A DNA stretch of 64,000 nucleotides, from NCBI GenBank assembly GCA_902593905.1, contig CACJKF010000002.1:1742-65741 (forward strand), given 5' to 3'. Under the pieces are notes generated by a model. The model made no database searches. It was given only the letters and a program-made list of their open reading frames with translations, and was not told the origin of the DNA. The position numbers and the translations under genes were made by a program. How positions within the stretch are numbered: position 1 is the stretch's first letter; every line of letters begins with the position of its first letter. Below, piece by piece: positions 1 to 64,000 of this stretch. The stretch is from an uncultured Pelagibacteraceae bacterium. GTDB lineage: Bacteria > Pseudomonadota > Alphaproteobacteria > Pelagibacterales > Pelagibacteraceae.

Positions 1-246
1 GATGAAATTTTAGAGTTGGCAGAAATAAAAAATATAGATTTTTTAAATATTGATGTTGAAGGAATGGATTTCAAAATTTTATCACAATTAATTCCAAATA
101 AGTTACAGCCTCAATTAATATCAATAGAGACACATAATGTTGATGGCACGAAATCGAAAGAATGTGACAAAATACATTACCTTTTAAAAAGTAATAATTA
201 TAAAACTTATAAAAGGGTTGGACCTTCCACACTTTACGCTTTTTAA
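1..246 (+). CDS. FkbM-family methyltransferase, C-terminal fragment (5'-truncated)
   Basis: Frame is open from base 1; IDFLNIDVEGMDFKIL matches the FkbM 'KIDVEG.E' motif. Confidence 0.75.
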   Translation, partial: DEILELAEIKNIDFLNIDVEGMDFKILSQLIPNKLQPQLISIETHNVDGTKSKECDKIHYLLKSNNYKTYKRVGPSTLYAF

Positions 247-302
247 CTTTATTACCACTTTAAAGCGTAATTCTTTTAGATTGACTTTTAATTATTTTTG
301 TT

Positions 303-460
303 GGAAAGTATAACCGTAACGGGAGAGACCAATTAATTGGCGCCGAAGGAGCAACAACCCAGGAAACTCTCAGGCAAAAGGACCGTTACCGTAATAACTC
401 TGGAAAGCAGGCTAAGGCCTCACCGAAGGATTAAATCTCTCAGGTACACAGACAGATTGG
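303..460 (+). promoter_or_regulatory. Tandem (two-aptamer) glycine riboswitch
   Basis: Two aptamers: GGAGAGA..CGCCGAAGGAGCAA..AACTCTCAGG and CTGGAAAG..CACCGAAGGA..TCTCTCAGG, directly upstream of gcvT. Confidence 0.95.
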
Positions 461-482
461 GATAAATAAAAAAAGAGTTATT

Positions 483-1577
483 ATGGAAGTACAAAAAACA
501 GCTTTATATAATTATCACAAAAACTTGGGAGCAAAGTTTGTTCCATTTGCTGGTTACGAAATGCCAATTCAATATAAAGAGGGAATAGTTAAAGAGCATA
601 TTTCAACTAGAACATATGCTGGGTTTTTTGATGTTTCTCACATGGGGCAATTTTTTTTAGAGGGAGACAAAACATTGATAGAAGCTTTAGAAAAAATCAT
701 ACCCGCAGATCTAAATAATTTGAAAGTTAACCATTCAAAATATTCCTTTTTACTTAATAACGAAGGTGGAATAATTGATGATTTAATTATAACAAGAACT
801 GAAAAAGGTTTCTGTATAATTTTAAACGCAGCTTGTAAGGAAAACGATATTAAACAAATTTCACAATTTTTAGATAAAGATCATAAACATCTTTTAAACA
901 ATGATTTATCTTTAATAGCGTTACAAGGACCTAAATCTGAGGAGATTTTAGAAAAGTTAATCCCAGGTGTCGTCAATTTAAAATTTATGACTGGAAGTAA
1001 TTTTGAGTTTGCGGGTGAAAAACTTTATGTAACAAGATCTGGATACACAGGTGAAGATGGTTTTGAAATCTCAATTTCTAACTCAAAAGTTGAAAAACTA
1101 ATCGATTACTTAATTTCAAATGAAGTTAAGCCGATAGGTTTAGGAGCTAGAGATACATTAAGACTAGAGGCAGGTCTGTGTTTATATGGTCATGATTTAA
1201 ATGAAAAAATAAATCCGATAGAGGCTAATTTAAAATGGGCTATAGCAAAAAAAAGAAAAGAAGTCGGTGGATTTAATGGATGGGAAAAAATAAAAAATTT
1301 ATTAGCTAACGGAAGTAAAAAAATTAGAGTTGGTATAAAGCCAGATGGAAAAGTTATAGCAAGAGAAAATACAAAAATCTTTTCATCAGATGATAATGAA
1401 ATTGGATTCGTCACAAGCGGTACTTTTGGCCCAAGTGTAAACGCTCCAGTTGCAATGGGATATGTTAAATCTGAATTTTCTGAAATAGGCACATCTATTC
1501 AGCTTGAAGTAAGGGGAAAAAAATATGGGGGTAAAATTTCCGAACTTCCATTTTATAAAAAAAGTTATGTTAAATAA
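483..1577 (+). CDS. gcvT: Glycine cleavage system aminomethyltransferase T
   Basis: FDVSHMGQ, RSGYTGEDGFEI and GLGARDTLRLEAGLCLYG motifs. Confidence 0.97.
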   Translation: MEVQKTALYNYHKNLGAKFVPFAGYEMPIQYKEGIVKEHISTRTYAGFFDVSHMGQFFLEGDKTLIEALEKIIPADLNNLKVNHSKYSFLLNNEGGIIDDLIITRTEKGFCIILNAACKENDIKQISQFLDKDHKHLLNNDLSLIALQGPKSEEILEKLIPGVVNLKFMTGSNFEFAGEKLYVTRSGYTGEDGFEISISNSKVEKLIDYLISNEVKPIGLGARDTLRLEAGLCLYGHDLNEKINPIEANLKWAIAKKRKEVGGFNGWEKIKNLLANGSKKIRVGIKPDGKVIARENTKIFSSDDNEIGFVTSGTFGPSVNAPVAMGYVKSEFSEIGTSIQLEVRGKKYGGKISELPFYKKSYVK

Positions 1578-1589
1578 GGAGAAACAAAT

Positions 1590-1970
1590 ATGAGTGAAAA
1601 AAAATTTTCTAAAAAACACGAATGGGTCTCACTGGATGGAGATGTAGCTACAGTTGGAATAACTAAGCATGCAACAGAAATGCTTGGTGATATTGTTTTT
1701 GTAGAAGTTCCTGATGCAGGAAAAGCCGTAGCAAAAGAAGGTCAAGCAGCTGTTGTAGAGTCTACTAAAGCTGCGAGTGATGTTTACTCTCCAATTTCTG
1801 GAGAAATTACTGAGGGAAATAAAGCTATTGCTGAGGACCCAGGTAGCGTGAATTCAGACCCTGAAGGCGCAAGTTGGTTTTTTAAGTTAAAGATAAAGGA
1901 TAAAGGTGAGTATGACTCGCTTATGTCAAAAGATGAATATGATAAATTTTGTAAGGAGAACCCAAGTTAA
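1590..1970 (+). CDS. gcvH: Glycine cleavage system H protein
   Basis: HEWV and lipoyl motif [13 protein letters not shown]; AAGGAG SD. Confidence 0.97.
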
Positions 1971-4838
1971 ATGATTGACGATAATTCAAAAGAATTCATT
2001 AAAAGACACATTGGTCCCTCTGAGGAAGATCAATCTAAAATGTTGCAATACGTTGGATATAAGACACTAGAGGATCTAATGAGCAATACTGTGCCAGAAA
2101 AAATCTTATTAAAAGATAATCTTAAAATTGATCTGCCAATGTCAGAAAACGATGCTTTAAAAAAATTAAAATCTATATCTAAAAAAAATAAAATCTTTAA
2201 AAATTTTATTGGAATGGGATACTATAATTCTATTACACCTAATGTAATTCTTAGAAATATTTTAGAAAATCCAGGATGGTACACGTCTTATACACCTTAT
2301 CAGCCTGAAGTGGCACAAGGTCGTCTTGAAATGCTTTTAAATTTTCAACAATCAATTATTGACTTAACAGGCATGGATATAGCTAACGCTTCTTTATTGG
2401 ATGAAGCAACAGCAACAGCAGAAGCAGTAGGTTTAAGCCAGAGATTAGATAAGACTAATTCAAAAAAAATATTTATTTCAAGCAATTGCAATCCTCAAAC
2501 AATTGATCTCATAAAAACAAGAACTAATCCTTTTGGTTTAGAATTGATCATTGGTGATGAAAAAAAAGAACTTACGAAAATTAACGAAGATATTATTTGT
2601 GGAGTTTTATCATATCCTGGAACTTTAGGTGAGATAAACGATCCTAGTGAAAGTATCAGTCAAATACACAAAAAAAATGGAAAAGCTATTTTGGTTTGTG
2701 ATCTATTAGCTTTAGCTAGATTGAAAACTCCAGCAGAACTTGGAGCTGACATTGCTGTTGGAAGCGCTCAAAGATTTGGTATTCCAATGGGATACGGTGG
2801 ACCTCACGCAGCATTTTTTGCAACTAAAGAGGAATTTAAAAGATCAATGCCGGGAAGAATTATAGGCGTTTCAAAAGATAGACACGGAAAAAAAGCTTAC
2901 AGGCTCTCTTTACAAACTAGAGAGCAACACATTAGAAGAGACAAAGCAACAAGCAATATTTGCACCGCTCAAGCATTGCTAGCTATCATTTCTGCTGCCT
3001 TTGCGATTTATCATGGACCTGAAGGAATACTTAAAATAGCAAATAGAACTTCGAAATTAGCTAAAATTTTTGCTGATAACATTAAAACAGGTGGTTACAA
3101 GATTTTATCAGATCATTTCTTTGATACTGTTACAATTAAGACCAATGAAAAAACAAGCTCTATTTATGAAGCTGCATTAAAAGAGAATATAAACCTTAGA
3201 AAAGTCGATAAAGAGCATTTATCAGTTGCTTTTGATGAAGCAAAAAAACTTGATGATGTTAATTTACTTTTAAAGTTATTTGGAGTTTCTAAAATTATAA
3301 AACAAGATGTAAAGGTTGAACTAGATAATCTTCCAAAAAATCTTTTAAGAACTTCAAAATACTTAACCCATCCAGTTTTTAATAAATACCATTCTGAAAC
3401 TGAGATGCTAAGATATCTAAAGAAACTAGAAGATTGTGATATTGCGCTCAATAGATCAATGATTGCTTTAGGATCTTGTACTATGAAGCTCAATGCAACA
3501 GCGGAATTAATACCCATTACCTGGAAAGAGTTTTCACTTCCACATCCATTTGTTCCTACAAATCAAATGGAAGGCTATAAAATTCTTTTTAATGATCTAA
3601 TAAATGACCTAAAGGAAATTACTGGATATGATGCAGTTTCTTTACAACCAAACTCTGGAGCTCAAGGAGAGTACGCAGGTTTAATGACTATAAGAAAATT
3701 CCATAAAAACAATAAACAAGAAAATCGTAACGTCTGTCTAATTCCGGATTCGGCTCATGGAACTAATCCAGCAAGTGCCCAAATGTGTGGGATGAAAGTA
3801 GTAGTAGTCAATTGTGATGACGATGGAAATGTTGATATAGACGATCTTAAAAATAAAGCTGAAAAACACTCAAAAGATTTAGCTGCTTTAATGGTAACTT
3901 ATCCCTCTACGCATGGAGTATTCGAGGAAAAAATCATGGATATTTGCGAAGTTATTCATAAGCACGGCGGACAAGTCTATATGGATGGAGCAAATTTAAA
4001 TGCACTTGTAGGTGTTGCAAAGCCAGGGAAATTTGGACCAGACGTTTGTCATATTAATTTACATAAAACATTTTGTATACCTCACGGTGGAGGCGGACCA
4101 GGAATGGGCCCAATCGCTTGTGCTAAGCATCTAGCTGATTTTTTACCAACACACGAAATTATTAAAGAGGCAGGCCCTAAGAATGGAATGGGGGCTGTAT
4201 CAGCTGCACCTTGGGGTAGTTCAAGTATACTTCCAATATCTTGGATGTATATAAAGATGATGGGTGCTGAAGGATTGAAAAAAGCCTCACAAGTTTCAAT
4301 TTTAAATGCAAATTATATTTCAAAAAAATTATCCAAAGATTACAAAGTTCTTTACACTGGTAAAAATGGAAATGTTGCACATGAATGCATAATTGATATA
4401 CGACCAATAAAAGCAAGTTCAGGTATCTCTGAGGAGGATTTAGCAAAAAGACTGATTGACTTTGGCTACCATGCTCCAACAATGTCATGGCCTGTCGCTG
4501 GCACAATTATGATTGAGCCAACTGAAAGTGAAAATTTGGAGGAGATTGATAAATTTTGTAATGCACTTATAAAAATTAAAAAAGAAATTAGTTTAGTGGA
4601 GTCATCAAAGTTTGACAAAATAGATAATCCACTGAAAAATGCACCTCATACTTATGTCGAATTAGCCTCCAGTGAGTGGAAACATGCTTACTCAAGGGAG
4701 GAAGCAGCTTTTCCAACTGAGTATGTAAAAAATAATAAATATTGGGCACCAGTTGCTAGAGTAGATAACGTTTTCGGAGATAGAAATTTAGTATGTTCAT
4801 GTCCTTCAATGGATGAATATAAAGATGAAGCTGCTTAA
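1971..4838 (+). CDS. gcvP: Glycine dehydrogenase (decarboxylating), P protein
   Basis: 955 aa; YTPYQPEVAQGRLE and PLP-lysine motif HINLHKTFCIPHGGGGPG. Confidence 0.98.
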   Translation: MIDDNSKEFIKRHIGPSEEDQSKMLQYVGYKTLEDLMSNTVPEKILLKDNLKIDLPMSENDALKKLKSISKKNKIFKNFIGMGYYNSITPNVILRNILENPGWYTSYTPYQPEVAQGRLEMLLNFQQSIIDLTGMDIANASLLDEATATAEAVGLSQRLDKTNSKKIFISSNCNPQTIDLIKTRTNPFGLELIIGDEKKELTKINEDIICGVLSYPGTLGEINDPSESISQIHKKNGKAILVCDLLALARLKTPAELGADIAVGSAQRFGIPMGYGGPHAAFFATKEEFKRSMPGRIIGVSKDRHGKKAYRLSLQTREQHIRRDKATSNICTAQALLAIISAAFAIYHGPEGILKIANRTSKLAKIFADNIKTGGYKILSDHFFDTVTIKTNEKTSSIYEAALKENINLRKVDKEHLSVAFDEAKKLDDVNLLLKLFGVSKIIKQDVKVELDNLPKNLLRTSKYLTHPVFNKYHSETEMLRYLKKLEDCDIALNRSMIALGSCTMKLNATAELIPITWKEFSLPHPFVPTNQMEGYKILFNDLINDLKEITGYDAVSLQPNSGAQGEYAGLMTIRKFHKNNKQENRNVCLIPDSAHGTNPASAQMCGMKVVVVNCDDDGNVDIDDLKNKAEKHSKDLAALMVTYPSTHGVFEEKIMDICEVIHKHGGQVYMDGANLNALVGVAKPGKFGPDVCHINLHKTFCIPHGGGGPGMGPIACAKHLADFLPTHEIIKEAGPKNGMGAVSAAPWGSSSILPISWMYIKMMGAEGLKKASQVSILNANYISKKLSKDYKVLYTGKNGNVAHECIIDIRPIKASSGISEEDLAKRLIDFGYHAPTMSWPVAGTIMIEPTESENLEEIDKFCNALIKIKKEISLVESSKFDKIDNPLKNAPHTYVELASSEWKHAYSREEAAFPTEYVKNNKYWAPVARVDNVFGDRNLVCSCPSMDEYKDEAA

Positions 4839-4847
4839 TCTTTTTTA

Positions 4848-6074
4848 ATGAAAATTGCTGTTATCGGCTCAGGTATCTCAGGATTATCTTCCGCATATTT
4901 TCTCTCAAAAAAATATAAAGTTGATCTATACGAAAAAGATGATCACTTTGGAGGTCATTCTTTCACCTATGAGATTAAAGAAGATGATAAGATTATACCA
5001 GTAGATCTGGGCTTTATTGTTTTTAATGAGGTTACTTATCCAAATTTAGTAAATTTTTTTAATGAATTAAAAGTTCCTTATGAAAAAAGCGACATGTCAT
5101 TTTCTGTATCTATTAAGAATAGTAATGTTGAATATAGTGGAAGTGGTTTAGGAGGTATTTTTGCGAATAAATTAAATTTTTTTAATTTCAAATTTTTATA
5201 TATGATTAGAGAGATAATCTCATTTTATAGAACTGCCCCAAAATTACTTGAAAGTGAAATTAAAGAAGAAACTTTAGGAAATTTTCTTAATAAAAAAAAA
5301 TTATCAAAATACTTCATCGAGTATCACTTAATTCCCATGGTTGCCGCTATTTGGTCAATGCCATTTAATAAAGCAAAAGAGATGCCATTAAAATTTTTTT
5401 TAAATTTTTTTACTAATCATGGTTTATTTAAATTCAAAAATAGACCGCAATGGTACACAGTTTCAAATAGAAGTAGAGCCTATGTAAAAAAGGTAACAGA
5501 TAAAATTAGTGGAGAAATTTTTAAAAATTATAAAGTGGATAAGTTAATTAGAAACGATGACAATATCAGGCTAAATATTGGCAATGAATATGTTGACTAT
5601 GATCATGTAGTACTAGCTTCCCATGCAGACCAAAGTTTAAGAATGATAGAAAAACCAACGGAACAAGAAAAAAATATATTGGAAAAATTTAATTACGTGA
5701 AGAATGAGGCTTATTTACATATTGATGAGAGATTAATGCCTCACAAAAAAAGGGCCTGGTCTAGTTGGAATTCTGTTACAGATGGAGAAAAGACATGCAT
5801 CACCTATTGGCTAAATAAACTACAAAACTTAGATACATCTAAGGACTATTTTTTAACTTTAAACCCTATTTATAAAATTAACGAAAATTCTGTTATAAAA
5901 AAAGTTAATTTTACCCACCCATATTTAGATTCAAAGAATACTGCGCTTCAAAAAGATCTAAAATTAATACAAGGAAAAAAAAGAACTTGGTTTTGTGGAA
6001 GTTATTTTGGTTACGGATTTCACGAAGATGGATTAAAATCGTCTATAGATTTGATAAATAACTTTAAAATTTAA
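4848..6074 (+). CDS. FAD-dependent oxidoreductase (UfaD/RSP1091-like fatty-acid modifying enzyme)
   Basis: GSGISGL Rossmann motif, VDLGFIVFNEVTYPNL, C-terminal YGFHEDGL; precedes DUF1365 and a cfa-like gene. Confidence 0.8.
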   Translation: MKIAVIGSGISGLSSAYFLSKKYKVDLYEKDDHFGGHSFTYEIKEDDKIIPVDLGFIVFNEVTYPNLVNFFNELKVPYEKSDMSFSVSIKNSNVEYSGSGLGGIFANKLNFFNFKFLYMIREIISFYRTAPKLLESEIKEETLGNFLNKKKLSKYFIEYHLIPMVAAIWSMPFNKAKEMPLKFFLNFFTNHGLFKFKNRPQWYTVSNRSRAYVKKVTDKISGEIFKNYKVDKLIRNDDNIRLNIGNEYVDYDHVVLASHADQSLRMIEKPTEQEKNILEKFNYVKNEAYLHIDERLMPHKKRAWSSWNSVTDGEKTCITYWLNKLQNLDTSKDYFLTLNPIYKINENSVIKKVNFTHPYLDSKNTALQKDLKLIQGKKRTWFCGSYFGYGFHEDGLKSSIDLINNFKI

Positions 6075-6832
6075 TGAACTCCTGTATTTATAACGGTGAA
6101 GTAACTCATACACGATTTAAACCTGTAAGACATTTTTTAAAATATAAAACTTTTTCGTTATTAATTGATTTAGATGAAATCAATCAATTAGACAGTTCAA
6201 TAAATATTTTCTCTCATAATAAATTTAACATTTTCAGCTTTTATGACAAAGATCATGGAGAACGCGACGGAAGCGATTTAAAAGAATGGGTGCTTAAAAA
6301 CATTAGTAAGCTCAATATAAAAGGTGAAATCAATAAAGTTAAAATACTTTGTTATCCAAGAATTTTTGGTTATGTGTTCAACCCTTTAAGTATTTTTTAC
6401 TGCTATGAGGATAATAAATTGAAAGCAATTTTTTACGAAGTAAAAAATACTTTTAATGAGCAGCACACATATATTTTTAAAATTAAAGATAATGAAGAAA
6501 TAATTCAGAAATGCAAAAAAAAATTTTACGTTTCACCATTTATGGATATGGAAACTTACTATAATTTTAAATTACTTAACCCCAATGATAAACTCTCAGT
6601 TTTTATAAAACAAACAGACTCGATAGGAACAGTTTTAACAGCTACCCAAACAGGAGAGAGAAAAGAATTCAACTCAAAACAACTCATTTCTAACTTTTTT
6701 AAGTATCCTTTAATGACAATTAAAATTATTGGTTCGATACATTATGAAGCATTACTTTTATGGAAAAAAGGAGCAATATACAGAGGAAGAAGCACTAAAT
6801 TAAAAAATAATTTAAGTTACGAGGAATATTAA
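6074..6832 (+). CDS. DUF1365 family protein (UfaO/RSP1090-like)
   Basis: PRIFGYVFNPLSIFYC, EVKNTFNEQHTY and KFYVSPF motifs. Confidence 0.85.
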   Translation: MNSCIYNGEVTHTRFKPVRHFLKYKTFSLLIDLDEINQLDSSINIFSHNKFNIFSFYDKDHGERDGSDLKEWVLKNISKLNIKGEINKVKILCYPRIFGYVFNPLSIFYCYEDNKLKAIFYEVKNTFNEQHTYIFKIKDNEEIIQKCKKKFYVSPFMDMETYYNFKLLNPNDKLSVFIKQTDSIGTVLTATQTGERKEFNSKQLISNFFKYPLMTIKIIGSIHYEALLLWKKGAIYRGRSTKLKNNLSYEEY

Positions 6833-8022
6833 TGAGTTTAATAAAAATATCAGAAAAATTCGTCCTAAATAAATTGAAAAAAATCTCACAAGGAAATCTT
6901 AAGCTTATAAATTATGATGGAAAAGTTTTTCATTTTGGTGACTTAGAGAGCAAATTATCTTCAGATATCAAAATTAATAAGCCCAATTTTTACCTAAACG
7001 TCATTATGGGTGGAAGCTCAGCTTTAGGAGAAGCTCATATGAAAAAAGATTTTTATTCCTCAAATTTAACAAATTTAATTGAACTTACAGCGAGAAATAT
7101 CAATACAATCTATTCTTTTTCAGGAAGTTTAAAATTACAAAAAATCAAAAATTTTCTAAAAAAAATATTTGCATCAAATACAAAATCTAAAAGTAAAAAA
7201 TATATTTCAAAACATTATGATTTAGGGAATGAATTTTTTTCGTCGTGGCTTGATAAATCTCTTACTTATTCCAGTGCTGTCTATAAAAATGAGAAAGATG
7301 ATTTAGAAATCGCTCAAAGAAATAAATTTCAAGAGCTTATAAATTTAATGAATATAAAAGATGGAAACAAGGTTTTAGAGATAGGGTGTGGATGGGGCGG
7401 TTTTGCTGAATTTTTAGCTAAAAATTATGATGTGAGTGTAGACTGTATTACAATTTCTAAAAATCAATATGAGTTTACTAAAAAGAAGATTTTCAACTCA
7501 GGACTAAACAACAAAGTTAATGTTAAATTTTTAGATTACAGAGATCTCAAGGAAAAATATGATCATGTAGCCTCAATAGAAATGATAGAAGCTGTTGGTG
7601 AAAAATATATGGACCAATATTTTCGTACAATTAAAAATGTTCTTAATTACGGGGGAACTGCTGCAATTCAAGGCATCGTGATAAAAGATGACTTATTTGA
7701 AAGATATAGAGCAAATGAGGATTTTATTCAAAAATATATATTTCCAGGTGGATTTTTACCTTCAGTTAAATTTATAGATAATATAATTAAAAAAAATGAC
7801 CTAAAACTAGAAAAAATTAATACCTACTCCGACGATTATGCTAAAACTTTAGCAACTTGGAGAAAAAATTTTTTAGGTGCTTGGGAAAAAATTAGCCCAC
7901 TTGGTTTTGATGAATATTTCAAGCGTATGTGGGAATTTTACTTATCTTATTGTGAAGGCGGTTTTAAGTCTAGAAACATTAACTTGATTCAATTCTCCAT
8001 GTCTAATAGATATTCGTCATGA
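6832..8022 (+). CDS. Cyclopropane-fatty-acyl-phospholipid synthase family methyltransferase (UfaM/Cfa-like)
   Basis: HYDLGNEFF, VLEIGCGWG, SIEMIEAVG, FIQKYIFPGG. Confidence 0.9.
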   Translation: MSLIKISEKFVLNKLKKISQGNLKLINYDGKVFHFGDLESKLSSDIKINKPNFYLNVIMGGSSALGEAHMKKDFYSSNLTNLIELTARNINTIYSFSGSLKLQKIKNFLKKIFASNTKSKSKKYISKHYDLGNEFFSSWLDKSLTYSSAVYKNEKDDLEIAQRNKFQELINLMNIKDGNKVLEIGCGWGGFAEFLAKNYDVSVDCITISKNQYEFTKKKIFNSGLNNKVNVKFLDYRDLKEKYDHVASIEMIEAVGEKYMDQYFRTIKNVLNYGGTAAIQGIVIKDDLFERYRANEDFIQKYIFPGGFLPSVKFIDNIIKKNDLKLEKINTYSDDYAKTLATWRKNFLGAWEKISPLGFDEYFKRMWEFYLSYCEGGFKSRNINLIQFSMSNRYSS

Positions 8023-8543
8023 AAAAATTTATACTACTATTTTTACTAATTTTAACAACAGGATGTGCAAATAAAATGAAACCGACAGATTTTAAAGATC
8101 AAAAACCAAGACTAGTTATCGAAGATTATTTATCGGGTAATGTCAAAGCTTGGGGAGTATTACAAAATAGATCTGGAAAAGTTACAAGACAATTTAAAGC
8201 TGATTTAAACGGAAAATGGGATGGTACCCAGTTAATTTTAGATGAAGTTTTTGATTGGAACGATGGCGAAAGACAAACTCGTCAATGGACAATTAAAAAA
8301 ATTGATGAACATAACTATGAAGGAACAGCGTCTGATGTAATTGGGACAGCTAAAGGATATTCATACGGCCCAGCTTTTAAATTTGAGTATGTATTACTTG
8401 TGCCGGTTAAAGGCAAAAATATTAAAATTACTTTTGACGATTGGATTTTCATGCAAGATGAGCGTGTGGCAATAAACAGAGCGACAATGACTAAATTTGG
8501 AATTAAAGTCGCAGAGTTAACTGTGATGTTTGTAAAAGATTAA
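8019..8543 (+). CDS. DUF3833 family lipoprotein
   Basis: Lipobox TTGC; FDDWIF..INRATMTKFGI; usual neighbour of cfa/DUF1365. Confidence 0.8.
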   Translation: MKKFILLFLLILTTGCANKMKPTDFKDQKPRLVIEDYLSGNVKAWGVLQNRSGKVTRQFKADLNGKWDGTQLILDEVFDWNDGERQTRQWTIKKIDEHNYEGTASDVIGTAKGYSYGPAFKFEYVLLVPVKGKNIKITFDDWIFMQDERVAINRATMTKFGIKVAELTVMFVKD

Positions 8544-8544
8544 T

Positions 8545-9129
8545 ATGTTTGAACTTCCAAAATTAGATTATGCTAATTCGGCTCTTTCTCCAATAATGTC
8601 AGAGCAAACTTTAGATTTACATCATGGTAAGCACCATCAAACATACATTACTAACTTAAATAATTTTATAAAAGACTCTGACTATGAAAAATTGTCTCTA
8701 GAAGATATAATTAAAAAATCATCTTCTGAAAAAAAAGCAGGTATTTTTAATAACGCTAGCCAACATTGGAATCATAATCTTTTTTGGAAGTGCATGAAAC
8801 CTAATGGTGGCGGAAACGTTCCATCAAAACTTGAAAATAAAATTAAGCAAAATTTTGGAAGTTTTGAAAAATTCAGAGAGGAATTCATCAATGCTGGAGT
8901 TACTCAATTTGGATCTGGATGGTGTTGGCTATCTTTAAAAGAAGATAAGCTTGTAGTAACTAAATCACCAAATGCAGAAAACCCAATAATTAAGAATATG
9001 AAACCTATATTAGGCTGTGATGTTTGGGAACACTCTTATTACCTAGATTATAGAAATAAAAGACCAGCCTACTTAGAAAATTTTTTTGATAAACTAATCA
9101 ATTGGGAATACGTTGACTCTCTTCTTTAA
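8545..9129 (+). CDS. sodB: Superoxide dismutase, probably Fe-type
   Basis: HHGKHH, NNASQHWNH (Gln typical of Fe-SOD), FGSGW, DVWEHSYY. Confidence 0.92.
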   Translation: MFELPKLDYANSALSPIMSEQTLDLHHGKHHQTYITNLNNFIKDSDYEKLSLEDIIKKSSSEKKAGIFNNASQHWNHNLFWKCMKPNGGGNVPSKLENKIKQNFGSFEKFREEFINAGVTQFGSGWCWLSLKEDKLVVTKSPNAENPIIKNMKPILGCDVWEHSYYLDYRNKRPAYLENFFDKLINWEYVDSLL

Positions 9130-9882
9130 TTATCGTTTAACAAGTTTGTCTACTAAAAATAAATAAAGTCTATAAGGTAATATCCTCAAAAATTTTAAAG
9201 TTAAAGTCAACCCTTTTGGGAAATGAATTTCAAAAGAATTTCCTCTCACCAAGCCATTATAAATTTTATCCGCAGCATATTCAGGAGTTTTTAAAAATGG
9301 CATAGGGAATTCATTTTTATCAGTCAACGGGGTTTTAATGAAACCTGGTGATACAACAGAAACTCTCACTCCAAATTTTTTAAAATCAAAGTAAATACTT
9401 TCACTAAAATTAGTTAGAGCAGCTTTTGAAGGACCATAACCACTTGAATTTGGCAGACCTCTGTAACCTGCTATTGATGATACAATAGAAATATGTCCAG
9501 ATTTTTTATTTTTAAAATAATCCTCAACAGATTTTACACAATCGATTACACCCAAAAAATTAACATTAATTACATTTTTAATTTTATCTGGGTCTATGCT
9601 TTGTTCATCTTTTGGTTCATATGTTCCGCTTGAAAATAAACATATGTCTAAATTTTCAAACTCTTTTATAATATTTTTAAAAACCTCGCTTATTTGTGAT
9701 CGATTTGTTACATCTAACGGAAATGATTTAATATTTGGATTTTTAGCTAATTCATCAAGTAATTCTTTTCTTCTAGCAGATACAGCTACTTTCCATCCTT
9801 CATTAGCAAATTTTTCAGCTACAGCCTTTCCTATTCCACTACTTGCGCCTGTAATCCATATTTTTTTCTGATTTTCTGACAT
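9130..9882 (-). CDS. SDR-family oxidoreductase
   Basis: TGASSGIG and catalytic YGPSK; this SDR type usually accompanies cfa/DUF1365 clusters. Confidence 0.85.
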   Translation of the reverse strand: MSENQKKIWITGASSGIGKAVAEKFANEGWKVAVSARRKELLDELAKNPNIKSFPLDVTNRSQISEVFKNIIKEFENLDICLFSSGTYEPKDEQSIDPDKIKNVINVNFLGVIDCVKSVEDYFKNKKSGHISIVSSIAGYRGLPNSSGYGPSKAALTNFSESIYFDFKKFGVRVSVVSPGFIKTPLTDKNEFPMPFLKTPEYAADKIYNGLVRGNSFEIHFPKGLTLTLKFLRILPYRLYLFLVDKLVKR

Positions 9883-9903
9883 TAATTAGTTATATCTCAT
9901 ATT

Positions 9904-10368
9904 ATGACAAAGAATAAATATTTATCTTTAACTATAATTTTATCAATTACCTTTGTAGCACCTGCAATAGGAGGTTATGCGACATCAGCATTTAAAGAGC
10001 CCTGGTATTCACAGATCATATTGCCAAGTTTTAACCCTCCAAGTTGGGTATTTGCTCCTGTATGGTCGAGTTTATATTTAATGATGTCGTTAGCTATTTG
10101 GAAAATATGGATAAAAATTTTTGATAGTAAATTAATTAAATTATATTTTGTGCATATATTTTTTAATAGCACATGGACCATTGTATTTTTTGGATTTCAT
10201 CAAATTGGTTTAGCATTAATAAATCTTATTATAATTTTAGTATTTATAATAATTTTGATGAAAGAATATTTTAGTAAAGATAAAATTAGTTTCTATTTAA
10301 TGATTCCCTACATATCTTGGTCAAGCTATGCGTTGGTTTTAAATAGCGCAATATTTATATTAAATTAA
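9904..10368 (+). CDS. tspO: TspO/MBR tryptophan-rich sensory protein
   Basis: WY..PSFNPPSWVFAPVW and MIPYISW motifs; 5 TM. Confidence 0.9.
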   Translation: MTKNKYLSLTIILSITFVAPAIGGYATSAFKEPWYSQIILPSFNPPSWVFAPVWSSLYLMMSLAIWKIWIKIFDSKLIKLYFVHIFFNSTWTIVFFGFHQIGLALINLIIILVFIIILMKEYFSKDKISFYLMIPYISWSSYALVLNSAIFILN

Positions 10369-10835
10369 AACCATCTTTTTGGATAAGTTCTTTTTAAGAT
10401 AAATTTATTAATCAAAACTGATAAAACAATTATAACAATAGTTCCAACAAATACTGGAAAAATAATATAATTAAGTGATACATCAGCAAATAAAGCAATT
10501 AGAGGATTCGCTGCAGCCGGTGGATGTATTATTTTTAAATACATCATGAATGTAACAGTTGTTCCAACCGATAAACCAAGAGTAATAAATGAGATACCAA
10601 AAAATTCATTAAATAAAATTCCTATAATAATTCCTAATAGGTGGCCAAAAAAAATATTTGGGGGTTGAGCAAACTCACTTTCATAAAAGACTAAAACTAT
10701 AAGAGTAGTAGAGCCAAAAGAGAACATTAACCAAAATCCTGTGGATGTTTCAAAGCTTAAAAATGATAATATCCCTATAATCACTGACGCTGCTACTCCT
10801 GCAACTAAGGGCTCGAAATTTTTAGATATTTTCAT
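10365..10835 (-). CDS. HPP family membrane protein
   Basis: FAQP..FFGH and IHPPAAA motifs. Confidence 0.88.
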   Translation of the reverse strand: MKISKNFEPLVAGVAASVIIGILSFLSFETSTGFWLMFSFGSTTLIVLVFYESEFAQPPNIFFGHLLGIIIGILFNEFFGISFITLGLSVGTTVTFMMYLKIIHPPAAANPLIALFADVSLNYIIFPVFVGTIVIIVLSVLINKFILKRTYPKRWF

Positions 10836-10870
10836 ATATATTTTATTTTAAATTAAGTTATATACACATA

Positions 10871-11662
10871 ATGAATTATAAAAAATCATTCAACTTTTTA
10901 AAAAAATTACCTTCAAAATTAAACTTATTTTATAAGAAAAAATCTAAATCTGGAATAAAAGTAAACAACAAATCTAAATCAAAAAAAGATTTTGATCCCG
11001 TGACAAATTTTGATAAAGCTTTCGAAAAATATATTCGAACTCTGATTAGTAAGAATTTTCCCAATGACTCAATTATTGGAGAAGAATTTCAGGACAAGCC
11101 TTCATCAAATCATTTAAAATGGTCTATAGATCCTATTGATGGAACAAGAGCTTTCGTTATAGGTGCACCGACATGGTCAAATTTAATTAGCTTGTCATAT
11201 CATGACAAATCACTTTTAGGATTAGCTAATTTCCCAGAGCTTAATAAATATTATATAAACAACAAAACTAACTCTTATGTCTTTAAAAATAACAAAAGAT
11301 TTGTCCTTAGATCATCTAATAATGACAATCTGAAAACTATAAAAATTATAGGAAATTTTCATGGAACTTTAAGTTACGAAAGACAGCGTAAAGTCATTAA
11401 AAAGTTTGGTTGGTCATTTAGGTTAGCTGGATTTGATGCCTTAAATTATTGTTTACTCGCAGAAGGGAAAGTCGATGCAGTTATTGAGGCAAATTTAAAA
11501 CCTTATGATATACTTCCATTGATACCAATTATAAAAAATTCTGGAGCAATAGTTACTAATTGGGATAATCAAGCTGCGGAAACCGGAGGCAATATTTTGG
11601 CTACATCAAATAGAAGTTTACATTATAAAATTCTTAAACTTTTAAAACCTTTTGTAAAATAA
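10871..11662 (+). CDS. Inositol monophosphatase family protein (HisN-like)
   Basis: FDPVT, GEE, WSIDPIDGTRAF, KPYDI. Confidence 0.8.
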   Translation: MNYKKSFNFLKKLPSKLNLFYKKKSKSGIKVNNKSKSKKDFDPVTNFDKAFEKYIRTLISKNFPNDSIIGEEFQDKPSSNHLKWSIDPIDGTRAFVIGAPTWSNLISLSYHDKSLLGLANFPELNKYYINNKTNSYVFKNNKRFVLRSSNNDNLKTIKIIGNFHGTLSYERQRKVIKKFGWSFRLAGFDALNYCLLAEGKVDAVIEANLKPYDILPLIPIIKNSGAIVTNWDNQAAETGGNILATSNRSLHYKILKLLKPFVK

Positions 11663-12184
11663 ATGATTAACTTGTTTATAAGCAGAATATTCAGAGCTAT
11701 CAAAATTGATATAGAATTATTTGAAGAGGTAGAAAAAGATAAAAAAGCAACTTTTCAAGCTGGTTCTGTTGTCGTTTTGTCTAGTTTAGCAGCCGGTGTT
11801 GGATCGATACATTTAGGAGCATCAAATTTTTTAATTGCTCCAGCTTTATCTTTACTTAGCTGGTATGTTTGGGCTTATATAATTTATTTTGTTGGTGTTA
11901 AATTGTTTGGAGATAATAAAACTAAAAGTGATCACGGCGAACTTTTAAGAACAATTGGATTTTCAAGTGCACCTGGTCTCATCAGGGTTTTTGGTGTAAC
12001 TCCAGAACTTATGACAGTTACATTTGTTGGGTCAGCTTTTTGGATGCTGGCTTGCATGGTAGTAGCAGTAAAATCTGCTTTAGACTATGACAGTTTATGG
12101 AAAGCTTTTGGTGTTGTGGTTGTTTCCTGGTTAGTACAAGCTTTTTTCTTATTTTTAATACTAGTTTTATTTAAAGGAATCTAA
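11663..12184 (+). CDS. YIP1-like multi-pass membrane protein
   Basis: FEEVE..ATFQA..VV; LLRTIGFSSAPG; ~5 TM. Confidence 0.6.
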   Translation: MINLFISRIFRAIKIDIELFEEVEKDKKATFQAGSVVVLSSLAAGVGSIHLGASNFLIAPALSLLSWYVWAYIIYFVGVKLFGDNKTKSDHGELLRTIGFSSAPGLIRVFGVTPELMTVTFVGSAFWMLACMVVAVKSALDYDSLWKAFGVVVVSWLVQAFFLFLILVLFKGI

Positions 12185-12345
12185 AGCGGAAATATTCTTT
12201 TAGAAAGATTACAACTATTACAAATTTTGTAGCTATACATTATTAAATTTTGTTTTACAGTTTCATCTTCATTTTTGCACTCTTCACAAATATTATCTAT
12301 TTTTCCGCTATTATTATCTATGACAATATGATCATCGTTTTTCAT
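12181..12345 (-). CDS. Unannotated 54-aa putative zinc-binding small protein
   Basis: Manual translation MKNDDHIVIDNNSGKIDNICEECKNEDETVKQNLIMYSYKICNSCNLSKRIFPL; two CxxC pairs; fills the intergenic gap. Confidence 0.65.
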   Translation of the reverse strand: MKNDDHIVIDNNSGKIDNICEECKNEDETVKQNLIMYSYKICNSCNLSKRIFPL

Positions 12346-12368
12346 AACTATTAATATATCATCAAATA

Positions 12369-12941
12369 ATGAGAAAATATTTTATTATTATTTCAATTTT
12401 TATAATTAACCATTTTGCAAATGCTCAAGAATATAAAAAAGCTTACTTTGCTGGTGGATGTTTTTGGTGCATGGAGGAGTCATTTGATCAAATTAATGGA
12501 GTTATTTCTACTATCTCAGGTTATTCTGGCGGAAATTTAAAAAACCCAACTTACCAAGATGTTATTTACAAAGACACCGGCCATGTAGAAGCTATAGAAG
12601 TAACATACGACCCCAAAATAGTTAATTATGAAAAACTTTTAGATATTTATTGGAAAAATATTGATCCTTTTGATTCTGCAGGACAATTTTGTGACAAAGG
12701 AAAAAGCTATAGATCAGTAATTTTTTTTCAAACACAACCAGAAAAAGAATTTATTGATAAATCCTTTAAAAAATTGGAAAAACTATTCAACAATAAAATA
12801 GTAACTTTAGTTTGGAAATTCGAGAAATTTTATCCTGCCGAAGATTATCACCAAGATTATTATGAAAAAAACTTTATTAGATATCTCATGTATAAAAAGG
12901 GGTGTAAAAGAGAAGAGACCTTGAAAAAAATATGGAATTAA
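12369..12941 (+). CDS. msrA: Peptide-methionine (S)-S-oxide reductase MsrA, with signal peptide
   Basis: AGGCFWC, TGHVE, FYPAEDYHQDYY. Confidence 0.95.
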   Translation: MRKYFIIISIFIINHFANAQEYKKAYFAGGCFWCMEESFDQINGVISTISGYSGGNLKNPTYQDVIYKDTGHVEAIEVTYDPKIVNYEKLLDIYWKNIDPFDSAGQFCDKGKSYRSVIFFQTQPEKEFIDKSFKKLEKLFNNKIVTLVWKFEKFYPAEDYHQDYYEKNFIRYLMYKKGCKREETLKKIWN

Positions 12942-13387
12942 AAAAATTACTTGTAACAATTTTTTTTGTTGGTTTGTTAAATTCTGTTGAAGCAGAGATG
13001 ATTAAACCTGCAGAAAATTTATCTGCTTATGATGTAATAAAAATTCAATTAAATGCTCTCAAGAATAATGATAAAGATGACACTGGGATAAAACAAACTT
13101 GGTTATTTGCTCATCCAGATAATAAAAAAATGACCGGGCCTTATGATCGCTTTAGAATAATGCTTTATGATGTACACTATAGAATTCTTTTAAATCATTT
13201 CTCTCACAAAATAGATTTAATCATGAACACTGATAATAAATTTGTTTATGGAGTAAAAGTTTTAAGTGATAAAAAAAAACAATTCTACTATTTATGGCAT
13301 GTTGAGAGAGGAAATGACAAAGATTGTAAAAGTTGTTGGTTTACTTCTGGTGTCTCAATGCCAACAGATCAAGGTAATTCAATTTGA
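12932..13387 (+). CDS. Secreted hypothetical protein (possibly DUF4864-like)
   Basis: Signal peptide; VIKIQLNALK..FAHP..GP..RF..M. Confidence 0.5.
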   Translation: MELKKLLVTIFFVGLLNSVEAEMIKPAENLSAYDVIKIQLNALKNNDKDDTGIKQTWLFAHPDNKKMTGPYDRFRIMLYDVHYRILLNHFSHKIDLIMNTDNKFVYGVKVLSDKKKQFYYLWHVERGNDKDCKSCWFTSGVSMPTDQGNSI

Positions 13388-13584
13388 AAAGACCTCCTTT
13401 TGCAATTAGATATTTAATAATTGGTGCAATATTAGTTTTGCCACCGATACTAAGCACTCATTATGGAACAATTTATTTGGGAAAAAATAATGGGGTTCTA
13501 CTAGGTTTCTCTGTAGGAATAATTTGCGTATCATTTGCTTGTTGGAAACTTTTCATTGATGGTTGGAGGGATGACGAGGACTAA
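13384..13584 (+). CDS. Small 2-TM membrane protein
   Basis: 66 aa with two hydrophobic segments; overlaps both neighbours in operon fashion. Confidence 0.55.
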   Translation: MKRPPFAIRYLIIGAILVLPPILSTHYGTIYLGKNNGVLLGFSVGIICVSFACWKLFIDGWRDDED

Positions 13585-14720
13585 TGAAATTCGAAATTTC
13601 AAGAGAAGGAGCTTTGAAACAGCTTGGTGTTTTTATAAATAGTGAATTAGCAAATTATAGTTTCAAAAGAAATTTTGATTTAGGGCCAAGTGACAAAACG
13701 AATGTATCTTGCTTATCTCCTTATATTTCCCATAGATTGATTACTGAGTACGAAGTCGCAAAGATAGTTTTAGCAAAGTTTCCATTTCAAAAAGTGGAAA
13801 AATATATTCAAGAAATATTTTGGAGAGTTTATTGGAAAGGTTGGTTGGAGCTTAGACCTCAAGTTTGGTCAGATTTTACAGAGGATTTAAAAGGGCTAAA
13901 GGAAGATGATAATTATAAAAAAGCTGTTAATGGCGAAACTCAAATTCAATGTTTTAATGATTGGGTAAAAGAGCTTAGAGAAAATAATTATTTACATAAT
14001 CATACTAGAATGTGGTTCGCTAGCATTTGGATATTTACCTTAAATTTACCTTGGCAAAAAGGTGCGGAATTTTTTATGAAACATTTATATGATGGTGACG
14101 CCGCCTCTAATACTTTAAGTTGGAGATGGGTTGCTGGACTTCAAACTAAAGGAAAGCACTATGTAGCTCAATCATGGAACATAAGTAAGTTTACTAATAA
14201 TAAATATATGAATATTAAATTAAATGAGAACGCTTTATCTTTAACAGACAAAAGAGAATATAAATTAAATCCACTTAATTTTATTACAGAAGATAATTCA
14301 AATGAAAATTTATTAGTTTTTGAGAACGAATTAAATTTAGAAAATAAAGATTTAAAAAAATATAAAAATATTTACTTAGTTTTATTAAGTAATGAAGCTC
14401 GAAAACTAAAACTTGAGCAAAAAGTGCTAGACTATAAATCACAGCTAATTAATGATCAAAAAAAGCGATTTGAAGATTTAAAAATCATAGATGAAGTAAA
14501 ATTTGAAACTCTTGCGGATGAAATTAGCTCTTTTGATGTCATTCACCCAAGCATTGGAGAAAATTATTCTTATTTAAATACTATTAAGAAAAAGCAAAAT
14601 TTAGAATTAAATTTTATTTTGAATGAGAAAGATAAATTTTCTTGGCAATTTTCTAATAAAGGATATTTCAATTTTAAAAATAATATTCCTAAAATTTTGA
14701 CTAATTTTAATTTACAATAA
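13584..14720 (+). CDS. Short DNA photolyase with N-terminal FAD-binding domain (NewPHL-like)
   Basis: VSCLSPYI, YLHNHTRMWFASIW and DGDAASNTLSWRWVAG lie in the first 200 aa; 378 aa total. Confidence 0.8.
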   Translation: MKFEISREGALKQLGVFINSELANYSFKRNFDLGPSDKTNVSCLSPYISHRLITEYEVAKIVLAKFPFQKVEKYIQEIFWRVYWKGWLELRPQVWSDFTEDLKGLKEDDNYKKAVNGETQIQCFNDWVKELRENNYLHNHTRMWFASIWIFTLNLPWQKGAEFFMKHLYDGDAASNTLSWRWVAGLQTKGKHYVAQSWNISKFTNNKYMNIKLNENALSLTDKREYKLNPLNFITEDNSNENLLVFENELNLENKDLKKYKNIYLVLLSNEARKLKLEQKVLDYKSQLINDQKKRFEDLKIIDEVKFETLADEISSFDVIHPSIGENYSYLNTIKKKQNLELNFILNEKDKFSWQFSNKGYFNFKNNIPKILTNFNLQ

Positions 14721-14721
14721 T

Positions 14722-14850
14722 TTATTTAGAAGAACATTTTTTTGAACAATATTTTACCTTCTCCCAATTTAGTCTCCATTTTTTTCTCCAGGAAAAAGGT
14801 TTGCTACAAACTGGGCAAGTTTTTTTTGGCAAATTAGCTTTTTTTATCAT
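14722..14850 (-). CDS. Unannotated 42-aa DUF2256-type protein
   Basis: Manual translation [42 protein letters not shown] matches the DUF2256 signature LPxKxCxxCxxPFxWRKKW..YCS..C. Confidence 0.85.
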
Positions 14851-15193
14851 GTAGTTGATGTTTATTTTTTATAAAAAGAAAATAAGCTGCAATTTCATAA
14901 AAGATATTTAATATAAAAAACAAAGGTTTTATCTTAAATATTTTATATAAAAAATTATATTTAGGAATATTTTTCCAAATTATTAAAAAAGACTCTGCTC
15001 CATCAATTACTCTACCATCCTGTATTACATGCATTCTTCTTAAAAGTTCCTTGTAAGATTTGGAAGTAATTTTCTGAGCCTCTTCATTATTAGTCACATC
15101 TATCCATTCAACACTGTTATCGCTATGTTTTTTGTAATGATTGATTTCAGCTCTACAAATATTACATGAATTGTTAAAAAAAACCCTAACCAT
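14834..15193 (-). CDS. DCC/DUF393 thiol-disulfide oxidoreductase family protein
   Basis: N-terminal [20 protein letters not shown]. Confidence 0.8.
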
Positions 15194-16667
15194 TAGTATT
15201 TTCTTTTATAAAATTATTGGCAGCTTTAAAAATTCTTGTTTTTCTGTCTTTATTCATTTTTTCAGAAACTCTAACCATCATTGCAAGACGTGGATTTTTT
15301 AAAAAGAATTTTTTATGTCTATCTATAAATTTCCAATATAATCCGTCCATTACATCACACCAGGGACCTTTTTTAAAATGCATCATTTTAAGAAAATAAC
15401 TAGATCCACAAATATAAGGTTTAGTTGCAAATATTCCGCCGTCACTAAATAATCCCATCCCATAAACATTTGGCGACATTACCCAATCAGATGAATCTAC
15501 GAACATTTCCATAAACCATTTGTAAACTTGTTTAGGATTTATCTCACAAAGATTCATTATGTTTGCCAATATCATTAGTCTTTCTATATGATGTGACCAG
15601 CCATAGTTTTTAGCATTATTGATTGCATGATCTAAAGGATCCAAACCAGTATTGCCGTCATACCAAGATTTTTTCATTTTTCTTTTATGATTAAAAAAAT
15701 TAGTGTTATCTAATCGTTGATCATAGTTTTGGTAAATTCCTCTCATAAACTCTCTCCAACCTATAATCTGTCTAATATAACCCTCTAAGGAATTCATAGG
15801 TACTTTATTTTCAATCTTTCTTAACTTCTCTATTATCTCTTCTGGGGCTATTAAACCTATATTTATAAGTGGACTTAGCGCGCTATGAAAAACAGTATTT
15901 GATTTATCTGTTACAGCATCCTCATAATCCCCAAAAAGCTTTATTCTCTCTTTCAAAAAATCATCTAGCCACTTACTTGCGTCTTTTCGTGTTGTTGGAA
16001 ACCAAAAACTATCAGTATTTCCTGGATGATCTTTAAAATTAGAATTTATAAATTTTTTAAGAGTAATAGTTTCCTTTGTCTCTTTTACCTTAGAAATTAC
16101 AGGAACTTTAATAGTATTCGGAAGTTTTTTTCTATTTTCTTCGTCGAAACTCCATTTATTTCCTTTTGGAGTTCCATTTTTACTCATTAATAAATTCATT
16201 TTTGTTCTTACAATTTTATAAAAATTTGCCATGAAAGGCCGTTTATTTTTAGAAAGGTAATCTTTAAATTCCTGTCTCTCCATTAAAAACATTGGAGATC
16301 TAACTTGGTTAATCTTAAGTGAATTTTTTTTTCCTAAATTCATTATTCTTTTTTCAAAAAATTTATCCTCAATTTCAAAAAAGGTAATTTCTCTTATCTT
16401 TTTTTCTTTAATAGTCTTTTCTAATTTTTTTTCGTAGGGTAATTTAAAATCTTTATTTACATCTTTATATATTAAATTAAAATTTTTTGATTTTAGCTCA
16501 TCTTTAAATGATCTCATTGAAGATAAAAATAATAGTATTTTTAGTTTGTGGTGTTTTTCAAAGGTGCACAAACCGTAGTCTTCTGCCATAAAAAAAGTAT
16601 GGTCTTTATAATTAGAAAGATATTTTGGGTTAAAAAGTTGATTTCCTAAAATTATAAAAAGCTTCAT
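15186..16667 (-). CDS. Bacterial (6-4) photolyase / cryptochrome (PhrB/CryB family), apparently lacking the FeS cluster
   Basis: ILGNQL, HHKLK, WSFDEENR, RQIIGWREF, HHIERLM, TKPYI. Confidence 0.85.
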   Translation of the reverse strand: MKLFIILGNQLFNPKYLSNYKDHTFFMAEDYGLCTFEKHHKLKILLFLSSMRSFKDELKSKNFNLIYKDVNKDFKLPYEKKLEKTIKEKKIREITFFEIEDKFFEKRIMNLGKKNSLKINQVRSPMFLMERQEFKDYLSKNKRPFMANFYKIVRTKMNLLMSKNGTPKGNKWSFDEENRKKLPNTIKVPVISKVKETKETITLKKFINSNFKDHPGNTDSFWFPTTRKDASKWLDDFLKERIKLFGDYEDAVTDKSNTVFHSALSPLINIGLIAPEEIIEKLRKIENKVPMNSLEGYIRQIIGWREFMRGIYQNYDQRLDNTNFFNHKRKMKKSWYDGNTGLDPLDHAINNAKNYGWSHHIERLMILANIMNLCEINPKQVYKWFMEMFVDSSDWVMSPNVYGMGLFSDGGIFATKPYICGSSYFLKMMHFKKGPWCDVMDGLYWKFIDRHKKFFLKNPRLAMMVRVSEKMNKDRKTRIFKAANNFIKENTNG

Positions 16668-16736
16668 AAGTAATAAAATACATATTTTATCAAGATATTA
16701 CACGCGTCATTATTTGCATGTAAATAACCTTTAATA

Positions 16737-17462
16737 ATGTTATTTTTAATTATGAAAAAAGTAATTTTGGGAGCAACCGGATCAATCGGTTCTTCTTTAG
16801 CAAAAAAAATAGTTGATAGCGGGGAAGAGGTTCACTTAGTTGGAAGAGACGAGACTAATTTGTCAGAGTTAGCAAAAAATTTAAACTCAACATTTACTGT
16901 TTGTGATGTTTTAGAAGAGAATTTTTCCGAAAAAATACTTAATGATTTAAAAGATGAGCCAATAAATGGTTTAGCTTTTTGTGTAGGATCAATTGATTTA
17001 AAACCATTAAAGCTGACAAAAAAAAGTGACTTCATGCAATCATTCAATTTAAATCTTATTTCTGCAACAGAAGTAATTAGAACTTTAGCAGACAACTTAA
17101 AAAAAAATAAAGGTTCAGTTGTTTTATTTTCAACGGTAGCAGTAAAACAAGGCTTTCCAAACCATGCAATAGTTTCATCAGCAAAAGGCGCTATAGAGGG
17201 CCTGACTTTAGCTTTAGCAGCTGAGTTTGCGCCGAATGTGCGAGTTAATTGTATTGCACCAAGTTTGACGAACTCCAAAATTTCAAATTTTTTACTTAAG
17301 AATGAAAAAGTTGCCGAAGGTATTGCCAAAATGCACCCAATGAAAAGAATAGGTGAAGGCGGGGACTCTGCATCAGTTGCTAAGTTTCTGCTTACAGATG
17401 AAAGCTCCTGGATAACAGGTCAAATATTTGGTGTTGATGGAGGAAGATCATCTGTCGCATAA
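16737..17462 (+). CDS. SDR-family oxidoreductase
   Basis: GATGSIG, HP.KRIG, WITGQIFGVDGG. Confidence 0.85.
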   Translation: MLFLIMKKVILGATGSIGSSLAKKIVDSGEEVHLVGRDETNLSELAKNLNSTFTVCDVLEENFSEKILNDLKDEPINGLAFCVGSIDLKPLKLTKKSDFMQSFNLNLISATEVIRTLADNLKKNKGSVVLFSTVAVKQGFPNHAIVSSAKGAIEGLTLALAAEFAPNVRVNCIAPSLTNSKISNFLLKNEKVAEGIAKMHPMKRIGEGGDSASVAKFLLTDESSWITGQIFGVDGGRSSVA

Positions 17463-17493
17463 CAATTGTTGTGAAAACAGTTAAATAAGCTAT

Positions 17494-17982
17494 ATGAAAA
17501 ATTTTTTTGCTGTAATTTTATCTCTTATACTTAGCACAAGTTTAATGGCTGCCGGAAGCGATAGTAGTAGCGATTCTTCTAAAGAGGGGTCTTTATATGA
17601 GGATGCAGTTAAATTAGTTAAGAGAGCTGGAAAATTAGAAAAAAAAGATAATGCTGATAAAGCTAAAAAACTATATGCACAAGCTTTTGATAAACTAGAG
17701 AAAGCATATAAATCAGATAAAAAAAATCCAGATATTCTTAATTACATGGGTTTTACAACAAGAAAAACCGGAAATTTTGAAAAAGCTGAAAAGTATTATT
17801 TAGAAGGCTTAAGTTTAAAACCTAATCATAATGGTATCAATGAATATTTAGGTGAACTTTACGTACAAACCAATAGAATTGATAAAGCTAACGAAAGATT
17901 AGAAGTACTGAAGAATTGTAATTGTAAAGAATATAGTGAACTAGAATTGATTATAAAAACTAAAGGTTCGAAAGTTTACTAA
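17494..17982 (+). CDS. Secreted TPR-repeat protein
   Basis: Signal peptide; TPR pattern LNYMGF..RKTG..A..YY..L..P.H.G..EYLGELY. Confidence 0.8.
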   Translation: MKNFFAVILSLILSTSLMAAGSDSSSDSSKEGSLYEDAVKLVKRAGKLEKKDNADKAKKLYAQAFDKLEKAYKSDKKNPDILNYMGFTTRKTGNFEKAEKYYLEGLSLKPNHNGINEYLGELYVQTNRIDKANERLEVLKNCNCKEYSELELIIKTKGSKVY

Positions 17983-18356
17983 GACAAATCTACAGCAAAC
18001 TTTTTCAATTTTTCAATCGGTATAAGATCTAAAGTCTTAATATTAGTTTTTTTCAAATAAACTGCACATGCTGCGTTTTCCTCAATAGCTCTAGCGTACC
18101 AGGTTGCGCAAACACACCAGCAGTCACCATCTTTTAAACCTGGAAATCCAAATTCAGGATGAGGTGTAATCAAATCATTACCAACCTTCTTTGACCAAAG
18201 TAAAAATTTATCTGTTACTTTTGCACAAACCGTGTGAACTCCCCTATCATTTTTATCTGTATTACAACATCCATCTCTAAACCAACCTGTTATTGGATCG
18301 TTAGAACATGGTTCTAAAGGCTCGCCAAAAACATTTTTTTGAATTTTATCACTCAT
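17979..18356 (-). CDS. DUF2237 family protein
   Basis: NVFGEPL.PCS.DP.TG.FRDGCC; GNDL.TP; WCVCA. Confidence 0.9.
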   Translation of the reverse strand: MSDKIQKNVFGEPLEPCSNDPITGWFRDGCCNTDKNDRGVHTVCAKVTDKFLLWSKKVGNDLITPHPEFGFPGLKDGDCWCVCATWYARAIEENAACAVYLKKTNIKTLDLIPIEKLKKFAVDLS

Positions 18357-18961
18357 CTTGAAAAAACATTAGCAATTTTTTTGTCTATTTCTAGATTAAA
18401 TGAGAAAGATCTTCTTTCTCCCCTTGATTTAAACGGATATGCTGTATGCATTAAATAATGTGGGAAAAGAATTACATCTCCCTCTTTTGGTTGATGATTG
18501 TAAATACTATCACTTAAAAACATCTTATTTCCATTTATGAAATCGATCGTGCCATCAATTTTTGATTTTTTATGGTTTTTTGAAACAAATTTTGGAATCT
18601 TTAAGTAACCCACACCAGATATATGTCCATCATGATAATGTATAGGATTATATTCATTATTAAACTGTCTGACTATCCAAAAATTTTTAATTGAAATTTT
18701 TTTTACTTTTTTTCCAATAGTTTGAAAAATATATTTTTTTACTTCACTCGATATTATTTTTTCTAGATTTTTTTTTACAAAAGGTTTCGGCAATTGAAAT
18801 TCTTGTTTTACCTGTCCGACTAACTTTTTGGAGTAATCTAGTTTTTTTAATAAACTTTTTTTATTTAAAATTTGATCTACCTCATTATTAATTTTTTTTA
18901 TTAATCTATTTGAAAATTTTAATTTAGCTATTTTCGGACCAAAAGGGCTAATTACTTTCAT
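18353..18961 (-). CDS. Putative 2OG-Fe(II) oxygenase (TIGR02466-like)
   Basis: YNPIHYH, ISGVGYL, LFP.YL.H..YPF..ERRSFSFN. Confidence 0.75.
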   Translation of the reverse strand: MKVISPFGPKIAKLKFSNRLIKKINNEVDQILNKKSLLKKLDYSKKLVGQVKQEFQLPKPFVKKNLEKIISSEVKKYIFQTIGKKVKKISIKNFWIVRQFNNEYNPIHYHDGHISGVGYLKIPKFVSKNHKKSKIDGTIDFINGNKMFLSDSIYNHQPKEGDVILFPHYLMHTAYPFKSRGERRSFSFNLEIDKKIANVFSR

Positions 18962-18963
18962 AA

Positions 18964-19431
18964 TTATAGCTTCGTTGGGTTTGGTTGACCTTTATAAACT
19001 TTTTTAGGATCAAATTTTTTTTCTTTTTCTTTAAACTCTAATTTAATCTCTTCAGAATTTTTAATTTTTCCTAAAGGAATTGATCTATAAAAGCATGACT
19101 TATATCCTACATGGCAGCTCGCTCCATTTCCTATATCTACTGACATCCACAATGCGTCCTGATCATCATCTATTCTTAAATCAACTACCTTTTGCACAAA
19201 ACCACTTGTCTTGCCTTTGTGCCAAATGTCTTTTCTAGATCTACTCCAATAATGAGCCTCTTTGGTTTCGATTGTTTTTTTAAGAGCCTCTTCATTCATG
19301 TAACCATGCATCAATAACTCGCCAGAACCACTGTCAGAAGTAGTTACTGGAATGAGTCCATCTTTATCAAATTTAGGAGATAGAAATTTTCCCTCTTCTA
19401 CCTCAAATACGCTTTCTCTCTTTTTGAACAT
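18964..19431 (-). CDS. hisI: Phosphoribosyl-AMP cyclohydrolase
   Basis: YWSRSR..WHKG.TSG, DDDQD, SCH.G..SCFYR; start reset to ATG at 19431. Confidence 0.92.
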   Translation of the reverse strand: MFKKRESVFEVEEGKFLSPKFDKDGLIPVTTSDSGSGELLMHGYMNEEALKKTIETKEAHYWSRSRKDIWHKGKTSGFVQKVVDLRIDDDQDALWMSVDIGNGASCHVGYKSCFYRSIPLGKIKNSEEIKLEFKEKEKKFDPKKVYKGQPNPTKL

Positions 19432-19499
19432 GAGGGTAAAATAATGAAAAAAAGACAAAATAGCAATTTGCATTAATTACATATGTCCTATAAAAGCTA

Positions 19500-20114
19500 T
19501 TGACTATGAAGTTAGTAAAAAACGCAGATAAAAGCTCCTCAAAAAAGCCTGAAGTTTCAGATAAACAGGCCGAAGAGTCTTTCAAAACAATACTAAAATG
19601 GATTGGAGAAGATCCAAATAGGGAAGGTCTCATTGAGACACCTAAAAGGGTAGTCAAAGCTTTTAAAGAATATTTTAAAGGTTATCATCAAGATGCCGAA
19701 ACTGATTTATCTAAAACGTTTGGAGACGTAGAGGGTTATGATGATATGGTAGTAGAAAAAAACATAACACTTGAAAGTCATTGCGAACACCATATGGCAC
19801 CTATAATTGGAGTAGCGCATGTCGCTTATATTCCCAACAAAAAAGTTGTAGGATTAAGTAAATTAGCAAGAACGGTAGAAATATTTTCTAAAAGACTTCA
19901 AACTCAAGAAAGACTTACGATGCAGATCGCTAAAACTTTAATGAATTCATTAGATGCTAAAGGAGTAGCGGTTACCATCGATGCCGCTCATCAATGTATG
20001 ACTTTGCGAGGTGTCAAAAAAGAGAAAGCAACAACAGTTACTAACTATTTTTTAGGCTCCTTTAGAGAAGACTTAGGTATTCAGAATAGATATTTAAGAT
20101 ATATAAAAAAATAA
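19500..20114 (+). CDS. folE: GTP cyclohydrolase I
   Basis: REGL.ETPKRV, SHCEHH, GLSKLAR, RLQTQERLT, HQCM..RG. Confidence 0.96.
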   Translation: MTMKLVKNADKSSSKKPEVSDKQAEESFKTILKWIGEDPNREGLIETPKRVVKAFKEYFKGYHQDAETDLSKTFGDVEGYDDMVVEKNITLESHCEHHMAPIIGVAHVAYIPNKKVVGLSKLARTVEIFSKRLQTQERLTMQIAKTLMNSLDAKGVAVTIDAAHQCMTLRGVKKEKATTVTNYFLGSFREDLGIQNRYLRYIKK

Positions 20115-21116
20115 ATGTCTCAAAAATTTAAAGCTGTAGTAATAGATAATCAAAACGAAAAATTTACAAGAGAAATTAAAGAAATCGATACAAGCAATCT
20201 TAAAGATGGAAACGTCTTGGTCAAAATAGACTATTCAAGTCTAAATTATAAAGATGCACTAATTTTAAACAACGGAGGAAAAATTGTAAGGAAATTTCCA
20301 TTCGTTCCTGGAATAGATTTTTCAGGAACTGTTATTGAAAGTGAAGATAGTAAATTTAAAAAAGATGATAAAGTAATTTTAACTGGATTTAGAGTTGGGG
20401 AAGCTTTCTTTGGGGGGTTCGCTCAATTCGCAAAAGTTGATGCCAATTTTTTAATTAAAATTCCAAAAGATTTAGATACACATAAGTCCATGATGCTTGG
20501 CACAGCAGGATTCACGGCCCTTCTGTGCTCATTTGCAGTTAAAGCTAAAGAAGAATTGTTGTTAGGTGAAAAAGTAAAAGATGTTTTGGTAACCGGTGCT
20601 ACAGGGGGTGTTGGAAGTATCGCTGTGATGATCTTATCGAAAATGGGTTATGATGTTCACGCTGTAACAGGAAAAAAAGATAAAAATGATTATCTAAAAG
20701 GCTTAGGTGCAAAAAACATTTTAGACAGAAAAGAATTCGAAGGAGAGAGTAAACTTCTTGAAAAAGGATTATGGGACGGGGTTGTTGACACTGTAGGCGG
20801 TGCCGCTTTAACTAAAATATTTGCACAAACAAAACCTGGCGGTATTGTTGCTGCCTGTGGAAATGCAGGCGGAATTAAAATCAACACAAATGTAATGCCT
20901 TTTATAATAAGAGGCGTAAAATTATGGGGTATCGATTCGTCTGGTTCCTCAATAAAAAGAAGAGAATTTGTCTGGGGTGAAGCAGCAAAATTAATTGATT
21001 TTTCTAAAGTTCAATCTTTTACTAAAGAGCTATCATTTACCGAACTTTTAGAAACATATCCTAAACTTTTAAAAGGAGAGTTTTCTGGAAGAGCTATAGT
21101 AAATCCAAATAAATAA
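20115..21116 (+). CDS. acuI: Acrylyl-CoA reductase AcuI/YhdH (MDR family)
   Basis: YSSLNYKDAL, PGIDFSG, GTAGFTA, GATGGVGS, MPFIIRGV. Confidence 0.85.
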   Translation: MSQKFKAVVIDNQNEKFTREIKEIDTSNLKDGNVLVKIDYSSLNYKDALILNNGGKIVRKFPFVPGIDFSGTVIESEDSKFKKDDKVILTGFRVGEAFFGGFAQFAKVDANFLIKIPKDLDTHKSMMLGTAGFTALLCSFAVKAKEELLLGEKVKDVLVTGATGGVGSIAVMILSKMGYDVHAVTGKKDKNDYLKGLGAKNILDRKEFEGESKLLEKGLWDGVVDTVGGAALTKIFAQTKPGGIVAACGNAGGIKINTNVMPFIIRGVKLWGIDSSGSSIKRREFVWGEAAKLIDFSKVQSFTKELSFTELLETYPKLLKGEFSGRAIVNPNK

Positions 21117-21134
21117 ACTATAATCATTTCAATA

Positions 21135-22025
21135 ATGGATTGGGATAAATTAAAGATTTTTCATACTGTTGCAGAAGCTTCAAGTTTTACAAAAGCTTCT
21201 ACAATTCTAAACTTGAGCCAATCAGCAATTAGTCGCCAAATACAAGGCTTAGAGTCCGATTTAAAGGTTCAATTATTCGAACGTCATGCCAGAGGTCTAG
21301 TTCTTACTGAAAACGGTGAGTATCTTTTTAAATCCGCTCATGAAATTATTTCAAAATTGAAGGATGTTGAGTCTAACCTTAGTGGCCAAAAAGATAAACT
21401 TAATGGAAAACTAGTTGTTACCACTGTCGTAAGTTTTGGAACTACATGGTTAACTCCAAGAATAAAAGAATTTATGGATCTTAATCCTGGTGTTGAAGTA
21501 GAGTTGATTTTTGATGATAAAGAACTTGATTTGGCTACTCGTGAAGCCGATGTAGCCATTAGAATGAGAAGACCTAAGCAATTAAATTTAATTCAAAAAA
21601 AATTTGTTGATTTTAATTATCATATCTATGGCTCTAATGAATATTTAGAAAAAAATGGTTATCCAAAAACTCTTAAAGATTTAGATAAGCATAAGTTTAT
21701 CACTTATGGTAAAGGCGCACCGTCACCTGTTTATAATCCCGATTGGGTGTTAAAAGTTGGCGCGAAAGATGGAAAAAAAAGAAAATCTTTAATGAAAGTT
21801 AATAGTGTTTACGGCTTATTACTTGCAGTTCAAAGCGGAGTTGGTTTGGCTGCACTACCAGATTACATCACATACAATATAAATGGCATTACAAAAGTTT
21901 TACCTGACGATCCTGGTAAGCCAACCGAAACTCATTTTGTATATCCAGCATCTTTAAAAAATAATGCTAGGCTTGTAGCTTTTAGAAATTTTTTATTCAG
22001 CAAGGTAAACGAATGGAAATTTTAA
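21135..22025 (+). CDS. LysR-family transcriptional regulator
   Basis: MDWDKLKIF..SFT.A..LNLSQSAISRQI HTH. Confidence 0.93.
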   Translation: MDWDKLKIFHTVAEASSFTKASTILNLSQSAISRQIQGLESDLKVQLFERHARGLVLTENGEYLFKSAHEIISKLKDVESNLSGQKDKLNGKLVVTTVVSFGTTWLTPRIKEFMDLNPGVEVELIFDDKELDLATREADVAIRMRRPKQLNLIQKKFVDFNYHIYGSNEYLEKNGYPKTLKDLDKHKFITYGKGAPSPVYNPDWVLKVGAKDGKKRKSLMKVNSVYGLLLAVQSGVGLAALPDYITYNINGITKVLPDDPGKPTETHFVYPASLKNNARLVAFRNFLFSKVNEWKF

Positions 22026-23131
22026 TATCATTTATAATACCTTTTATAATACTACTTACAGTTGTAGTGTTTATTCATGAATATGGCCATTATTATTATG
22101 CTAAGAAGTATGGAGTAGGTGTCACAGATTTTTCTATAGGATTTGGTAAAGAAATATTTGGTTTTAATGACAAATCTGGAACAAGGTGGAAATTCTGTGT
22201 CATTCCTCTTGGCGGATATGTAAAATTTTTTGGCGATAGAAATGTTTTTAGTCAAGCAGAGCAAGAAGAATTGTTAAAAAAATACAGTAAAGAAGACCAA
22301 GAGAAATTATTTGTAGTCAAACCTTTGTATCAAAGATCAATAATAGTAGCGGCTGGACCTTTTGCAAATTTTTTATTAGCAATATTTATTTTTGCATTCA
22401 TCTATATGTTCGCCGGAAAAGATTTTACTCCTGCTCAAATACAAGAGGTTCAAATAGAAAGTCCTGCTGAAGAGGCAGGCATTAAATCAGGTGATATTAT
22501 TCAATCTATAAATGGCAAAGATGTAAATAGCATTATGGAAGTTTCCGCTTTCATTAATTCCTCTTCATCAGAGATAATTGATATCGGCATATTAAGAAAT
22601 GACAGTGACATTACATTTTCTTTAAAACCTGAGGTAATTAAAGGGGAGGACTCTTTAGGCAATAAAGCAAATAAAAAGATTATTGGTATAAAAATAGCAC
22701 CTTTAAATGATGAGATTAATAGAAAAAGATTAGGCCCAGCTACTGCTTTGTTTTACGCTTTCAAAGAGACTTGGTTTGTAATTGATGCTTCTTGGAATTT
22801 TATTATTTCAATGTTTAAAGGCACTGGGGACACCACTCAACTAGGCGGCCCTATAAAAATAGCTAAAATTACCGGCCAAGTAGCAAAACTGGGCTTTATA
22901 GCTTTTCTAAGCATTATGGCCTACATATCAATCAGCTTAGGCTTTATTAATTTGTTGCCAATTCCAATGTTAGATGGCGGGCATTTAATGTTTTATGCTT
23001 TTGAAAAGGTTTTAGGCAGACCTTTAACTCAAAAGACTCAGGAAGGATTTTTTCGAATCGGTCTTTTTTTACTACTTTCTTTAATGTTCTTCACAACATT
23101 TAATGATTTAAGAGATTTAGGCTTATTTTAA
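22013..23131 (+). CDS. rseP: RIP metalloprotease RseP
   Basis: HEYGH, PLGGYVK, PDZ domain, NLLPIPMLDGGH. Confidence 0.93.
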   Translation: MEILISFIIPFIILLTVVVFIHEYGHYYYAKKYGVGVTDFSIGFGKEIFGFNDKSGTRWKFCVIPLGGYVKFFGDRNVFSQAEQEELLKKYSKEDQEKLFVVKPLYQRSIIVAAGPFANFLLAIFIFAFIYMFAGKDFTPAQIQEVQIESPAEEAGIKSGDIIQSINGKDVNSIMEVSAFINSSSSEIIDIGILRNDSDITFSLKPEVIKGEDSLGNKANKKIIGIKIAPLNDEINRKRLGPATALFYAFKETWFVIDASWNFIISMFKGTGDTTQLGGPIKIAKITGQVAKLGFIAFLSIMAYISISLGFINLLPIPMLDGGHLMFYAFEKVLGRPLTQKTQEGFFRIGLFLLLSLMFFTTFNDLRDLGLF

Positions 23132-23178
23132 GCCATTTTTCTTCTCAAAAAAGTCAATAAAATCAATACTTTTAAGAC

Positions 23179-23194
23179 ATACAATATATTGTGT
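23179..23194. promoter_or_regulatory. Palindromic operator resembling an NrdR box
   Basis: ATACAATATATTGTGT matches acaCwAtATaTwGtg at all but one position; upstream of hup. Confidence 0.45.
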
Positions 23195-23273
23195 TGATAT
23201 TTACGTGAAACACCAAAAAAATGTTGATTTTATTGGATTTTTATAGAGATTAGGAAATAACTAAGGGGCATAA

Positions 23274-23549
23274 ATGAACAAAAAACAATTAGTAGCAAAA
23301 ATATCGTCCACACTGGGTCAAAGCAAGGCTGATGCTGAAAGAACTTTTGACTCAATAACGACAATTATTTTGGATGCGTTAAAGAATGACGATACTGTTA
23401 AAATAGCTGGTTTTGGTACTTACAAAGTAGCAAAAAGAAAAGCTAGGGTAGGAAGAAACCCAAGAACAGGGGAATCTATTCAAATTGCTGCATCTCAGAA
23501 AGTTAAGTTTTTACCTGCTAAAAGCTTAAAAGAAATGTTTAACCGATAA
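23274..23549 (+). CDS. hup: HU DNA-binding protein
   Basis: MNKKQLV; GFGTY; R.GRNPRTGE. Confidence 0.93.
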   Translation: MNKKQLVAKISSTLGQSKADAERTFDSITTIILDALKNDDTVKIAGFGTYKVAKRKARVGRNPRTGESIQIAASQKVKFLPAKSLKEMFNR

Positions 23550-23567
23550 ACGTTTTATTTAGTTATT

Positions 23568-23600
23568 TAGCCCTTATTTGAGATTATCAAATAAGGGCTA
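23568..23600 (+). terminator. Hairpin terminator after hup
   Basis: Perfect 14-bp stem TAGCCCTTATTTGA / TCAAATAAGGGCTA; weak U-tail. Confidence 0.65.
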
Positions 23601-23695
23601 ACTACTTGCAAAAACTGCATAGCTCAAATTAAGACAATTCAATTCTTTTTCAATAGTTAAAACCCTATAACGCACGCTTAACAAGGGAGTTAGTT

Positions 23696-24988
23696 ATGAA
23701 AAAATACTTAGGATACTTTTTAGCAGGTACAGCCATTTATTTTGGCTTTGCAGGTCTTGGATATGCTGAGACTACAGTGTCTGCAGAAGTACAATACATT
23801 TTTAATACCCTATTATTTTTAATGTCAGGTTTCTTGGTCATGTGGATGGCCGCAGGTTTCGCAATGTTAGAGTCAGGATTAGTAACATCAAAATCTGTGT
23901 CAGCAATCTGTGCTAAAAATATAGGTTTATATTCAATCGCCGGAGTAATGTTCTGGTTGGTTGGTTACAATTTAGCTTACGGTATCCCAGAGGGCGGATA
24001 TATTGGTTCATTTACACCATGGAGTGACAATTCATCATTAGAGACAGGATATTCTGATGGTTCTGATTGGTTTTTCCAAATGGTGTTCTGTGCAACTACA
24101 ATGTCAATCGTATCTGGTACATTAGCTGAAAGAATTAAGATCTGGCCATTTTTCTTATTTGCCGCAATTTTAACTGGAATTATCTATCCAATTTCAATGG
24201 GTTGGCAGTGGGGTGGCGGATGGTTATCAGTAGCTGGATTCTCAGACTTTGCTGGTTCAACATTAGTACATGCTGCTGGAGGAGCTGCGGCTCTTGCAGG
24301 TGCAATCGTATTAGGTGCTAGAAGTGGCAGATTCTCTGGAAAAGGTGAGGCTAAACCGATGGCACCATTTGCTGCATCATCAATTCCGTTAGCAACATTA
24401 GGAGTATTTATACTTTGGTTAGGTTGGTTCGGATTTAATGGTGGATCTCAGTTAGCTTCTGGAACGCTAGAAGACGTTTCAGCAGTAGCAACAATTTATA
24501 TCAATACGAACTTAGCTGCAGGTGGTGGTGTATTAGCTGCTGCAACAGTATCAAGAGTTATTGGTGGAAAAACTGACGTTGTAATGATGCTAAACGGCGC
24601 AATTGCTGGATTAGTAGGTATTACCGCAGAACCATTAACACCAAGTCCGCTAGCTGCAATCTTCATTGGAGCAATTGCTGGAGTATTAATGTACTTCTCA
24701 ACAAAACTATTGTTCAAAATGAAAATTGATGACGTAGTTGGAGCCATCCCAGCACACTTAGTAGCTGGAGTATGGGGTACATTAGCAGTGCCATTAACAA
24801 ATGGAGATGTTACTTTCGGAGCACAATTCTTAGGAACTATCTCAGTTGTGGTATTCGTATTCATAGTCTCGTTTATTGTTTTCCAAATTATAAAAAGTAC
24901 AATTGGATTAAGAATAAGCAAGGAAGCTGAAAGATTAGGAACTGACAAAGCAGAAGTTGGTGTAATAGCTTACGGTATAAGAGACTAA
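23696..24988 (+). CDS. amtB: Ammonium transporter (copy 1)
   Basis: DFAGSTLVH, LWLGWFGFNGGS, IDDVVGAIPAH. Confidence 0.95.
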   Translation: MKKYLGYFLAGTAIYFGFAGLGYAETTVSAEVQYIFNTLLFLMSGFLVMWMAAGFAMLESGLVTSKSVSAICAKNIGLYSIAGVMFWLVGYNLAYGIPEGGYIGSFTPWSDNSSLETGYSDGSDWFFQMVFCATTMSIVSGTLAERIKIWPFFLFAAILTGIIYPISMGWQWGGGWLSVAGFSDFAGSTLVHAAGGAAALAGAIVLGARSGRFSGKGEAKPMAPFAASSIPLATLGVFILWLGWFGFNGGSQLASGTLEDVSAVATIYINTNLAAGGGVLAAATVSRVIGGKTDVVMMLNGAIAGLVGITAEPLTPSPLAAIFIGAIAGVLMYFSTKLLFKMKIDDVVGAIPAHLVAGVWGTLAVPLTNGDVTFGAQFLGTISVVVFVFIVSFIVFQIIKSTIGLRISKEAERLGTDKAEVGVIAYGIRD

Positions 24989-25023
24989 TAAAATATTCCC
25001 TCCCTCGTTAGTTGGGAAAAATT

Positions 25024-25066
25024 ATAAGGCCTAGTTCGGATCCCCCGTCTAGGCCTTATTTATTTT
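25024..25066 (+). terminator. Rho-independent terminator after amtB1
   Basis: ATAAGGCCTAG...CTAGGCCTTAT stem followed by a T-rich tail. Confidence 0.75.
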
Positions 25067-25144
25067 ACAAAGCTCGTATGCATTTAATTCATGATTAAAA
25101 CCTTTGAAATTTGATATCAAATCAGCAAAAAAAAAGGGGGAAAC

Positions 25145-26434
25145 ATGAAAAAATTAATTTTCATTTTATTAGGTTGTATTTCTGCTTTACTAATAAGCTC
25201 TCAAAGCTTTGCAGAAACAACAATGTCTGAAGAAGGACAATATATTTTTAACTCATTAGGATTTTACTTAGGCGGGGTACTAGTTGCATTCATGGCAGCA
25301 GGTTTCTGCATGCTTGAAAGTGGATTAGTGACTACAAAAAGTGTATCGACAATTGCCGCTAAAAATATAGGTAAATTCGCTATATGTTCACTAGTATTCT
25401 TCTTAGTAGGTTATAATTTAGCTTATGGCGTGCCTGAGGGAGGCTACATGGGCTCATTTACGATTTGGACAGATTCATCTGACGCTGGAACAGGTTATTC
25501 AGGTTACTCAGACTGGTTCTTTCAAACAATGTTCGTATGCGCGACAGCTTCCATAGTGTCAGGAGCAGTTGCAGAGAGAATTAAGATCTGGCCATTCTTT
25601 ATTTTTGCAGCAATTATGGCAGGGATAATTTATCCAATTTCTATGGGTTGGCAGTGGGGAGGCGGCTGGTTAGCTAGCGGCGGATTCTCTGATTTTGCTG
25701 GTTCAACTTTAGTTCATGGATGCGGGGGCGCTGCAGCATTAGCTGGAGTAATAGTCTTGGGTGCTCGTGAGGGAAGATTTGGAAGAAAAGGTGAAAAGAA
25801 ATCTATGCAGCCTTTTGCAGCTTCAAGTATTCCATTAGTAACACTAGGAACTTTTTTACTTTGGTTTGGCTGGTTTGGATTTAACGGTTTCAGCCAATTA
25901 GCAATGGGAACATTTGACGATGTGAATGCTATTTCTAAAATTGCGGTAAATACACATTTAGCCGGAGCAGCAGGAACATTTACTGGTGCAGCGATTACAA
26001 GATTAATCGGTGGCAAAACTGATATTGTAATGATGCTTAATGGAGCTTTAGCAGGTTTAGTTGCTATAACTGCAGAGCCATTAACTCCTGGACCAATTAC
26101 AGCTATGGTTATCGGATCCATAGGAGCTATCATAATGTACTTTGGTACTAAAATGTTAGAGAGCTATGGTTTAGACGATGTAGTCGGAGCTATTCCAGTG
26201 CATATGTTTGCTGGAATATTTGGAACACTCGTAGTTCCTTTAACTAATCCAGACACATCTTTTGGAACTCAATTCATTGGTACAGCATCTGTATGTTTAT
26301 TTAGTTTCGTATTATCTTGGGCTACTTTTACTGCTCTTAAGTCAACAATTGGGTTAAGAATTAGTAAGGCAGCTGAAAAACTAGGAACTGATAAAGCTGA
26401 AGTTGGAGTAACCGCATACTCAATTAGAGACTAA
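25145..26434 (+). CDS. amtB: Ammonium transporter (copy 2)
   Basis: DFAGSTLVH, LWFGWFGFNG, LDDVVGAIPVH; paralog of the upstream copy. Confidence 0.95.
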   Translation: MKKLIFILLGCISALLISSQSFAETTMSEEGQYIFNSLGFYLGGVLVAFMAAGFCMLESGLVTTKSVSTIAAKNIGKFAICSLVFFLVGYNLAYGVPEGGYMGSFTIWTDSSDAGTGYSGYSDWFFQTMFVCATASIVSGAVAERIKIWPFFIFAAIMAGIIYPISMGWQWGGGWLASGGFSDFAGSTLVHGCGGAAALAGVIVLGAREGRFGRKGEKKSMQPFAASSIPLVTLGTFLLWFGWFGFNGFSQLAMGTFDDVNAISKIAVNTHLAGAAGTFTGAAITRLIGGKTDIVMMLNGALAGLVAITAEPLTPGPITAMVIGSIGAIIMYFGTKMLESYGLDDVVGAIPVHMFAGIFGTLVVPLTNPDTSFGTQFIGTASVCLFSFVLSWATFTALKSTIGLRISKAAEKLGTDKAEVGVTAYSIRD

Positions 26435-26444
26435 AAAAATAAAA

Positions 26445-26471
26445 TAAAAGGCTCGAGAAATCGGGCCTTTT
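26445..26471. terminator. Bidirectional terminator
   Basis: AAAAGGCTCGA GAAA TCGGGCCTTTT between convergent genes. Confidence 0.8.
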
Positions 26472-27495
26472 ACTCTTTATTTTCTTCCCAAATACGTTCC
26501 CAATCAACATTTGGAGATAAACCAAAAATTGAATTTATATTAGTAAAATGAATAGCAAGAGAGGGTATAGGCGATATACACAATTCTTTCATATAAATTT
26601 CATGCAATGGTTTTTCAAAAGGTGCATGCTCTTTCTTACACATGCTTAAGTATTTATCCCAATATTTATCTATAATTTTTTTACTAGTTAAAAAAGTACA
26701 TAAAGTTTCCTCCACCTTTCTCCAATGATAATTATGACCTAAAAAATTCTGAGTTTTATCTGCTTTTGTATATAAATATGGGTAATCGGCTGGACATATA
26801 ATTATTTCATTTTTAATTTGAGAAGCTATTCTTTCATATGTGAAAATCATTTCACTTATCGAGTTATGCTGATGTAAATAGTCATCCTCTACAAAATATA
26901 TTAAATCCTCACATTTTTTTGCTTCTATCAAGGACTGGTTTATATTAGCCATGTTAGAGATTTGATTAGATGAAACTTCCTGGCCTCTTTCATTTATTTT
27001 TTCAATTTCATTTTCATATTTAGAAACATCTAAATTAATTAAATCATAATTTGTTCCAAAATTTTTAAAAATTATGTCTATTTTTTTTAAATTTTCTTGA
27101 GAGGAATTATGATCAATAATTTTAAAACTAATTTTTATTTTTTTAAGTTGAGGGTTTGCCTTTATAGAATTTAATAATGATCTAATAGTCCTTAGAGTGT
27201 ACTCGATTTTTTCTTTTTCAAATAATCTAGATTTATTTTGTGTTAACATATTTACGCTTGCACACGTTCTAATAATTATATCTAATGCCTTAACCGGCCT
27301 GGTGATATTGACTTTTCCTAGGGGGAGGTTAATTGAACTTTTGCCTATTAAGCTTAATTCATCGTTAATTTTCTTATCAACAGTGACCACTTCAAATGTA
27401 TTTTGATCAATTATTTCAAAACCTAATTTCCTGCATAATTTAATAAAGATTTTTTTTAAAAAACCTGAATTATTTGAGCTGCGAATATTTTTCAT
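26470..27495 (-). CDS. Glycosyltransferase family 2-like protein
   Basis: IIDHNSS and DxD-type IYFVEDDYLH motif. Confidence 0.65.
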   Translation of the reverse strand: MKNIRSSNNSGFLKKIFIKLCRKLGFEIIDQNTFEVVTVDKKINDELSLIGKSSINLPLGKVNITRPVKALDIIIRTCASVNMLTQNKSRLFEKEKIEYTLRTIRSLLNSIKANPQLKKIKISFKIIDHNSSQENLKKIDIIFKNFGTNYDLINLDVSKYENEIEKINERGQEVSSNQISNMANINQSLIEAKKCEDLIYFVEDDYLHQHNSISEMIFTYERIASQIKNEIIICPADYPYLYTKADKTQNFLGHNYHWRKVEETLCTFLTSKKIIDKYWDKYLSMCKKEHAPFEKPLHEIYMKELCISPIPSLAIHFTNINSIFGLSPNVDWERIWEENKE

Positions 27496-27533
27496 ACTAG
27501 TAAAATATATATAATAGTTTAATTATTTGATCT

Positions 27534-27932
27534 ATGAGTATTAAATCTTCACAAAAATTAGTTCAGGAAGCTAATGAAAATATTGAAACATTAAGTGCGA
27601 ATGAAGTTAAGAGCTTGGTAGAAAAAGACGAAATTACTCTAATTGACGTAAGAGATATTAGAGAACTATGGAAAGAGGGAACTATAGAGAATTCAAAACA
27701 TATACCTAGGGGGATGCTAGAATTTTGGCTAGACCCAAATAGTTCTTACTATCAAGAGAATAAGATAAAAGATTTAAAAAAGATGGTTTTATTTTGCGCT
27801 TTGGGATTTAGATCTGCTTTAGCTACAAAAGCTTTAGTTGATATGGGTTTTAAGAATGTTGCTAATGCAAGTGGTGGATTTGATGCGTTAAAAAATGCTG
27901 GACTAAAAGTAGTCCAAAAAGAAAAAAAATAA
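27534..27932 (+). CDS. Rhodanese-like domain protein
   Basis: LIDVRD..E..G.I..HIPRGMLEF; catalytic FCALGFRS. Confidence 0.9.
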   Translation: MSIKSSQKLVQEANENIETLSANEVKSLVEKDEITLIDVRDIRELWKEGTIENSKHIPRGMLEFWLDPNSSYYQENKIKDLKKMVLFCALGFRSALATKALVDMGFKNVANASGGFDALKNAGLKVVQKEKK

Positions 27933-27933
27933 T

Positions 27934-28524
27934 TTATTTACTAGCTTCTTTTAAAACAAACTCAATTCGATCTTGACCCCAAAAAATTTTATTATTTGAA
28001 ATAAAAGTTGGTGCCCCAAAAATTCCTTTTTCATAAGCTTCACTAGTTCTTTTTCTTAGAGTGTCTTTTATAGATGAAGATGTAGCTCTTAAAACAAAAG
28101 TCTTAGGATTGACATTTAAGTTTTTAAGTACTTTCTGAATTATATTATCATCATTCATATTTAAACCATCCTGCCAAATTGCGTCAAAAATATTGTCAAT
28201 GTAATAACTTTTAAAATTGTCCTCCTCAGCTACAAAAACACCACGCATTAAATTCAAACTTCTGATTGGAAAATAAGAATTAAACTTAAATTTAACATTA
28301 TTTCTCTCAGCAATTAATTTACAATCTCTAATCATATGTTTTGCTTTAGCAGGTATAAAAGCAGGTGCTTTAATTCCATGTAAATTATGTAAACCTCCTA
28401 ATAGAATGGGCTTATATCTAACTCTAATTGAGGCTTTATTCTCTATTTTTCGTATTTCTTTGTGTGCAAGAAAAGAGTAGGGACTAATAAAGTCAAAATA
28501 GAAATCGAATGGTTTAATCATCAA
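27934..28524 (-). CDS. 2-hydroxychromene-2-carboxylate isomerase / GST-kappa family protein
   Basis: FYFDFISPYS, GIFGAPTF, FWGQDR. Confidence 0.88.
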   Translation of the reverse strand: MMIKPFDFYFDFISPYSFLAHKEIRKIENKASIRVRYKPILLGGLHNLHGIKAPAFIPAKAKHMIRDCKLIAERNNVKFKFNSYFPIRSLNLMRGVFVAEEDNFKSYYIDNIFDAIWQDGLNMNDDNIIQKVLKNLNVNPKTFVLRATSSSIKDTLRKRTSEAYEKGIFGAPTFISNNKIFWGQDRIEFVLKEASK

Positions 28525-28984
28525 AGCTTATTTTTTTAGCAAAGAAAATTCTTATAAACCAGTAAATCACTAATCCAATTGGTCCAGAAAAATATGTTAA
28601 AATAAGAGATGGTATAGTAATTATCTTAGGCATAAAATATTTTCTAGCATCTCTTACTATCCAGGCCCCTGCAAACAAACTTATCGCTAAGAAATGTAAC
28701 CAGAAAATTAGTAATAAAATTTCATTAGAGAACATAGAATATAAACCATCTAATCCACTATATAGTTCAAAACCATCAAAAATACTTTTTTCTAAATAGA
28801 GATTGTAGGAGAGATAAGAATAACCTATTGCTAATAGCAATGGAGCAACAATAGATTGAGTTAAAAAATTAGTAAAACCATGATTGGGAGCTAAAATTAA
28901 TAACAACCAAAATGGCACAACTCCCCAATTAGCAACTAAATAAATATTATCTGGAGTGATGAAAGCTATTAGATCATTTAACAT
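28514..28984 (-). CDS. ABA4-like (DUF4281) membrane protein
   Basis: PFWLLLILAP; WLHFLA..LF.G.WI; GPIGL. Confidence 0.8.
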   Translation of the reverse strand: MLNDLIAFITPDNIYLVANWGVVPFWLLLILAPNHGFTNFLTQSIVAPLLLAIGYSYLSYNLYLEKSIFDGFELYSGLDGLYSMFSNEILLLIFWLHFLAISLFAGAWIVRDARKYFMPKIITIPSLILTYFSGPIGLVIYWFIRIFFAKKISFDD

Positions 28985-29010
28985 AAAAAATAATATAGTA
29001 TATTAAAATA

Positions 29011-29571
29011 ATGAATCCCACATCAAATAAGAGTGATTTTGAAGATCTAACCACGAATTTGAAAGATTTAGCTTATTCTTATCTCGAAAAATATAATCCA
29101 TCTAAACAACAGCTTAAAGTTTATTTACTAAAGAAATATTTATTAAAAATTAAGGGCACTAAATCTAAAAAAGAGGTTACATCAATAATCGATGAAATCA
29201 TTTTGAACTTGGAAAAAAATAAACTTTTGAATGATGAAATGTACTCGGACTCAAAAGCTAGGATGTTTTTGAGGAGGGGTTATTCGTTAAATAAGATAAA
29301 TCAATCGCTTAGAAATAAAGGGATTGATGATAAATATGTAAAACTAAGTATAGAAAAAATAAAAGAAGATCAAATTGAACCTGATTTCGTTTCAGCTTTA
29401 AAACTTTGTAGAAGAAGAAGAATAGGTCCTTTACGACCTGAAAGCAATCGTGAATTGTTCTATAAAAAAGATATGGGTATTTTGGCTAGAGGGGGTTTTA
29501 GTTTTGATTTATCAAAAAGAGTTTTAGATTTAGACTCTAAGGAGTTTAAGAAATTAATTAAAATCATCTGA
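29011..29571 (+). CDS. recX: Regulatory protein RecX
   Basis: AYSYLEKY; LLND..Y; L..KGI; RRRRIGP; LARGGFS. Confidence 0.8.
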   Translation: MNPTSNKSDFEDLTTNLKDLAYSYLEKYNPSKQQLKVYLLKKYLLKIKGTKSKKEVTSIIDEIILNLEKNKLLNDEMYSDSKARMFLRRGYSLNKINQSLRNKGIDDKYVKLSIEKIKEDQIEPDFVSALKLCRRRRIGPLRPESNRELFYKKDMGILARGGFSFDLSKRVLDLDSKEFKKLIKII

Positions 29572-29697
29572 TTTTTTCTTTTTCTCTTCCTCTACTAAAA
29601 TATCAAGTTTTCTTTTTAAAGCATTTCTAACAAGAATAAAAAAAAGAATCCCAAAAAAAGTTACAGACAAAATTATTATTAAAATAGTCTTAAACAT
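29554..29697 (-). CDS. Unannotated 47-aa single-TM protein downstream of cysQ
   Basis: Manual translation MFKTILIIILSVTFFGILFFILVRNALKRKLDILVEEEKKKKSDDFN; ATG overlaps the cysQ end by 8 bp. Confidence 0.6.
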   Translation of the reverse strand: MFKTILIIILSVTFFGILFFILVRNALKRKLDILVEEEKKKKSDDFN

Positions 29698-30472
29698 TTA
29701 AATTCTCAGAGCGTTTAATTAGCAGACTAGGGTTCCTATAGTCCTCTTTTCCGTACAAAAATGGTTTTTCATCTAATGTTTTTATTATAGCCCCAGCATT
29801 CTGAGCTACTGCATGCCCTGCTGCGTAATCCCACTCATTTGCTCTTTCACTTGCTGCGTAAATATCATATTCCCCTGTTGCAATTACACAAAATTTATAA
29901 GAGCTAGCCATTTTCACTATAGAAGTAACATTATGTTCCTTCAACTTATTTAAAATCCTATCAGATGGTTTGTGAGAACTTGAGAGGGCAACAATTTTGC
30001 CATTAGGTTGTTTTTTTTTACAATTAATTTTTTTAGTATTATTTTTTTCGATAAGGTAACTTTCACCTGGCGCGTAAGAAAAAAAAAGTCTATTTTTTTT
30101 CGGCACACCTACCAAGCCAAGCACTGGAACTTTATTAATTACTAAAGCCGCGTTCAGAGTATATTCATCCTTTCCCGCAATATACTCTTTTGTTCCATCT
30201 ATAGGATCAATAAGCCAAAATACTTTCGATTTATTTTTTTTATCTAAATTCACTGTTTCTTCGGAAATAATATTAATGTTAGGAGTTAATTCAGAAATTT
30301 TTTTAGATATAAGTTCATTTACTCTTATATCTCCATTACTCACTGGAGATTTATCCTCTTTTATATCTATTTTAAGACCTTCCTCATAAAGTCTAATGGA
30401 CTCTTTGCTTGCGTAATTGAATGTTTCAATTAATCCTTCAGCCAATTTTTTAAGCTCATCTTTACTCATCAT
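29690..30472 (-). CDS. cysQ: 3'(2'),5'-bisphosphate nucleotidase CysQ
   Basis: K.D.SPV, ISEE, FWLIDPIDGTKEY, EWDYAAGHA. Confidence 0.88.
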   Translation of the reverse strand: MMSKDELKKLAEGLIETFNYASKESIRLYEEGLKIDIKEDKSPVSNGDIRVNELISKKISELTPNINIISEETVNLDKKNKSKVFWLIDPIDGTKEYIAGKDEYTLNAALVINKVPVLGLVGVPKKNRLFFSYAPGESYLIEKNNTKKINCKKKQPNGKIVALSSSHKPSDRILNKLKEHNVTSIVKMASSYKFCVIATGEYDIYAASERANEWDYAAGHAVAQNAGAIIKTLDEKPFLYGKEDYRNPSLLIKRSENLNV

Positions 30473-30647
30473 TTATCTTTTCCAGTCTAACGTTTTCAAT
30501 ATTAATAACTCTTTTACCGTAATTTTCAAAATTAACGGTGACTTTATTACCTATAATAGATTGGACTTGACCAATACCCCATTCCTTATTTGCAGGGTTT
30601 TTGACATAATCTCCTGGTTCAAAATCAATTAGCATTATGGAAAACAA
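30462..30647 (-). CDS. DUF3553 family protein
   Basis: [27 protein letters not shown]. Confidence 0.85.
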
Positions 30648-30674
30648 ATAATAAATATATTATACACTTTAAAT

Positions 30675-31802
30675 ATGAATTCTCTAGGAATTAATAAACT
30701 TAACAGAGAAACTAAAGTTGTTGTTGCTATGTCTGGTGGCGTAGACTCTTCGGTAGTAGCTGCTTTAATGAAACAAGAAGGGTATAACGTTAAAGGTATA
30801 ACTCTTAAACTCTATGATGATAATAAAGACTCAAAAAAAGGAAGACAATGTTGTGCTGGTCAAGATATTATGGATGCAAAAAGAGTTTCTGAAAAAATTA
30901 ATATTGCTCATGAAATTTTGTATTATCAAAAAAAATTTAAGTCTGAAGTTATTGACTCTTTTATAGATAGTTATGCAGCTGGGGAAACTCCAATTCCTTG
31001 TGTTCAATGTAATCAAACAGTAAAATTTAGAGATTTATTCAAATATGCAAAAGAATTAAAAGCTGACGCATTGATTACCGGACACTATGTTTCAAGGGTT
31101 CAAATTAATGGTCATGCAAATATGTATAGAGCGAAAGATCACAATAGAGATCAAAGTTATTTTTTATTTAACACCACACAAGAGCAACTAAATTATTTGA
31201 GATTTCCCTTAGGTGAAATAGATAAGTCTGTAACAAGATCCATAGCAAAAAAATTAAATTTAAATGTTGCGGACAAACCAGATAGTCAAGATATATGCTT
31301 TGTACCAAATGGAGATTATAGTTCAGTTATTAAAAAATATAGACCAGAGTCTTTTAAGAAAGGTAAAATAGTAGATTTATTTGGAAATCAAATAGGTGAA
31401 CATGAAGGTATAATTAATTACACAATAGGACAAAGGAAAGGAATTAAGATTTCTAGTAGTAAACCGCTATATGTAGTCAACATAAATGCTGATAATAATA
31501 CAGTAGTAGTAGGTCATAAAGAAAATTTAAAAATAAAGAAGATTTATCTAAGAAATATAAATATTTTAGCGCCAAAAAAAGAATTTGAAAAAATCATAAA
31601 GATTAAAGTTCGATCAACCGGAAAACTTTTAAATGCCAAAATAAAATTTGAAAAAGATTATGCTAATGTAGAAATTTTAGATAATGAAACAGGTATTTCT
31701 CCTGGCCAAGCATGTGTTTTTTATTCAAAGGATGAAGTTGGGGATAAGGTTATGGGAGGTGGCTGGATAGACAGAACTTTCAATAATAATTTATCCACTT
31801 AG
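30675..31802 (+). CDS. mnmA: tRNA-specific 2-thiouridylase
   Basis: [43 protein letters not shown]. Confidence 0.97.
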
Positions 31803-31871
31803 TTAACAACTTGTTGTGAGACACGCAATAAGTGATAACAAATATTATAAGAATATGATTTAATGATTTTA

Positions 31872-32042
31872 ATTAAGAAGCAATTCTTAACTGGCCATTT
31901 AAGGAAAGACCGAGAGGTTCAAGCTTAAAGGGCAGAAAGGTGAACCTAGTAGCGCTAGAATAGTTCATCGGGATGGCTTGGCGGTAGCGCCTAAAACGAC
32001 GAGCCAAAACTACTAAATTTCTGGGCGAAAGCCTAGAAATTT
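31872..32042 (+). ncRNA. Candidate free-standing structured ncRNA
   Basis: GC-enriched intergenic island with several nested stems (see findings) ending in a GAAA-loop terminator-like hairpin; strand inferred from GNRA loops and G-U pairs. Confidence 0.6.
32016..32042. terminator. Hairpin terminator (bidirectional)
   Basis: AAATTTCTGGGC GAAA GCCTAGAAATTT. Confidence 0.75.
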
Positions 32043-32742
32043 ATGTGGTTCTTCTCCAAAACAATCTAGAAAATAAATAAAATATAACAACACCCACAAA
32101 ATAATTCCATTCTAAGGCATGTTTGAAATGGGTATTTCCTTTAGTTAATAAAATAGGGAGACTAAGAATTGCAACAGATGCCAAAATCGCAACTAAAATT
32201 ATTTTCAATATTAAAAAGTTTCTATTGATAATTGTTTCTAAATTTTTTTTTAATTTATACAAATGGTATACTAAATAACCTTGAGCAATAATTTCGAAAA
32301 TTATAAATAAAAGCAAAACTACCCTTCTAAAAAGTTTATAAATTTGAATATCAAATTTTATTCCAAGAAAAATCGAATGTATTGCCAGAAATACAGCTGA
32401 TAATATTCCAAAAGTTTTAAATTTATAATTTAAATTGGTTGAATTAAATTCATTTATTAAGTTGTTGTTACTTTTCCAATAAAAGTAGAGAAGAACCGAA
32501 GTTAAAATCATCGAAGGTTTAAATATCAAATATTGAGGAAAGGTCCTCGACGCCCTACTAATTGATAAACTTCCATCTAAATAAGGTATTGAAAATCCTG
32601 ACCTGCCTAATTGATCAACTGTAAATATAGTATTTTCTAATAATTCTGGATTTTGTGAAATGTAGAGGCATAAATTAATTGCCAGTAATGGAATAAAAAA
32701 AATCCATATACTCAATTTTCTTATTTGAGTTATTTCATGCAT
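32041..32742 (-). CDS. Hypothetical multi-pass membrane protein
   Basis: About 6 hydrophobic segments; PYLDG..SISRA.R; LEWN. Confidence 0.7.
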   Translation of the reverse strand: MHEITQIRKLSIWIFFIPLLAINLCLYISQNPELLENTIFTVDQLGRSGFSIPYLDGSLSISRASRTFPQYLIFKPSMILTSVLLYFYWKSNNNLINEFNSTNLNYKFKTFGILSAVFLAIHSIFLGIKFDIQIYKLFRRVVLLLFIIFEIIAQGYLVYHLYKLKKNLETIINRNFLILKIILVAILASVAILSLPILLTKGNTHFKHALEWNYFVGVVIFYLFSRLFWRRTT

Positions 32743-32756
32743 ATATTCTGTAATGA

Positions 32757-32840
32757 TTATTTTTTCTTATTTCTTTTTCTTGCTCTTCTCTTTTTCGAGC
32801 CTATTTTTCGTCTTCCTCTGTGTTTTTTAGGATAACCCAT
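32757..32840 (-). CDS. Unannotated 27-aa ultra-basic peptide
   Basis: MGYPKKHRGRRKIGSKKRRARKRNKKK; GGAGG SD 7 nt upstream of ATG. Confidence 0.75.
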   Translation of the reverse strand: MGYPKKHRGRRKIGSKKRRARKRNKKK

Positions 32841-32905
32841 ATTTTTGCCTCCTTTTTTTTATTTTAATTACTTAGGTACTATATAAAGTCAAATATACTT
32901 ATTTT

Positions 32906-34102
32906 ATGAAAAAGTCTATAAGCACATTTTTAAAACATCCTACTAAAGACTTATCCAACAGATCTGCTAATCCTCCAGTAATAAGGGCTTCAACAATTCT
33001 ATTTGACACCATGCAAGAGTTATACACGCATGAGAAAAAAATTAAAAAACATCAAAAAATAAGTCATTATAGTTATGGTCGTTATGGTAGCTCAACTACT
33101 ATAGAACTTGAAAATATTTTAAAAGAATTAGAAAAAGCTTACCATGTATTTCTTACGGGAACTGGTTTTGGCGGAGTTGCGTTAGCATTAATGAGTTTAT
33201 GTAGACCAGGAGATGAAATTTTAGTTTCAGATAATGTTTATGGTCCGACAAAAGAAATTTCAGAAAAACTTTTAAGAGAATTTCAAGTTAACGCAATTTT
33301 TTATAATCCAGACTCATTTGAAGATCTTAAGAATAAAGTCTCAAAAAAAACAAAAATGATTCTTGTTGAAAATCCTGGGAGTAATACTTTTGAGTTTCAA
33401 GATTTATCTAAAATTGTAAAATTAGCGAAAAAGAAAGGAATTTATACTTTTCTAGATAATACTTGGGGTACACCTTTATATCTTAAACCTTTGACCATTG
33501 GGTTTGACATGTCTTTTTCATCTGCAACAAAATATTTTTCAGGACACTCAGATGCTATGGGTGGATCGTTAGCTGTAAATAGAAAAGTTTTTAAGCAAAT
33601 TATGTTTTTTTACAGACTTTCAGGTTATAGAATGGCAGCTGATGAAGCATATTTAATAATTAGAGGGCTAAGAACTTTAGACACCAGACTAAATCAACAT
33701 TATCAGAATACAAAAAAAGTAATCGACTTTTTAAAAAAACAAAAAAAAATAAGTGAAATACTTTATCCTTACAAGCCATCAAGTAAAAATTATAAATTAT
33801 GGAAGAAATATTATTCTGGTGCAACAGGATTGCTATCAATAGTAATAAAAAGTAAAAAAAAATCTTCAGTAATCAAATTTGTAAATTCACTAGAATTATT
33901 TGGAATAGGATACAGCTGGGGAGGTTTTGAGAGCCTTGCAATTTTGCAGGAATTAAGATCGAAAAATAAGGATGAATATTTAAAAGGGAGAAAATATTTT
34001 AGATTTAACAAAGATGAACACATCGTAAGATTACATATCGGACTTGAGGATCCTCGAGATTTAATTAATGATTTAAAAAGGTCTTTAAGGTACATTAAGT
34101 AG
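32906..34102 (+). CDS. metC: Cystathionine beta-lyase (Cys/Met metabolism PLP enzyme)
   Basis: NPPVIRASTILF, YGRYG, DNTWGTP, SATKYFSGHSD, SWGGFES. Confidence 0.85.
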   Translation: MKKSISTFLKHPTKDLSNRSANPPVIRASTILFDTMQELYTHEKKIKKHQKISHYSYGRYGSSTTIELENILKELEKAYHVFLTGTGFGGVALALMSLCRPGDEILVSDNVYGPTKEISEKLLREFQVNAIFYNPDSFEDLKNKVSKKTKMILVENPGSNTFEFQDLSKIVKLAKKKGIYTFLDNTWGTPLYLKPLTIGFDMSFSSATKYFSGHSDAMGGSLAVNRKVFKQIMFFYRLSGYRMAADEAYLIIRGLRTLDTRLNQHYQNTKKVIDFLKKQKKISEILYPYKPSSKNYKLWKKYYSGATGLLSIVIKSKKKSSVIKFVNSLELFGIGYSWGGFESLAILQELRSKNKDEYLKGRKYFRFNKDEHIVRLHIGLEDPRDLINDLKRSLRYIK

Positions 34103-35322
34103 TGAAAAAATTTTTCCCTAATAATTTAGCTTTCATCGTTTTAGTATCAGCCTGTTGCGTTATTTTGATTTCCATGGGTCTAAGACAAACCTTTGGTCTT
34201 TTTTTTGATGCTTTTGAAAAAGGTTTAGGCGTTACAAGAACAGAATTTGGCTTAGCGATTGGGATACAAATGTTATTTTGGGGAATGTTTGCTCCAATTT
34301 TTGGATTGTTAGCAGATAAGTTCGGAGGAAATAAAGCAGTATTTCTAGGATTTATAATTTTCGCTTTAGGGATCTTTTTGTTGTATTCCGGGCCAAATAC
34401 TGGAATTTATTTTCAATTAGCTCTTGGAGTTCTCATAGGTATAGCTTTAGGTGCTACAGCTATTGGAGTTCCAGTTTCAGAAGTAGGTAAACACTTTCCA
34501 AACGAAACAAGAACTATAGCAACTGGAATTGTTACTGCTGCAGCCTCTATCGGATATTTTTTGTCTCCTCTTTTAACTAAATATAGTTTAGTAGAATTTG
34601 ATTGGGAGCAAACTCTAAAATATTTTTTGATTTTTATAGTTGTTGGTCTTATAGCCTCACTTTTTTTATTTCCTTCAAAGACAGTAATTAATTCATCTCA
34701 AGCAGATAGAGATCAAACATTTTTTTCAGCAATTAAAGAAGCTTTTTCTCATAATGGATATGTACTTTTAGTTTTAGGTTTTTTTGTTTGCGGTTTTCAA
34801 ATAACTTTAGTCGGAACTCATATTCCTGGATATATGCAAGATAGAGGCATGGCTGGATGGTCAGCAACTATTATCCTAGCATTAATTGGATTTTTTAATA
34901 TATTTGGAACTTTAGGAATGGGTTATCTTGGAACCAAATATAAGAAAAAGAATTTGTTAAGTATCCTTTATTTTTTGAGGGCAGTGAGTATCTGTGTTTT
35001 CATTTTTTCTCCACCTTCGATGTTAAACTCAATAATTTTTGGTGTTAGTTTTGGATTGTTATGGCTTTCAACTGTTCCTCCAACCAATGGAATAGTTGCC
35101 CAAATTTTTGGAACAAAATATTTAAGCACTTTGTTTGGTATTGTTTTTCTATGTCATCAATTTGGAGCTTTCGCAGGGGCATTTCTTGGAGGTTATTTCT
35201 TTGATAAGTATGGAAGCTATGATTACGCATGGTATATGGCTATAGCTCTTTCATTGTTTGCGACTTTAGTACATTATCCTATCGATGAGAGAAGAATTGA
35301 ACGTGTTGATAACACTATCTAA
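34102..35322 (+). CDS. MFS transporter
   Basis: 12 TM; G..ADKFG motif; GFFVCGFQ. Confidence 0.9.
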   Translation: MKKFFPNNLAFIVLVSACCVILISMGLRQTFGLFFDAFEKGLGVTRTEFGLAIGIQMLFWGMFAPIFGLLADKFGGNKAVFLGFIIFALGIFLLYSGPNTGIYFQLALGVLIGIALGATAIGVPVSEVGKHFPNETRTIATGIVTAAASIGYFLSPLLTKYSLVEFDWEQTLKYFLIFIVVGLIASLFLFPSKTVINSSQADRDQTFFSAIKEAFSHNGYVLLVLGFFVCGFQITLVGTHIPGYMQDRGMAGWSATIILALIGFFNIFGTLGMGYLGTKYKKKNLLSILYFLRAVSICVFIFSPPSMLNSIIFGVSFGLLWLSTVPPTNGIVAQIFGTKYLSTLFGIVFLCHQFGAFAGAFLGGYFFDKYGSYDYAWYMAIALSLFATLVHYPIDERRIERVDNTI

Positions 35323-35341
35323 GGTTGTATTTTGAGTCCCT

Positions 35342-35401
35342 AAGTGAATCAAAAGTGAATCAAAACGTGAACATTTAAAACACTCAACCAAAAAGTGTGA
35401 A
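35342..35401. repeat. Short direct repeats (AAGTGAATCAA x2, plus further GTGAA units)
   Basis: GTGAA at 35344, 35355, 35367 and 35397, upstream of the CADD gene. Confidence 0.55.
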
Positions 35402-35463
35402 TAATTTTTAAAATAAATACTTTATAGTTTTAATTATCTTCAAATAAACAAAAAGGAGAAAAA

Positions 35464-36135
35464 ATGTTTTCAAAAGAATTAGGCTCAAAATTAGACAGGT
35501 ATCACTTATTAAAACATCCATTTTATCAAATTTATTGGAACGAGGGAAAATTAAATAGAGAGATTATAAAAGATTATGCCGAGCAGTATTATCAGCACGT
35601 AAAAGCCTTTCCAAGATATATTAGCGCTACGCATTCCATTTGTGAAGATATTGAAAAAAGAAGAATTCTTTTAGAAAATTTACAAGATGAAGAAAATAAG
35701 GATGGGGATCACCCTAAGCTGTGGAAAAATTTTGCTAAAGCGCTGGGAGCTGACGAAAAAGAAATTGAAAAAGTAAAACTTGATTGGTTCACAAAAGATA
35801 TGATTGATAATTTTTTTGCTCAAGCAAGAAAATCATATGCTGAAGGTCTCGCTTCATTATATACTTATGAAAGACAAATACCTGAAATTGCTGAAACAAA
35901 AATACAAGGATTAAAGAAATTCTATGGAGTAAGCTCAAAGGCAGGTCTTGAATTTTTTGAAGCACATAAATCAGCTGATGTAATTCATAGAGCTGAATGT
36001 GAAAAATTATTGGATAGTTTATCAAAAGAGGAGCAAGAGAAGGCAGAAACAGCTTCTTTATTAACCGCTAGATATCTTTGGAACTTCTTAAGTGGCATGA
36101 CTTCTAAGCATAAACTACAAACTATTGCGGCTTAA
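35464..36135 (+). CDS. CADD/CT610-family dimetal oxidase, putative alternative p-aminobenzoate synthase
   Basis: HLLKHPFY..W, YAEQYYQHV.AFPRY, ENL.DEE..H, YE.QIPEIAETKI.GL, FF.AH..AD..H. Confidence 0.85.
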   Translation: MFSKELGSKLDRYHLLKHPFYQIYWNEGKLNREIIKDYAEQYYQHVKAFPRYISATHSICEDIEKRRILLENLQDEENKDGDHPKLWKNFAKALGADEKEIEKVKLDWFTKDMIDNFFAQARKSYAEGLASLYTYERQIPEIAETKIQGLKKFYGVSSKAGLEFFEAHKSADVIHRAECEKLLDSLSKEEQEKAETASLLTARYLWNFLSGMTSKHKLQTIAA

Positions 36136-36157
36136 AATTAGATAGCTAAACTATCAA

Positions 36158-36538
36158 ATGAAGAACGATAATCACGTCTGGGATAATAAACATCCTACAG
36201 CGCAAATGTTAGGTCGATGGCAACCTTGGCATGAAGGGCATCAAAAACTTTTTGAGGAAACTTTAAAAAAAACAGGGCAAGTGAACATTATGGTTAGAGA
36301 TGTTAAAGGCGTTGACGATAACCCTTTTGACTTTGAAACAGTAAAAAAAAATATTCTTAATGCATTAAAAGATTACAAAAATCGAATTCAAGTTACATTG
36401 GTTCCAAATATTACAAATATTTGTTATGGAAGAGGGGTAGGTTACAAAATAGAGGAGATAGTTCTAGACGAAAAGACGCAACAAATCTCAGCTACCAAAA
36501 TTAGAGAGCAAATGAGAAAAGAAGGCAAACTCAAATAA
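36158..36538 (+). CDS. Minimal HxGH nucleotidyltransferase (cytidyltransferase-like)
   Basis: GRWQPWHEGH and ISATKIRE motifs; 126 aa. Confidence 0.8.
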   Translation: MKNDNHVWDNKHPTAQMLGRWQPWHEGHQKLFEETLKKTGQVNIMVRDVKGVDDNPFDFETVKKNILNALKDYKNRIQVTLVPNITNICYGRGVGYKIEEIVLDEKTQQISATKIREQMRKEGKLK

Positions 36539-36539
36539 A

Positions 36540-36584
36540 TGAGAAACGTTCTCACTTGACCTCTTTTAATCAAACCTTTAAGAG
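36540..36584 (+). promoter_or_regulatory. Putative aprM promoter with adjacent palindrome
   Basis: TGAGAA-N3-TTCTCA directly before TTGACC-N17-TAAGAG; ATG 6 nt later with no SD. Confidence 0.45.
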
Positions 36585-36590
36585 TTAATT

Positions 36591-37382
36591 ATGTTAACAA
36601 CAAATCCGTTTGCAGACCTAGCAACAGTAATTCCAGCCTTTTTGATGCAATATTTCGTAATTGCTATGGTTCTTTTAATAATAGTTGGAACTGGTTTAGA
36701 TATGTTGCATAAAAAAAACGTTATTTATTTTTTTAGAAATGCACAAAAAGCAAAAAAATCTGCAAAAAATGAGTTAACTACAGGAAAAAAAACAGCGGTT
36801 ATTTTAAAAACAGTAGCACACGATATTGCTACTACTTCAGAATTGGGTTGGGGGAAAAGAAGACTCGCACATGTATTAGGAATGTATGGAACAATAATAT
36901 TTTGGATAGGTTCAGTTGTTTTAATTTTTAAATATTCTGAGGGAGCCGTTGCTCCTTCTTATATTCCGATTATTTGGCACGCAGGAGCAATAATGACCTG
37001 TCTTGGAGGTTATTGGTTTTGGTTTTTTTTAAGAGTAGACGTGTCCGCAGAAGCTCATCCTTGGTATAGAATTATAACTGCAGATTTATTTGTTTTAGCA
37101 TTACTAGCCTGTGCAACTTTTGGATTAGCATGGTCACTCACTCAAACTGCAGGTATGAGCGGACTGAGTTACTTATTCTTAGTTCTTTTTATTTTGTCTA
37201 ATTTAGTTTTATTTGGAGGAGTTTATTGGTCTAAATTTGCCCATATGTTTTATAAGCCTGGTGCAGCAATTCAAAAAAATTTAGCTGAAGCCGACGGCTC
37301 CAGAGACAATTTGCCTCCACCGGCTGATGCCCCTGAGCAATTTGGGTTAGGAATTAAAAGAGAGGAACCAAAACATTATTAA
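36591..37382 (+). CDS. aprM: APS reductase membrane anchor AprM
   Basis: 5-TM; RRLAHVLGMYG, WFWFFLRVDV, WSKFAHMFYKP; directly upstream of aprB. Confidence 0.88.
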   Translation: MLTTNPFADLATVIPAFLMQYFVIAMVLLIIVGTGLDMLHKKNVIYFFRNAQKAKKSAKNELTTGKKTAVILKTVAHDIATTSELGWGKRRLAHVLGMYGTIIFWIGSVVLIFKYSEGAVAPSYIPIIWHAGAIMTCLGGYWFWFFLRVDVSAEAHPWYRIITADLFVLALLACATFGLAWSLTQTAGMSGLSYLFLVLFILSNLVLFGGVYWSKFAHMFYKPGAAIQKNLAEADGSRDNLPPPADAPEQFGLGIKREEPKHY

Positions 37383-37449
37383 GAACTATGAAATTTAGAA
37401 CTAGATTAAAGGCATATATTATTATAAAAAAAATTGAGGTAAAAATTTA

Positions 37450-37920
37450 ATGTCAACATTTGTTTATATGACTAGATGTGATGGTTGCGGTCATTGCGTA
37501 GATATCTGTCCGTCAGATATCATGCATATTGACGAAACTATTAGAAGAGCCAAAAATATTGAACCAAATTTTTGTTGGGAATGTTATTCATGTGTAAAAG
37601 CTTGTCCTAATCACGCAATTGATGTTAGGGGTTACGCAGATTTTGCGCCTATGGGTCACAGTGTTAGAGTTAGAAGAGAGGAAGAAAAAGGAACTATCTC
37701 GTGGAAAATTAAATTTAGAAACGGTACTGAGAAAAATTTCGTTTCACCTATCACTACTAAACCTTGGGGAAAATTTATTCCAAAACTTGCTGAGGGAGAT
37801 AAACCAAGACAAGGAGAGATGAATTCTCAAGTTTTATACTCAGAGCCTGAAGGTTTAGATACAAAAAAAGATTTACCGACAATCAGCAAAGACTCATTTA
37901 AAAAAGGTGTTTATTATTAA
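37450..37920 (+). CDS. aprB: Adenylylsulfate reductase beta subunit
   Basis: CDGCGHCVDICP and CWECYSCVKACP 2x[4Fe-4S]; VRGYADF. Confidence 0.96.
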   Translation: MSTFVYMTRCDGCGHCVDICPSDIMHIDETIRRAKNIEPNFCWECYSCVKACPNHAIDVRGYADFAPMGHSVRVRREEEKGTISWKIKFRNGTEKNFVSPITTKPWGKFIPKLAEGDKPRQGEMNSQVLYSEPEGLDTKKDLPTISKDSFKKGVYY

Positions 37921-39779
37921 TGCCTAAAAATAAAACAGTTCACGAAAACTGCGATGTATTAGTTGTGGGCGGAGGTATGGCTGGAACTGGTGCAACTTTT
38001 GAAGCTAGACATTGGGGAAGAGATCTAAAAATAATTTGTGTAGAAAAAGCAAACATTGATAGAAGTGGCGCAGTTGCTCAAGGACTTTATGCAATTAACT
38101 GTTATATGGGTATGAGATGGAATGAAAACCAACCCGAGGACCATGTAAGGTATGCAAGAAACGATTTAATGGGATTAGTGAGAGAGGACTTGGGTTACGA
38201 CATGGCACGCCACGTAGACTCAACTGTTCATATGTTTGATGAATGGGGTCTTCCAATGATGAAAGATAAAAAAACAGGAAGATATCAAAGAGAGGGAAAG
38301 TGGCAAATAATGATCCATGGTGAAAGTTATAAACCAATAGTAGCTGAAGCAGCAAAAAAATCCGCTGATAAAATTTATAATAGAATAATGATTACTCATC
38401 TTTTAATGGACGAGAATAAAGAGAATAGAGTAGGAGGAGCTGTTGGCTTTAATATGAGAACAGGTGATTACCACGTGTTTAGAGCAAAAACAGTTATAGT
38501 TGCAGCTGGAGGAGCCTCGCACATTTTTAAACCAAGAGCAGTCGGAGAAGGCATGGGTAGAACTTGGTATGCTCCATGGAGCAATGGATCTGCATATGCA
38601 TTACCGATTGCAGCAGGTGCAAAAATGACTCAAATGGAAAATAGAATTGTATTATGTAGGTTTAAAGATGGGTATGGTCCTGTAGGAGCCTATTTCTTAC
38701 ATTTAAAAACTTACACTCAAAATGCGAATGGTGAAAATTATGAGAAAAAATGGTACGACCAAACTAAAAAGTTAGTAGGTGAATATATTGATCATCATCC
38801 AGTTCCAACTTGCTTGAGAAATCATGCATTTATTCAAGAGGTCATGGCAGGAGGAGGACCAATTCACATGGTTACAAAAGAAGCATTCCAAGATCCTCAT
38901 CTAGAAACAGTTGGCTGGGAAAACTTTTTAGGTATGACTGTAGGCCAAGCTGTAGTATGGGCTTCACAAAATATAGATCCTAAATATACCAATCCAGAAT
39001 TAACCACTTCAGAGCCTTATGTAATGGGATCACACGCTACTTGTTCAGGTGCATGGGTAAGCGGACCTGAGGATATTTCTCCTAAAGAGTATTTTTGGGG
39101 TTACAATAGAATGACAACAATTGATGGATTATTCGGAGCTGGTGATACAGTTGGAGGAAGTGCACATAAATTCTCCTCAGGATCTTTTACAGAGGGAAGA
39201 TTAGCTGCAAAAGCTGCCGTTAAATATATTGAAGATCAAAAAGCCACTGATCTTAAAGTTTCAGATAAACAGTGTGATGAATTTAGAGAAATTATTTATA
39301 AACCTTTAGATAATTATACAGTAAATAGAAATGAAATTACTGGTGGAACAGTTTCTCCTAGTTATATCTCACCAATTCAAGGGTTACAAAGACTTCAAAA
39401 AATTATGGACGAGTATGTTGGTGGTATTACTGCAAATTACATGACTAATGACAATTTACTTAAAAAAGGTTTAGAGCTTTTAGATTGGCTTCAAGAAGAT
39501 TTGGAAAATGTTGGCGCAGAGGATTATCATCAACTTATGAGAGCTTGGGAATTAAAACATAGAACACTAACATCTCAATGTGTAACAGAACATACTCTTT
39601 TTAGAGAAGAGACTAGATGGCCTGGCTATTATTACAGAGGAGACAAATTAAAATTAGATGATGAGAATTGGCATTGTTTAACTGTTTCAAGAAGAGACCC
39701 AAAAACAGGAAAATTTAGTTTAGAAAAAATGCCGGTGTACCACATAGTAGGTGACGAAAAAGAAAAGAAAGCTTCATAA
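37920..39779 (+). CDS. aprA: Adenylylsulfate reductase alpha subunit
   Basis: RSGAVAQGL.AIN, WQIMIHGESYK, HKFSSGSFTEGR, REETRWPGYYYR. Confidence 0.97.
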   Translation: MPKNKTVHENCDVLVVGGGMAGTGATFEARHWGRDLKIICVEKANIDRSGAVAQGLYAINCYMGMRWNENQPEDHVRYARNDLMGLVREDLGYDMARHVDSTVHMFDEWGLPMMKDKKTGRYQREGKWQIMIHGESYKPIVAEAAKKSADKIYNRIMITHLLMDENKENRVGGAVGFNMRTGDYHVFRAKTVIVAAGGASHIFKPRAVGEGMGRTWYAPWSNGSAYALPIAAGAKMTQMENRIVLCRFKDGYGPVGAYFLHLKTYTQNANGENYEKKWYDQTKKLVGEYIDHHPVPTCLRNHAFIQEVMAGGGPIHMVTKEAFQDPHLETVGWENFLGMTVGQAVVWASQNIDPKYTNPELTTSEPYVMGSHATCSGAWVSGPEDISPKEYFWGYNRMTTIDGLFGAGDTVGGSAHKFSSGSFTEGRLAAKAAVKYIEDQKATDLKVSDKQCDEFREIIYKPLDNYTVNRNEITGGTVSPSYISPIQGLQRLQKIMDEYVGGITANYMTNDNLLKKGLELLDWLQEDLENVGAEDYHQLMRAWELKHRTLTSQCVTEHTLFREETRWPGYYYRGDKLKLDDENWHCLTVSRRDPKTGKFSLEKMPVYHIVGDEKEKKAS

Positions 39780-39788
39780 ACTATTTTC

Positions 39789-40139
39789 ATGGATTTGATA
39801 AACAAGAGTGATGATGAAATCATCAAAATAGCCAATCCTATTTGGGAAAATTTAGTAAGATCATCAAATAATAAAGATTACGGTAGTTTCACAAAAGATT
39901 TTTCATCTCAAATGCTTTACGGAGCAAATGAAGTAGAACTTGGAAAGCAGTGGGCTAATAATAAATTACTTACAAGTTTGTCAGAAAAACAAGAGTTTTT
40001 AGGTTGCATAAGAAGAGATAAATTCATCACTGTTCTTTATAAACAAAAAAGCAATACCGTATCTGGAGAGTTTCTTGGGAGATTAGTTCTAGGATTGGAA
40101 GGGGACATGGTAAAAGTCTTTGGAGCAACAATTTATTAA
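39789..40139 (+). CDS. Hypothetical protein immediately after aprA
   Basis: 116-aa ORF 9 bp downstream of aprA; alpha+beta pattern. Confidence 0.65.
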   Translation: MDLINKSDDEIIKIANPIWENLVRSSNNKDYGSFTKDFSSQMLYGANEVELGKQWANNKLLTSLSEKQEFLGCIRRDKFITVLYKQKSNTVSGEFLGRLVLGLEGDMVKVFGATIY

Positions 40140-40178
40140 GATTGACAACTTTAGATTTCAGGCATACTGCTAATATAA

Positions 40179-41282
40179 ATGCTCGAAATTTATCTTCCTA
40201 TAGCTCAAGTCAATATTGATATTTTTCTTCTTTTATTTTTAAGTTTGGCGGTGGGTGTTTTATCTGGATTATTTGGTGTAGGAGGAGGATTTTTAATGAC
40301 TCCATTTCTAATTTTTATGGGCATTCCTCCTGTTTATGCTGTTCCTAACGAAGTTAACAATATTCTTGCAACCTCTGTCTCTGGTTCTCTTACTCATTGG
40401 TACAAAAAAACATTAGACTATAAAATGGGACTAATGATTGTTTCAGGCGGTGTAGTTGGAACAATAATAGGAATAATGACTTTTACTTTTTTCTCAGAAA
40501 TTGGAAAAATAAGTTTAATAATCTCTCTACTTTATATGTACCTTTTAGCCATGGTAGGAACTTTAATGTTAATTGAGGTAATTAAAGAGAGAAATCGATT
40601 AAAATCAAAAACCAAAATTAAAAAAAAATTACACGATCATAATTGGCTTCAAGGCTTACCTTTAAGAATGAGGTTTAATAAGTCTGGATTATACGAAAGT
40701 GCATTTACTCCAATATTGTTAGGTTTTGTCGTGGGTTTTGTTGCTGCAATGATGGGAATTGGTGGAGCATTCTTAATGGTTCCAGCAATGATTTATATTA
40801 TTGGAATGCCAGTAAAATTAATTCCTGGCACTTCTTTATTTGTTACAGTTTTTATCAGTGCAGTCGTTACAATTTTACATTCATTTAATTATGGTACGAT
40901 TGATTTATTTTTAGTGGTTCCTTTAATACTTGGATCAATTGTTGGAGTTCAAGTTGGACAAAAGATTGGTCAATTTCTTGATAGCAATGAGCTTAAATCT
41001 TTATTTGCAATGCTTTTAATAACAGTTGCTATTGCAATTGCTTACGATTCATTCTTTAGAGAAAAAATAGATTTTAACGGCAGTAAAGTTTTAGTTCCTG
41101 AATTAAACAGTTTGGCAGAATTTATTGTGAGAGTTTCTAATGAAGCACCTTTCTTGTATGGAGCTTTTGCAATAATACTTGCTGTAGCGCTTGGAGCGTT
41201 AATGGCATGGTTTAGAAAAATTGTTCATGATTTTAGACATAAAAAACCAAAACAAGAGGAAGTTAAGTTTCCTGTAAAATAA
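40179..41282 (+). CDS. Sulfite exporter TauE/SafE family protein
   Basis: SGLFGVGGGFLMTP and MGIGGAFLMVP repeats; TTGACA -35 at 40142. Confidence 0.9.
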   Translation: MLEIYLPIAQVNIDIFLLLFLSLAVGVLSGLFGVGGGFLMTPFLIFMGIPPVYAVPNEVNNILATSVSGSLTHWYKKTLDYKMGLMIVSGGVVGTIIGIMTFTFFSEIGKISLIISLLYMYLLAMVGTLMLIEVIKERNRLKSKTKIKKKLHDHNWLQGLPLRMRFNKSGLYESAFTPILLGFVVGFVAAMMGIGGAFLMVPAMIYIIGMPVKLIPGTSLFVTVFISAVVTILHSFNYGTIDLFLVVPLILGSIVGVQVGQKIGQFLDSNELKSLFAMLLITVAIAIAYDSFFREKIDFNGSKVLVPELNSLAEFIVRVSNEAPFLYGAFAIILAVALGALMAWFRKIVHDFRHKKPKQEEVKFPVK

Positions 41283-41678
41283 TTACTTTTTTTTGTATTT
41301 TTGTTTTTCAGGTATTACACCTCTCACTCCCCCCCTAGGATCTTTTACATCTCCTTTTCTTCTAGGAATTAAATGAATATGACAGTGCATGATAGACTGA
41401 CCAGCATCTTCACCAATATTAACTCCGATGTTAAATCCTGATATACCACTATCTAAATTTATTAATTCTTTTTTTTGCTGTTTAATTACTTTGTCTAATT
41501 CTACAATCTCATCTTTATCTAAATCAAAATAACTACTCACATGTCTATTGGTAATAATCAAGGTGTGATGCTTGGTAACAGGATAAGCGGTATCTCTTAT
41601 GATAAAAAAAAATTTTGTAGATTTGATTATTTTACAGTTTTTTTTTGAACAAAATATACAATCTTCTAAGGAAGACAT
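41283..41678 (-). CDS. HIT-family nucleotide hydrolase
   Basis: CIFC; GFNIGVN.G..AGQ..HCHIHLIPR histidine triad. Confidence 0.92.
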   Translation of the reverse strand: MSSLEDCIFCSKKNCKIIKSTKFFFIIRDTAYPVTKHHTLIITNRHVSSYFDLDKDEIVELDKVIKQQKKELINLDSGISGFNIGVNIGEDAGQSIMHCHIHLIPRRKGDVKDPRGGVRGVIPEKQKYKKK

Positions 41679-42844
41679 TAAGCACTTCGATAAAGTTTTG
41701 TCATGACAAACTCTCTATGACCTAAAGCTTCAGCACATGTTAATCTACCATTTGCAACTTTTAAAGTTGTTTCAATTAATTTGTCTCCAGCTTGATCAAG
41801 GTTCATTTCTCTTGATAAAATTTTTGAAACATCACAGTCAACATGCTCACTCATTAATTTTGCTGTAAGAGGGTTAGCAGTAAGTTTTACAACTGGTTCT
41901 ATCGGATTACCAATAATATTGCCTTGTCCAGTTGGAAAAAGATGTATATTAAATCCACCTGCCGCTTGAAGAGTAACACACTCTGCTGCGGCTGAAGATG
42001 TATCCATAAAGTATAACCCTTTACCTTTTTTTGGTTCTTCGGCAGGTTCTAAAACATCAATAAATTTTCTCGATCCAATTTTTTGAAAATTTCCAAAAGC
42101 TTTTTCTTCTATAGTAGTCAAGCCGCCTGCAATATTTCCTGCAGTTGGTTGGCTTTCAGATAAGTCATTAGTTGCCTCTTTTAATATGAAATCATTATAC
42201 TCGCTCCAAGTTTTCATAAATTTTTTCTGCGCCTCAGGAGTAGCTCCTCTTTTAGCGCAAACTTGTTCTGCACCAGTTAATTCTGAAGTTTCCCCAAAAC
42301 ATAAATGAACACCAAGAGGTTCTAGTTTATCCATTAAATTCCCAACAGTCGGATTAGAAGCTAATCCAGATGTTGTGTCCGACTCACCGCATTTAACTGA
42401 TATCCATAGATCACTCATTGGACATTCTTCTCTTTGTTTTTCAGAAGCCCACATAGAAAACTCTTGTGCTTTTTTAGAAGCTTTCATTATCGTTTGAATG
42501 TCTCCACTTCTTTCAATGTGAAATCCTTCAACTGGCTTTCCAGTTTCTGCAATTCCGTCGACAATTTTTTTTGTCCACTTTGGCTCTATTCCAATTACAA
42601 TAACAGCAGCTACGTTTGGATTTCTACCTGTACCAATCATTGTTCTAAAATGTAATTCTAAATCTGCACCAAATTGCAACCTTCCATAAGAATGAGGTAG
42701 TGCTATTGTTCCTTTAATATTGTTTGCTACAGCTTCAGCACAAGCATTAGAAATGTCGTCTACTGGTAATATTATTACGTGGTTTCTTGTACCAGCTCTC
42801 CCATTTTCTCTTTTATAACCTAAAAAACTTTTTGGAATTTCCAT
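41678..42844 (-). CDS. suyB: Sulfolactate sulfo-lyase beta subunit (UxaA family)
   Basis: [40 protein letters not shown]; start reset to MEIPK at 42844; sulfonate context. Confidence 0.85.
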
Positions 42845-42848
42845 TTTA

Positions 42849-43136
42849 TTACCATTTCTTTGTTTTGACATTGTGAACGTGTACATGCTCACCTTTTTTA
42901 ATCTCTTTAACAACTTTACCAATATCGTGACCATATTTAAAAATAGTGTCACCAACTTTTAAATCTTTAAGTGCGATTTTATGACCTAATGGCACTTCAT
43001 TTGTAGAGGGAACATTAATAGTTTTATCGTTCTCCATAATCCAAGCATTGCAATCTTGGCCTTTTTTAGTTGTTTCTACTACAACAACTCCTACGTTATC
43101 TTTTTCGTCGTGGATGATCAGGTCAGGTTTTGACAT
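42849..43136 (-). CDS. suyA: Sulfolactate sulfo-lyase alpha subunit (SAF domain)
   Basis: [39 protein letters not shown]. Confidence 0.88.
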
Positions 43137-43212
43137 AAAAATATCTAATGGATATAGACTAAAATTTAGTATATTGAAAGATAGTTTTTCAAGTATAATT
43201 TAGGAATTCTTT

Positions 43213-44994
43213 ATGGCTAAAATGACAACTGAAGAAGCTTTTGTAAAAGTCTTACAAATGCATGGCATTGAACATGCATTTGGAATTATTGGATCTGCGT
43301 TTATGCCTATTTCAGATATTTTTCCAGATGCAGGTATTACTTTCTGGGATGTTGCCCACGAAACTAATGGAGGCTTAATTGCAGACGGTTACACAAGAGC
43401 GACAGGAAAAATGTCAATGGTTGTTGCACAAAATGGTCCTGGAATAACTGGGTTGGTTACGCCAATTAAAACTGCTTACTGGAACCATACTCCTCTACTT
43501 TTAGTTACCCCTCAAGCAGCAAACAAAACAATGGGTCAAGGTGGATTCCAAGAAGTTGAACAAATGAATTTATTTAAAGACATGGTTTGTTATCAAGAAG
43601 AGGTTAGAGATCCATCTAGAATCGCAGAGGTTTTAAATAGAGTTATAGAAAAAGCCATTAGAGGTTCAGCTCCAGCACAAATAAATGTACCAAGAGATTA
43701 TTGGACACAAGTAATAGATATTGATTTACCTCCAATCGTAAGACTAGAAAGACAAGCTGGCGGTGCAGCAGCGATAGAAGAAGCGGCAAAATTACTTTCT
43801 AGCGCTAAATTTCCTGTAATTTTATCAGGTGCAGGTGTAGTAATCGGCGGAGCAATTAAAGACTGTGTGAAGCTTGCTGAAAAATTAGATTCACCAGTAT
43901 GTTCTGGCTACCAACATAACGATAGTTTCCCAGGAAGCCATCCATTAGCAGTGGGACCTTTAGGTTACAATGGTTCAAAAGCTGCGATGGAATTAATTGC
44001 AAAAGCAGATGTTGTCTTAGCACTAGGCACAAGATTAAATCCTTTTTCTACTTTACCAGGTTACGGCATTGATTATTGGCCAAAGAATGCAAAAATTATT
44101 CAGGTAGATATGAATTCAGATCGAATAGGTTTAACTAAAAAAGTGACCGTCGGAATTTGCGGAGACGCTAAGTTAGTAGCTCAACAATTATTAAGTAAAT
44201 TATCACCAAAAGCAGGTGATACTGACAGACAAAAGAGAAAAGATTTAATTCACCAAACAAAATCAGCTTGGTTACAAAAACTTTCTAGCTTAGATCATGA
44301 AGACGATGATCCAGGCACAGTTTGGAATAAGGAGGCAAGAGAAAGAGATAAGGATCGAATGTCCCCAAGGCAAGCTTGGAGAGCAATTCAAGCAGGAATG
44401 CCTGAAGATGTAATAATCTCAAGCGATATAGGAAATAATTGTGCTATAGGAAACGCTTATCCAACTTTTGAAAAAGGAAGAAAATATTTAGCACCAGGCT
44501 TATTCGGCCCTTGCGGATACGGTTTTCCATCTATCTTAGGTGCTAAAATTGGTTGCCCTGATACCCCTGTAATTGGTTTTGCAGGTGATGGAGCATTTGG
44601 AATTAGTATGAATGAAATGAGTTCATGTGCACGTGAAGAGTGGCCAGCTATTTCAATGGTTATATTTAGAAACTACCAATGGGGCGCAGAAAAAAGAAAT
44701 ACTACATTATGGTTTGATAATAATTTTATAGGAACAGAATTAGATCCAGAATTAAGTTACGCAAAAGTTGCTAATGCATGTGGCTTAAAAGGAGTTACAG
44801 TAAAAACTATGGAAGAAACCACTAAAGCTATTAAACAATCATGTGAAGATCAAAAAAAAGGTATTACAACATTTATTGAAGTAATACTTAACCAAGAATT
44901 AGGTGAGCCATTCAGAAGAGATGCTATGAAAAAACCAGTGAGAGTGGCTGGGATTAAAAAAGAGGATATGAAACCTCAAAAAGGCTTAAACTAA
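43213..44994 (+). CDS. xsc: Sulfoacetaldehyde acetyltransferase
   Basis: MTTEEAFVKVLQMHG, TPP motif GDGAFG..N, WGAEKRN, ELGEPFRRDAM. Confidence 0.96.
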   Translation: MAKMTTEEAFVKVLQMHGIEHAFGIIGSAFMPISDIFPDAGITFWDVAHETNGGLIADGYTRATGKMSMVVAQNGPGITGLVTPIKTAYWNHTPLLLVTPQAANKTMGQGGFQEVEQMNLFKDMVCYQEEVRDPSRIAEVLNRVIEKAIRGSAPAQINVPRDYWTQVIDIDLPPIVRLERQAGGAAAIEEAAKLLSSAKFPVILSGAGVVIGGAIKDCVKLAEKLDSPVCSGYQHNDSFPGSHPLAVGPLGYNGSKAAMELIAKADVVLALGTRLNPFSTLPGYGIDYWPKNAKIIQVDMNSDRIGLTKKVTVGICGDAKLVAQQLLSKLSPKAGDTDRQKRKDLIHQTKSAWLQKLSSLDHEDDDPGTVWNKEARERDKDRMSPRQAWRAIQAGMPEDVIISSDIGNNCAIGNAYPTFEKGRKYLAPGLFGPCGYGFPSILGAKIGCPDTPVIGFAGDGAFGISMNEMSSCAREEWPAISMVIFRNYQWGAEKRNTTLWFDNNFIGTELDPELSYAKVANACGLKGVTVKTMEETTKAIKQSCEDQKKGITTFIEVILNQELGEPFRRDAMKKPVRVAGIKKEDMKPQKGLN

Positions 44995-45785
44995 TTTAAA
45001 ATTGAAGCAGGGTCTAATTTAACATCAAACCAATTTAAACGAATATCTAAATGAGGACCAGTCGCTCTTCCGCTTTGTCCAAGCGTTCCAACAATTTGAC
45101 CTTGTTTTACTTTTTGACCAACTTTTACGTCAATATCTTTCATATGCATGTATAGAGTGCTAATACCATGTCCATGGTCAAATATGATTGTTCCTCCGGT
45201 AAAATACATATCATTTTCTGCCAAAGTAACTTCACCGTCCATCATTGCTTTTACTGGTGTCCCCTCTGGCGCATGAAAATCTATTCCATAATGTGGTCTT
45301 CTTGGTTTGCCATTTAGAATTCTTTGACTACCATAAACACCAGTTATTATATATTTATCTATTGGATAGATAAATTTATCTTTAAAAAAATCGTAAGCAG
45401 TATCAATTGATCTAGCTTTACCAATTAAAATATTATCTTTTTTAATTCGATCATATACTTCAGGAGGCGGTGTTACTTGTTTTGAAGGCAAGCCATCTAT
45501 TCTCTGAATTTTATATTTCCTTTTTAAAACTTGTTTTTCAATTGTTTTTGTTTTTCCATCTTTTTTAATAATAATAACAACATTATTTTTTCTATCCCTG
45601 TCTAAACCAAAAGCAAAGAATCCATCTTTAGAAACCCTTATTTTTTTATTGTCTACTTCTACCTTAGAATTTGGTTTTGTTTTTCCTAAAATAAAAGAAC
45701 CTTGCTCAAATTTTCCTAAAAATTCTACAGCAACTAAATATTGATAATTAAAAAAAAAGATTAAAAATAAAAATATTAATCTCAT
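44991..45785 (-). CDS. M23 family metallopeptidase
   Basis: HYGID; DHGHG..LYMH; GRATGPHLD. Confidence 0.9.
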   Translation of the reverse strand: MRLIFLFLIFFFNYQYLVAVEFLGKFEQGSFILGKTKPNSKVEVDNKKIRVSKDGFFAFGLDRDRKNNVVIIIKKDGKTKTIEKQVLKRKYKIQRIDGLPSKQVTPPPEVYDRIKKDNILIGKARSIDTAYDFFKDKFIYPIDKYIITGVYGSQRILNGKPRRPHYGIDFHAPEGTPVKAMMDGEVTLAENDMYFTGGTIIFDHGHGISTLYMHMKDIDVKVGQKVKQGQIVGTLGQSGRATGPHLDIRLNWFDVKLDPASILN

Positions 45786-46546
45786 TTTGCAGTCCAGCCC
45801 CCATCAATAACTATTGATGTCCCAGTGATCATTGAAGCTGCCTCAGATGCTAGAAAAGTTATTGAAGTCGCAACATCACTTACAGTAACGACTTTGTTAA
45901 TTGGAGTGTTCTCTTTTACATATTTATTATACTTTTTGTCTGCAAAGTATTTTTTGGTTCTTGGGGTTAAAACTATATTAGGGCAAACGCTATTAACTCT
46001 TATATTATATTTTGCTAAATCTAATGCCATGCCTTTGGTTAATCCCTCAACACCAAATTTAGTCATACTATAGACAGTTCTTTTTTGCCCAGCAACAAGT
46101 CCAAAAATAGAAGAAACATTAATGATTGATCCACTTTTTCTTTTTAATTTAATAATTTGATTAGCACAAAGTTGGGCGATATTAAAAACTGCTTTAGTAT
46201 TTACATTTAATAAAGTCTCCATTGAAGATTTTTTAACATTTAAAAAAGGTTCTGGAATATTAGTTCCAGCATTATTAACTAAAATGTCAAGCCTCTTAAG
46301 TTTAGTTATAAAAGATTTTATTCGATTATAGTCATTTACATCGCAATTAAATGGCACGTAATCAACTTTAAATTTTTTAATTTCTTTCTTCAAAGTATTT
46401 AGTTCTATTTCGTTTCTACCAATAGCTATTACATTTCCACCTGCTTCAGCTATAGCTATAGCCGCACCTCTACCTAAGCCTTTGGTAGCACCAGTTATCA
46501 GAGCTGTCTTACCTTTTAAGTTTATATCTTTTAAAAAAATTCCCAT
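45782..46546 (-). CDS. SDR oxidoreductase (HpsO-like, paralog 2)
   Basis: TGATKGLG, NNAGTN.PE, YSMTK; start reset to the TAATG overlap at 46546. Confidence 0.75.
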   Translation of the reverse strand: MGIFLKDINLKGKTALITGATKGLGRGAAIAIAEAGGNVIAIGRNEIELNTLKKEIKKFKVDYVPFNCDVNDYNRIKSFITKLKRLDILVNNAGTNIPEPFLNVKKSSMETLLNVNTKAVFNIAQLCANQIIKLKRKSGSIINVSSIFGLVAGQKRTVYSMTKFGVEGLTKGMALDLAKYNIRVNSVCPNIVLTPRTKKYFADKKYNKYVKENTPINKVVTVSDVATSITFLASEAASMITGTSIVIDGGWTAK

Positions 46547-47310
46547 TATTGTGCTGTCCAACCTCCATCCACTAATAAAGATGTTCCTGTAATCATTGCA
46601 GATGAGTCTGCAGCCAAAAACGCTACTGCAGTTGCAACGTCACTTTCTTTAGCAACCCTACCTAGAGGAATATTTTTGAGCATTTTATTTTTAAATTTTT
46701 TATTTTTAAAAAACTTTTTCACCATCGGTGTTTCGACAAATGTAGGGCAAATAGTATTAACTCTTATATTGTAATGAGCTAATTCACACGCCATACCTCG
46801 TGAAAGGCCTTCTACTCCAAATTTATTCATGTTGTAAACATTACGCCCCTCACAACCAACCCTTCCTAGTTGAGATGACATATGAATAATAGATCCACCA
46901 ATTTTTTTTCTATTTTTTGCTTTTACCATTTTTTGGGAGCACAATTGTGCAACAATGAAGGCTGCTTTCATATTTAAATTAGTCAAATATTCCATGTTTT
47001 CTTTTTTTACTTTTGTAAAATGCTCAGGACGATTATTACCCGCGTTATTAACCAATATGTCTAATCGAGGTATTTTTTTTAAAACTTTTTTAAATTCTTC
47101 TGTATTTGTAACATCACAAACGAAGGATTTACTTGTACCTTTAGTCTTTTTTATAACTTTACTTACTTTATCTAAATCTGATTTTGTCCTACTTAATATT
47201 ATTACTTTTGCTCCAGCCTCTGCTAATGCTATTGAACATGCTTTTCCAAGACCTTTTCCTGCTCCAGTTACAAGAGCGGTTTTATTTTTAAGATTAATTT
47301 TTTTCAACAT
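46546..47310 (-). CDS. SDR oxidoreductase (HpsO-like, paralog 1)
   Basis: TGAGKGLG, SSQLG, YNMNK, PTFVETP. Confidence 0.75.
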   Translation of the reverse strand: MLKKINLKNKTALVTGAGKGLGKACSIALAEAGAKVIILSRTKSDLDKVSKVIKKTKGTSKSFVCDVTNTEEFKKVLKKIPRLDILVNNAGNNRPEHFTKVKKENMEYLTNLNMKAAFIVAQLCSQKMVKAKNRKKIGGSIIHMSSQLGRVGCEGRNVYNMNKFGVEGLSRGMACELAHYNIRVNTICPTFVETPMVKKFFKNKKFKNKMLKNIPLGRVAKESDVATAVAFLAADSSAMITGTSLLVDGGWTAQ

Positions 47311-47906
47311 TAAAGAAATAATATATTAATATCAGTATATATTAAATCTATAGCAACAGCTAATATAGCTAATAAACCCAACCAAGCTATCCATTTATAT
47401 TTTTTAATCCAACCTGAAATTAAATTAGCTGCAACAGCCATTAAAACTATTGATAAAACTAGACCAAAAATTAATAAATGATAATGGTGTCCTGCAGCAC
47501 CGGCAACTCCCAAAACATTATCTAAACTCATGGTAAAATCCGCTAATAATATTGTCCAAATAGCCTTTAGAAAACTAGAGTTATCGACTTTTATATTATC
47601 ATTTTTTGCGCCACCTTTTATGACATCAACATAAAGTTTGTAAATAATGTATAGTAACAACAAACCTCCTATTAATCTCAGTCCGCTTATTTGCAACAAA
47701 TAAGCTGTTAATAATGTAAGAATTATTCTTAAAACTACTGCACCTCCAATGCCCCAAAAAATGATTAGCTTTCTCTGTTGAACAGGAAATTTAGAAGCAA
47801 CCATGCCGATGATAATTGCATTATCTCCAGCAAGCACTAAATCAATAAAAATAATTTGAGTTAAAATTGTTATTTGTTCAGGGGTAAATATTTCGGCTAA
47901 CATCAA
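47310..47906 (-). CDS. TerC/YjbE family membrane protein
   Basis: [10 protein letters not shown] and [11 protein letters not shown] motifs. Confidence 0.9.
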
Positions 47907-49510
47907 TTGTTCAATATCATGTCCGAAGCCTTTTCTGCAATCATAATCGTAGGTGCATTCGTATTACCGGAAGTGATATTTGGCATTATTGATGCATCTA
48001 CTACTCTTAAATTTTTTAAACCATGGGCTAATAATTTATCATTTACTACCGCTTCTTCTCCCTTACCCATTTTACAAGTTCCTACAGGGTGAAAAATAGT
48101 TTGAGAGTATTCACTAGCTGCTTGCACTAATTCTTCATCATTAGTTATATGAGCACCTGGCCTATATTCTTCTGGTTCGTATTTTTTAAATGTTTCTGTC
48201 TCTAACATTATTTTTCTTACAATTTTCAAACCTTTCGCTGCAACATCTCTATCGTCTTGAGTAGATAGATAATTCATTTTAATTTTGGGATTATCACGAG
48301 TATCTGCACTTGTAATATTTATTTCACCTCTACTTGTGGGTCTAACATTTGCCACTGTAGGTGTGATGCCATCAAAATCATGCATTTTTGATGCACCTAA
48401 AATATCTGTACTTATAGGTTGAACGTGAAATTGTAAATTAGGCGTCGCTCTGGACGGGTCACTTTTTACAAATCCGCAAACTTGACTAGCACCCATTGTC
48501 ATAGGTCCGCTCTGTTTAAAAATATACTCAAGACCGATTAAAAAATTTCCAAATAAACTATTAATTTTACTATTTAAAGATTTTAGATTTTTTACTTTAT
48601 AAACTGGTCTAAACATCAAATGATCTTGTAAATTTTTTCCAACTCCTTTTAATTCGTGGACAACATCAATACCGTGTTTAGTCAATTTTTCACTTTCACC
48701 GACTCCAGAAGCCTGTAAGATATGTGGGGAACCAATTGAACCCGCAGATAGAATTACTTCTCTTTTTGCTTTTACAGTCTTTAATTCATTTTTAATATAG
48801 TAATTTACACCGACTGCTTTTTTTCCCTCAAAATTAATCTTTTGTACATGAGCATTTACCTCAATTTTTAAATTTGATCTCTTTTTTGCAGGATTTAAAT
48901 ATCCTTTTGCTGCACTACATCTTAATTTTAATAATTTGTTTCTACTTGTAGTAAATTGAAAATAACCAATACCAAAATTATCTCCAGTATTAAAATCTTT
49001 TGTTCTTGGTATTCCAGTTTCTTCTGCAGCATTCTGAAACTCCTCAAGCATATCTAAATTTATTTGTTTATTAGAAACTACAATAGGGCCTTTATCATTA
49101 TGATATTTATTATTTCCCAGTTCATTATTTTCTGATTTGAGAAAATAGGGAAGTACATCATCCCAACCCCAGCCACTATTACCTTGCTGTCGCCAATTAT
49201 CATAATCGTTACTTTGTCCTCTTATCCAAAGTAAACCATTTATAGAAGAGCTCCCTCCTAGAGTTTTTCCTCTAGGATATCTGATTGATCTATTAGCCAT
49301 CGTTTCATCTTTCTCAGTTTTAAAACACCAATCAACTTTTGGATTATGCATTGTTTTAAAATAACCAACTGGAATATGTATCCATGGGTAGGTATCTTTT
49401 CCTCCAGCCTCTAATAACAAAACTTTATTTTTTCCATCAGCTGTAAGTCTGTTTGCCAAAACACATCCTGCAGAACCAGCACCAATTATTACAAAATCAA
49501 ATTCTTCCAT
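47903..49510 (-). CDS. GMC-family flavoprotein oxidoreductase (choline dehydrogenase-like)
   Basis: [33 protein letters not shown]. Confidence 0.9.
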
Positions 49511-49648
49511 AATTAGTTTATAGCTTAATCATCAAAAAATGGGTATTCGCTATTTAATTTTACAACTTGAGGTTTTAATTCTTTAGTTTGACTCTAATAC
49601 TTCGATAAAACATACTCCTCGCATCTAACAAACTAAAACGGGGGAATA

Positions 49649-50743
49649 ATGAGAAAATTATTATCTGTAGTTTTAGGTTTAGCTGTTTTTGTAGGAATTT
49701 CTATGACTTCAGCAAATGCTAAAACATTGAAATGTCAGACCGTTCTTAACACTAAAGCTGATGAAGTTAAGATGTTGAAGGACTTTACTGACACTGTAAC
49801 AGAGCTTACTGACGGTTCATTAAAATTTGAAATATTGCCAGCAGGTGCTGTTGTAGGAGTAAAAGAGACTTTAGATGCGGTTGACAAAGGATTAATTGAT
49901 TGTGGTTTCGCATGGACACACTATTGGTCTGGAGATCATCCAGCTGCCATGTTATTCGGTTCGCCAGTAGCAGGTGGTGGAGTAGGTATAGATAACTTAG
50001 CGTTTTTATCTTGGTTCCAATACGGTGGTGGTAAAGAACTATACGACCAACTATGGAAAGAAATGGGTAGAGACATTAAAGGATTTATGCTTCAACCAGT
50101 TGGTCCAGAAGCTTTAGGTTGGTTTCCAAAACCAATTAAAGACATGGCTGATTTTAGAAAATATAAATTCAGAACACCTCCAGGAATTCCTGGTCAAACA
50201 TATAAAGATATCGGTATTGCATCTGTAGCAATGGGTGGTGGAGATATTCTTCCAGCATTACAAGCAGGTACTATCGATGCAGCAGAGTGGTGTTGTCCAA
50301 AACCAGATTTAACATTTGGTTTCCAAAAAGTATTAAAACACTATTACCTACAAGGTTTACACCAAGTAGTAGTAAATGCTGACTTTTATATTACTGGAAA
50401 AACTTACAAAAAAATGACTGCTCACGAGAAAAAATCCCTTGAAGTAGCTGCAAATGCTTCATTAGCAAAATCTTTAAGCTATAGAATCTATGAAAATGGA
50501 AAAGCTTTAAGAGAACTAACTACTAAGCACGGAGTAATTTTAGAAGATACTCCAACAGACTATTTTAAAGAATATATGGCAGCAGCAAAGAAAACATTGA
50601 ATAAAAACGCAGCGGAAAACAAATTCTTCGCTAAAGTTTACAAATCAATGAAAGAATTTGCTGATATTGCTGTACCATTCTGGAGTGGTGCTCAAATGTC
50701 AAATGCTAAGCTAGGAATGGCTCACGCGGCGACATTAAAGTAA
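49649..50743 (+). CDS. TRAP transporter solute-binding protein (likely sulfonate/DHPS, HpsK-role)
   Basis: Signal peptide; FRTP; ALQAGTIDAAEW; followed by dctQ, dctM and hpsN. Confidence 0.85.
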   Translation: MRKLLSVVLGLAVFVGISMTSANAKTLKCQTVLNTKADEVKMLKDFTDTVTELTDGSLKFEILPAGAVVGVKETLDAVDKGLIDCGFAWTHYWSGDHPAAMLFGSPVAGGGVGIDNLAFLSWFQYGGGKELYDQLWKEMGRDIKGFMLQPVGPEALGWFPKPIKDMADFRKYKFRTPPGIPGQTYKDIGIASVAMGGGDILPALQAGTIDAAEWCCPKPDLTFGFQKVLKHYYLQGLHQVVVNADFYITGKTYKKMTAHEKKSLEVAANASLAKSLSYRIYENGKALRELTTKHGVILEDTPTDYFKEYMAAAKKTLNKNAAENKFFAKVYKSMKEFADIAVPFWSGAQMSNAKLGMAHAATLK

Positions 50744-50766
50744 TAAGCAAAAACTTTTAAAACATT

Positions 50767-50800
50767 TTAGAGCGGACTTTACAGTCCGCTCTAATTTTTT
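50767..50800 (+). terminator. Hairpin after the binding-protein gene
   Basis: TTAGAGCGGACT TTAC AGTCCGCTCTAA followed by a T-run. Confidence 0.8.
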
Positions 50801-50812
50801 TAGGATGAGATT

Positions 50813-51430
50813 ATGAATGACAAGCCACCAAAAATAGACATTTCAGATGAAATGATTGCCGAAAGACGCGGCGGTACAGGTAAAATGCCAGCTGATATGC
50901 CAGCATGGATGGCGAACACTATTACTTCAATAGATAAATTCAGCAAACGTGTAGGTAATATTGTTTGTTGGATCCTTGTGCCTTTAATTTTAGCAATGAC
51001 TTATGAAGTTATAATGAGAAAATTATTTTTAGCTCCAACAATTTGGGCTTACGATATGAGTAGATTTTTATATGGGGCTCTATTTATGTTAGGAGCAGGG
51101 TATGCTCTCTCCAAAGGAGTTCACATAAGAGCAGATTTTTTATACAGAAATTTCAAAACTAAAAATCAAGGTCTCGTAGATTTTTGGTTATATATTTTAT
51201 TTTATTTTCCAGGATTAATTGTCTTTCTTTACATGACTATAGGATATGTCGAAGAGTCCATTCGAAGAGGCGAAAGGGGAATGGATACAACTTGGATGCC
51301 ATTTATGTGGCCTATAAAATCATGTTTATTGCTAGGTATAATATTTCTTTTAATTCAAGGCGTATCAGAATTACTTAAAAGTTATTGGGCTGCAAAAAAA
51401 GGTGAGTGGCCTGGAGAAGAGAAAAAATGA
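50813..51430 (+). CDS. TRAP transporter small permease DctQ
   Basis: YEV.MR..F.APT.W; HIRAD; 4 TM. Confidence 0.9.
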   Translation: MNDKPPKIDISDEMIAERRGGTGKMPADMPAWMANTITSIDKFSKRVGNIVCWILVPLILAMTYEVIMRKLFLAPTIWAYDMSRFLYGALFMLGAGYALSKGVHIRADFLYRNFKTKNQGLVDFWLYILFYFPGLIVFLYMTIGYVEESIRRGERGMDTTWMPFMWPIKSCLLLGIIFLLIQGVSELLKSYWAAKKGEWPGEEKK

Positions 51431-52761
51431 TAGCAGAATTAATTGATCCAGCAGTATTAGGAATTATTTTAGTTGGCGTAATGCTTTTTGCTATCTTCGT
51501 TGGATTTCCAATATCTTTTACATTAATTTTTTTAGGTTTTGTATTTGGATATCTAGGATTTGGTAAACTAGTTTTCTATTTGATGACCTTACAATTTTCG
51601 ATGGTCATGACCGAACAAACTCTCGCCGCTGTACCGCTCTTTGTATTCATGGGAATTATGATGGAGCAAGCTGGTTTGATGGAAAGGCTGTTCTCATCAT
51701 TCCAACTTATGTTAGCTAGAGTTAGAGGATCACTTTATTATGCTGTTTTATTTGTTTCTGTGATTTTTGCTGCAGCGACAGGAATAGTAGGAGCTTCAGT
51801 AACGATTTTAGGAATTATGGCTGCTAAATCTATGAATAGATCGAGTTATAATGTTCAGCTTGCTGCGGGAACAATTACAGCAGGTGGTACCTTAGGAATC
51901 TTAATACCACCAAGCATCATGCTTGTAGTTATGGGGCCAATTATGGAAATTCCTGTTATAGATTTATTTGCAGCTGCAATATTACCTGGAATACTTTTAG
52001 CTTCGTTGTTTGCTGCATACACAACAATTAGATGTATGCTGGATCCAAAATTAGGTCCACCATTACCAGAAGACATGAGACCAACCAGTATGAAAACTGT
52101 TTGGATTGAATTTCTTTTAGGATTAGTTCCTCCAGCTGCATTAGTTTTTGCAGCGCTTGGAAGTATATTATTAGGTTTCGCAACACCGACAGAGGCTGCG
52201 GGTTGCGGAGCGATGGGTGCACTTTTATTATCACTCGCTTATAAAAAATTAACTCTACCAAAATTACAAGAAGCTCTTGTTAAAACTTTAGAAATAACAG
52301 CCTTAATAATGGTTCTAGTAGCTGCATCAAATTTCTTTGGAGCAGTGTTTGCTAGATTGGGTACGCCCACTTTATTGACTGAGTTTTTACTTGGTCTAGA
52401 GATGAATAAGTATTTAATTTTAGCAATGATAATGGCGATGATTTTCTTACTAGGTTGGCCTTTAGAATGGGTGCCTATTGTTATGATTATTATTCCGATT
52501 ATATTACCATTAGTCGAAGCTCTTGGTTTTAATCTAACTTGGTTTGCAATTCTTGTTGCCGTAAATCTTCAGACCTGTTGGCTCTCTCCGCCCGTCGCTT
52601 TATCGGCTTATTTTTTAAAAGGTGTTGTGCCTGAATGGGATTTAAAGGATATATATCTTGGAATGATGCAATTTATGGTTTTACAATTAATTGGATTAAT
52701 ATTAATAGTTATATTTCCACAAATTGCATTGTGGTTACCGACACTTTTATATGGCAATTAA
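51427..52761 (+). CDS. TRAP transporter large permease DctM
   Basis: AVPLFVFMG, GTLGILIPPS, ATPTEAA; start reset to the ATGA overlap at 51427. Confidence 0.92.
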   Translation: MIAELIDPAVLGIILVGVMLFAIFVGFPISFTLIFLGFVFGYLGFGKLVFYLMTLQFSMVMTEQTLAAVPLFVFMGIMMEQAGLMERLFSSFQLMLARVRGSLYYAVLFVSVIFAAATGIVGASVTILGIMAAKSMNRSSYNVQLAAGTITAGGTLGILIPPSIMLVVMGPIMEIPVIDLFAAAILPGILLASLFAAYTTIRCMLDPKLGPPLPEDMRPTSMKTVWIEFLLGLVPPAALVFAALGSILLGFATPTEAAGCGAMGALLLSLAYKKLTLPKLQEALVKTLEITALIMVLVAASNFFGAVFARLGTPTLLTEFLLGLEMNKYLILAMIMAMIFLLGWPLEWVPIVMIIIPIILPLVEALGFNLTWFAILVAVNLQTCWLSPPVALSAYFLKGVVPEWDLKDIYLGMMQFMVLQLIGLILIVIFPQIALWLPTLLYGN

Positions 52762-54037
52762 ATATTTAAAGAAAGCACCTAAAACAGCATCTACAGATGA
52801 TGCAAAAACTAGAGAAATTGTTCAAACACTTCTTAAAGATTTAGAAACATCTAAAGAAACTGGATGTAAAGAACTAACAAAGAAATTTGATAAATATGAA
52901 GGAGATATAATTGTCTCTAAAGATAGAATTGAGGAAATAAATAAATCCGTAGATCAAAAAACTAAAGATGATGTAAAGTTTGCTCATGATAGAGTTCGAA
53001 AATTCGCAGAAGCTCAATTAAAAAATTACGGCAATGATTTCGAAATAGAATTATCAAAAGGTTTATATGCAGGGCAAAAACTTGTGCCGGTCAACACTGC
53101 GGGGTGTTATATTCCAGGAGGAAGATTTGCTCATATCGCATCAGCTGTTATGAGTGTTACAACAGCAAAAGTAGCTGGTGTTAAAAACATCATTGCATGT
53201 AGCCCTCCAAAACCAAATGTTGGTGCTCATCCGACAATTATTTATACAGCAAACTTATGCGGTGCAGATGTAATAATGAATTTAGGAGGAATTCCAGCGA
53301 TTGCTGCAATGACTTATGGGTTATTTAAAAATGCTCCAGCTGACATGTTAGTCGGTCCCGGTAATCAATTTGTTGCGGAGGCTAAGAGAATTTTATTTGG
53401 AAGAGTAGGAATTGATTTATTTGCTGGACCAACAGAGATAGCAATAATAGCTGATGAAAATGCTGATCCTGAAATTGTTGCAGTAGACTTAGTTGGGCAA
53501 GCAGAGCATGGTTATAATTCACCAGCTTGGCTTTACACAACAAGCAAAGATTTAGCAGACAAAGTTTTAAAAAGAGTACCAGAATTAATTAAAGAACTTC
53601 CTGAATTACCAAGAAAAAGTGCAGAAGCTGCATGGAAAGATTACGGAGAAGTTATTTTATGTGACACTGATGAAGAAATGGTTCAGATAAGTGATGAATA
53701 CGCTCCAGAGCACTTAGAAGTTCAAACAAAAAATTTAGATTGGTTTCATAAAAGACTTAAAAATTATGGATCCTTATTTATTGGAGAGGAAACTACTGTT
53801 GCTTATGGTGATAAATGTTCAGGTACAAATCATATATTACCAACTAAAGGCGCTGGAAAATATACAGGTGGTTTATTTGTTGGAAAATTTATTAAAACAT
53901 TAAGCTTTCAAAGAATGACAAAAGAGTCGACCAAGGAAGTAGGAGCAGCTGCTGCTAGACTTTCAAGATACGAAGGAATGGAAGCTCACGCTAGAACGGG
54001 AGATGTGAGATTAAGAAAATACGGTTTTTCTAATTAA
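52751..54037 (+). CDS. hpsN: Sulfopropanediol 3-dehydrogenase (HisD-like)
   Basis: MAIKYLKK start, YIPGGR, GIDLFAGPTE, GQAEHG, YGDKCSGTNH.LPT (HpsN-type rather than HisD GDY); sulfonate context. Confidence 0.85.
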   Translation: MAIKYLKKAPKTASTDDAKTREIVQTLLKDLETSKETGCKELTKKFDKYEGDIIVSKDRIEEINKSVDQKTKDDVKFAHDRVRKFAEAQLKNYGNDFEIELSKGLYAGQKLVPVNTAGCYIPGGRFAHIASAVMSVTTAKVAGVKNIIACSPPKPNVGAHPTIIYTANLCGADVIMNLGGIPAIAAMTYGLFKNAPADMLVGPGNQFVAEAKRILFGRVGIDLFAGPTEIAIIADENADPEIVAVDLVGQAEHGYNSPAWLYTTSKDLADKVLKRVPELIKELPELPRKSAEAAWKDYGEVILCDTDEEMVQISDEYAPEHLEVQTKNLDWFHKRLKNYGSLFIGEETTVAYGDKCSGTNHILPTKGAGKYTGGLFVGKFIKTLSFQRMTKESTKEVGAAAARLSRYEGMEAHARTGDVRLRKYGFSN

Positions 54038-55041
54038 TGCATGCTTTAGTTTATACTGGTACAGAAAAAATAGTTTATAGAGAGGAAAAAGATCCCACTA
54101 AAAAACCTGGCGAGGCATTAGTAAAAGTTCATGCATCAGGTATCTGTGGTTCAGATATGCATGCTTACCACGGCAAAGATGAAAGAAGAATTCCACCACT
54201 TATATTAGGCCACGAGTTTAGCGGAACAAGTTTAGACGGAAAATTTAAAAATAAAGAAGTCGTAATCAATCCACTTATTAGTTGTGAGAACTGTGATTAT
54301 TGCAAAAACAAAAGAGAACATCTGTGCCCGCAAAGAACAATGATTGGAATGAGCACTCCTATAAAAAGAGATGGGGGTTTAGCAGAATTAGTTTCTGTTC
54401 CAGAGCAAAATATTTTTGAGGTTCCAAAAGGTTTAAATATGAAAGAAGCTGCATTAGCTGAACCTACTGCTGTCGCTTTACATGCAGTTTTATTAGCTGA
54501 GGCAAATTTAAAAAAACCTTTATCGGAGTGTAAAATTTTAATTCAAGGTGCGGGGGCTATAGGTTTGCTTTGTGGTCTGGTGCTAAATAAGGAAAAAAAT
54601 TCTAGTAATATAATCATGTCTGATCCTAATAAAAAAAGATTAGATGAATGCGGAAAATATCTTAAAGCAAGTTTTGTTGCACCAGATGATAAATCGATAA
54701 AAGAAAATCATTTTGACTTAATATTAGAGTCTGTGGGACTAGAGATTACTAGACATCAAGCGATTAATTCAATTGCGCCTGGAGGCACTATAGTTCATAT
54801 AGGTTTAACTCAACCCTCTGGAACTTTTAATTTTAAAAAACTTACAATCCAAGAAGTAACATTAGTTGGAACTTATTGTTACACAAATGATGACTTTAAA
54901 AATAGTTTAGTAATTTTAAAAGACAAAAAATTAGGCGATTTAGGATGGATAGAGTACCGAGATCTTAAAAAAGGTTCAGATGCATTTCAAGAAATACATA
55001 ATGGTACTTGTGTTGCCCCTAAAATCATTCTTATTCCTTAG
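54037..55041 (+). CDS. Zn-dependent alcohol dehydrogenase (HpsP-like)
   Basis: GICGSDMHAY.G.DERR.PPLILGHE; structural-Zn cysteines; GAGAIG; coupled to hpsN. Confidence 0.8.
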   Translation: MHALVYTGTEKIVYREEKDPTKKPGEALVKVHASGICGSDMHAYHGKDERRIPPLILGHEFSGTSLDGKFKNKEVVINPLISCENCDYCKNKREHLCPQRTMIGMSTPIKRDGGLAELVSVPEQNIFEVPKGLNMKEAALAEPTAVALHAVLLAEANLKKPLSECKILIQGAGAIGLLCGLVLNKEKNSSNIIMSDPNKKRLDECGKYLKASFVAPDDKSIKENHFDLILESVGLEITRHQAINSIAPGGTIVHIGLTQPSGTFNFKKLTIQEVTLVGTYCYTNDDFKNSLVILKDKKLGDLGWIEYRDLKKGSDAFQEIHNGTCVAPKIILIP

Positions 55042-55126
55042 TTCTTCTTCTGGTTGTAGACAAATTGCATACCTGAAATAAAATTTTAACATAGTTAATT
55101 TAAAAGAATATTAAATAAGATTTATT

Positions 55127-55510
55127 ATGAAAATAAAATTATCAATCTTGATAGCTTTCTTATACTTAGGCTCAGCCTTTGCTGCAGGGCACATTACTAA
55201 AGCTCAAAAAGAAAAAACAATAGAGTGTTTAGGTCACTACAGTGCGACTGCTGTTTTACCAGCTGAGACTATTGAAGTTAAAAACATGGAATTAGCTTTG
55301 GCTTCAGTAAAGGTAATTAGAGAATACCTTGCATCTGAAGGTGTTAAGGATGATGAGATGAATAAAGGCATGAATGTTTATGTGGACAAAGTTTATGGAA
55401 AGCCTTTTGATAAAGCTAAAAATGGTGAGTGTAATAAATTTATTTATAAGCAAATTAAAGGTTCAAAAGAAAAAATCGAAAAATTATCCAGAACGATTTA
55501 CGCGGGCTAG
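55127..55510 (+). CDS. Secreted hypothetical protein
   Basis: Signal peptide (AFA); two cysteines. Confidence 0.65.
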   Translation: MKIKLSILIAFLYLGSAFAAGHITKAQKEKTIECLGHYSATAVLPAETIEVKNMELALASVKVIREYLASEGVKDDEMNKGMNVYVDKVYGKPFDKAKNGECNKFIYKQIKGSKEKIEKLSRTIYAG

Positions 55511-55512
55511 AT

Positions 55513-55800
55513 ATGAGTGGATACGTTATAGCTAATATAGACGTTAAAAATCCTGAAGCTTATAAAGAATATGTTGGTAAGGTGGTGCCTACAGTTCAAA
55601 AATTCGGAGGAGAATACCTTGTACGTGCTGGGGAGTACAAAGTTATAGACGGTGAGTGGAAATATCCTAGAACGGTAGTAATTAAATTTCCAACTTATGA
55701 AAAAGCTTTAGAGTGGTACGATTCTGAAGAATATAAACCAGTAAAACCAATTCGATTAGCAAACTCAGTAGCTAATGGAATAATAATTAAAGGAGTATAA
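55513..55800 (+). CDS. DUF1330 family protein
   Basis: GGEYLVR.G; VIKFP..E.A..WY.S.EY. Confidence 0.9.
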   Translation: MSGYVIANIDVKNPEAYKEYVGKVVPTVQKFGGEYLVRAGEYKVIDGEWKYPRTVVIKFPTYEKALEWYDSEEYKPVKPIRLANSVANGIIIKGV

Positions 55801-55804
55801 AAAC

Positions 55805-56221
55805 ATGATAGATAAATTTGGAAACGCATTTTATTTAATAATTTACTTAGCACATTTTATTATTGTTGGTAGTTACGCTTACCAATTAGTCTTTGATACT
55901 AAAAAATTTCTAAAGGGTAGAGGAGTTGATAAAACTGCTACCTTGATTACGAGATTTGCAGGTTCATTCATGATTGCTACTGTTTTAATGGCAATATATA
56001 TCGCTTTTATTAGATCAGGCGGTGTAGAAGCTACTTGGGCCTTTTTTAACCTAGTTTTTATAATGAATGTTTCGATATTAGTTGTAAATTTTTATACATT
56101 AAAAATTGATAAAACAGGTTTAACTAAAAAAACTAGAAACGATGGAATATATGCTCCACTCGTTCTTGTTATTATCAGTGCTATTCTTTGTTACGGTTTA
56201 GCAGATAAAATTTACGTTTAA
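55805..56221 (+). CDS. Hypothetical 4-TM membrane protein
   Basis: Four hydrophobic segments; AAGGAG SD. Confidence 0.7.
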   Translation: MIDKFGNAFYLIIYLAHFIIVGSYAYQLVFDTKKFLKGRGVDKTATLITRFAGSFMIATVLMAIYIAFIRSGGVEATWAFFNLVFIMNVSILVVNFYTLKIDKTGLTKKTRNDGIYAPLVLVIISAILCYGLADKIYV

Positions 56222-56229
56222 GGAGATAA

Positions 56230-56523
56230 ATGGCAAAGTTTATGAATATTGTTAGATGCAAAGTTAAATCATCTAACAGAGAAGAATATTTGAAAAAAAT
56301 AGATGAAATGCCAAAATTCGATGGGCAGACTTCAGCTAAGTATGTTGAGACAAAGCCCAATGAATTTTTTATGATAGGTGAATGGAATTCTGAAGATGAT
56401 ATTGCTAAAGCAAGACCAAAAATGATTGAATTTTTGGACACACTTCGGCACACTTTAGAAGAACTGTCACCAGATTTGGGAGTAACAGATCCTCACTCTG
56501 GTACAGTTGTAATCGAGAAATAG
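56230..56523 (+). CDS. Dimeric alpha+beta barrel (ABM-like) protein
   Basis: NIVRCKVK; GEW.S....KARP.MI.FLD..R..LEEL....GVTDP.SG; AAGGAG SD. Confidence 0.65.
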   Translation: MAKFMNIVRCKVKSSNREEYLKKIDEMPKFDGQTSAKYVETKPNEFFMIGEWNSEDDIAKARPKMIEFLDTLRHTLEELSPDLGVTDPHSGTVVIEK

Positions 56524-56536
56524 GAAAGGGGTAACA

Positions 56537-56860
56537 ATGGCAAAATTTTATACACTTGGATGTTACACAGCCAAAGGTCTTGGGGGATTTGTAAGCAATC
56601 CGTCTACAGACAGAAAAGCTGCTACATCTGCACTTGCTGCTTCTGTAGGAGCTAAAGTAACTCAATACTCAGGCCTAAGAGGAAAATATGATTTTATGGC
56701 AGTGATTGAAGGAACTTTTGAACAAGCTGCTGCAGCTGCAATGGTTGCTGTTTCTAGTGGTGCTGTTTCAGATTTTACAATTTTAGAAGATGTAGATCTA
56801 AATGAGATAGCTAAAACTGCTCAGAAAATGGCTTCATCATACAAAGAGCCAGGAAAATAA
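56537..56860 (+). CDS. GYD domain protein
   Basis: YT..G..G..DR..A....GAKV; G.YD motif (GKYDF). Confidence 0.8.
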   Translation: MAKFYTLGCYTAKGLGGFVSNPSTDRKAATSALAASVGAKVTQYSGLRGKYDFMAVIEGTFEQAAAAAMVAVSSGAVSDFTILEDVDLNEIAKTAQKMASSYKEPGK

Positions 56861-57568
56861 TTATTTTCTGTAGCTAATACATTTTAAGGTATCAGTGAAT
56901 TTTATTTGATTTTTATATTTAGATTTAATTTCACTGATACCAAATTTAATTTCTTTATTATTCATATTCAATAAGCACGAAATATATCTCTCTTTAATCA
57001 TTCTTACGTATTTTTGTTTCGAGATATTTACTTTATAGTTAAAATTTGCGTAGCTTATTTTTTTTAAGTTTTTTTTGATAATCTGAAATAAAACTTCATC
57101 TCTTTTTAAACTTTTTTCTAAATTTTTTCTCATTTTTTTAAAACAAGGTATCTTATTATTTTTTGTTTTTAGAGAAAAAATTAATATTTTACCTTTGGGA
57201 TTTAAACTTTTTTTAGAAAGGTTAAGAAGGTGGTTTAATTTTGTTTTTGTAAAAAAATGAATAGTTTGTTTAATTAAGATTAGATCATATTTTTTTTGTT
57301 TCTTTAAATATTTTAAAGCCTCAATTTTCTTAAATACGATATTCCTTTTAACGTCCTTATTTGCAACAATATCTATTCCTGTAGGTTTATTTCTAAATTT
57401 ATATTTCTGTTGAAGGGCGCTAATAATATTTGCTCTTCCACATCCAATGTCCAATATTTTTGAATTTTTATTTAAATTACTTTTCCTTTTAAGAAATTTA
57501 TTAAATTGAGAGATATATGATTTAGATGATAACCAGGTTTTATTATCCCAGTTTTTGAGTTTTTTCAT
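56861..57568 (-). CDS. Class I SAM-dependent methyltransferase
   Basis: ILDIGCGRA, YDLIL, L.P.GKI. Confidence 0.85.
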   Translation of the reverse strand: MKKLKNWDNKTWLSSKSYISQFNKFLKRKSNLNKNSKILDIGCGRANIISALQQKYKFRNKPTGIDIVANKDVKRNIVFKKIEALKYLKKQKKYDLILIKQTIHFFTKTKLNHLLNLSKKSLNPKGKILIFSLKTKNNKIPCFKKMRKNLEKSLKRDEVLFQIIKKNLKKISYANFNYKVNISKQKYVRMIKERYISCLLNMNNKEIKFGISEIKSKYKNQIKFTDTLKCISYRK

Positions 57569-58744
57569 TTAATTATTTTTAACAGGTTTGTAAAAAAGGT
57601 CTGGCTCTAATTGCAAATAAACAAGACTATACCAATCATAGTGGGCATCAGTGGAATGAACAGTAATAATTCTGTTATTATTAAAATCAATTACTATTTG
57701 TTGACCAGCAAACCCATCCATCATTAGTATTGGCCTCTCTTTAATTCCAATAGGATCAAAGTGAAACTGACCTCCATAACTTTGTGTTGCAGCATGATTA
57801 CCGATAAACTTACTATATTTATCTTTTTTCTTATCAACTCTATTCTCGTAGATTGTTTTTAAGTATTTACCAACACAAGTATCATTCTTCCAATGATCCA
57901 TTATAAGTTTAGCTATTCTCAAATAGTCATACCTTTGTGCATAAAAAGAATATCTACCGTATTCTCCTTTTTTTCTGTTACTGAATTTGTGTTTTTCCAA
58001 AGACTTTCCAAAATAAACACTTTTTTCTACCTTTGCGTCCTCAACAAATATCTTATGTAGTAATTTTTCCCAATCATCATCAGTTTTATATATAACATAA
58101 TTCATAATTACATTAGTAGTCATGGCACTATAGTTGTAATGATTGCCAGGGTCATAACCAGTTTTACCTTCAAAGTGTCTTTTCAATACAGATTTAATAG
58201 GTGTTGAATTAACATTAGTTCCTTTACCGTTAATTCTGTTATCTTTTCTATAAAATCTTTGACCAACAATGGGTTCATCACCTGCTTGCATGTTAAGTAA
58301 ATTTAATAATTTTTGATCTTTATATAAAGTATTAGCAACAGTTGGGTAATCTATATTATCAAAAACTGAATTAATATAACCATCACATACAGCATAACCA
58401 GTAACAAGGCTTACTAAACTTTTCCCTACAGAATGTGAAGGATAGTAACCTCCTTTGTATTTACTTTTTCTATTTTGATCTACTAAAATTTTATTATTTT
58501 CAAATAAGATATAACTAACTAGGCCTGTTTTTTTATCTTTAATTTGCTCATCTACTTTTTTAGATAAATCATTATTTTGTAAATTAATCTCGAAACTGTA
58601 GGTATCATTTTTCTTATCACCTATTTTATATTTGTGCATACAATCAAAACAGTATTTTTCATTAGCGTGATGAGCAAATAAAAGTGAATAACTTGAATTT
58701 AACAAAAGTATGCTTAGAATTGTTTTTGATAAAAGTCTTTTCAT
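57569..58744 (-). CDS. Secreted serine hydrolase (beta-lactamase-like fold)
   Basis: SxxK motif (SVGKS), LLNMQAG, YNYS, GFAGQ. Confidence 0.8.
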   Translation of the reverse strand: MKRLLSKTILSILLLNSSYSLLFAHHANEKYCFDCMHKYKIGDKKNDTYSFEINLQNNDLSKKVDEQIKDKKTGLVSYILFENNKILVDQNRKSKYKGGYYPSHSVGKSLVSLVTGYAVCDGYINSVFDNIDYPTVANTLYKDQKLLNLLNMQAGDEPIVGQRFYRKDNRINGKGTNVNSTPIKSVLKRHFEGKTGYDPGNHYNYSAMTTNVIMNYVIYKTDDDWEKLLHKIFVEDAKVEKSVYFGKSLEKHKFSNRKKGEYGRYSFYAQRYDYLRIAKLIMDHWKNDTCVGKYLKTIYENRVDKKKDKYSKFIGNHAATQSYGGQFHFDPIGIKERPILMMDGFAGQQIVIDFNNNRIITVHSTDAHYDWYSLVYLQLEPDLFYKPVKNN

Positions 58745-59652
58745 TAAAGTGCAACAACAGCAGCAGCCATGGAAGCAAGTCTTGCTTGAGTATCATCAGC
58801 TCTACTTGTTATTACAACAGGTACTTTTCCACCAACCACTACACCAGCTGCACATGCTCCCATAAAAAAAATCATCATTTTTACTAAAGCATTTCCGGTT
58901 TCTACATTAGGAACTAATAATATGTCGGTATTACCAGCGACAACATTTTTAATTCCTTTAATTTGAGCAGCTTTTTCAGAAACTGAATTATCGAATGCCA
59001 TTGGTCCAAATACTTCTGCGTTTAAACCTTCTTCTTTTGCTCTTTTAGTAAGTTCGTTTGCCTCTAAAGAACTAGGCATACTGTCTAATACTTCTTCTGT
59101 TGCTGATAGCACTGATACTTTTGGTTTACTAATTCCTATTCTACTCGCAAAATCTATTGCATTTTTTAATATATGCATTTTAGTTTCTAATTTTGGCAAT
59201 ACATTTAATGCCCCATCAGTAATGATAAATGGTTTATCATTTTTTTCTAAAGTCATATGCCAAATATGACTAAGTCTTTTTTTTCCTATTAAATTCAAAT
59301 CTCTTTTTAAAACTGCTTTCATAAGTACGTCTGTATGTATATGTCCTTTAACAATTATTTTAACTTTATCTTCACTTGCCAGTTTTGCTGCAATTGGTGC
59401 AGTACTATTTTCATCTGGTTCATTAATAATTTCATATTTAGAAATATCCCAGTTTAATTGATTAGCATTATTTTCAATAACTGATTTATCCCCGATAAAA
59501 ACTGGTATGATTAAATTTGCATCTACTGCTTGTTTTGCTGACTCAATTGAAACTGGCTTTACAGCGTTAACTATTACGGCTTTTGCCGGTCCTTTTGTTT
59601 TAGCTATTCTAAGCAAATTTTCTGGGCAAATAATATCTTTTTTACTAAGCAT
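58744..59652 (-). CDS. pta: Phosphate acetyl/butyryltransferase
   Basis: KGHIHT, TDGALN, GPMAFDN, PNVETGN, ITSRAD; fits Xsc acetyl-phosphate fate. Confidence 0.8.
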   Translation of the reverse strand: MLSKKDIICPENLLRIAKTKGPAKAVIVNAVKPVSIESAKQAVDANLIIPVFIGDKSVIENNANQLNWDISKYEIINEPDENSTAPIAAKLASEDKVKIIVKGHIHTDVLMKAVLKRDLNLIGKKRLSHIWHMTLEKNDKPFIITDGALNVLPKLETKMHILKNAIDFASRIGISKPKVSVLSATEEVLDSMPSSLEANELTKRAKEEGLNAEVFGPMAFDNSVSEKAAQIKGIKNVVAGNTDILLVPNVETGNALVKMMIFFMGACAAGVVVGGKVPVVITSRADDTQARLASMAAAVVAL

Positions 59653-60649
59653 TTAATTCTTCCATTTCTTTTAAAATTTTTGCAGGAATAGATATATCTT
59701 TATTTAAATTCTTTTTATACGTCTTATTTTTTCTTTCACCTGGATATAAAATATTTGAAAATCCTTTTGCTTTAGGAAGTTTTTTTACAAGCTTTATATT
59801 TTTCTGCATTTCTTTAACGAACTTATTTCCGATAAAAATTTTTGGATTAATAGTAATAAATAAATGGCCCATATTTTGGGGTCCTGAAAAATCATCAAAA
59901 GGATCTTTTGTTTTTCCTCCATGGCTACTACCTGTGAAGACACCGCTTAGAATATCTATCATCCAAGCTAAGCCAGAACCTTTAAAACCTGCAATGGGTA
60001 ATTGAGTACCCTCAAGAGCCTCTTTAGCGTTAGTAGTAATTTTACCTTTTTTGTTAAGAGCAACACCGTGTGGAATTTTCAAACCTAACTTGTCAGCTCT
60101 TCGTATAGTTCCTCTGTTTATCATTGACGTTGAGGCATCATAAATAAAAGGAACTTTTCCTGTAGGAACACCAAAACAAATAGGGTTTGTACCAAATAGA
60201 GATTTCTTTGCACCATATGGAGCTAAAGCGGCAGGCGCATTAGTAAAACAAAAAACCATCAATTTATCATTTACCGCATGTTCTGCATAAAAACTTGAAA
60301 GTCCGTAATGTCCGCTTTTTTTTATTGCCACTAAACCTATTCCAGTTTTTTTTGCATTTTTAATTGCTTGCTTAATACCTATATCAGCACCCACAAAACC
60401 AATACTGTTATCTGCATCGATATAGGAAATTGAAGAACTTATTTTTTTTATTTTAATTTTGGGTTTGGGGTTAATTACTTTTGCTTTAATTCTATCACAA
60501 TACATTTTTAGCCTTGCTAAACCATGACCTTTAGCTTCCAGAATTTCAGCTTTAATTAAATAATCTGAACAAACTTCAGCATGTTTATTTGAAAGTTTAT
60601 GTTTGAGGAAAATTTGTTTAAGTTTTGTTTTTAGAATATTTTTTTTCAC
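59645..60649 (-). CDS. comC: Ldh2/ComC-family dehydrogenase, probably sulfolactate dehydrogenase
   Basis: GHGL.RL, SGHYG, GTNPI, FKGSGL, YPGE; sulfonate context. Confidence 0.7.
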   Translation of the reverse strand: MKKNILKTKLKQIFLKHKLSNKHAEVCSDYLIKAEILEAKGHGLARLKMYCDRIKAKVINPKPKIKIKKISSSISYIDADNSIGFVGADIGIKQAIKNAKKTGIGLVAIKKSGHYGLSSFYAEHAVNDKLMVFCFTNAPAALAPYGAKKSLFGTNPICFGVPTGKVPFIYDASTSMINRGTIRRADKLGLKIPHGVALNKKGKITTNAKEALEGTQLPIAGFKGSGLAWMIDILSGVFTGSSHGGKTKDPFDDFSGPQNMGHLFITINPKIFIGNKFVKEMQKNIKLVKKLPKAKGFSNILYPGERKNKTYKKNLNKDISIPAKILKEMEELNA

Positions 60650-61080
60650 TTAAATTTTTTTTTGCCTTTTTCTTCCCAAAAATTTGTTCTTTGCTCTGGG
60701 TTCTCAACTAAATTTTTACACATCATGCCATAATTTTTAGCTAGTAAGGAAAAATCTTTTTTGGCCAGTTTAACAAATTTTTCTACATTATCTTTAGTCA
60801 TTTGAGACATAACTTCAGGATTTAATCCCATAATTTCTCCAAGATCATAATTATATTTTAAAGATACATCTGCACTATTTTCAAGACTATCAATTATACT
60901 TTTATCTTTTCCAGCATCTTTAAAACTCTGTGCCGCAACTTTGTAGAAACTATAACAATTAACATAATCTTTTTGGATATTTTCCATAACATATTTAGCG
61001 ACTTTTTTTTCTTTAGCATTTTCATTTGCATTTAAAGAAAAAGGAGCAACAATTAATATTAACAATATTATTTTTTTCAT
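60646..61080 (-). CDS. Secreted hypothetical protein
   Basis: Signal peptide; two cysteines (CYSFY, CKNL). Confidence 0.65.
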   Translation of the reverse strand: MKKIILLILIVAPFSLNANENAKEKKVAKYVMENIQKDYVNCYSFYKVAAQSFKDAGKDKSIIDSLENSADVSLKYNYDLGEIMGLNPEVMSQMTKDNVEKFVKLAKKDFSLLAKNYGMMCKNLVENPEQRTNFWEEKGKKKFK

Positions 61081-61769
61081 TTATATTTCCTCATGGAAGC
61101 TTCAGCTAATATTAAATTGGGGTCCATAAATATTTTTGATACTTTAGCTTTCTTAAAAGACTTATAGGCAAAAATTGCAATTGGCAACTCAGTACAGCCC
61201 AAAATGATTTTTTTACAGTTCATTTTTATCAAATAATTAACAGCAGGTTTAATAGCTCTCTCAGCTTCTTTAGTTTTACCCATTTTAACCAGTTTTATAG
61301 ATTTATTTACACTTCTTATTTGTAAGTTTTTATTAGGCGATATTAATGTGTAATTTTTGTTAAAGTAATAACTGTAAACCCCTGTTTTAATAGTGGCATC
61401 TGTAGCTAAAAGACCAATTTTAGAATTCTTTTTACAATTTTTTTTCGCGTTTAAATATACAATCTCTGGCATATTTAAAATCGGTATCTTTATTTTTTTC
61501 TTAAGATCTTTGTACCAATAATGTGCAGTGTTACATGGGATTGATATAAACCTACATTTATTTTTTTGCAAAAACCTACATCCGTGAATAAGGCTTTTTA
61601 AAACCTTGTTATATTTTTTAAGATTTTGTTTTCGGTCAGGAATGTTAGCTTTATTATATAAAACAAATAGAGGATACTTTTGGTCTGCTTTTCCTCTATT
61701 TAATTTTGCAAGCTTTGAACAAAAGTCTAAGCCTGCTTGTGTGCCCATGCCACCAAGAATTCCAATCAT
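61077..61769 (-). CDS. Asp/Glu racemase family protein (possible cysteate racemase)
   Basis: IGILGGMG; two catalytic cysteines in PCNTAH and LGCTELP. Confidence 0.85.
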   Translation of the reverse strand: MIGILGGMGTQAGLDFCSKLAKLNRGKADQKYPLFVLYNKANIPDRKQNLKKYNKVLKSLIHGCRFLQKNKCRFISIPCNTAHYWYKDLKKKIKIPILNMPEIVYLNAKKNCKKNSKIGLLATDATIKTGVYSYYFNKNYTLISPNKNLQIRSVNKSIKLVKMGKTKEAERAIKPAVNYLIKMNCKKIILGCTELPIAIFAYKSFKKAKVSKIFMDPNLILAEASMRKYK

Positions 61770-61784
61770 AAATTATTAAATTAA

Positions 61785-63692
61785 TTAACCTTTTCCTCGC
61801 CAAGGAATAGTTTTGTCTATTATCTTTCTTATCGTGATATCAAAAATTAAACCCAACATTCCCATAATAAATATAGTGATCCATATTACTTCATATTGAA
61901 AATATTTTTTAGCGACATTTTCTACGAAGCCAACTCCCGTAGTTCCCGCTAAAAATTCTGCAGCCACCAATGTTCCCCAACACATTCCTGTCGCCACTCT
62001 TATTCCAGTAAGTATTTCTGGTAAGGAATTAGGAAAAATAACATGTCTTAATATTTGCCATTTTGATGCTCCGAGAGAATGTGCTGCATGAATTTTTGAT
62101 AACTGAGTTCCTGAGGCGCCAGCTCGTGCTGAAATTATCATAATTGATAACGACACCATAAATAACAAAAATACTTTTCCAAGATTGTCTATTCCAAGAA
62201 CTGAAATCACTAATGGGGCCCATGCTAAAGGTGGAACTGGCCTGTATAGTTCAATTAAAGGATCAAAAAATCCTTTTGCAAATCTGTTTAATCCCATAAA
62301 TAATCCTAATGGAACTCCAACTATTATCCCTGCTACTAATCCAAGGAACACTCTTAAAAATGAATCCCATATATGACCAGTTGGAATTGGAATTTTAAAT
62401 AAATTAAAGTCTCCTGTTACAAAACTTAAAACTTTACTTTTGAAATTAGGCTTAATTTCACCTTGTTCATTATGAACTGGGTATTCTCCAGGTAAAATAT
62501 CTGCAAACCAATCAGGTATTAAAAAGCCAATTATCTTACTTACATCCATCATTTCGTACCAGATTAATGGAATTTGTTTGTAACCCACATTAGGGTTTAA
62601 CATTAATGTAAATTTATTAAGTGTATCTGATGGTTTTGGAAGCCATCTACCTGAGCCTTGTTCTGAGCAACTTGGGCCACTAGAAATGATCGTGCCTGAT
62701 GGGAACAAAAGAAGATCTACCCATCTAAGACTGCCTTGTTCTTTTTTTTGCACGTTATCAAAATTGATTATTGATGCCTGCATGTCATTTAGAGTATTAG
62801 GTGGAAATATACTTGCGTATTCAATTCTACGTGCAATCTTGAGAATATCTTTCGCTAATGAAGAGGAAATTTCCTCAGAGGAGCTTAAACTGTCTCTATA
62901 ATCTTTTATTTCTTTTTTTAGTTTTTCTAAGGCTGAAGCATATTGTTCATTATGATTTTTAAGTTCAAAGAATTCATCACTTATCAAATTTAATTCTGTG
63001 GATGCTGCCTGGAATTTTAAACCTCGCTTTGTTTTTGGAATAAAGGGAATTTCGATTGTATTTTCAATTGAGGTACTCGATGCTTTCCAAGAACCTTCTT
63101 CGTTAGCAGCTTCAATTCTTTCTAATTCTTGTTCGGCACTCTCATTAGGATAATCACTTCTTTTAAAATTCTCAGTTAGATTTACAATTTTTTCATTTAT
63201 TAATTGAATTTGCTGTCTAGTATCATTACTTAAAAGTTGTTCATTTGTAAGCAATGGAATTGTATTCTTAGTTTGAGAGACAAAGTTTAGCAACTTGCTT
63301 TTATCTTGATTTTTGATACCTGATTTTTCTATTTCAATAGTGATTTTGTTTAAATTTTCTGACTCAGTTTCTATTACCGATGTACTCTTAAGTTGACGTT
63401 CATCTATTGGAAATAGATACTTAAGTGAGAGAAGAGACTCGTTTACTTTTCCAACTTGGCAAAGTTCATTAGCTGACTTTGGAAAAAAAGACTTAGCTAT
63501 GTCCCATGAATAATAGAGCCAAACTAATAAAAGAAAACTACTTCCTACAATAACCCAATGGATACCTCCTTTGGCTCTTTCTGGATTACCAAAAACAGCA
63601 TCGACTTTTTCAGTTCTAATTAATTTTCTGCCATATAAAACACACCCTACAATAGCGAAAAAAAATAAAAATGTTAGAAAACCTGTTATCAT
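61785..63692 (-). CDS. tauC: Taurine/sulfonate ABC permease with long N-terminal extension
   Basis: C-terminal ~200 aa: RPVPPLAW, HAAHSLGAS, WGTLVAAE. Confidence 0.8.
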   Translation of the reverse strand: MITGFLTFLFFFAIVGCVLYGRKLIRTEKVDAVFGNPERAKGGIHWVIVGSSFLLLVWLYYSWDIAKSFFPKSANELCQVGKVNESLLSLKYLFPIDERQLKSTSVIETESENLNKITIEIEKSGIKNQDKSKLLNFVSQTKNTIPLLTNEQLLSNDTRQQIQLINEKIVNLTENFKRSDYPNESAEQELERIEAANEEGSWKASSTSIENTIEIPFIPKTKRGLKFQAASTELNLISDEFFELKNHNEQYASALEKLKKEIKDYRDSLSSSEEISSSLAKDILKIARRIEYASIFPPNTLNDMQASIINFDNVQKKEQGSLRWVDLLLFPSGTIISSGPSCSEQGSGRWLPKPSDTLNKFTLMLNPNVGYKQIPLIWYEMMDVSKIIGFLIPDWFADILPGEYPVHNEQGEIKPNFKSKVLSFVTGDFNLFKIPIPTGHIWDSFLRVFLGLVAGIIVGVPLGLFMGLNRFAKGFFDPLIELYRPVPPLAWAPLVISVLGIDNLGKVFLLFMVSLSIMIISARAGASGTQLSKIHAAHSLGASKWQILRHVIFPNSLPEILTGIRVATGMCWGTLVAAEFLAGTTGVGFVENVAKKYFQYEVIWITIFIMGMLGLIFDITIRKIIDKTIPWRGKG

Positions 63693-64000
63693 TTAAACTT
63701 CTTTTCCCATTATTTCTTCTTCCATGTCCCATATCATAGTGAGAATTTCTTCTCTTTTAGAGACGAACTCTTTATTGTTTTTAATATCTCTCAAGTCTTC
63801 TTTAAGACCCATCGATGCGAAAGGTAATTTATATTCTTTATGTATTCTGCCTGGTCTTGGCGCCATCACGTAAACTTTTTCTCCAAGTAATAACGCTTCT
63901 TCAACTGAGTGAGTTATTAGAATTATTGTTTTTCCGGTTTCTTTCCAAATTTTGAGAACTAAAGATTGCATCTTTTCTCTTGTTAAAGCATCTAAAGCAC
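63693..64000 (-). CDS. tauB: Taurine/sulfonate ABC ATP-binding protein (5'-truncated)
   Basis: ALDALTREKMQ D-loop read beyond the listed ORF; ILITHSVEEA H-loop; PRPGRI. Confidence 0.8.
   Translation of the reverse strand, partial: ALDALTREKMQSLVLKIWKETGKTIILITHSVEEALLLGEKVYVMAPRPGRIHKEYKLPFASMGLKEDLRDIKNNKEFVSKREEILTMIWDMEEEIMGKEV

Follow-up and report, generated by a model that had tools for sequence, protein, structure and literature searches.

What enzyme takes up the APS that SAR11 bacteria would make from sulfite? Two kinds of ATP sulfurylase are the natural points of comparison. One is CysD/CysN, a PP-loop subunit plus a GTPase. The other is Sat, represented here by the Thermus thermophilus (1v47) and Allochromatium vinosum (4dnx) proteins, which runs to about 340–400 residues. 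In A. vinosum, sat lies upstream of aprMBA and is co-transcribed with it, and in its product the QxRN and GRD loops bind APS while HxxH and SGTxxR bind PPi (PMC3779200, available text). In the PAPS synthases and Sat-CysC fusions, such as human PAPSS1 (1x6v) and the Aquifex protein (2gks), an APS kinase is fused to an HxGH adenylyltransferase; for the kinase-first PAPSS1, the accessible part of a docking study places R421 and R522 at the sulfate (PMC11697783). For SAR11, the published account, as far as its text is available, lists sat and cysDN as absent, treats AprBA as a sulfite detoxifier and states no fate for APS (PMC5069961). Table 3 of that paper covers seven SAR11 strains: the five with cysC are also the five with aprA, and cysH and cysI are listed for none. 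Elsewhere, in the portions available, sat is credited to HTCC9565 only among SAR11 (PMC3448164), and ATP from sulfite is said to require sat (PMC5864207).

The window, by which we mean the whole 64,000-nucleotide stretch analysed, comes from an uncultured member of the Pelagibacteraceae (source genome G000). The first-pass annotation had described a 126-residue nucleotidyltransferase (NTase) carrying GRWQPWHEGH and ISATKIRE directly before aprM-aprB-aprA. We recovered the ORF, both motifs (ISATKIRE spans residues 110–117) and a 52-bp gap between the NTase ORF and the 263-residue membrane ORF taken as aprM. The features discussed below are as follows.

35464..36135, + strand: CADD/TenA-family gene (TIGR04305 above cut-off), 22 bp upstream of the NTase ORF
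36158..36538, + strand: stand-alone 126-residue HxGH (HUP-fold) nucleotidyltransferase with an ATG start, predicted to be a minimal ATP sulfurylase
36212..36241, + strand: GRWQPWHEGH motif, residues 19–28, spaced as in NadM; in alignment R20 falls on the Arg of QxRN in Sat
36296..36298, + strand: R47, at the position of NadM's GS(A/H/T); of 78 family rows, 73 have Arg here and the other 5 have Lys
36425..36445, + strand: YGRGVGY, residues 90–96; the consensus in the family is YGRDVGY, similar to the GRD loop of Sat
36485..36505, + strand: ISATKIR, residues 110–116, corresponding to SGTxxR in Sat and to the equivalent motif of NadM
36540..36584, + strand: probable own promoter of aprMBA (palindrome 36540–36554, −35-like TTGACC 36556–36561, −10-like TAAGAG 36579–36584)
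36591..37382, + strand: aprM, membrane anchor of the lineage-I APS reductase, assigned by position (PMC2211403, available text)
37450..37920, + strand: aprB (TIGR02060, 189 bits against a cut-off of 136)
37920..39779, + strand: aprA (TIGR02061, 993 bits against a cut-off of 642)
43213..44994, + strand: xsc, near the apr block, encoding the sulfite-releasing sulfoacetaldehyde acetyltransferase (TIGR03457 above cut-off)

The NTase gene is real and under constraint. The median dN/dS of its orthologues against the window copy is 0.023 (23 non-saturated pairs out of 52 ungapped orthologues). Among the loci fetched, it is the gene immediately 5′ of aprM in 49 of the 52 genome loci that show aprM. 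Contigs assembled from marine RNA (four runs) also match it at a likeness of at least 85%, but as contigs are silent on level, strand and co-transcription we give this match no weight. All library matches of the aprM ORF are weak, the best being QmoC (E 7e-6). Downstream of aprA lie tauE, a HIT-family gene, a UxaA-family pair and xsc. As sulfite releasers, Xsc and SuyAB had both been named; Xsc stands, but the SuyAB assignment comes down to a sub-cut-off UxaA/GarD-family match and its context. Two other genes travel with the block. The CADD-family gene is kept in 50 of the 52 loci with aprM, though the order varies (CADD-NTase-aprM, NTase-MFS-CADD-aprM or kinase-NTase-CADD-aprM), and directly 3′ of aprA a 116-residue ORF (39789–40139) with no Pfam or NCBIfam match recurs in nearly all loci that reach past aprA.

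The absence of sat that had been noted for the window extends to the whole G000 assembly, 77% complete, which gives no match to the Sat domain (PF01747); CysD, cysH and cysI were likewise not found in it. Since the assembly is 77% complete, a canonical ATP sulfurylase gene could be unassembled. The housekeeping roles of HxGH proteins are held elsewhere: G000 has NadD above cut-off and a RibF-sized ORF, and a separate true CoaD is found in four of four near-complete relatives. We propose that the NTase is likely the ATP sulfurylase that SAR11 is described as lacking, a reading well supported by comparative genomics that we set out below.

What partners does this NTase keep elsewhere? Among the best 120 of 5821 longer homologues, 112 contain an APS kinase domain (PF01583), and the kinase-fused homologues in this set are 79–89% identical to the window NTase; in a second sample, 20 of 35 longer representatives scanned (35 of 150 listed) contain it. 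Three fusions carry a full APS kinase above the TIGR00455 cut-off, and they do so in both domain orders: P0375 is NTase-then-kinase (234 against 139 bits), and P0365 and the haloarchaeal L099 are kinase-then-NTase. Most fused homologues are kinase-first, as is human PAPSS1. Compared with the PAPS synthases, they are short, at about 250–310 residues with a transferase of about 120 residues, while the window NTase stands alone, the kinase of its genome being encoded on a different contig. Of the 80 closest viral loci, which are best matches and not a random sample, 60 have the kinase fused to the NTase and a further 18 have it adjacent. The partner kinase in SAR11 is truncated and weak on PF01583 (E 1e-6 to 1e-11); it keeps the P-loop as well as the DxxR, F, ExR and Pro columns of full kinases. 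A few odd long homologues (with chorismate synthase, DHQ synthase or UCH domains; P0123) appear to be isolated chimeric assemblies, and we set them aside.

Sulfotransferase genes adjoin the fusion at all three haloarchaeal plasmid loci fetched, lie near it in the SAR11 islands L066 and L074 (with three further candidates that have no Pfam match), and adjoin the fused genes in G350 and in a Microvirga nod cluster. In the source genome itself, the unfused mini-kinase on contig C17 directly follows a sulfotransferase gene (PF00685, E 3e-26). The haloarchaeal plasmids (L099–L101) share a conserved cassette of sulfotransferase, cysC::NTase and YqcI/YcgG. Cultured phages with a kinase-NTase fusion include Xylella phage Sano (L104, 4561–6330) and L103; in phage Sano the fusion is preceded by a weak sulfotransferase-like gene and a NADAR gene. 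In the family tree, whose bootstrap is not fully settled and in which rows L090 and L294 are labelled "adjacent" without an adjacent kinase, the 12 stand-alone NTase copies form one clade (98/80) nested among kinase-fused copies. Because the stand-alone copies form this single nested clade, the placement of the gene before aprM, which the first-pass annotation had called a sat slot, would be one event in the window's lineage. The term fits the window's genus, where the NTase lies within 5 kb of aprA in every aprA genome, and fails as a general rule, given the single clade and the probable separate promoter of aprM.

Operons in which a sulfate-activating enzyme is missing from its usual place point the same way. 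In the alphaproteobacterial family f187, six of the seven loci fetched carry the operon cobA-cysI-cysH-DUF2061-kinase-NTase, and the seventh contig ends at cysH. In this streamlined family the operon reads in full cbiX-cobA-cysI-cysH-DUF2061-mini-kinase-NTase (L285, G386:C1, 6992–12165; L298–L303). The NTase is present in 10 of 11 f187 genomes, Sat in one of 11 (in an island) and CysD in none of 11. Each of the 11 genomes has one PF01507 match; it is the operon cysH in the seven loci fetched, and in nine of the 10 NTase carriers it sits about 0.9 kb from the NTase gene. These genomes are 54–89% complete, and assembly loss alone is an unlikely cause of the absence because the same absence recurs in all of them. 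A cysI-cysH-kinase operon needs APS, and the NTase stands in the position of the ATP sulfurylase, the usual operon place of CysD/CysN by cysC-cysH-cysI, and the reaction proposed for it is that of CysD/CysN.

Similarly, in islands of the SAR11 family and of f187, the cassette [cysC]-sat-pyk-like (L096, L297) has a counterpart [cysC]-NTase-pyk-like (L293, L294). The pyruvate-kinase-like genes of the two cassette types are just 27–31% identical; they encode 331–472 residues, and cysC comes first in two cases. In the Microvirga nod cluster, a single case, the fused NTase sits beside intact CysD/CysN and has decayed motifs (HESH, GLDLGY and SPTAVQ): the Gly of HxGH, the GR and the final Arg are lost. 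The locus, on a Microvirga lotononidis plasmid (L102, 5809–11347), holds a sulfotransferase gene, the mini-kinase fused to the decayed NTase, CysD and CysN. The Microvirga CysN ends in DUF2061 without an APS-kinase domain, so that the fused gene probably supplies the missing kinase.

Does the NTase follow the APS reductase across genomes? We profiled 201 family genomes, which are related, so that the counts are not independent, and of which many are incomplete; three weak matches (G142, G005 and the second match in G129; 27–33% identity, E > 1e-4) were dropped before counting, and a contig-end fragment in G042 was kept. The NTase is found in 106 of these genomes, aprA in 85 and the mini-kinase in 85. 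It is present in 102 of the 112 genomes with aprA or the kinase, against four of the 89 with neither, and in 78 of the 85 aprA genomes, among which the Sat domain occurs in four and CysD in none. The seven aprA genomes in which no NTase was found are six drafts of 62–78% completeness and G048, 93% complete; as the G048 contig starts 625 bp before aprM, this genome is no proof of absence. In the window's genus (g1), the NTase lies within 5 kb of aprA in 21 of 21 aprA genomes, and no kinase was found in 17 of these; likewise, two 99%-complete genomes of the Pelagibacter-like genus g8 have the NTase and aprA with no kinase found. The retention of the NTase with aprA where the kinase is missing suggests that Apr depends on the transferase rather than on the kinase.

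Thus the co-occurrence with aprMBA that had been put forward holds, and the synteny holds by lineage. The NTase is within 5 kb of aprA in 36 of the 78 genomes that have both, in none of the 36 g8 genomes, and in genus g4 in a separate kinase-NTase-CADD-aprM arrangement. An anti-correlation with sat, also put forward, does not hold: five of the six Sat-positive family genomes carry the NTase as well, as does G386, and the Sat copies looked at sit in variable island-like contexts, mostly together with the NTase. Conversely, no aprA was found in 28 of the 106 NTase carriers. In one of these carriers, G022 (98% complete), no kinase was found either, and in L050, L052 and G200 the NTase has outlasted a local loss of aprMBA. 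The sub-lineage made up of L292 (from G022), L296 (from G200), L050 and L052 has CADD-NTase-tauE without aprMBA at the locus, which our main reading leaves unexplained. In a 99%-complete aprA-positive genome (G058:C1:283937-284301), the NTase matches fall in two frames, reflecting a frameshift or a sequencing error.

What kind of nucleotidyltransferase is it? No curated family accepts the 126-residue protein, and its best sub-threshold matches are models of the NadM type. PF01467 gives 20.6 bits, just below its cut-off of 21; the NadM models TIGR01527 and NF002243 give 21 against 181 and 26 against 127 bits; the CoaD model NF001985 gives 22 against 104; and the Sat models PF01747 and TIGR00339 give 16.8 against 24.3 and 12.8 against 323. 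None of the CoaD, NadD and RibF family HMMs scores above its cut-off, and CysD/CysN (TIGR02039/TIGR02034) give no match at E 0.1. In a family profile search the N-terminal half finds NadM structures (1f9a, E 9e-14) and the Sat catalytic domain goes unmatched; hhalign against five SAR11 Sat proteins returns a probability of 2.6%, aligning the first motif alone with R20 opposite the Arg of QxRN. The AlphaFold model (78 sequences; pLDDT 95.5) compares best with PPAT (4nah; Z 10.8, rmsd 2.8, 113 aligned) and NadM (Z 10.7, rmsd 2.9, 113 aligned), ahead of the Sat structures 1v47 (Z 8.5, rmsd 3.6, 117 aligned, covering 1v47 residues 148–332 only) and 4dnx (Z 5.6). The top 37 rows of VIA-align all belong to the HUP-fold HxGH nucleotidyltransferase superfamily (Z 5.6–10.8), Foldseek returns two matches at E ≤ 0.001 (PPAT and NadM) with no Sat among the matches listed, and ESM Atlas returns "cytidyltransferase" clusters only. 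In the model only three strands are paired, and one idea is that the C-terminal strands might be completed by a partner subunit.

Because sequence profile and fold are both closer to NadM and PPAT, the NTase is not a trimmed Sat; the profile search, hhalign and the fold ranking (Z 10.7–10.8 against 8.5) speak against a cut-down Sat. The first-pass annotation was right to warn of NadM-like motifs, NadM being the best sequence-profile match and a tied-best fold match, and the structural comparison it had called for bears out a fold shared with the Sat catalytic domain, but not Sat as the closest relative. The NTase is instead a minimal HUP-fold nucleotidyltransferase of the NadM neighbourhood that is also distinct from NadM (MJ0541, 1f9a; MTH, 1ej2; NadM-Nudix, 2qjt/2qjo). 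With NadM it shares GRxQPxHxGH, NPF, GY and SxTxxR. The region of NadM between strand 3 and GY holds the nicotinamide-stacking helix, which with the GS loop makes up the NMN subsite. About 25 NadM residues are missing there (1f9a residues 72–110 against profile positions 176–189), and the GS loop gives way to an invariant basic residue, VRD standing in place of GSA. Further differences from NadM are the GRD/GRG loop and the sulfur, not NAD, context. From CoaD, the automatic JGI label of close homologues, which is likewise a tied-best fold match with HxGH, the NTase differs in falling far under the NF001985 cut-off and in the separate true CoaD of near-complete relatives.

With Sat, in turn, the NTase shares the HUP/HxxH fold and SxTxxR, alongside a loop that resembles GR(D), as well as the place upstream of aprMBA seen in A. 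vinosum and, as proposed, the reaction; it is without the N-terminal barrel, zinc or C-terminal domain, and it has GRWQ in place of QxRN. The sulfate-binding Gln and Asn of QxRN are not conserved (the stretch reads LGRWQP), and only the Arg aligns. The residues of HxGH, which is not specific to Sat, are kept in 76 (H25) and 77 (H28) of 78 family rows, R20 in 76, and S-A/G-T-x-x-R, common to NadM, in 76. In the GRD-like loop, G91 is kept in 78 of 78 rows, R92 in 77 and D93 in 41 (it is Gly in the window protein), the presumed equivalence to Sat being judged from motif order, outside the hhalign alignment. We take R522 of PAPSS1 to be the GRD arginine. R20 and R92 are candidate counterparts of both sulfate arginines of PAPSS1, again as judged from motif order.

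We consider it highly probable that this mini-NTase family is an ATP sulfurylase, catalysing ATP + sulfate = APS + PPi; and if it is, then service to Apr at this locus is more probable still. The core suggestion of the first-pass annotation, a previously unrecognised ATP sulfurylase that serves AprMBA, gains weight from kinase fusions in both orders, co-occurrence with aprA or the kinase, kinase-free retention beside apr and the operon position in f187. For the window ORF itself, a good case can be made that it belongs to a widespread NadM-like family of about 120 residues, one that would likely represent a third type of ATP sulfurylase, and that in this SAR11 it probably runs mainly in reverse, downstream of AprMBA. 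The family is new inside a known superfamily, and what this locus adds is its kinase-free tie to AprMBA. We would expect Xsc, probably with the SuyAB-like pair, to free sulfite from organosulfonates; AprBA would oxidise sulfite with AMP to APS, the electrons leaving via AprM; and the NTase would bind APS and PPi through HxGH, S-A-T-x-x-R and the conserved Arg20, Arg47 and Arg92, yielding sulfate and ATP. The direction APS + PPi → ATP + sulfate is strongly favoured thermodynamically. In cells that possess the mini-APS-kinase and a sulfotransferase as well, as G000 does on contig C17, this pool of APS could also be drawn on to make PAPS for glycan sulfation.

How else might these observations be read? 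The NTase might supply APS solely for PAPS and sulfation, its adjacency to aprM being an accident of lineage and the APS made by Apr being removed in another way, for example by a HIT protein. Most of the NTase family does travel with APS kinase and sulfotransferases, the kinase of G000 adjoins a sulfotransferase gene, carriers in which no aprA was found make up 28 of 106, and aprM probably has its own promoter. The window has, moreover, a HIT-family gene at 41283–41678 that could encode an APS hydrolase or phosphorylase, and HIT proteins can split APS (PMC4613722, available text). We nevertheless regard such a role as unlikely: the kinase was not found in 17 of the 21 aprA-positive g1 genomes or in the two 99%-complete g8 genomes, the HIT gene is present in just 13 of the 46 loci where it would be visible, and a GalT-like (APAT-type) gene was not found in the five genomes tested. 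We think it distinctly unlikely, too, that the NTase adenylylates some other small acceptor in the manner of NadM, be it NMN, NaMN or a phosphorylated metabolite, which the fused kinase would make or use. The shared motifs and the best sequence and structure matches (NadM, PPAT) would suit this, as would the truncation of the SAR11 partner kinase with its weak PF01583 score and the NADAR gene adjoining the fusion in phage Sano. Against it stand the missing 25 or so residues and the basic residue in place of the GS loop, the separate NadD and CoaD genes, and the partners, since the mini-kinase keeps the APS-kinase columns and some partners are full APS kinases. The neighbourhoods differ as well: of four phage NadM loci fetched, two are annotated beside a nicotinamide phosphoribosyltransferase, while the NTase family sits beside sulfur genes.

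An APS hydrolase or an APS:phosphate adenylyltransferase that merely recycles adenylate, and is not a PPi-linked sulfurylase, would fit the tie to Apr and the missing QxRN of Sat. Such an enzyme could not give APS to the cysC-cysH-cysI operon of f187 or to the kinase-sulfotransferase cassettes, and the NTase rows keep HxGH and SxTxxR (76–77 of 78), which bind the phosphates of ATP and PPi in this superfamily (PMC3779200, available text); we hold this reading to be very improbable. Least probable of all, and hardly to be entertained, is the idea that the NTase has no catalytic activity and serves APS kinase and APS reductase as an accessory domain for binding a nucleotide or APS. The very small size of the NTase, the three paired strands of its model and its retention in genomes that also have Sat would be in keeping with it, against which residues of the catalytic type hardly vary in a family that reaches from haloarchaea to phages, and the pathway holes would be left unexplained.

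The preferred reading is thus one in which the NTase is an ATP sulfurylase. In its widest form, which we advance as reasonably probable, it describes a third class of about 120 residues that arose from the NadM branch, without descent from Sat or CysD, and that occurs in SAR11 and other proteobacteria, in haloarchaea and in phages by the thousand. SAR11 would use it to carry sulfite through APS to sulfate, so that some of the ocean's most abundant cells would gain ATP from sulfonates of the taurine type, and for one or more streamlined alphaproteobacterial families it would open the pathway of sulfate assimilation. SAR11 would still be no sulfate assimilator, because neither cysH nor cysI was found in G000 and neither is listed for the seven strains of Table 3 (PMC5069961, available text). 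If this is true, the gap in the fate of APS closes, and SAR11 gains substrate-level ATP from organosulfur carbon sources together with a route to PAPS. Labels such as "cytidyltransferase" and "phosphopantetheine adenylyltransferase" would then conceal a sulfate-activating step in many marine bacteria, archaea and phages, and an ancient enzyme would exist in a very small, probably independently evolved version. A search of the open full-text literature on SAR11 apr and sat, on kinase-nucleotidyltransferase fusions and on new or minimal ATP sulfurylases, with subscription papers outside its scope, found neither a description nor an assay of the NTase family among the papers listed.

Finally, the junction between the NTase gene and aprM bears on how the block is expressed. 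The sequence CTTGACCT followed by a TA-rich −10-like element is kept in all 14 aligned NTase-aprM junctions, in line with the first-pass caveat that aprM has its own promoter, and we conclude from this conservation that it probably does. Compared with A. vinosum sat, then, the NTase gene is probably not co-transcribed from the aprM promoter. A consensus promoter scanner gave nothing above shuffles, and the aprM element was not among its output. A palindrome, TGAGAA-n3-TTCTCA (36540–36554), abuts the −35-like element; it is the sole match in the window, yet 34 of 100 shuffles also yield one. A similar motif occurs in 13 of the 14 junctions, and the fourteenth (L045) carries TGATAATCCTTATCA in its place, which to our eyes resembles a Fur 7-1-7 box; aprMBA may be iron-regulated. 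Across the aprM, aprB and aprA loci (L013–L064), aprBA falls into two classes of identity to the window, at about 95–100% and about 89–93%. The split is not mirrored in the identity of adjacent genes, a pattern that points to recombination of the apr block among members of the genus.
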